From the NCBI RefSeq assembly GCF_001194135.2, contig NC_068995.1, positions 18,415,899 to 18,448,098 of the forward strand: a DNA stretch of 32,200 nucleotides, written 5' to 3'. Each line of letters opens with the position of its first letter. The stretch's first letter is position 1. The stretch comes from Octopus bimaculoides (Eukaryota). Shown here piece by piece: positions 1-32,200 of this stretch. The translations under genes were made by a program, and so were the position numbers. Below the pieces are notes generated by a model, which was given only the letters and a program-made list of their open reading frames with translations, had not been told where the DNA came from and ran no database searches.

Positions 1-60
1 GAAGAAGAAGAAGAAGAAGAAGAAGAAGAAGAAGAAGAAGAAGAAGAAGAAGAAGAAGAA
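1..60. repeat. (GAA)n microsatellite, truncated by window start
   Basis: Perfect GAA repeat across 1-60. Confidence 0.98.
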
Positions 61-284
61 TGCGTGAGTGCCATGTTAGTAGTAGGATGTTAAATAGTCA
101 AGTGCCCTGAAAATGACTTGCGGATGGTGGTAGTGATTGAATTCTTGAGACATCTCTTTTGAATGTATTGTTTATAATATTTGCAAAAGAGATGTTTCAA
201 GACTTCAATCACTACTACCATCCACAACAAGTCACTTTCAGGGCACTTGACCATTTAACATCCTACTACCATCATGGCACTTCC

Positions 285-287
<3 letters not shown>
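61..287. repeat. Long imperfect inverted repeat (fold-back / MITE-like element)
   Basis: 61-~163 (tgcgtgagtgccatgttagtagtaggatgttaaatagtcaagtgccctgaaa...catctcttttg) is the reverse complement of ~179-287, with about 10 mismatches and one 3-nt indel counted by eye, and a short AT-rich spacer. Confidence 0.9.
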
Positions 288-325
<38 letters not shown>

Positions 326-449
326 CTTCTTCTTCTTCTTCTTCTTCTTCTTCTTCTTCTTCTTCTTCTTCTTCTTCTTCTTCTTCTTCTTCTTCTTCTT
401 CTTCTTCTTCTTCTTCTTCTTCTTCTTCTTCTTCTTCTTCTTCTTCTTC
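288..449. repeat. Compound (TTG)n(TTC)n microsatellite
   Basis: Direct reading. It explains the poly-L/F, poly-E/Q and poly-C/S ORFs in the track. Confidence 0.98.
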
Positions 450-610
450 CCTACGAGAATTCACAACGACCTCGAACCAAAACAGTAGACAAGAAAGACA
501 GAGGAAGCAGAAACAAGGAAAATGTCCCTTGTATTTGAATACTATGCAAATATACTTCTAAAATTCTTTTCTTTGAATTTTTCCAAAATTTAAAAGTTTT
601 CCATACTTAC

Positions 611-642
611 AGTTGAAAAAGTCTCAACGACTGAAGCCGGTA
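611..642 (-). CDS. Candidate 32-nt internal micro-exon (x-PASVVETFST), product unknown
   Basis: Minus strand reads ...aatacatttcag|taccggcttcagtcgttgagactttttcaact|gtaagtatgg, with a CAG acceptor and a perfect GTAAGT donor. It is open in two frames. The polypyrimidine tract is short and a gap starts 26 nt upstream. Confidence 0.3.
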
Positions 643-668
643 CTGAAATGTATTTTTAATAAAATTAT

Positions 669-1063
669 NNNNNNNNNNNNNNNNNNNNNNNNNNNNNNNN
701 NNNNNNNNNNNNNNNNNNNNNNNNNNNNNNNNNNNNNNNNNNNNNNNNNNNNNNNNNNNNNNNNNNNNNNNNNNNNNNNNNNNNNNNNNNNNNNNNNNNN
801 NNNNNNNNNNNNNNNNNNNNNNNNNNNNNNNNNNNNNNNNNNNNNNNNNNNNNNNNNNNNNNNNNNNNNNNNNNNNNNNNNNNNNNNNNNNNNNNNNNNN
901 NNNNNNNNNNNNNNNNNNNNNNNNNNNNNNNNNNNNNNNNNNNNNNNNNNNNNNNNNNNNNNNNNNNNNNNNNNNNNNNNNNNNNNNNNNNNNNNNNNNN
1001 NNNNNNNNNNNNNNNNNNNNNNNNNNNNNNNNNNNNNNNNNNNNNNNNNNNNNNNNNNNNNNN
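669..1063. other. Assembly gap (N run)
   Basis: Ns. Confidence 1.
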
Positions 1064-1457
1064 ATGCGTTCTGCTATATCCTAGGGCCGACTTGAATGTG
1101 AATGTGATCGACTGTAACACATACACTTCCAAGTTATTAGTCAGTCCGAGGATATGATAGAAGGCATGTACCCAAAGTAGCGTGCAACGGAACTGAATCT
1201 AATTCTATATGGTTCGTAAAAGGGGATTTTTACGCATACACACGTATATATGTTTGTGTGTGTTTATATGTTCGCTTTTTTTTTTGCACTTGTGTTTTAT
1301 TTTTGATCTTTTATATACTGAAAATATTTCCTTCATTTTCCTGTTTTCCTCTCTACGAAATGAGAAGATACATTGCAGAACTATTGATTTAACGAGGTTT
1401 ATCTAATTATTATCCGATGAGACACATCTGCGCCGCCGGATGCTCCTGAACCAGTTG

Positions 1458-1518
1458 TTAAGTCTCCCGCCCATGAGGGATCCATGCTAACTCTGTCGAA
1501 ACAACTGTCGTGATTAAT
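1458..1518 (+). ncRNA. Possible decayed type I hammerhead ribozyme motif (Penelope pLTR-like)
   Basis: cccatga-(21 nt)-gaaac-aact-gtc resembles the CTGATGA...GAAAC(agct)GTC core, with two core mismatches and poor stem II pairing. Confidence 0.2.
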
Positions 1519-2084
1519 AATAATTATCGTATATTCAATCTTCCTTCTTAAATGAGTAGAGGATACTTGAGGGAGAAAACGGGAGGATGAAAGAAGAGTG
1601 AACGTCAATGTAACTGAATGATTTGAAGTATAGAATCAACAAAATAAGTAAAAGTTATAAGTTGAAGCAGTGAAAAATAGTACGAGCTAAGGCTTCAAAC
1701 CAGATAAACAAATAAGTAGGCTTTGAACCAAGAGGAAAATGTAGACAAAAGAACGCTATTTAACAAACTGTCATTTATGGAGGGTTTCTATGTAATAGGA
1801 AAAGAGGAAGTCCATGAGAAAGCTCGGGGAATGGTGGTGCGAGACGAATAAAATCGTTGTGAGACGGTAATCATCTAAATCTTCAAGACACAGAAGAAGA
1901 ATGTGGATCGGGAAGCGGTAACTACAAGAAGGTTTATACAAAGGGCATACTACAGCTAGAAACACTATAGGACACTAAGTGGGAGTGGATGTTAGCGCGG
2001 AATAGAAGTAAAGTAAAAAAAAAACCCAGAGAAATAAGAAGAGTAATTTTGTCAGAAAATCAAGATTTTCATGGGCCATTGTAT

Positions 2085-2222
2085 TATCGATAAAACAGTT
2101 ATAGGTAGGAGAAATCATTGGACCAAGTACTTACTTCCTGGTACAGCGTGCTGTCCCACTGAAGAATTAAACCCACGAATTTGTAATCCGGAATCCAAAA
2201 ATCTAACCATTTGGGCCACGTG
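2085..2222 (-). mobile_element. Degenerate tRNA-derived SINE 5' portion
   Basis: Minus strand cgtggcccaaatggttagatt...cgtgggtttaattc shows A-box/B-box-like spacing, similar to the head of the 17583-17915 element. Confidence 0.45.
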
Positions 2223-2368
2223 ATGTACAGAAATATATACATAAATACACGCATACAGAAAGACAAATACACGCATACAGAAAGACAGAGAGACAGAGAG
2301 ACAGATAGGTAGGTAGATAGATATTTAGACATGTATGCATACATACAACACGCACCCACCCACATATA

Positions 2369-2420
<52 letters not shown>

Positions 2421-2830
2421 GTATTTTGATGCAAACGGGAAAATTAGAACTCAGTATATGAGTATATGCATATTCCCATTAATATTTAGCAGAAATAACA
2501 GATTAAGACGAGGTTTGAGATCCTGTTGTGTTGGCACTTAGATAACTGCCAACGCACGAAACTATCGGACCGTGAGTCACCGTTACTTCTGCTTTATCTT
2601 AAAAAAGATATATCAGTATATTTATATCCATATATGTATATATATGTGTGCATGTATGTGTGTCTGAATGTGTGTGTATGTGTGTGTATGTGTGACTTTG
2701 TGTGTATGTGTGCTATATGTATGTACATATATATATATATAAATGTATGTGCGTGCGTGTGTGTGTGTGTGTTTGTGTACGTGTGTATGTCTGTGTGTGT
2801 TTGTGTGTGTCGATATATTACTACGCCATA
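2223..2830. repeat. Mixed (TA)n/(TG)n/(CA)n simple-repeat region
   Basis: Direct reading. It is the source of the YIYI/CVCV/HTHT ORFs. Confidence 0.9.
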
Positions 2831-3339
2831 AGAATTATTGGCAAACGCTATGGTTTGATGCATTTCAAAGCAGCCCATACCACAGAATATATAGGTTTAT
2901 ACAGAATATACTGAATATAAATAAGTGTGGCTGTTAGTTTTTGGCGTAGTCTGTACTACGTAAAGGCACAATTAATTAAGAGTGGCGACTCATAAGTGTG
3001 ATAACAATAGAAAAGAAGAATAATTCAAAGCAAGAATTAGTCGTTGGTCAGTATTAGTCTCATGGTGATTAAAACTGGTGTAGGTGATTGAAGTAGGGTT
3101 CTAACTTGGCAGGAATGTTTTCTATCAATTTAACCCAGAAACATACGGCATCCCCTATTATAAGAGTCATGAGGGATTCGGAAAATACCGAGGGTAATCG
3201 TTCGGAATAGAACCAAAAGAAAACAGAACAAAAAGAGAGATAGTGAGAGAAAGAAGAAAAAGAAAGAGACAGTTACATGGCAAGAGTGAGGGAGATGGGG
3301 AGAGAGAGTGAGAGAGACAGAGATAACTCTTTTGAATGC

Positions 3340-3680
3340 ATCAGAAACGTCATAATTTACTCATTAAGAGCACCAATATCGGTGATGTGTTTGGCTGAAG
3401 GCCAACATAGTTAAACTGGCGTTTTGAAGCAAGTAAAATAGATTGTGCTGCACGGAGAGGAGGAGGCGATCAAAGTCAAGCAAGTTTAGGTAACGGACTT
3501 GCAATGGAAAGCGATAAAAGTATATAAAGGCGGAAGCGCAATAGGGGTGAATAAGAGGCGGGTAGAGGCTATGCGAGAAGGGGAAAAAAGGGGGAGGGGT
3601 CGATGAAGAGGTGAAATACTGCTGGGATGGCCAAATGTAGGTGTGCTACGTGTGGTCAGGTACGCAAAAAGTAATACAAT
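3340..3680 (-). mobile_element. Possible highly decayed CR1-like LINE 3' ORF remnant
   Basis: Minus-strand translation ...PKLA*L*SPPPLRAAQSILLASKRQFNYVGLQP...MSKL*RF loosely parallels the CR1 ORF2 C-terminus (SELA.LVPP...RSTR...LWN). The match is weak. Confidence 0.3.
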
Positions 3681-3739
3681 GTAGAAAGTAGTTAGGGATG
3701 ACAGTATAACTACAGCAGCCGCACTACTATCAGAAGCAG

Positions 3740-3945
3740 CAGTAGTGGTGGTGGTGGTAATTTTGGTGATTGTAGTAGTAGTAACATTGGTTATGGTGTT
3801 AGTGGTGGTGTTGATTGTAGTTGTAGCAATGGTGATGGTGGTGTTGCTGGTGGTGGTTGTAATAGCAGTAGTAGTAGTAGTAGCAGTAGTAGTAGCAGTA
3901 GTAGTAGTAGTAGTAGTAGTAGTAGCAGCAGCAGCAGTAGTGGTG

Positions 3946-3991
<46 letters not shown>

Positions 3992-4010
3992 TAGTAGTAG
4001 TAGTAGTTAT
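3740..4010. repeat. Compound (GTA)n/(GTG)n/(GCA)n trinucleotide repeats
   Basis: Direct reading. It is the source of the poly-V and poly-Y ORFs. Confidence 0.92.
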
Positions 4011-4230
4011 TCTTCATTTAGTCACAGCATTTGTTTCTTTTGTGGTGGTTTGTTTGTTGCTTTGTTGTTAAGTAGTATGTCAGCACTTGAGTTAGTAGCT
4101 CTGTGACCTAATGCCTTCCAACTGAGGCAATCCCATTTTTATTTGAAGCAAAATACATTTGAGGTCAACCGTTACAATGGGGTATTGTTCAATTTGTTCC
4201 ACCCATTTGAAGTTTTTTGAAAGTTAACAA

Positions 4231-4640
4231 GGAGTGGCTGTGTGGTAAGTAGCTTGCTTACCAACCACATGGTACTGGGTTCAGTCTCACCACGTAGCAC
4301 CTTGGGCAAGTGTCTACTACTATAACCTCAGGCCGACCAAAGCCTTGTGAGTGGATTTGGTGGACGGAAACTGAAAGAAGCCCGTCGTATATATGTGTAT
4401 ATATGTGTATGTGTGTGTATATATGTTTGTGTGTCTGTTTGTCCCCCAACATCGCTTGGGGGACAAACAGATGCTGGTGTGTTTACGTCCTCGTAACTTA
4501 GCGGTTCAGCAAAATAGATCGATAGAATAAGTACTAGGCTTACAAAGAATAAGTCCCGGGGTAGATTTGCTCGACTAAAGGCGTAGCTCCAGCATGATCA
4601 CAGTCAAATGACTGAAGCAATTAAAAGAGAGTGTGAAAGA
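4231..4640 (+). mobile_element. Near full-length tRNA-derived SINE, family A (octopus-type)
   Basis: Head ggagtggctgtgtggtaag...gggttcagtc (A/B-box-like), body accttgggcaagtgtc...ggaaactgaaagaagcccgtcgtatat, an internal TA/TG repeat, and a second half ccgtaacttagcggttc...aaatgactgaa. An inverted homologous copy lies at 22318-22672. Confidence 0.9.
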
Positions 4641-4914
4641 GAGTTAGATAATTCTCAAAGATTTAGTTCTGATCTAGTCTACCATGATGGTGCTGATAAT
4701 CGCATTGATTTTTCTACATATTAATAATAAACAATACAGAAGCAGTTAAAATCGAAACCTTCGTTGCCGGATATGAAGGATGTTGTAACTGTTTGTCCCC
4801 CTGAGAACAGCGCAAACGAAATCTTTATGTGGTATCTCGACCTGCTAGAAATAGCAGCCAATTGTTCTTACTCTGTATCACAGAGTCTAATCAATCGATG
4901 ACATATTTTGTCAC

Positions 4915-5030
4915 TGGTTGTGGTGGTGGTGGTGGTGGTGGTCGTCGTCGTCGTCGTCGTTGTCATCTCAATAGCGGTGGTGTTGCTGCTGCATATGATG
5001 GACTATATTTATGATGATGATGATGTCGCT
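4915..5030. repeat. (GGT)n(CGT)n/(GAT)n simple repeats
   Basis: Direct reading. Confidence 0.85.
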
Positions 5031-5317
5031 GTCAGCGACCTATGTGAATCCTTTGATATAACAGTCGGTAAGCGAGGAAGATTACAATGAATTAAAAAAG
5101 CTTGGCTAAGAAATAGAAGAGGTTACGAAATACTGGTAAAATAATGCGTAGAATGTTCTTTATACTGGCGATGATAACTGGTAGAATTATTGTAGTTTAG
5201 TTAGAGTTGCATTTTGATTGACGCAAATGCATCGGTTTCATAGAGATCCATGTCACCAAATAGTCACAAATACTAAACAAATGCGAAAGCAACCTTGCCT
5301 GAGAAACAACATAGACA

Positions 5318-5504
5318 TAATATTGATTACAAATTTTGGCACGAGGCCAGCAATTTCGAGGGAAGGGTAACTTATTGTATCGATACCGAAAGAATGAAAG
5401 GCAACGCCAACCGCGGCGGAATTTGAATTCAGAACATGAAGATGGACGAAACACCGATAAGCATTTCGCTCGACGTGCCAACAATTGTGCCAGCTCACTG
5501 CCTT
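5318..5504 (-). mobile_element. tRNA-derived SINE, family B (internally deleted)
   Basis: Minus strand aaggcagtgagctggcacaattgttggcacgtcgagcgaaatgcttatcgg...gaattcaaattccgccgcggttggcgttgcctttcattctttcggtatcgatacaataag...aaattgctggcctcgtgccaaaattt. Homologous to 15212-15436. Confidence 0.85.
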
Positions 5505-5749
5505 CAGCAGAGACATAATATTACTGAGTGTAGGTTTGGCAAATTGTACGCATCAGATATCAGGTACGTACCTCCTGTTTCATAACTTTCTGTATAGAGA
5601 GAAGTAGGTAACAACTGTTCCACATGCTTACACAGAAATTTCATTATGACCTCCCCCATTATGAATACTTTCTCTATGTGTATGCGATAAGAAGTTTGCT
5701 TCACAACCACATGCTTATTTTAATGTGTTTCGGGTGGCATGATTGAAAA

Positions 5750-6285
5750 GGAAAAAATATTCCCTTCGATTTAGCCAAAAGGATTTGCACACTAGTGTAT
5801 GATGCATGTGTACGATGCATGTTCGACTTCAAGAACTTAAAACCACACTAGTTGAAAGACACTATCCACTCTCAATGATAAATGAAGGGACTAAAGGAGT
5901 GAGGAAAATAGATATCAAAACAAACGGGAAACGAAATTACACACCTCGTCAACCAATACTACTCTTTATTTCGACACACAAACCTGGAAACAAACTAGCA
6001 TAATACACCATTATTTGAAATTTACGTATGCACACTATGGATCATAAGATGAAGTTACATTCTACAAACGCAAATTAATCAACATTGGAAAAAAATACCC
6101 TAAATCACCAAAAATAATTCTGACCTGTGCGAAATTATACCCAATAACAAAGGAAAAAAGAGTAAGAGATGCGGGCGTTCAAACTGTAGAATGTTCTCCA
6201 ACTTACTGGACGCTTCGGAATTCCGTTTGAAATAATGATAGAGATTCATAATTAAGACTGGTTAAACTTATGCATCCGAAAATTT
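5750..6285 (+). mobile_element. Penelope-like retroelement remnant (RT thumb, linker, start of GIY-YIG endonuclease)
   Basis: Broken frames read KNIPFDLAKRICTLV, VRLQELKTTLVERHYPLSMINEG, PILLFISTHKP, and RCGRSNCRMFSNLLDASEF...FIIKTG*TYASEN. These match the PLE pattern K.IPFSLARRI...RL.EL...L..R.YP...I / PYVSTHNP / KC.R..C..C..... / TC.S.N. Stops and frameshifts are present. Confidence 0.8.
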
Positions 6286-6434
6286 CTCAGGGTGTGGAAA
6301 TAAGTAGAGAAACCAAATTAGGATTCCTTTAGACAGAGACTTACATTTAATAAGGAACAAATCCGTTTCCCAAGGTGTACACAAATACCATTTAGCGAAC
6401 ATGTGAAGAAATGTGTGTGAAATCTCCAACTAAA

Positions 6435-6660
6435 CATCACACACACACGCGCGTGCACGACACACACACACACACACACACACATGTATTTGTGTGAAGG
6501 TTTGTGTTTGTGTTTGTACCCCGCCGACACCTGAGAATCGGTGTTGGTGTATTTTTATCCCCCGTAACTTAGCAGTTCGGCAAAAGAGAACAATAGAGTA
6601 CATACCAATCTCAAGTGAAGAGTAGAGGGGCCACTTCATTAGGCTGAAAGTTTTTCAGCT
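6435..6660 (+). mobile_element. (CA)n/(TG)n repeat plus 3' half of a family A SINE
   Basis: gtgtttgtgtttgtaccc...ggtgttggtgtatttttatcccccgtaacttagcagttcggcaaaagaga matches the second half of 4231-4640. Confidence 0.7.
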
Positions 6661-7129
6661 TGATGCCCCAGATAGTTTTATACATCAACCTATCTTTTTT
6701 TGAGAAATGACAATCTCGAAAGATGTCATTACAAGAATATCATTACAAGGATAATTTTCAAACTTATTTTCGAGGTGACGATAAAGCTGAAATGTAAATA
6801 TTAATTCAATATGGTCACCAAAGATGAATTTCCTAATTCGAAAAAATATGAACTAATATATATTTTCAATCTGGGATACAAACAATTTTCAAAAATACTA
6901 AAAGACATATCTATCTTCAAACAGTATTATACAAGAGAATAAGATATCAAGTGACAATTCCCAAGTATACGCCGTGCATGGTGCTTTCTTTAAAGTGTAA
7001 GTTTTAGGTAAATTACTACTGAGGCAATTTCTAATTGATTTCATTTCCAAGGAGAAATCGTACTACATTGAACAGGCACAAAAGTATTAGAGAGGTTGAG
7101 ATGATGCTGGTATTATTGATAAGGAAGTC

Positions 7130-7338
7130 ATTAAAGATGGAAATGATGATATAATGATAGCGACAATTATGATGATGGTCATCATCACGCTTTTGGGGAT
7201 GACAATGATGATGATGAGGGGAAGGAGGAGAAAGTAGAAGGAGAAGGAGAAGAATAATGTGTACGGGGAGGAGGATGTGTATGATGACGATCTTGGTGTC
7301 AGTCGCAGTGACTGTGGTGGTGGTGGTGGTGGTGGCGG

Positions 7339-7378
<40 letters not shown>

Positions 7379-7545
7379 AATGACGACGACGATGGCATCA
7401 ACGAAGATGGTAGTAACGGTGGCAGCGGCCGTGGCTGTGGTGGTATTGCTAGTGTGGTGCCACCGGTGGGGGGGGGGCAGTGGTATTAGGGATGATGATG
7501 ACTTCGACGACGACGACGACGGTGATGATGATGATGACGAAGAAG
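7130..7545. repeat. Compound (GAT)n/(GGT)n/(GAC)n repeats
   Basis: Direct reading. It is the source of the poly-D/M/G/S ORFs. Confidence 0.9.
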
Positions 7546-7609
7546 ACTTTACATTTACGGAAGACCACAGGGAAATAAACGACTGAATCGATTACAGTAA
7601 TATTGATGT

Positions 7610-7690
7610 TAATAAATTTTATGAACCCCCAGATGTACAAATGATAAACTTGATCCTGACGATGGATTTGAACCCAATACGAGGATGGGG
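7610..7690 (-). mobile_element. Old family B SINE core fragment
   Basis: Minus strand gggttcaaatccatcgtcaggatcaagtttatcatttgtacatctgggggttcataaaatt aligns by eye to the B-box plus central domain of family B. Confidence 0.35.
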
Positions 7691-7880
7691 GGGGGCTGAG
7701 TTTTATCTTTCAATACTGGGAGCCAGATAAAATCAGTAACAGCCTTATATCGATAGATAAATAGAAATGGCAGCACTAATGTAAGAAATCGATATTAATT
7801 GGCTATAACAATCCCTGATGTATGGGTTCACGTGCTTATTAAAAATAATTATGATTGCTATTGGGAAAGGCGTTGACTGC

Positions 7881-7950
<70 letters not shown>
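7881..7950. repeat. (ATT)n tract, which is the (TAA)n tail or target of the adjacent R4/Dong element
   Basis: Perfect repeat directly abutting the 3' UTR of the minus-strand LINE. Confidence 0.95.
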
Positions 7951-8212
7951 TCGCCTTAATTTTATTGTGAGCTTTCGTTGCACTACCGATTTCCGTACCA
8001 TGCGCTATGGTTATGTTCTGCGCTTTTTTTTTTTTTAGTTTTGTTGTTTCATACATATAGAAAGAACCCGATGTAATATGTGGGCGATGCCATGTTGTGC
8101 TGTTTTCTGTATAGTAATCATATTTGTAAACTTGGGTCTGTGCCTACCAATTTATCGGCATGATTTTTTTTTAACATTCCTATATTATCAGGTTTGTTTC
8201 TCTTCCATCTCA

Positions 8213-8260
<48 letters not shown>

Positions 8261-9760
8261 CGTCCTTCTTCTTCTTCTTCTTCTTCTTCTTCTTCTTCTT
8301 CTTCTTCTTCTTCTTCTTCTTCTTCTTCTTCTTCTTCTTCTTCCAACACTCTCTGTTTGTTGCATGACTTGGCCATGAAATTCGATTTTGTTTCATCTAC
8401 CTGGCCGTTTCATCTACCTGGCCCGTTGTTGTTCTCTTTTTATTTGAATTTCCCTTCTCTTTCAGTTATATTTTGGAAATCTGTAACTATCCATACTCTT
8501 CTTTTTTTCACTTCACACAGCATAATTCTTGAACTCCAGTATGATGCCATTCACAGTATCTTCTGTGTTTAGTAATACTCCGCCTCATACATTTCCTACA
8601 ATTCTTCGTAGATAGAGTATTAATTTCAAGATGGTGTACCTCTTGCATTATTAGCAATTCAACCTTTGTCCATTTCAGAATGAGTTCAGGGCATCTTTAT
8701 ACTGGCATAGCCGATGTATTTATTGCTTTAATGATAATCCTTTCCGCATAATTTTGTTATGAGCATCTTCCTAATTCTCCTGTTGTACAATTAAGAGGTT
8801 GTCTCAGTCATTTCTCAGGTTATTAACCTATCGCTTTTCAGAATCTGCATGTACACGTATTCCTCCTTATTCTACATCGATCTAATGGTGTTTTTTTGTG
8901 ATCATTTTATGCTATCATCGTTTATTTTCTGTCTCTTTTCACAATGAGCTCGTTGCATTTACTTATCCCAAACAGCAGTCTAATATCTTTGCAGAGATCT
9001 CTTACTGCCTGTATGAACGTATTTTTTTTCGCTTTTGTATCTTGTTTTTGGTCATCTGCATAAAACAGGTGATTTATTTTCAACTTGTGTTAGGTAATCT
9101 CGTTTCGATTTTCTCCGTATACTTGCCAGAAGTGTTAATGCAGTGACAGAGTGTCTCCCTCTTAATTTCCTCCGCATATTTTGACCTATCCTAGCAATTC
9201 TTTTGCACATATCATTTCTATTTCGTGCACTGACATTACCTTTTCCAAAAAGCCGTTGATCTTTTCATTCACTACGACAGAGCGTACTCAGTCAAGAGTA
9301 AATATTGTGGGACCTTATCGTAAGCCTGCTAGTGATCTACCCATCTAACACCTCGATTATTCTTTCTAACGCGTACCACATTCAATATCCAATTATACTT
9401 GTACAGCAGATTAGCAGTTCCTCGTGACCTCTTTCTGCATACCTTTTAATCTTCCGGTATTACTTTCCCAGAAAATTGTACACTTCATCTGCTGTGAGGC
9501 CCAGTGTAATAGCAAATATGTTATAAGTCTCTAATTGTTGACTTCCCCTCTCGTTTCTTTTTCCTTCTGTATAGGTACTCTCCTTTCTTTTGTCATCCAT
9601 GTTGTCGTGGATATTTTATGTGACCAGCAAAAGACAGTCGTTCTGAGTCAATTTTCTAATCTTCCTTGCAGTATTTGCATAACTGCTTGACCCAACCTGC
9701 TACACAGTGGAAAAACTCCATGAAGGAGTACTTCAGTTGGGGTTCGGATCTCATAAACTC
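7951..9760 (-). mobile_element. R4/Dong-clade non-LTR retrotransposon remnant (RT plus C-terminus), decayed and internally interrupted
   Basis: Minus-strand motifs in canonical order: TWMTKERRVPIQKEK; KVCRKRSRGTANLL; WVDH*QAYDKVP; VKICGGN*EGDTLS; KINHLFYADD (YADD at 9062-9051); KDIRLLFGISKC; YNRRIRKML...IIKAINT; KWTKVEL; FHGQ; then, after the (TTC)n/(ATC)n tract, IQKTAQHGIAHILHRVLS and a 3' UTR ending in (TAA)n. These are typical of RLE-bearing R4/Dong RTs. Confidence 0.88.
8217..8343. repeat. Compound (ATC)n(TTC)n microsatellite inside the R4/Dong remnant
   Basis: Direct reading. Confidence 0.97.
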
Positions 9761-10140
9761 TAGAGTAATTAATTTTTATTTGGTATTACACTCATAATAA
9801 TTACGGTAGTGATGTGGTATCACAACCACCAAGATTTTGGTGAGGTACCAATTCGAGTAGGTGGCCAATCAAGATTATGTACCCCTCCTCTGTTTTGTTC
9901 TGGGCATTTTCATTCTTATTCATTCTGTTATATCAAGGCGTAATAGGTTCATCAGAAGCATTACTGATAAGAAAAAAAAAACAGACTATATGGATGGCCG
10001 TTGATTCATCAGAGTTCACTCGCCCTTACACGAGTCTAGTTTTCTATCCCACAAGCTTATTAAATAGCGAAAATTAACACTCTCCCTACATCAGTGACTA
10101 TTGTGGCAACTCTATACGCAGTGAATGAAAAACAAGAGTT

Positions 10141-10142
<2 letters not shown>

Positions 10143-10212
<70 letters not shown>
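10143..10212. repeat. (GA)n microsatellite
   Basis: Direct reading. Confidence 0.97.
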
Positions 10213-10214
<2 letters not shown>

Positions 10215-10216
<2 letters not shown>

Positions 10217-10773
10217 TGATATAGTAAGTTAATCGTTTTGGAGATTAATATATAGCGATCTTCAAACAAAGCAAAGACTTTTTACGATGAAAAAATAGTT
10301 CAATTTAGGTTAGAATGTAATTTAAAATTGGAACGTAAATTTAAATCTGTTTCATAAATACAACTTATACACAGAAATGCATGCTGATCTCGCTATGGGA
10401 ACAGCGTAGGGAACCTTATAGTCCTATATCGCAAAACAAAGGCAGCACAAATATCACCGAGAGCTAGAGAACAAGAGATAGAGGGAGCGATATCGAGCAA
10501 GAGAAAAATAGAAACGCTGGTGGGGAAGTTTGTTGCTGTGTGAGGAAAGAAAAAAACAACAAAATTATCACCGATAGAAGAGAACATAATAAAGGGGATA
10601 GCAGAAAGAGAGTGATATAGGAATTTAAACATTGTGGATTAATATACAACGATCTTCAAACAAAAACAAAACCAGTCTTACGCTTAGAATATAGTACAAT
10701 TTGCGTTACAATACAGATTTTAAATCAGTTTCATAAAATGCAAACTTTATACCGACAGACATGATGTTCTCTC
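10215..10773. repeat. Diverged direct duplication, ~170-180 bp units about 396 bp apart
   Basis: Copy 1 (10215-10393) and copy 2 (10611-10773) share agtgatatag, gattaatata..cgatcttcaaacaaa, tttaaatc.gtttcataaa and catg.tg.tctc.c in order. Confidence 0.75.
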
Positions 10774-10789
10774 CAAGATCATGAATTAA

Positions 10790-10920
10790 GCAAATGCCAT
10801 AGCGGCATTTCACCTGTTTTTACGTTTCTATTTCAAATTCCGTCGAAGTAAGTGAAATAATTGCCAGTAGTAAGTGAAATAAGTACAATGTGCTATACAT
10901 GAGGTAGAGCTGATAGCTAG
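10790..10920 (+). mobile_element. Degenerate family B SINE fragment
   Basis: gcaaatgccatagcggcatttcacctgtttttacgtttctatttcaaattccgtcgaag...aataagtac matches the family B head. The central domain is replaced by a 14-bp direct repeat (agtaagtgaaataa). Confidence 0.55.
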
Positions 10921-11399
10921 AAGCGTACTACATGCAGGAGAATTGAAAGGCATTGTTGGTTTCTATATATCTCTTTTCTATTCTGTCAATTTTGTTAACA
11001 ACACAGTCAACACCACCCGCAACAACAATAAATAGAAAATCACAACTGCAATATCACAGGATCGAAACAACGACGTAATAATTATTTAATAAATTGAAAT
11101 GTCCCTTGGAGTTTAGAGGATCAAATGACACTGTTAAAACCTCTTAGAAAGACAAAGCGTTGATGATAAGAAATTAAGAATAAAATTCTCGAGTCCATTT
11201 ACATGTAAAGTGAAAGAACAGTGTGATCTTTGTTGAAAAAAGACATAAGTTTCGGTCTACTTGACCTCATCACCACTATGTCTACTACAGCCTACAAATC
11301 AGTGAATACAAATCAGTTTATAAAAGTGCGTGTGCTTATTTAATATTTGTATCCGACAAGAAAGTAAGAGAGTATATCGTATATCATATTCACAAACAA

Positions 11400-11573
11400 T
11401 ATACACACACACACACACACACACACATACACACACATACAGACAGACACAAACACACACACACATACACACACACACACATACATACACACACAAGTAC
11501 ATACACACACATATATGTATATGTATGCATATATGTATGTTCTACCTCATTAATAATCAATGCNNNNNNNNNN

Positions 11574-11627
<54 letters not shown>

Positions 11628-11770
11628 AATACACATATAGATATATATACATACAAATACACACACACATATACATATACATACATACGTGCATGAATAT
11701 GAATTTATGCATATGTATTTTAAATGTCCCTGTGTATGTAAGTATATACATGTGTATCTGTGTTTGGCGG
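11400..11770. repeat. (CA)n/(TA)n mixed repeats with a 10-N gap (11564-11573)
   Basis: Direct reading. Confidence 0.92.
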
Positions 11771-12257
11771 TGTCTGTGTGCATGTGACTATGTATATATT
11801 TACACTGACAGACGAAAGTTTGTTCACGTTATCACATTCATTTATCTTTCATTACCTCTAACAACTATGACTAATGCTAGACTGGGTACTCTATTTCGCA
11901 TGAAAGAACATTAAATGTACTGTTAATTCTCACAGATTACAGTTTACCAATAAATCTGATTTGATGTTTTATTTGCTGTAGGGAGAGCGAGGCTTGGGGA
12001 TATTTCAACAATTGTTCTAATTGAAGTGAGCAGATAACTTCACATAGGGTTCATCCTTAAGCAATTTATGTAAAAACAAAAGCAAAATACATAAAAAATT
12101 CCCCAAATCACCAGTTTTTTTTATATCCCTGTTTGTTAAGTAAATGTTTGCAATCTATATGGTAAGGAATGCAGACTCCTGAGACCTTATTGTAGACAAT
12201 TAGATTCATGTTTTACATTTAAACTGTAGTGCAGTCATTAAAATGTCAATGCATTTA

Positions 12258-12270
12258 TACACACACGCAC

Positions 12271-12366
<96 letters not shown>

Positions 12367-12376
12367 ACACACACAG
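12258..12376. repeat. (CA)n microsatellite
   Basis: Direct reading. Confidence 0.97.
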
Positions 12377-13039
12377 ACATACGTAACTGTGTACATATGC
12401 GTAGGTTTGAGTGTTAAGGAAAGTGTTTGTATGTAATTTAATAATTGAACTAATACATTTTCCTTAATTGTATAATTTTCTTAATTGCAGAGAAGTTAAG
12501 TTAATTAGGTAAATATAGCTATATTTATATATTCCTCTATGTATATGTGCAAATATGTATGGTTGAATAAATAGATTCATACATACATACAAACACTCAA
12601 TATGTAAAGGGTTATATGCATATGTTATTAAATGTGTAGTTATGTGTGCATAAATGTATGTGCCTCTACTTATCGGTCAATACATTGTATGGAATATAAA
12701 TGAAGCAAAGATATTAACTACGTCATTCAATCTACATATGAAAAATAAAGTGTTTAACTAAATTTAGTGCTGTTATTCCTCAAAATCTGCAAGCGGAAAG
12801 TCGTCACAAACATCGGATTGCGTCAAAAACTTCTCTTACATGTATGTAGAGAGTTTCAGAATAATATAGACAAACGCGTGAATGATAAAGTTTAAAACGC
12901 TACCAAATCAAAAGTGACACAATCCCATTGCAATTTTTTCCAGCTCAACGTCATTATTAATATAAACGCTTTGGGTAATAATTCGGTTAAGATATTCTAA
13001 AGTTTTGGAAGGCACGTAACCTCGCAAAATTCCTAGATT

Positions 13040-13254
13040 TAAAGCAAAACCATTTTGCGACAATGCCTGTAAGTCCAAGCATGTTTCTGACATTCCAGGA
13101 AGCAATTGACAATTTCTTGACACCTCGACTGCAATAGAGGAGCGACTCACCAGGCTCGTCTTCCCTACCGGGAAGATGCGGGTTCTGTGCCCGTCACAGG
13201 CCACCAGTACCATCCATGACCGCCTCCGCCATCAGTCGCCCATCACCGATGGAC

Positions 13255-13255
<1 letters not shown>
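13040..13255 (-). mobile_element. RTE-clade LINE 5' end (5' region plus start of the APE endonuclease), truncated
   Basis: Minus frame ...SRGVKKLSIASWNVRNML (WNV at 13097-13089) matches the APE motif I (L.I..WNVR). A shifted frame, LDLQALSQNGFA, resembles DIAALSETR. A GC-rich leader lies upstream. Confidence 0.7.
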
Positions 13256-13256
<1 letters not shown>

Positions 13257-13289
<33 letters not shown>

Positions 13290-13312
13290 GGAGTGAGAGA
13301 GATAGAGAGAGA
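13257..13312. repeat. (GA)n microsatellite
   Basis: Direct reading. Confidence 0.9.
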
Positions 13313-13379
13313 AGGGGCGGGGCGAGATACTGCAGGAAGAAGGTTCGGAAAGATGAAAAGCTACGTAAATGTTTGTTCC

Positions 13380-14170
13380 CAATGATGAGAAGGAGGCACG
13401 ATACCTCACGACATAATTTGACGTATCCTTACCTGATCAAGTAAGGATACTTGATGTGGGATGTGGGATGACTGGGAATATGGACAAACTGCTGCTAGCG
13501 GCCGCTCAAAGCCCACAAATTTGGCTCTCATACATGATATTAACAATGTATTTGACTGCTGGCAAACTTCCATATAAACATTTCCCATAGATTCTGCATC
13601 AATTCCTCGCAACTTGACTTAGTTTGCTTTCCTCCAAGAATCTTGATCGAGCTCTATATAACATTATATCAACGACGCTTTGTCGTACTTAGCAAAATCT
13701 AATTTGTTTCACTTCCAATAACTGGTGCTCGCACGTAGATGATACTACCCAAATTTCATCCCCCGCTATTTATTACATTCACTTCATGAAGAAATACTAA
13801 ACATGCATCATTCACGCTAGTGTTCCCTTTAGTAACACGACACAATCACTGCACATATGCACAAAGCATTAACGTAAATACCTTCCCCTAAAATATATGC
13901 AGCCTGCATCTAGAGTCCTGAAGGTTACTATAAATGCAATTCTTTAGGCTTCTCAATATTATGACATCCTAAAATGCATACAACCAATCTGGGCTTCATT
14001 AGCATGCTATCGCATTCTAGCACACTCATGTTTTACGACTACTAGAAAATCTTGTGCTCCGCGGATCTGCCTGACCTGGAGCCAACTCCATTCAGACATT
14101 CTCACGTAACTGTCTATCTTCCTCGTTGTGAAAAATATTTTGTTAATTGTTTGATTATGCTTTAAACTCA
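13380..14170 (+). mobile_element. Decayed CR1-like LINE RT/3' remnant
   Basis: Broken frames LALIHDINNVFDCWQ (cf. ALDISKAFD.VWH), HYINDAL (cf. YINDL), HVDDTT (cf. FADDTT) and HSHVTVYLPRCEKYFVN (cf. H.F.V.IPRC....N) occur in canonical order. Confidence 0.55.
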
Positions 14171-14654
14171 ACGCATACAGACACCCAACATCTCCATCTC
14201 CATCACCATCACCATCACTATCCGAACAAAAAGGTGGACATCTTGAATATCTTCATAATTATTTCTAATCATAGACCAGCTATTGTTCAAGAGGAACATT
14301 AACAGTGTTCGTCACATTGGCCTAGAAATTGTTGCTACTGTCATGAGTGAAGTGGTTTACAAATACAAAGAGAAACATCTAGACTGTATAGAAGCTTATA
14401 TTGTAATACAAGGACAAAATGTGTTTATATACAATGCATACAAGGCGTCATCATAATTTCTGTAAAGGGGTATCAATTTAATTGAATTCAAACGAGACAG
14501 GGTTTCAATGATTTGCAGTTTTGCTAGCTACATGGACGGAAAGATCAATATTTAGCTTTAAAGCAATCTTATGTAGTTTTCGTGTCAGAATATTCTTTAA
14601 AGTTGATAAGACGATGTGCAGCAACACAAAACCGCAACCAAACGCAAAATAATA

Positions 14655-15090
14655 TGAGGACTGAAGACAGATACTTACATTTTTGGCCAAGCCTTCATCG
14701 ACTTTTACAAGTTCCAGGCAAGTGAGGTTGGAGAGGGAAGTAGTGAAAGCCCCACCAAACCAGTACTTTTGCTGAAAAGTGACAGAATGTGGCGAGGGTG
14801 AGGATGGCCCATATGAATGGGTCTACTCTGAATGAATGCCTGTAGACCGGAGGAGTTTAGAACGCGAGAGGTACCTGCCTCGGGTACTTGGAGGTTGGAG
14901 TGACCAGAAAACGGGGCATTTCGGCCTTAGGTCGGACTCCTCCCTTTTAGGGAATTTTATTGTTTAAATTTTGTTCTTTATTTTTATTGCTTTATTTGTA
15001 TAAACGTATTCTTGTGCTAAGCCTCACATGTCCCTTGTTTTACATTCTCCTTTTTGCTTAGTGTTCGTCACTTATGACTAATAAGAAAAA
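14655..15090 (+). mobile_element. L1/Tx1-like LINE 3' end
   Basis: Frames GLKTDTYIFGQAFIDFYKF / QVRLEREVV / FAEK*QNVARVRMAHMNGSTL, then a T-rich 3' UTR and aataagaaaaa. Recognised from memory as an octopus Tx1-like ORF2 C-terminus and not database-checked. Confidence 0.55.
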
Positions 15091-15091
15091 C

Positions 15092-15128
15092 GTTATTATT
15101 ATCATTATTGTTATTGTTGTTGTTGTTG

Positions 15129-15182
<54 letters not shown>

Positions 15183-15210
15183 TTTATTATTATTATCATT
15201 ATCATTATTA
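15092..15210. repeat. (ATT)n/(GTT)n microsatellite
   Basis: Direct reading. Confidence 0.95.
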
Positions 15211-15211
15211 T

Positions 15212-15436
15212 GGCAGCGAGCTGGCAGGGTTGTTAGTTCGCCTGACACAATGGTTAGCGGCATTTCGTCCGTCTTTACGATCTGTGTTCTAATTCTACCC
15301 AGGTCGACGTTGCCTTTCATCCTTTCAAGGTCGATAAATTAAGTACGAGTGAAACACTGAGGTCAATGCATTCGACCAGATCCTTCACCCAAGATTTCAG
15401 GCCTTGTGCCTTTAGTAGAAAGTATTATTATTATTA
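15212..15436 (+). mobile_element. Full-length family B tRNA-derived SINE with an (ATT)n tail
   Basis: ggcagcgagctggcagggttgttag (A-box-like)...gtgttctaattc (B-box-like), central gttgcctttcatcctttcaaggtcgataaattaagtac, and 3' atttcaggccttgtgcctttagtagaaag(tat)n. Confidence 0.88.
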
Positions 15437-15890
15437 TGCCTTCGTAACATAGTGTAGGAGTCATTAGTTATCTGTTAAGTCAACAAAACCACAGACAGAT
15501 AATACTTTCCTTAAGATATCCGCTCTACCCAATAAGGCTGGGATTTCCAGTTGCCTTGAGAAATTTTGAAGTTTCATTGGGATTGAGCCCAACGCTCCGA
15601 TCACCACTGGCATCACTTCTGCGTTACCCTCTCGTATTCCATACAGTCTTGCCATTTCCACTTTCAATTCGAAGTACTTGATGATTTTTTCGAACTCTTC
15701 TCACAACATTCATGTCATTTGGTATGGCTACACCAATGACTTGACAGCTATTATTATTAGCTGGCCGCCTACACTTTTTTCTGAAAAATAGGGGTAGTTT
15801 ATCCTGTTCAGGCAATATTATTAGCATTATCATGCGTTTGAGAATTTAAAATCACTTCTTTAACTTTCTAAGACACCTCAACGCTTCTAA
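15437..15890 (-). mobile_element. 5'-truncated R4/Dong-clade element: restriction-like endonuclease (RLE) C-terminus plus 3' UTR
   Basis: Track ORFs 15624-15833 (RRPANNNSCQVIGVAIPNDMNVVRR, cf. RPDIV..K...IIDVA.P.D) and 15464-15667 (KVEMARLYG...VMPVVIGALGSIPMKL...ALLGRADILRKVL, cf. PVVIGALG...ALLGTA.ILRKVL). The element ends in (TAA)n. Confidence 0.88.
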
Positions 15891-15931
15891 AAGCAAACTT
15901 CGTTTGTTTGTTTACGTTTATCGTAAAATGA

Positions 15932-15998
<67 letters not shown>

Positions 15999-16000
15999 GT

Positions 16001-16037
<37 letters not shown>

Positions 16038-16054
16038 TGCAGCAGCAGCAGCAG

Positions 16055-16121
<67 letters not shown>

Positions 16122-16122
16122 C
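15932..16122. repeat. Compound (ATT)n(GTA)n(GCA)n microsatellite
   Basis: Direct reading. Confidence 0.96.
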
Positions 16123-16779
16123 GTGATATTGCTATTTACGATAACGGTTGTTGTGTGTTATGCATTTATTTCATGATTAATATTCCAGTATAGAAAGTAG
16201 AAATAATTTTGAATTGCTACGGTTTCTCATTGGAGTCTAATACATTCGTTTGAAAATCTTTAAAGACACATTGTCTAGAGTTCTTTTGGAATCTATAGTC
16301 AGATTAACGTACACGCTTGATTTAAGATCAATATTTACCAAAAGGTTTGCTATTGAGTAATCAAGAAAAATCAATATAACCGTGAAAGCATTTTCCATAA
16401 TAATTATGCCTGAAAAATACCTGATTGTAAACAAAGATACGTGCGTTTTGCAATGGCATAAATACCAATCGAAGACCAAACTCATCGATCATTTTGAAGA
16501 AGGTTATAATTAAATAATTCATAAACGAATAATGAATATAAACTCGTGTTTCATTTTTGCAGATAGTACACGTAATGTTGTAGATAGTAATATAATAAAC
16601 AGGTTTAATTATAGTATTAGAATGAGCATAAAACTGGATTTACTTTTGGAGTTAGTCTAGTCACTTAAATCGATCTCAACATCGGCCTTTTGGAGTGAAA
16701 GTAAGAACAAAAAATTGGGAGCATGAATAATGAAAGTATAAAAGTGATTGGTGCCAGCACATGGTTACATGGTTACGTG

Positions 16780-17050
16780 CGAATGAGAGCTAGCAGTACC
16801 CTTCATAAGACAGTGCGCTGTGTTTAGTTCGCAAGATGTAAAATTTGTGTTTTTGTGATCACGTCTATGCTGTAACCTGAGATTTTGTCAGGGTCGGGAA
16901 GTTGAAACAAGGAGCCAACGTGAAATTTTGTATTAAACTTGGAAAGTCGACTACAGTGCTGCAGAGACATCGATCATACTCCAGTAAGATTACAGTGACG
17001 CTGCAATGCGACGTACGTAATATTTCTTGTGGCACGAACGCTTCAAAAGA
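16780..17050 (+). mobile_element. Mariner (Tc1/mariner) transposase N-terminal remnant
   Basis: LKQGANVKFCIKLGKS then, after a frameshift, AAETSIILQ*DYSDAAMRRT*YFLWHERFK. This matches the mariner HTH start EQR..IKFC.KLGKSA.ET..ML...YGD.AM.RT..F.W..RFK. Confidence 0.8.
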
Positions 17051-17072
17051 TATATATATATATATATATATA

Positions 17073-17354
17073 NNNNNNNNNNNNNNNNNNNNNNNNNNNN
17101 NNNNNNNNNNNNNNNNNNNNNNNNNNNNNNNNNNNNNNNNNNNNNNNNNNNNNNNNNNNNNNNNNNNNNNNNNNNNNNNNNNNNNNNNNNNNNNNNNNNN
17201 NNNNNNNNNNNNNNNNNNNNNNNNNNNNNNNNNNNNNNNNNNNNNNNNNNNNNNNNNNNNNNNNNNNNNNNNNNNNNNNNNNNNNNNNNNNNNNNNNNNN
17301 NNNNNNNNNNNNNNNNNNNNNNNNNNNNNNNNNNNNNNNNNNNNNNNNNNNNNN
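17073..17354. other. Assembly gap within (TA)n
   Basis: Ns flanked by TA repeats. Confidence 1.
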
Positions 17355-17393
17355 ATATATATATATATATATATAGCAGAAAATAAAAAATAT

Positions 17394-17545
17394 CTGGCAC
17401 GTTCGTGAGAATACCGGAGAAAATGCTCACCAGCAATTCGTTCAACTTAACATTCTGAATTCAGAGTACACCGAAGTCGTCTTTGCTTTTTACCCTTTCA
17501 GGGTCGATTGAAAAAATATCAGTTCAGCAACGGTGTCCACGACTA
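17394..17545 (+). mobile_element. Degenerate family B SINE
   Basis: ctggcacgttcgtgagaataccggagaaaatgctc...ctgaattcagagtacaccgaagtcgtctttgctttttaccctttcagggtcgattgaaaa. Confidence 0.65.
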
Positions 17546-17582
17546 ATACCACTCTCCAAAATTTCTCGCTTTGTGACTGCTG

Positions 17583-17915
17583 AAACCCCCTTCGGTCACG
17601 ACTGACCATAGGATTGCACTTAGAAAGTTACCCTTCAAGGCACGAGTCCGGGCAAGGTTGTTTATGGAAGACCAGCAGTTGCGCATGTATACCGGCCTTC
17701 CCTCTCCACTACCGGTGTTATCCAATGGAAAAGCAAAGGCTGATACAGCTTGGCACCAATGACGTCGCAACTCATTTCTACAGCGGAGTGAACAGGAGCA
17801 ACGTGAAATATAGTGTCTTGCTCAAGAACACAACGCGCAACCCGGTCTGGGATTCGAACTCACGACCTCACGATCGTAAGCTCGACGCTCTAACCACTGA
17901 GCCATGTGCCTTCAC
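17583..17915 (-). mobile_element. Near full-length tRNA-derived SINE, family C
   Basis: Minus strand gtgaaggcacatggctcagtggttagagcg (A box TGGCTCAGTGG)...gagttcgaatcc (B box), then gtgttcttgagcaagacact...cactccgctgtagaaatgag and a unique 3' body ending gaccgaagggggtttc. Confidence 0.85.
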
Positions 17916-19674
17916 ATGTGTTTTCTGACCAATTCGCATCCCCAAATTTCCACAGCTACACATGCACACACGAACACGTCAATATCACCAGCCCTCTTTC
18001 ACACACACATACATACTCTTATACACAAGCGCACCTTCGCTTTGGGATCACTACTAATTTCTTATCTCCCCTTCTTCTTAGCTCACTTGTGTGACCCTTC
18101 TGTCCGGTATTCGTCATGATAGATCGCTAACCGCTACACACATTTTTTTTTTCTCTCCTTGTTTCTTTCTGTGTTCCTTTGGGTGGAAGAGCGTAGGCTC
18201 GAAATGTTAAAGACTTTTTTCAATTTCCGAACGTTATACTAATACAGCTATTGTTTTCTACACACCATGTCTTCGTCTTTTTTTTTTTTTGTGAAGTCTC
18301 CCTACATATATATATAACGCGTTCCATCTGAGGGACATAAGATTAAGGCCGCTACATGTCACTCTGTATAATGTTTCGCAGTTTCCTAAAAGCATTCTTT
18401 CAAAGTATCACAATTGCAACACACTTAGTAAGGCAGATTAGAAAGTTTTGGGCTTTTTGGAAGAGACAACGATGATAACCCGAAATTTACTTAAGGATCC
18501 TCTCCGGCTATTAATGCATGTTCCGATCATATCCGCTTGTCCACATGATATTTGCAAGCATGGTTTTGCTGAAACTTTCTGCGTTTATCCCATTAGCCAC
18601 AGTAGAGCAATATCTTATGTCAACGAGAACGACACATATGACGCGTTCTCTTATTAACGTTAGTCCTTATTTCATGAAAATAGCAGATACTATTTTCCTC
18701 TACTTTCCATTTGAGTAAATATCTTCCAAATTCTTCTTAGCTCACATAAAGTTTTTAATTGTTTTCTTTTGCTATAAAAACTTAAGTCAATTACGATATT
18801 TCATTGCTTTTATTATTTTTTAACAACATGCAAAGTATTTTATGCATTTTGCTAGTTCTTGCTGTCTTTGTATCTTCTGTTTGTCTGACTCCCTGTTTTC
18901 GTCTGTCTGCCTCTGTCTCCATTACTCTGCCTCACTATATTTCTTTCCCTCTTTCTCTCTCCCTATATGTATATATATATTTATATTTATACACACACAC
19001 ATATGTATATATATGTGGGTGTGTGTGCGTCTGGGTGTTTTTGTTTTGTGTGTGTGAGCGTGTGTGAGAGTGTGTGTGCAGCATTTTTTTAGCCTGAATA
19101 TTATTGAATAATATGCTTACAAGTAATACAGTAGAACGTAATATATTTTCGGGAGATATATATATATAAATTTTATGCTCTTGATATAAAAGTGTAAGAA
19201 AGGCTATTGTCACCGCGTATTCATATCGCATTGATACACCAATGTAAAGTGTTTTACACATGACTGTTTCACTATTTATAGCAAATGAGGTGATTTACAA
19301 ATGTCCTTATTCAAAAGTATATAACCAGTGATATCAGAGAGTCTATTAACATGCAGGAATGGTTCGGAGCCAAAATATGTGGGAGTCTTCATTGAGTTTT
19401 CACGTAGATATAACAATATCACGTTGAAACATATATTTATTTTGGGCACAGGCTAAACGCCAAACCTTTGCATAGCCTTTATAGTGAATTACAAATAAGA
19501 ATGAGTGAGTTATTTGCGGGCAACGTTTTGATCGTTACTCCTTGTATATAATGTGTTTCGGTTTACTGTTTAAACAATACTCTTTACTAAATAATCGAGT
19601 TTACTAATGTCTTTACAGTCATCTATGAAGTATGATAGTATGAAACCAGAAGCAAGAGATCGCACACTAGACAC

Positions 19675-20120
19675 ACACACACACACACACACGCACACAC
19701 ACACAAACACGCACACACATACACAGACACACCCTTACTCACGCATTCGTATCGATAAATTCATGTTTCATTTCCCTCCATATTTGTCTCTCCTACTATC
19801 AGCATTCCTCCCTTTCTTGCTCTTTCCTTCCCTCTCTTCCTCCTTTCCCTCTTTCTTTATGCATACACACACACACATACACGCGCACACATATATATGA
19901 ATATACGTACGAGCACATATATTTATAAGTATATACATGTATCTACACATAAACATATACGTGTGTGTGTATGTGCGTGTGTGTGTGAGTGTCTGTCTGT
20001 CTGTCTCCCTGCCAGTCTATCTGTCTGTCTGTCTGTGTGTGTCTGTGCATGTGTCTGCGCGTGATGTGTATTTGTATGGTGGGTAGAGTGTATGTATTGA
20101 TGTGCGTATGTGTATATACG
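19675..20120. repeat. Mixed (CA)n/(TG)n/(CTGT)n simple repeats
   Basis: Direct reading. Confidence 0.85.
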
Positions 20121-20517
20121 TAAGTTTCACTATTTACAATATTTGATCATGTTTGTACATCAGAGATATTTATCTTGTGGATCACATATTTGACAACATA
20201 ACATTTTTTCTGAAAAGAAAAGAAAAAAATCCCCAAAACCCCCAAAAATAAACAAATACTTAAAATAAACATATTGGAATCATACAGCGGGATAATTTCA
20301 AATAAATTTTTAAAATAGAAGCATCGCAATTATAAAATTTGCTGTTTTGTGTTGTGTGTTCAAATGCGTGTTAATCATTCGTCTGCAAGTATCAATTAAA
20401 CATAATTATAGAGAGGCGAGCTGTTTGTATTGTTGGTTGCATCATTTACGTAACGTACAACAAACACTCCCACAAACAGTCGAAAGGGAGAAAATTGTAA
20501 TGTTATGGAAAACAGCG

Positions 20518-20574
<57 letters not shown>

Positions 20575-20600
20575 TTGATAATAACAATAATAAATGAAGT
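20518..20600. repeat. (AAT)n microsatellite
   Basis: Direct reading. Confidence 0.95.
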
Positions 20601-21231
20601 GTATAATGATAGTCCATATCCGAAAACAACAGCGATATTAATAATAAAAATATTAATTGCTATCAACTACAAACAACAAAACAATAACTATAATAATGTA
20701 GCCGAAAAAGGAAGGAAGAAAGAAAGGAGAGAATGTGTGGAATAAAAAGAGAATAAGAAAAAAAATTGCCATCGTCTTCACAAAATATTGACTAGTCTTT
20801 GCCAAACTTGCTGACCCCTAATGATGAGCGATCTTTCAAGGCGTCCTGAATAAAGGGAAACCCATTTCCAATTGACGACTAAACCTGCCAATATTTGTCT
20901 CTCAAAGCATAATTGATAGCTATTATAAATGTGTGTGACCTCGGCAAGTCTTGAAACGATTTCAAAACAAGCTCGCTATTTTGATAACGGGGAGAATAAA
21001 AAAATCAGCTTATTGACTTTTTTCCCTTGCGTTTACGCCAAGCTTTCAACCTGCCAATGCATCTCTTTCTATATTTGTTATTTTTCCTTTTGTTTAGGTG
21101 TAGGATTATTAGATCATTTTGCGATTTGTTTATATAAGGAAGTATTTCTAAACATTAAATATATTTATATGCATACGTATAGATACACATAGAGCACAAA
21201 CAACATACATACAAGCACGCGCGAGCGCGCC

Positions 21232-21236
<5 letters not shown>

Positions 21237-21288
<52 letters not shown>

Positions 21289-21586
21289 NNNNNNNNNNNN
21301 NNNNNNNNNNNNNNNNNNNNNNNNNNNNNNNNNNNNNNNNNNNNNNNNNNNNNNNNNNNNNNNNNNNNNNNNNNNNNNNNNNNNNNNNNNNNNNNNNNNN
21401 NNNNNNNNNNNNNNNNNNNNNNNNNNNNNNNNNNNNNNNNNNNNNNNNNNNNNNNNNNNNNNNNNNNNNNNNNNNNNNNNNNNNNNNNNNNNNNNNNNNN
21501 NNNNNNNNNNNNNNNNNNNNNNNNNNNNNNNNNNNNNNNNNNNNNNNNNNNNNNNNNNNNNNNNNNNNNNNNNNNNNNNNNNNNNN

Positions 21587-21666
<80 letters not shown>

Positions 21667-21690
21667 AATAAATAAATAGATAGATAGATA
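21237..21690. repeat. (CA)n, gap (N 21289-21586), then (TA)n(GA)n(GATA)n
   Basis: Direct reading. Confidence 0.95.
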
Positions 21691-22317
21691 GATAGACACG
21701 TATGCAATTGTATAAAACGACACACTACAACGGTTAGTTTTGTAATGCATTCTGACACCTAGGATTTCCGGTAGCATTTTCAAGCAAGATGACAGTTCGC
21801 TTACCTCAGCCGCACCTGCGAAATTGGCCACAACTTTTTTTCTTTATCCCGCGACTTCCATATTTTCAACTACCATCCGTTTTCACTCTCTACAATCCAT
21901 CCACATTTTATTTCCAATGCATTATCGAATGACTCTTTTGACTACATGAAAGTGACCTAAGCACAACCCATCGATAGCTACCTTTCTTTAAGTGTGCTTC
22001 TATCCGTGTAATTTAATTGCGTATCTAATTTCTATCATCTATAATCAATCTAGATATTTTTATAATCTCGCCCTGTTTAACACATCTCCTTTACTCAAAT
22101 CTGAAAAAGGATTTGTTAACGGATAAAAATAATGTAAGCTATGCGTAACTGAAGGATGTCAGATCCTTTCCAGATCTAAGAACTGTGCTGTGAGCATATG
22201 GCTAAGTTCTTGTTGAGGAACTGGAAAGTGCCACCCTTCTTTGGATTGAACAGCTGTACCATAGACTCCAAGCTACTATCTTTTCAGTTTATATTTTACT
22301 GTAAAAGGGCAAATAAC

Positions 22318-22672
22318 TCTTTAGTCGAACAAATCGACCCCAGGACTTATTTTTGTAAGCGTAGTACTTATTGTATCGGTTCTTTTGCCGAACTGCTAAG
22401 TTACGGGGACGTAAACAAATCACCATCGGTTGTCAAGCGATTGTGGGGGAACAAACACAGACACAGACACACACAGACACACAGACACACGCACAGATAT
22501 AATATATACGGTGGGCTTCTTTCAGTTTCCGTCTACCAAAACCACTCACGAGGATTTGGTCGGCCCGAGGCTATAGTAGAAGACACTTGCCCAAGGTACC
22601 ACGCAGTGGGACTGAACCCAGGGCCTTGTGGTTTTTAAGCAAGATACTTACCACACATCAACTCCTGCGCCT
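22318..22672 (-). mobile_element. Family A tRNA-derived SINE, inverted relative to 4231-4640
   Basis: Reverse complement aggcgcaggagttgatgtgtggtaag...ctgggttcagtcccactgcgtggtaccttgggcaagtgtcttctactatagcctcgggccgacc... is collinear with the copy at 4231. Confidence 0.9.
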
Positions 22673-22780
22673 ATTGTGTTTATTTGTTTTTTTAATACCA
22701 AGTTTTTGAAGCATTTATTAAGACCTTCTAACATTCGTATCCTGAAATATGAAGCTGCTGATTTTGCACTTTAATCTTAC

Positions 22781-22970
22781 CTGTTTGATATAATTGACCT
22801 CTCATCAAGTTCTTGAATTCATGTAAGAAAATATTTTCTGACCATAATTTTGTTTTACTTTTGCTTTTAGTTCTAGTTGGCCTGAAGTGGTGGAGAGGCA
22901 TTTTCCGTAGTGTAGGTGGCAGTAAATTTAGCAGTAGTGTCTCTTTTCTCACTTTTGTACCAAAAGACAT
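22781..22970 (-). CDS. Candidate first coding exon of an unknown minus-strand gene (MSFG... or MPLHHFRPTRTKSKSKTKLWSENIFLHEFKNLMRGQLYQT|)
   Basis: A non-repetitive open frame with ATGs at 22970 and 22901 (both with A at -3) ends at the consensus donor CAG|GTAAGA (22781|22780). It lies immediately downstream of the promoter-like motif cluster. No family was recognised. Confidence 0.35.
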
Positions 22971-22979
22971 GATGTTCTC

Positions 22980-23051
22980 GTCACATGATGAGTGGTAGAC
23001 TACTTTATCATGCGACCGTTTTCAGACCAATAGCTAGTCGTTTGGGCGTGG
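22980..23051. promoter_or_regulatory. Candidate core/proximal promoter (E-box, CCAAT box, GC box), possibly bidirectional
   Basis: GTCACATGA 22980-22988, CCAAT 23027-23031 and GGGCGTGG 23044-23051. About 12 CpG were counted by eye in 22900-23180, well above the surrounding background. Confidence 0.45.
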
Positions 23052-23059
23052 TTTAAAAA

Positions 23060-23173
23060 AAAGAAGAAGATTCTTAGAAAACATTTCATGCTCGGTTTCC
23101 AGTTTCAGAGCTCCGAGTTCCCGGTGCTTTCTTACGTTCTCCATTCCTGTTGTTCGAAGTTGCTGTAAGGTTC
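23060..23173 (+). other. Candidate non-coding first exon of a plus-strand gene (5' boundary approximate)
   Basis: A CpG-rich segment downstream of the GC box ends at TTC|GTAAGT (23174-23179), followed by an AT-rich intron-like stretch. Confidence 0.3.
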
Positions 23174-23279
23174 GTAAGTAAAACTTTTCCTCTTAACCAA
23201 CCTAAATAAAAATAAGAATTAATCAATTAATTGATTCAGTAATTAAACAAACTTTATATGTATTGCACTGGCCCATCAA

Positions 23280-23420
23280 AAGTAGTGTGCTTGCAAGTGC
23301 AAGTATGCTTATTGGCGCATGTATGCCTGTTTGTGTGCGTATGTGTGTGTGCATGTGAGTGTGTGCATGTGAGTGTGTGTAAGCGCGTGTGCACGTTCGT
23401 GTGAATGTGTGTGCATGTGG
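23280..23420. repeat. Degenerate (TG)n/(GTGCAT)n repeat
   Basis: Direct reading. Confidence 0.75.
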
Positions 23421-23501
23421 GTGGTATGCAAGCTGATTTATTTTTTATGTTTCTTGCTTGCATAACATGTATAAATAAGTTTGCGATCAAATACAATCTT
23501 T

Positions 23502-23670
23502 GCACGTCGGAGAAAATGGGTTGTGGCAGTTTTATGGCTTAACGTTTCGAGTTCAAATTCTGCTGAGGTCTACTTTACCCTTCATCCTTTCGGTGTAGAT
23601 AGAATATATACCGGTTAAGCGTAGGTCTAGATGTAATCGACTACCGTCTAGGAATTCAGTCCATGTGCAT
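23502..23670 (+). mobile_element. Degenerate family B SINE (5'-clipped)
   Basis: gcacgtcggagaaaatg...gagttcaaattctgctgaggtctactttacccttcatcctttcggtgtagataga...gatgtaatcgacta. Confidence 0.75.
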
Positions 23671-25599
23671 GTGAAGAAATATGTAAAGTGTTTTAAATGA
23701 CAGAAAAGTTTAACTGATTGAATATTTAAAAACACTCGTTTTGTAATCCAGAATAAAGCGATTAACACAGACTCTCACTCACCAACACACACATGCACAC
23801 ACGCGTACACACGCGCACGCGCACCCTCTCTTTCTTTCTTGCCGAGAGAGACAAAGATGTTTGGTATATTTTGTATAGTCCCTAGCAATAGCTCTTTTTA
23901 GCCTCATCTTCTCAATCCGTGTTGCATCTGTCTTTGCAGTTTAGTTTTCTTCCAATTTATCCTTCTGCATTTATGTTTTGTTCTCGATTTTATCATTTAC
24001 TTTCACAGAATTCTTCTTTCTTGCTTCTTGCAAAAATTTCTTCTCACTTTTCGCACGTTTACATAGTCATTTACTTTGATACTCTTTGCCGTATTATAAT
24101 AAATTGATAGTATTTTGGTGAAGTCAAAACGTGGAATATCTATAGCGCAATGTAATTCAGGATTCTTGTTCTCGCCAATTGGCCGTAATGATAATAGTTT
24201 ACATGGCTCAAGAGGCTAAGATTTGTCAACAGAATCTAGAAATATGTTGCTAAGACAAGATGTCCGATTGTGATTACAAAATCTCTAGAATTTTAAATAA
24301 AAATATATTTAGATATTGAAAATGACACAATTCCAACACTAGGCCGATTTTTCTATTTTACCAACAAACAAACTATAACGATTTCTATCACAGAAAACGG
24401 CCATAAATTCTTGAATTTCAATATACGCATTTATATCGAATCTATTACATCACTGGTGGCTAATGATACAGACCACAGGGAGAAGGAAAGCAATGATAAC
24501 TACTGTGACATTGAAAATTGAGACGCAAAGTAGTTTTGATATCTCAAGAACGTCTTTTAATTCACTGTTTCACAGTTCACTGGAAGCCACCTACAAGAAA
24601 GTGGCTTGTTTAACAGAGTGAATTGATCCCAGTATATACCTGCTAGTTAAAAAATCTACACTAAAATGACTATGATAATGCTATTCTATATTTATTTTCA
24701 TATTTCTGGCATTTTTATAAATCTATTTTCTGTTTGCTGTTATACAGTTTTCAACGTTTACAAAACCATCTAGTTTGTAACTAGTAAATAATTTACTAAA
24801 CACACTGAGTTACTTCATTTAATAATAGATTTATTTGCTTTGAATGAGACTGAAATAGCATAGGCGATAGATAACAGAACAAATGATGTCTACCACCTTC
24901 CAATTACCTATTTACTTTATATCGGAAATAATAACGACAGGAGAAATAAATAGTTCTCTTAATTCTATACGTCATTCAAGATTTACCTGATGTAAGCTAC
25001 TAAAACGCAGTAATATTCCAACTCACTGGTAATTTTGAATAACAGTACACGGTAAGTCATAAAACTTTGGCTTGACAGGCTATCATAAAAGGTCAGATAG
25101 TTAAAGACTGATGTTACAATAGGTGTGTTATACCCTTGTTTTATATCCTCTTCAAATCATTTCTTTCCCATGCAGTTACGAAGACTTATCCATTTATACT
25201 TATTTTATTTTTTTATTACTACTAGCTTGTACTATATATGAGCCGACTTACATGACCAGTGCGTAAATGAATGCACTCTGTTATTACATTATAATCAAGA
25301 TGCTAAAATACGAAAGCAACGAATGAAAACTGTCTTAAACCAAATTACAAATTCTTCGAACAAATTGCACGATACGTTTTTATTAGTTAAACATTTATTG
25401 AATTCTTGTCGCTTTTAAAAATCACTGTCTTGCCATTATTATAGATAGCTTTGCTTTACAAGACAATTCAGAATTGTTTTTTTTTTTTTTTGCAATTCAC
25501 TCTATCTTGTAGTCGTACTTCTCTCATCTATCCTGTTTTGAACTTCCTCGCATACATTTATTTCATCCTTCTTAATGTAATTTTCATGAGTCTGCTGGT

Positions 25600-25700
25600 T
25601 CCTGGCAAAATCGTTAACACACCAGACAGGGTATACTTGTAGTATCTGTTCCAGTCCTTTACATTCTGAGTTCAAATTCCACCGAAGCCAATTTCATCTG
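25600..25700 (+). mobile_element. Family B SINE head fragment
   Basis: ctggcaaaatcgttaacacaccagaca...tttacattctgagttcaaattccaccgaagcc. Confidence 0.65.
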
Positions 25701-27465
25701 TCAAAATATCCAGTACTCACAAATTAAAACTCAAGCCAAGTACTGAAAATCATCGCTCTACTTACCCACTCGTTCCACTATCGATCTACCCGGAAGTCTG
25801 AATTACACACTAAACATCTAAACAGGTTAAGCGACACAAGCCATTGAGTGGCGAAGAATTACATCCCCGTGTACCGAGTTCTCTTCGGTGATGTCTGCTC
25901 CTACTGCTGCCCTGTATTTATTCAGTACTGTGTAGAACACTTCACACTCCTGTGTCTGGCTTAATAAAAGTAACGTGGTGTCCGTAATACGAAAGAATAT
26001 GAGTCAAAACCCTTAAATCTCTACCTCTTAACAAATGTCTTCAGAGTCACAAAAAAATATCTTTCTGGATCTATGACGGAGAATCTCACCGGGGGACACT
26101 GTATGTGTTGCAAAATTGCAGCAATAACTGACCATTTTTATAATCATTCTACATACGCCGTTATACATTGAAAAAAAACAGACTTTGAGAAAAAAATCGA
26201 AAGGGGATAATAAAACGGACTGCCGCTAATTCTATAATGGTTATCATTTTGAATGTTCTGAATTGCTCCAAGTGGATCAGAGCTACGATATATCACAAGA
26301 AGTGGACTGTGATGCAAAGAAAATTGCTGAGAATTTTCCTTCAGTTGCAGTGCCATAAGCGTGTATGACAGAAATTTATTCCTCTATTGTCCCTTTATAC
26401 TTTTTTAAACAGACTCGATTGTTTTTAATGTTAATGAGTTTATCACCTAAAATTTTTCGTACTTTTTATAATAAGTTTAAACTACGGACTTCCCCTAGGT
26501 TATTCTTGAGCTGAATAATATGGATATTATTTAATTTTCTTTCTTGTCATGTATATGATGATGGGGGACGGAGAGTGCCTGCTATTGATAGGAACTGTAA
26601 TCTGGCGAGAAAATTTACATATGCTTTGCAATGTATTATAACTGTATATAGTTATAATACATCCTTTAATGTGAAAGATAGAATGAATTTGAATGAGCAT
26701 TATTTACTTGTCTATATTTCAAACTCTCATTTTGGCGTTCGATGCATATAAAATGTGGGGATATATATATTATTGGAAAGGCCAGAGATGCGCGAAATCA
26801 CGTGAGCTGGTAGTCGTGGTAGTAGCTATGTATAGTTATGTAAACAAGAATGCGTATGTGCACCTGAAGCCAATATGAGAGTTTCTTTCATGGTAACTAT
26901 CACAATATTCTGTATCCCAACACAACATCCAGGTTTAAGTGGCGATATATATTATCCTTTGATATTAATACTGCTTCTGTCGCTAACAAATATTTTGACA
27001 TAAAACCACTGGCTATTCGCGACACTAGTGTTTGTTTAGGTACTGTGATTCTAAATATATCACTCGCAGATACATCGCTGTTATTGTCTTCGTCTGTCGC
27101 CTGCTATTGACAATGCTAAGGAAGGCCGAAATCAAGTGATCTGGTAGTCTCGGCTGTTGCGATTGCAGATGATTTATCTCCATGCTAGCAATGTAAACAA
27201 GAGTCTTTATACTCACAGAAAACCAACATAAGAGTTACTCTTACGTTAACCATCGCAGTATTGTGTATTCTAACAGGGCATTCGATTTTAAGCTGGGATA
27301 AATATTACAGTATGGTATTAATACTGATTATGTCGCTAATAATTGTACACCCACACACATATATATAAAGAGGGAAAGAGAGAGAGAGAGAGAGTAGGGA
27401 AGGAGGGAGCATCAACTCTGTGCATCAGTAAAACAGCCTCTTCACCATTTAACCTTCATCTTATC

Positions 27466-27689
27466 CAGTAGTTCTCAACCAGTTTTTTTTTTTACTTATC
27501 GACACTTTGATTCCACTTATCCTCGGTTGGAACCCCGTAGCGAAACAACATTTAAAAATCCTATTATGTTTTTTGTAATTATTAGGAATTGTATTTAAAA
27601 ATTGTTAAAGTATTTTTGTGTTGCAGAAGTATGACCAATGTATTGCACATACAGCAAAATCTCTTATGGACTCCGGTTGAGAACCTCTG
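27466..27689. mobile_element. Non-autonomous hAT (Charlie-like) MITE, 224 bp
   Basis: 15-bp TIRs CAGTAGTTCTCAACC / GGTTGAGAACCTCTG (13/15 match), and 8-bp flanks ATCTTATC and ACCTAATC (6/8 match), consistent with a decayed 8-bp TSD. Confidence 0.85.
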
Positions 27690-29979
27690 ACCTAATCGTA
27701 TCATTACACTAATAAAGTGGAACTTCATGTCTTTTCCAATGAATTATTTTTTTCATGCGTCAGCTATTTATATTTTTCAACATAAAAGAATTTAATCTTA
27801 TTTATGTGAAATGTTTCAAGATAGTTAATCACTTTACCTTATCTTCCAATTTATATAGAAATATAGATAAATATAAATTAACAAATCCTGAATTAACCTA
27901 CAAGCATTTGAATATTATTCCACAGATACTTGTAGTCTTATCGTAATCATCTGAAAGAGGGTAGGGCTGTGTGACATAGTAGATCCATTTAATTATACAT
28001 ATAGAAGCGCTTGTGTTTGCACAAGATCTGCGTATATCCAGTCTCTTTTACAATATTCAAGTCGAGCTGAAATTATTATAGTAGAGATTTGCCAAAGATA
28101 CAATGCAGTAAAATTAAATGGAGAACATCATTATGGGGAAGCGAACTTCTCAGTCACTCGTCTGCATTTACACGCATTTACTTTCCATGAGCTTAAAGGA
28201 AACACTAAATATTACACACACTATCATATCACATAAACTGCTTTCTTTTGACACGATATTATCATATCTGTTATTGAAACTATGCAATTTATATATTTTT
28301 AACATTTCCGTTTAGATTGAAGTTCAACAATAAATTATTGAGTATAATGTGTATCAATAGTAAACCTCGTCTCCACTAGAAGCTATACTGCAATTTAACA
28401 GGATCAGCTGATTACCTAAAGGAAATTTTCCAAGAAATTAGCTCTCAGCTCCCCATGATTTGATCATGTGTTAATCTAGTAAGTGGCAAACAGAAAAGTG
28501 ACACTTATAGCCATTCTGGTTCTATGAGCTTTAATTTAATTAGATATCTTGGGGAATTACTCATATTCTAAGGAGATTTTCGTGCTTGGAAATACTTTAG
28601 TTTAATTAAGAGATAGTGGTGTGAGGAAATCTATCATTTTCAATGTACGGTTTAATTACTTCACAGTTCCATGCTGCAGGAAAATATTATGTAAGACAAA
28701 TGGCAAATATTTATAATTATTTTGTTTCTAATATTTTGTATATCTCTTTTAAATACATAAACACTATTGGAAACTTAAATGGATGATTACAAATAAAATA
28801 GAAGTTGATCAGTGCAAGATGCAGTAGGTCCCATGTGCCGACTGAAATCATTAATCAACTAAATTTCCGTGATTCAACTAAGCAGATTTAGAGCAGAGAA
28901 GAACTTGTAAAATTAAGAAGTGTGAAAGTCTAGAAAGTGATTGCATATGAAAGCCATTTTCATAAGAAACATTCAGAAAAACATTTCAGTACATGACTGG
29001 CTTCTGAAATGCGTATTTGGAAGGTGGCAATTAGAACGGTTTTCTCTGCGGTAAAATGTAAAACAAAATGTTAGTTTTCAAAACAGTGTCAAGCGTTTTC
29101 CGTTCTTCAATTAATGTTTTTAATTTTTTTTCCGCATGGAATAACTAGGTGAAAGGTATAAATTTTGCAATAACCGAAATTATAAGCTTTCTTGAGATGT
29201 ATCAGTGATGAGAGGGCTATTAATCCAGGCAGCATGCAGTTCAGATACTTTACCTGACTCTTGTATCCACCCATAGTAACTTATTTACGACCATTTTTTT
29301 AAATGTTTTATGTGTTACACAAGTAATATATTACATAGAAATGTATGTTCGTGTAAGCAAGAATTGAAATTGTAATGTCGTGATTTCCATCGCCTTTTCC
29401 CTGTCTTCATGCCAAATTCCTGGCATTTGTGTTTTTATTAAGAAGTCGTTCCGTCCAAAGATACTCACCTCGTTGAAAAGACAATTAAAAAGCAATGATA
29501 ATTACATAGCAACTGATTTATACGACAGTATTTAACTGATCAAAAATTAATTATATTTGCTGAGAAAAAAGATTAATAACTCTGACATAGCGGATAATTA
29601 GTGGAGTAATTAAAAGAAATAAAACAAAGAAATCTTCACATTATACATTTTTTTTTCCAAATAACAATGTTATTTATATTGATTTTTGGTATTTAAAAAA
29701 AATGTTTATGATATTCAAATCATCGAGATTCTTAGTGAGCTGGTTCGCATCACCCTAAATAATGATTCAGTTGTGGACAATAATATTTTAAAATAGACCA
29801 GATGGCACATTTTATTTCAATTTAGAAGTGAAATTAGAAGTTATTGACACACCTAGTATCTAACATACACTCCAACCATGGTATTCATAAAAGTCAGATT
29901 AACGTTATGATTGGCACCTAAATAGTTTTTATATCAAATATCAACATCTATTTTGATTGTTTCTTTTGCTTATGCTTAG

Positions 29980-30078
29980 GCTATTGAAAGTTTCTCTAGT
30001 ATTTACCGCCCAGATAACACCAGAACTAACACAACCTTCATGAAATGTGTCTTAATTACAACATTCTTGTCTGTTTTT
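29980..30078 (+). CDS. Candidate 99-nt exon, open in phase 0 (AIESFSSIYRPDNTRTNTTF-MKCVLITTFLSVF); possibly a signal-peptide start at ATG 30040
   Basis: Acceptor ttttgattgtttcttttgcttatgcttag|G (29978-29979) and donor TTT|GTAAGT (30079). The length is a multiple of 3, there are no stops, and the 3' part is hydrophobic. No homology was recognised. Confidence 0.4.
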
Positions 30079-32200
30079 GTAAGTCAAATATCAAATTGTT
30101 GAATTTATCCTTCCTTATATTAAATTGTTGCGTGCGAATTAAGTGACAAAGAGGTACAATTCCACGAAAGCGAAATGAAGTCGGATAAGCTCCACATTAG
30201 TTGGAACTGAGTCGGTAAGATACAGTTTTCTTATGGTTTAGCCATTTAACAATCTGAAGGATTCGAAATGAGTACTGCAATCTAAGCATACGCAATCCCC
30301 AATACTCACAGACAAGGGTGTAAGCGTGTGGCCCTTGAAGGAATTGATCCCAGGCATCTTATAACCTTAGGTGCAATTGCATACTTAGTAGAAAATATCT
30401 CACTTATAGAAACATCATAATTTAAATTGATAGTCTTACTCGGCCAGCTGTAGCCTTCATCAACTGTATAGGCTTTCTAATATATTCTCCAACTTATTGC
30501 AATAAACAGTTGAAATTTTGTAATTGAAACAATTACGAACATTAATGACAATGTGAAACAGTGATAAATATTTATTAATTATCTAATTTCCTTGTGTAAT
30601 CTATCAAATTTAATGAAGAAATTCTCACTAAGAAATGCTTACACATCTCAACGAGCATTTAATCGCCACTTATGTTAACGAAGTACTGTTTTATTAAAAT
30701 ACACACACTATAAAGGCAATGGCGTAGGTGAGTAGAAAGTAATAGGAAATTTAAATCCGAGAAAGCATTTGTTTTCTGTTTTGATCGTATTAATTTAAAT
30801 CACCTCATTCCATTCATGAAAGCTAAATTAATGTCCGTAATATATTCTGATATGGTCCAAATCAGCTTTTTAGCCTTTGATTTAAGACATTTTTAACACA
30901 TTTCTAATAGGAATATAGTGATAAATGTTGTCGTAAACAGAGCAAAGATTCATAAAACTTAAACGTTGCGTCGCTTGAAACAAGAAAATAGTTGAAAGTT
31001 GAAGTGTTTGTACACTGACTGTCATGGGATAGGGATGGCGGCATCTGAGGTATAGGTTTGAGGAAGTTAGAGGGAGGTTAGGGAATGAAAGGAGAGAATG
31101 AAGAATACGTATTCCAAGAAATTGATGGAAAATGTTTAAACAGAATAGTGTAGAAACATATCGTAATAGAAGTGGGATAGCAGAATTGGTGAAGACGAAG
31201 GCGCAGTGAATGTAATATTATTTATATTATTTTTAATGCTCTTTTTCAACATATTTTATTAGCATCTGTGATGTAGCTGGACAATAGCGAAGACAACAGC
31301 GATAATGACATTCACAATGAAAGTGTTGGTGTTGATGTTCGTAGAGTGTCAAAGATGATGACGATAAATAGTAGAAGTATGGTCGGTAAGGAGCGAAAGA
31401 TTATGGGGATAAAAACATTTAATAAAATTAATACTCGTAAATCAGGAAACACGAGTGAAGACAAAAATATACGGCATATGTTTATTAGATATATATTGAG
31501 CCAATATCTTTTACGTATTATAGATATATGTTTGAATATAATATTAATATCTTATTTAATCATAATTTTAGTTATCATGAAACCTATATACGAAGGAACA
31601 GATTTAGTGCTTTAAGTAGAGATGTCATTCGCATGATAAGAAAAATCATCTTTCTAAGCTTTCATAGCAAACAACTTACATGGATGTAACAGACTTATTT
31701 GACAATATGCAAAGCAAGTTCAATTTGGCCATATTAATACTAAAAATATACGCATCTGAGGAGCATTTTAGACAATCATGAAAAAAAGGTGGCCTATTTT
31801 AGCCATTCAGACTTATTAACCTGACGTCTAGAAGTTATCGTATATTCAAATGTTGAATCTACGTTAATCTTAGAAAAGAGCTCGATATCAAAAGACAAAG
31901 TTTCTGGTATGAAACAGAATTATAATGAAAATGCAAAACGCGCATATACTAATTTCAGAAACCCACTGACATTCATTGATTTGCAGAAATTTATGGGTAA
32001 ACGAATAGCAACTATGAGGACTCGGGTTCGATCTGGATGGGAGTCAAATTTAGGTATTAACTAGATTTTTGGGTGAATTTCTAAGACGGGATTTTGCATG
32101 TTCTCAGTGATCACGTGCATATACGTTAACTTCAAGCGCACACACATTCGCGCGCGCGCATATATGTATGTGTACATATACACACACACACATATATATA

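What the first reader, a model, noticed from the sequence alone, without database searches (positions are those of the whole stretch)
22775..23179. Candidate bidirectional (head-to-head) promoter with outward-facing first exons
Seen: within ~400 bp of non-repeat, CpG-enriched sequence lie an E-box/M-box (GTCACATGA, 22980), a CCAAT box (23027) and a GC/KLF box (GGGCGTGG, 23044). A minus-strand donor CAG|GTAAGA at 22780 closes a 40-63 codon open frame, and a plus-strand donor GTAAGT lies at 23174. Known: NF-Y plus SP/KLF plus E-box combinations and CpG retention typify TATA-less bidirectional promoters. Inference: two unannotated genes may diverge from here, and most of the window would then be their first introns.
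Basis: partly seen in the sequence, partly recalled or inferred. Interest (0 to 1): 0.7.

Follow-up and report, generated by a model that had tools for sequence, protein, structure and literature searches.

The report
Unproven promoter-like motif cluster
A 400-base stretch of non-coding animal (octopus-like) DNA carries a few short promoter-like and splice-like motifs, but no test available here separates them clearly from chance, so it is probably ordinary spacer DNA and at best an ordinary, unconfirmed promoter.

Summary
These are the E-box TCACATGA (22981), GACCAATAG (23025), GGGCGTGG (23044), the minus-strand donor CAG|GTAAGA (exon end 22781) closing a 63/40-codon ATG frame, and a plus-strand GTAAGT (23174).

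The supporting claims are weaker:
- CpG observed/expected is 0.79 in the region against 0.83 for the whole window, so there is no enrichment. In octopus most intergenic CpGs are unmethylated anyway.
- "Non-repeat" holds only inside the window, and 77% of the window shares that property.
- No motif is over-represented. A cluster of three or more motif kinds arises in 7% of simulated windows, and a second one lies at about 13227.
- An ATG frame of 60 or more codons ending in a strong donor arises in 4.5% of simulations.
- The 63-codon frame has no Pfam match and no true homologue among 1.84 billion representative proteins. It shows no codon-position signal, has G at first codon position in only 6 of 63 codons, and lacks Ala and Asp.
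- The plus-strand donors are mediocre.

No transcript, chromatin, copy-number or cross-species data could be reached. Best reading: ordinary non-coding spacer between SINE and microsatellite insertions (about 0.5). A real promoter of some orientation is about 0.3, and the bidirectional two-gene model as written about 0.08. Interest is low.

The parts
22400..22683 (-). SINE copy in minus orientation with an internal (ACAGAC)n-type microsatellite at 22451-22497. It forms the left boundary of the unique block.
   Evidence: 81% identical to an inverted copy at 4230-4497. TRF rows. Calling it a cephalopod SINE rests on my recall and was not tested.
22775..22783 (-). Donor-like site CAG|GTAAGA; the last exon base would be 22781.
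   Evidence: Sequence. It is the only AGGTAAGW in the window, against 2.0 expected by chance. It ranks 3rd of 3731 GT sites on a generic donor matrix.
22782..22970 (-). 63-codon ATG-initiated open frame (MSFGTKVRKE...GQLYQT), with an internal ATG 40 codons before the donor. The stop-free frame spans 22731-23021.
   Evidence: No Pfam domain. No true homologue. GC by codon position is 0.35/0.37/0.32, G at first codon position is 6 of 63, and there is no Ala or Asp.
22980..23016 (.). E-box/M-box-like GTCACATGATGA (22980-22991, +) and an imperfect inverted copy GTCGCATGATAA (23005-23016, -).
   Evidence: The pattern was derived from the two copies themselves. By my estimate, 10-of-12 inverted repeats at this spacing are expected about 100 times in 32 kb.
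23025..23033 (+). CCAAT box in NF-Y-like context (GACCAATAG).
   Evidence: 2 matches to RRCCAATVR in the window, against 6.0 expected in shuffles.
23044..23051 (+). GC/KLF (CACCC-type) box GGGCGTGG.
   Evidence: the only match in the window, 0.13 expected, and 12 of 100 shuffles have at least one.
23051..23069 (+). A/T-rich run TTTAAAAAAAAGAAGAAG. It could be a TATA-like element for a plus-strand TSS near 23083, or an A-rich retroposon tail.
   Evidence: Sequence only; both readings are inference.
23127..23179 (+). Pyrimidine-rich stretch CTTTCTTACGTTCTCC followed by two donor-like sites, GCT|GTAAGG (23165) and TTC|GTAAGT (23174). This would be the putative short non-coding plus-strand first exon.
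   Evidence: Sequence. The donors rank 169 and 504 of 3731. GTAAGT occurs 12 times on the + strand of the window. The ATG at 23088 gives only 26 codons and stops at 23166-23168.
23316..23423 (.). TG-rich microsatellite (14-nt unit TGTGTGCATGTGAG). It forms the right boundary of the unique block.
23538..23606 (+). Fragment of a second short interspersed repeat family.
   Evidence: Copies at 5373-5441 and 15273-15326, 74-76% identical.

Best explanation
The segment 22667-23319 is most likely an ordinary stretch of non-coding DNA, intergenic or deep intronic. It lies between a SINE insertion on the left and a microsatellite plus a second SINE fragment on the right. Short transcription-factor-like motifs (E-box, CCAAT, KLF/GC box) and splice-donor-like hexamers happen to co-occur there. 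No gene product is made from the 63-codon frame, which is a chance open frame of the kind that is common in this window. On this reading there is no mechanism to describe: the motifs are not jointly used as a promoter.
For: 1. None of the motifs is over-represented against dinucleotide shuffles.
2. Clusters of at least 3 promoter-motif kinds occur in 7% of simulated windows. A second one occurs in this same window at about 13227, inside what looks like a decayed LINE.
3. CpG o/e is 0.79, no higher than the window's 0.83. In Octopus bimaculoides under 10% of CpGs are methylated and intergenic DNA is largely unmethylated (PMC9476566). CpG retention therefore carries no promoter signal.
4. The open frame has no Pfam match and no hit in the word-indexed search. 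The exhaustive search of 1.84 billion representatives gave only two spurious hits to translated tandem repeats.
5. The frame is compositionally flat across codon positions (GC 0.35/0.37/0.32), has G in first position in only 6 of 63 codons, and lacks Ala and Asp. Typical coding sequence has about 25-30% G at first position (general knowledge).
6. At least 10 stop-free frames of 97 or more codons exist in the window.
7. The plus-strand donors are unremarkable. GTAAGT occurs 21 times in the window, including inside the SINE copies.
8. No near-identical protein matches any stop-free frame of at least 35 aa on the outward strands.
9. Being unique within the window is shared by 77% of the window.
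Against: 1. The window's only GGGCGTGG, one of its two good CCAAT contexts, its only TCACATGA and its only AGGTAAGW all fall within 270 bp.
2. The minus-strand donor is the third best of 3731 GT sites.
3. An ATG frame of at least 60 codons ending in such a donor is seen in only 4.5% of simulated windows.
4. Only about 2% of positions in the window are flanked by outward-facing donors.
5. The order CCAAT, CACCC-type box, A/T run, then a CA dinucleotide 31 nt further on is what a classical Pol II promoter looks like.
6. The negative protein searches are weak. LINE-like control frames in the same query also found nothing, so remote homologues would have been missed. A first exon may also be non-coding.
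Confidence: 0.5

Rival explanations
1. A genuine RNA polymerase II promoter that fires in one direction only. The plus-strand version has CCAAT (23027), a KLF/CACCC box (23044) and a TATA-like A/T run (23051). These would place a TSS near 23083, or at the pyrimidine stretch at 23127, giving a short non-coding first exon spliced at 23164 or 23173. The minus-strand version has the same NF-Y/KLF sites acting in inverted orientation, a TSS around 22940-23000, and a first exon ending at the strong donor at 22781. That exon would more likely belong to a long non-coding RNA or be a 5' UTR than code for protein.
For: The motif order and spacing fit classical promoters (inference from general knowledge). 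The motifs are unique or nearly unique in the window. The minus-strand donor ranks 3 of 3731. The joint arrangement is uncommon under placement and simulation nulls. Rough prior: one TSS per some tens of kb in a roughly 2.7-Gb genome (my knowledge).
Against: No transcript evidence could be obtained. There is no CpG or composition change at the site. The plus-strand donors are weak on the exon side. The A/T run is not a consensus TATA box, and no match to the Inr pattern TCAGTY or to the TCT pattern YYCTTTYY lies at either predicted TSS. No downstream conserved exon was found. The motif choice was post hoc.
Confidence: 0.22
2. One reading: a shared TATA-less bidirectional promoter (NF-Y plus SP/KLF plus E-box) from which two unannotated genes diverge. 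The first exons would end at 22781 (-) and 23173 (+), and most of the window would be their first introns.
For: The same motif and donor evidence as above. NF-Y-dependent head-to-head pairs separated by less than 1 kb are well documented in vertebrates (PMC5372550, PMC2713978).
Against: It requires both directions to be real. The CpG-island character typical of such promoters is absent. The 63-codon 'coding' exon is an orphan with non-coding-like composition. The plus-strand exon has no usable ORF: the ATG at 23088 runs into a stop at 23166. No exon of either putative gene is detectable in the remaining 22.8 kb or 9 kb. Window-wide CpG o/e of 0.83 gives no sign of gene-body methylation, which in octopus marks highly expressed genes.
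Confidence: 0.08
3. The 650-bp block is a fragment of an old or low-copy transposable element. One candidate is a roughly 230-bp retroposon at about 22840-23069 ending in the A-rich tail AAAAAAAAGAAGAAG; another is a piece of an LTR or LINE 5' region. The promoter-like motifs would then belong to that element.
For: An A-rich run sits at 23054-23069. It is followed by ATTCTTAGAAAACATTTC, which loosely resembles ATTCATGTAAGAAAATATTTTC at 22818. That pair could be a degenerate target-site duplication (my reading). The window is full of SINE and LINE debris. The other motif cluster in the window (about 13227) sits in LINE-like sequence.
Against: There is no second copy in the window. No tRNA-like head was detected. 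No TE protein domain was found. The putative duplication is weak and AT-rich.
Confidence: 0.15

Closest known systems
Vertebrate head-to-head (bidirectional) promoters driven by NF-Y, such as the PRR11-SKA2 pair (PMC5372550); pairs separated by less than 1 kb (PMC2713978)
   Same: A CCAAT box in good NF-Y context lies next to a GC/KLF box and an E-box within 70 bp. Donor-like sites face outward about 390 bp apart.
   Different: There is no CpG island or GC rise (GC 0.39, CpG o/e 0.79). Neither flanking gene is demonstrated. One 'exon' is an orphan frame and the other has no ORF. An A/T run occupies the TATA position. The organism is an invertebrate with sparse gene-body methylation, so CpG-island logic does not transfer.
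Classical CCAAT / CACCC / TATA unidirectional promoters, the beta-globin type (from my knowledge, not tested)
   Same: On the plus strand the order is CCAAT (23027), CACCC-type KLF site (23044), A/T-rich element (23051) and a CA dinucleotide about 31 nt downstream.
   Different: The CCAAT-to-A/T-run spacing is 24 bp rather than about 45 bp. TTTAAAAAAAA is not a consensus TATA box. No downstream coding exon was identified.
TOP/TCT-type promoters of ribosomal-protein and snoRNA-host genes (from my knowledge)
   Same: A pyrimidine stretch (CTTTCTT, 23127) is followed by a very short ATG-less exon and a GTAAGT donor.
   Different: The stretch does not match the strict YYCTTTYY pattern. No ribosomal-protein exon or snoRNA was found downstream.

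Membership tests
Bidirectional (head-to-head) promoter | Two transcription start sites on opposite strands less than 1 kb apart | not testable with these tools
   No RNA-seq, CAGE or annotation for the source genome can be reached. The public DNA collections searched hold no cephalopod sequence.
Bidirectional (head-to-head) promoter | Two real genes diverging from the interval | tested here: inconclusive
   The minus-strand 63-codon frame has no real homologue or domain. No near-identical protein matches any outward-strand frame of at least 35 aa. Those searches would miss non-coding genes and remote homologues.
Bidirectional (head-to-head) promoter | CpG-island or GC-rich character (vertebrate definition) | tested here: not met
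   GC is 0.39 and CpG o/e 0.79, against 0.35 and 0.83 for the window.
Bidirectional (head-to-head) promoter | Presence of NF-Y, SP/KLF or E-box type motifs | tested here: met
   GACCAATAG at 23025, GGGCGTGG at 23044 and TCACATGA at 22981. These are sequence matches only; no binding is shown.
Bidirectional (head-to-head) promoter | TATA-less | tested here: inconclusive
   There is no TATAWAWR match, but TTTAAAAAAAA at 23051 sits in a TATA-like position.
Protein-coding first exon | ATG, open frame and a consensus donor | tested here: met
   The ATG at 22970 opens 63 codons up to CAG|GTAAGA at 22781. This occurs by chance in 4.5% of simulated windows.
Protein-coding first exon | Homologues or a coding-type composition | tested here: not met
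   There are no true hits among 1.84 billion representatives. GC is flat across codon positions, G at first position is 9.5%, and there is no Ala or Asp.
Transposable element / SINE | Multiple dispersed copies | tested here: inconclusive
   There is no second copy within the 32.2-kb window. Genome-wide copy number cannot be tested.
Structured non-coding RNA gene | Match to a known RNA family or tRNA | tested here: not met
   No tRNA. No Rfam hit at gathering score. The relaxed scan gives only far-sub-threshold hits in the microsatellite.

The most novel reading that the evidence does not exclude
A genuine divergent NF-Y/KLF/E-box promoter in a cephalopod genome. It would drive a lineage-specific orphan gene on the minus strand, whose first exon encodes the basic 63-residue peptide MSFGTKVRKE..., and a short-first-exon non-coding transcript on the plus strand. 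That would be an example of de novo gene birth next to a SINE insertion.
Probability: 0.06. Interest if true: 0.3.

Novelty: not a real feature. Interest (0 to 1): 0.12.

Why it matters
If real, this would be one more unannotated promoter, possibly with an orphan or non-coding transcript, in a cephalopod genome. That would help annotation but would not surprise anyone. The practical lesson is methodological. In an AT-rich, sparsely methylated invertebrate genome, vertebrate promoter heuristics are not reliable on their own. CpG retention, CCAAT plus GC box, and GTAAGT hexamers all occur at near-chance rates, and also inside SINE and LINE debris. Such calls need transcript or chromatin data.

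Tried and rejected
1. Word-indexed protein search with the 63-aa frame gave nothing.
2. I concatenated all stop-free frames of at least 35 aa that passed a low-complexity filter. Two queries of about 4950 aa then found nothing at E <= 1e-3. LINE-like frames included as a positive control also found nothing, so this design only detects near-identical proteins. I treat it as a weak negative.
3. Exhaustive phmmer of the 63-aa frame gave two hits. Both were rejected on inspection as translated tandem repeats, in which a roughly 16-residue match is summed over 5-11 repeats.
4. Pfam on the frame and on suspected TE fragments gave no significant family. My LINE and mariner labels therefore remain recall-based.
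5. tRNA and Rfam scans found nothing.
6. The sigma-70 promoter and intrinsic-terminator scan is irrelevant to a eukaryote and was empty.
7. Exact-match scans of JGI metagenome contigs for the promoter core and for the SINE core both returned 0. That collection therefore says nothing about copy number.
8. The 12-nt inverted repeat GTCRCATGATRA is not evidence. The pattern was derived from the data, and 10-of-12 inverted repeats at that spacing are expected about 100 times in 32 kb.
9. A literature search for octopus TSS or ATAC resources returned nothing specific.
10. I did not use the look-up of encoding contigs or the listing of cluster members. Searches already show that none of the window frames searched there is in that collection.

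Full report
**What the window is.** The 32.2-kb window is AT-rich (GC 0.35). It has four assembly gaps (985 N in total) bordered by microsatellites, many simple repeats, and several short interspersed repeats present in more than one copy. It contains no tRNA gene and no Rfam family at gathering score. No long non-repetitive ORF is present. This fits a gene-poor part of an animal genome.

**Checking the observation.**
- The minus-strand ATG at 22970 opens 63 codons plus one base up to the donor. An internal ATG gives 40 codons. The stop-free frame extends over 22731-23021.
- The CpG claim fails. CpG observed/expected is 0.79 in 22775-23179, against 0.83 for the window and a median of 0.86 for 400-bp windows. 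Only 22950-23180 reaches 1.10, still under the window's 90th percentile.
- The non-repeat claim is weak. The block 22667-23319 has no second copy in the window. That is also true of 21 blocks making up 77% of the window.
- The block is bounded on the left by a SINE at about 22400-22683, which has a copy at 4230-4497. On the right it is bounded by a TG-rich microsatellite at 23316-23423 and a second repeat family at 23538-23606.

**Is it more than chance?**
- Individually, no. The CCAAT pattern occurs 2 times against 6.0 expected, TCACATGA 1 against 1.9, and AGGTAAGW 1 against 2.0. GGGCGTGG occurs once against 0.13 expected, but 12% of shuffles have at least one.
- For the cluster, I scanned a predefined panel of 14 promoter motifs in 11 groups. 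The finding ties for the densest 200-bp cluster in the window, with 3 groups. Another 3-group cluster lies at about 13227. In addition, 22 of 300 first-order Markov simulations reach 3 or more groups.
- An ATG frame of at least 60 codons ending in AGGTRAG arises in 4.5% of simulated windows. The real window has a second such event of 52 codons, with its donor at 13433 (-).
- Keeping the real donor positions and placing a 70-bp cluster at random, about 2% of positions have a strong minus-strand donor within 400 bp on the left and a plus-strand GTRAGT within 400 bp on the right.
- The constellation is therefore mildly unusual, at the level of a few percent per window under realistic nulls. It was picked post hoc by a reader free to choose among many motifs.

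**The putative coding exon.**
- The 63-aa peptide MSFGTKVRKETLLLNLLPPTLRKMPLHHFRPTRTKSKSKTKLWSENIFLHEFKNLMRGQLYQT has no Pfam match.
- It has no hit in the word-indexed search of 5.8 billion proteins.
- The exhaustive HMMER search of 1.84 billion cluster representatives gave two hits. Both are translated tandem repeats, in which a short LPPTLR..PLH-type match is counted 5-11 times. They are spurious.
- GC content is flat over the three codon positions (0.35, 0.37, 0.32) and equals the background. G occupies the first codon position in only 6 of 63 codons, and the peptide has no Ala and no Asp.
- From general knowledge, coding sequence has roughly 25-30% G at first position and about 12% Ala plus Asp. 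This composition looks like translated AT-rich non-coding DNA.
- Stop-free frames of this length are common here, with at least ten of 97 or more codons. I conclude the frame is probably not a coding exon. That does not exclude a non-coding first exon.

**The donors.** I scored sites with a generic metazoan donor matrix, whose weights come from my memory, against the window's base composition. CAG|GTAAGA ranks 3rd of 3731 GT sites. GCT|GTAAGG ranks 169th and TTC|GTAAGT 504th. The matrix probably undervalues a perfect intron-side GTAAGT. Even so, that hexamer occurs 21 times in the window, including inside both SINE copies. The plus-strand ATG at 23088 gives 26 codons and stops at 23166, so a plus-strand exon would be non-coding.

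**Searching for the rest of the two proposed genes.** I concatenated all stop-free frames of at least 35 aa that passed a low-complexity filter and searched them in two queries. The first covered the plus strand downstream of 22990 and the minus strand over 9651-23030. The second covered the rest of the minus strand, some plus-strand frames and suspected TE frames. Neither gave any hit at E <= 1e-3. The LINE-like control frames also found nothing. I therefore read this only as showing that no near-identical protein in that collection is encoded here. Remote homologues and short exons would be missed.

**External DNA.** Exact-match scans of the metagenome collection for the promoter core and for the SINE core shared by both in-window copies both found nothing. 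The collection holds no DNA of this kind of organism. Copy number and cross-species conservation remain untested.

**Context from the literature.** In Octopus bimaculoides fewer than 10% of CpGs are methylated. Over 85% of CpGs are intergenic and mostly unmethylated, and methylation concentrates on the bodies of a subset of highly expressed genes (PMC9476566). Two things follow. CpG retention cannot flag promoters in such a genome. The window-wide CpG o/e of 0.83 also gives no hint that the window is the intron of a heavily methylated, highly expressed gene.

**How it most likely works.** My estimates are as follows.
- About 0.5: nothing is transcribed from here, and the motifs are a coincidence in spacer DNA.
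- About 0.22: the site is a real promoter firing in one direction. On the plus strand the order is CCAAT (23027), CACCC-type box (23044), A/T run (23051) and a CA dinucleotide at 23082-23083, about 31 nt downstream. That would give an 80-90-nt non-coding first exon. Alternatively, the pyrimidine stretch at 23127 gives a roughly 40-nt exon. On the minus strand the same sites in inverted orientation would place a TSS near 22940-23000, with an exon ending at the excellent donor at 22781.
- About 0.08: the full bidirectional two-gene model.
- About 0.15: an old transposable-element fragment, for example a roughly 230-bp retroposon ending in the A-rich run at 23054-23069.

All steps beyond the presence of the motifs are inference.

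**Comparison with known systems and novelty.** The closest known systems are vertebrate NF-Y bidirectional promoters, classical CCAAT/CACCC/TATA promoters, and TOP-type promoters. The segment shares motif content with each. It fails or cannot be tested on their defining properties: paired TSSs, CpG-island character, and real flanking genes. Even if confirmed, it would be an ordinary new member of a known kind. As it stands I classify it as not demonstrably a real feature, and its interest is low.

Noticed in passing
window 12900-13650 (minus strand): This is the most GC-rich stretch of the window (GC 0.49 in 13001-13500). It holds a (GA)n run, GGGGCGGGGC, and a YY1/CRE/GC motif cluster at about 13227. 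The window's best donor-like site, CAG|GTAAGG at 13432 (-), lies inside a 28-nt palindrome (GTATCCTTACCTGATCAAGTAAGGATAC). Frames such as ...KKLSIASWNVRNMLG... and ...LDLQALSQNGF... remind me of the N-terminus of a LINE apurinic-endonuclease domain. It is probably a decayed LINE 5' region, and it shows that promoter-like clusters plus top donors occur in TE debris here. Pfam did not confirm this.
   Followed up: partly
window 15467-15845 (-) and 8925-9264 (-): The frame EEFEKIIKYFELKVEMARLYGIREGNAEVMPVVIGALGSIPMKLQNF... resembles the conserved C-terminal tail seen in many invertebrate LINE ORF2 proteins. HKLKINHLFYADDQK... resembles a reverse-transcriptase YADD motif. Both are recall-based; Pfam and the protein search gave nothing.
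   Followed up: partly
window 16902-17050 (+): The frame MKQGANVKFCIKLGKSTTVLQ... resembles the HTH region of mariner/Tc1-type transposases. It runs into an assembly gap (17073-17354). Pfam did not confirm it.
   Followed up: partly
window 26780-26810: An E2F-like GCGCGAAA (TTTCGCGC on the minus strand) lies immediately next to a perfect E-box, TCACGTGA. This is the other compact promoter-like motif pair in the window.
   Followed up: no
window 669-1063, 11564-11573, 17073-17354, 21289-21586: There are four runs of N (395, 10, 282 and 298 bases), each bordered by TA, CA or GA microsatellites. These are assembly gaps at simple repeats, which suggests a short-read scaffold assembly.
   Followed up: no
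window 22651 (-) and 4245 (+): Both copies of the SINE carry GTG|GTAAGT, a strong donor-like site. If the SINE is as abundant genome-wide as I recall, donor-like hexamers would be widespread, which lowers their value as evidence for exons.
   Followed up: partly
It is probably chance.
   Followed up: yes
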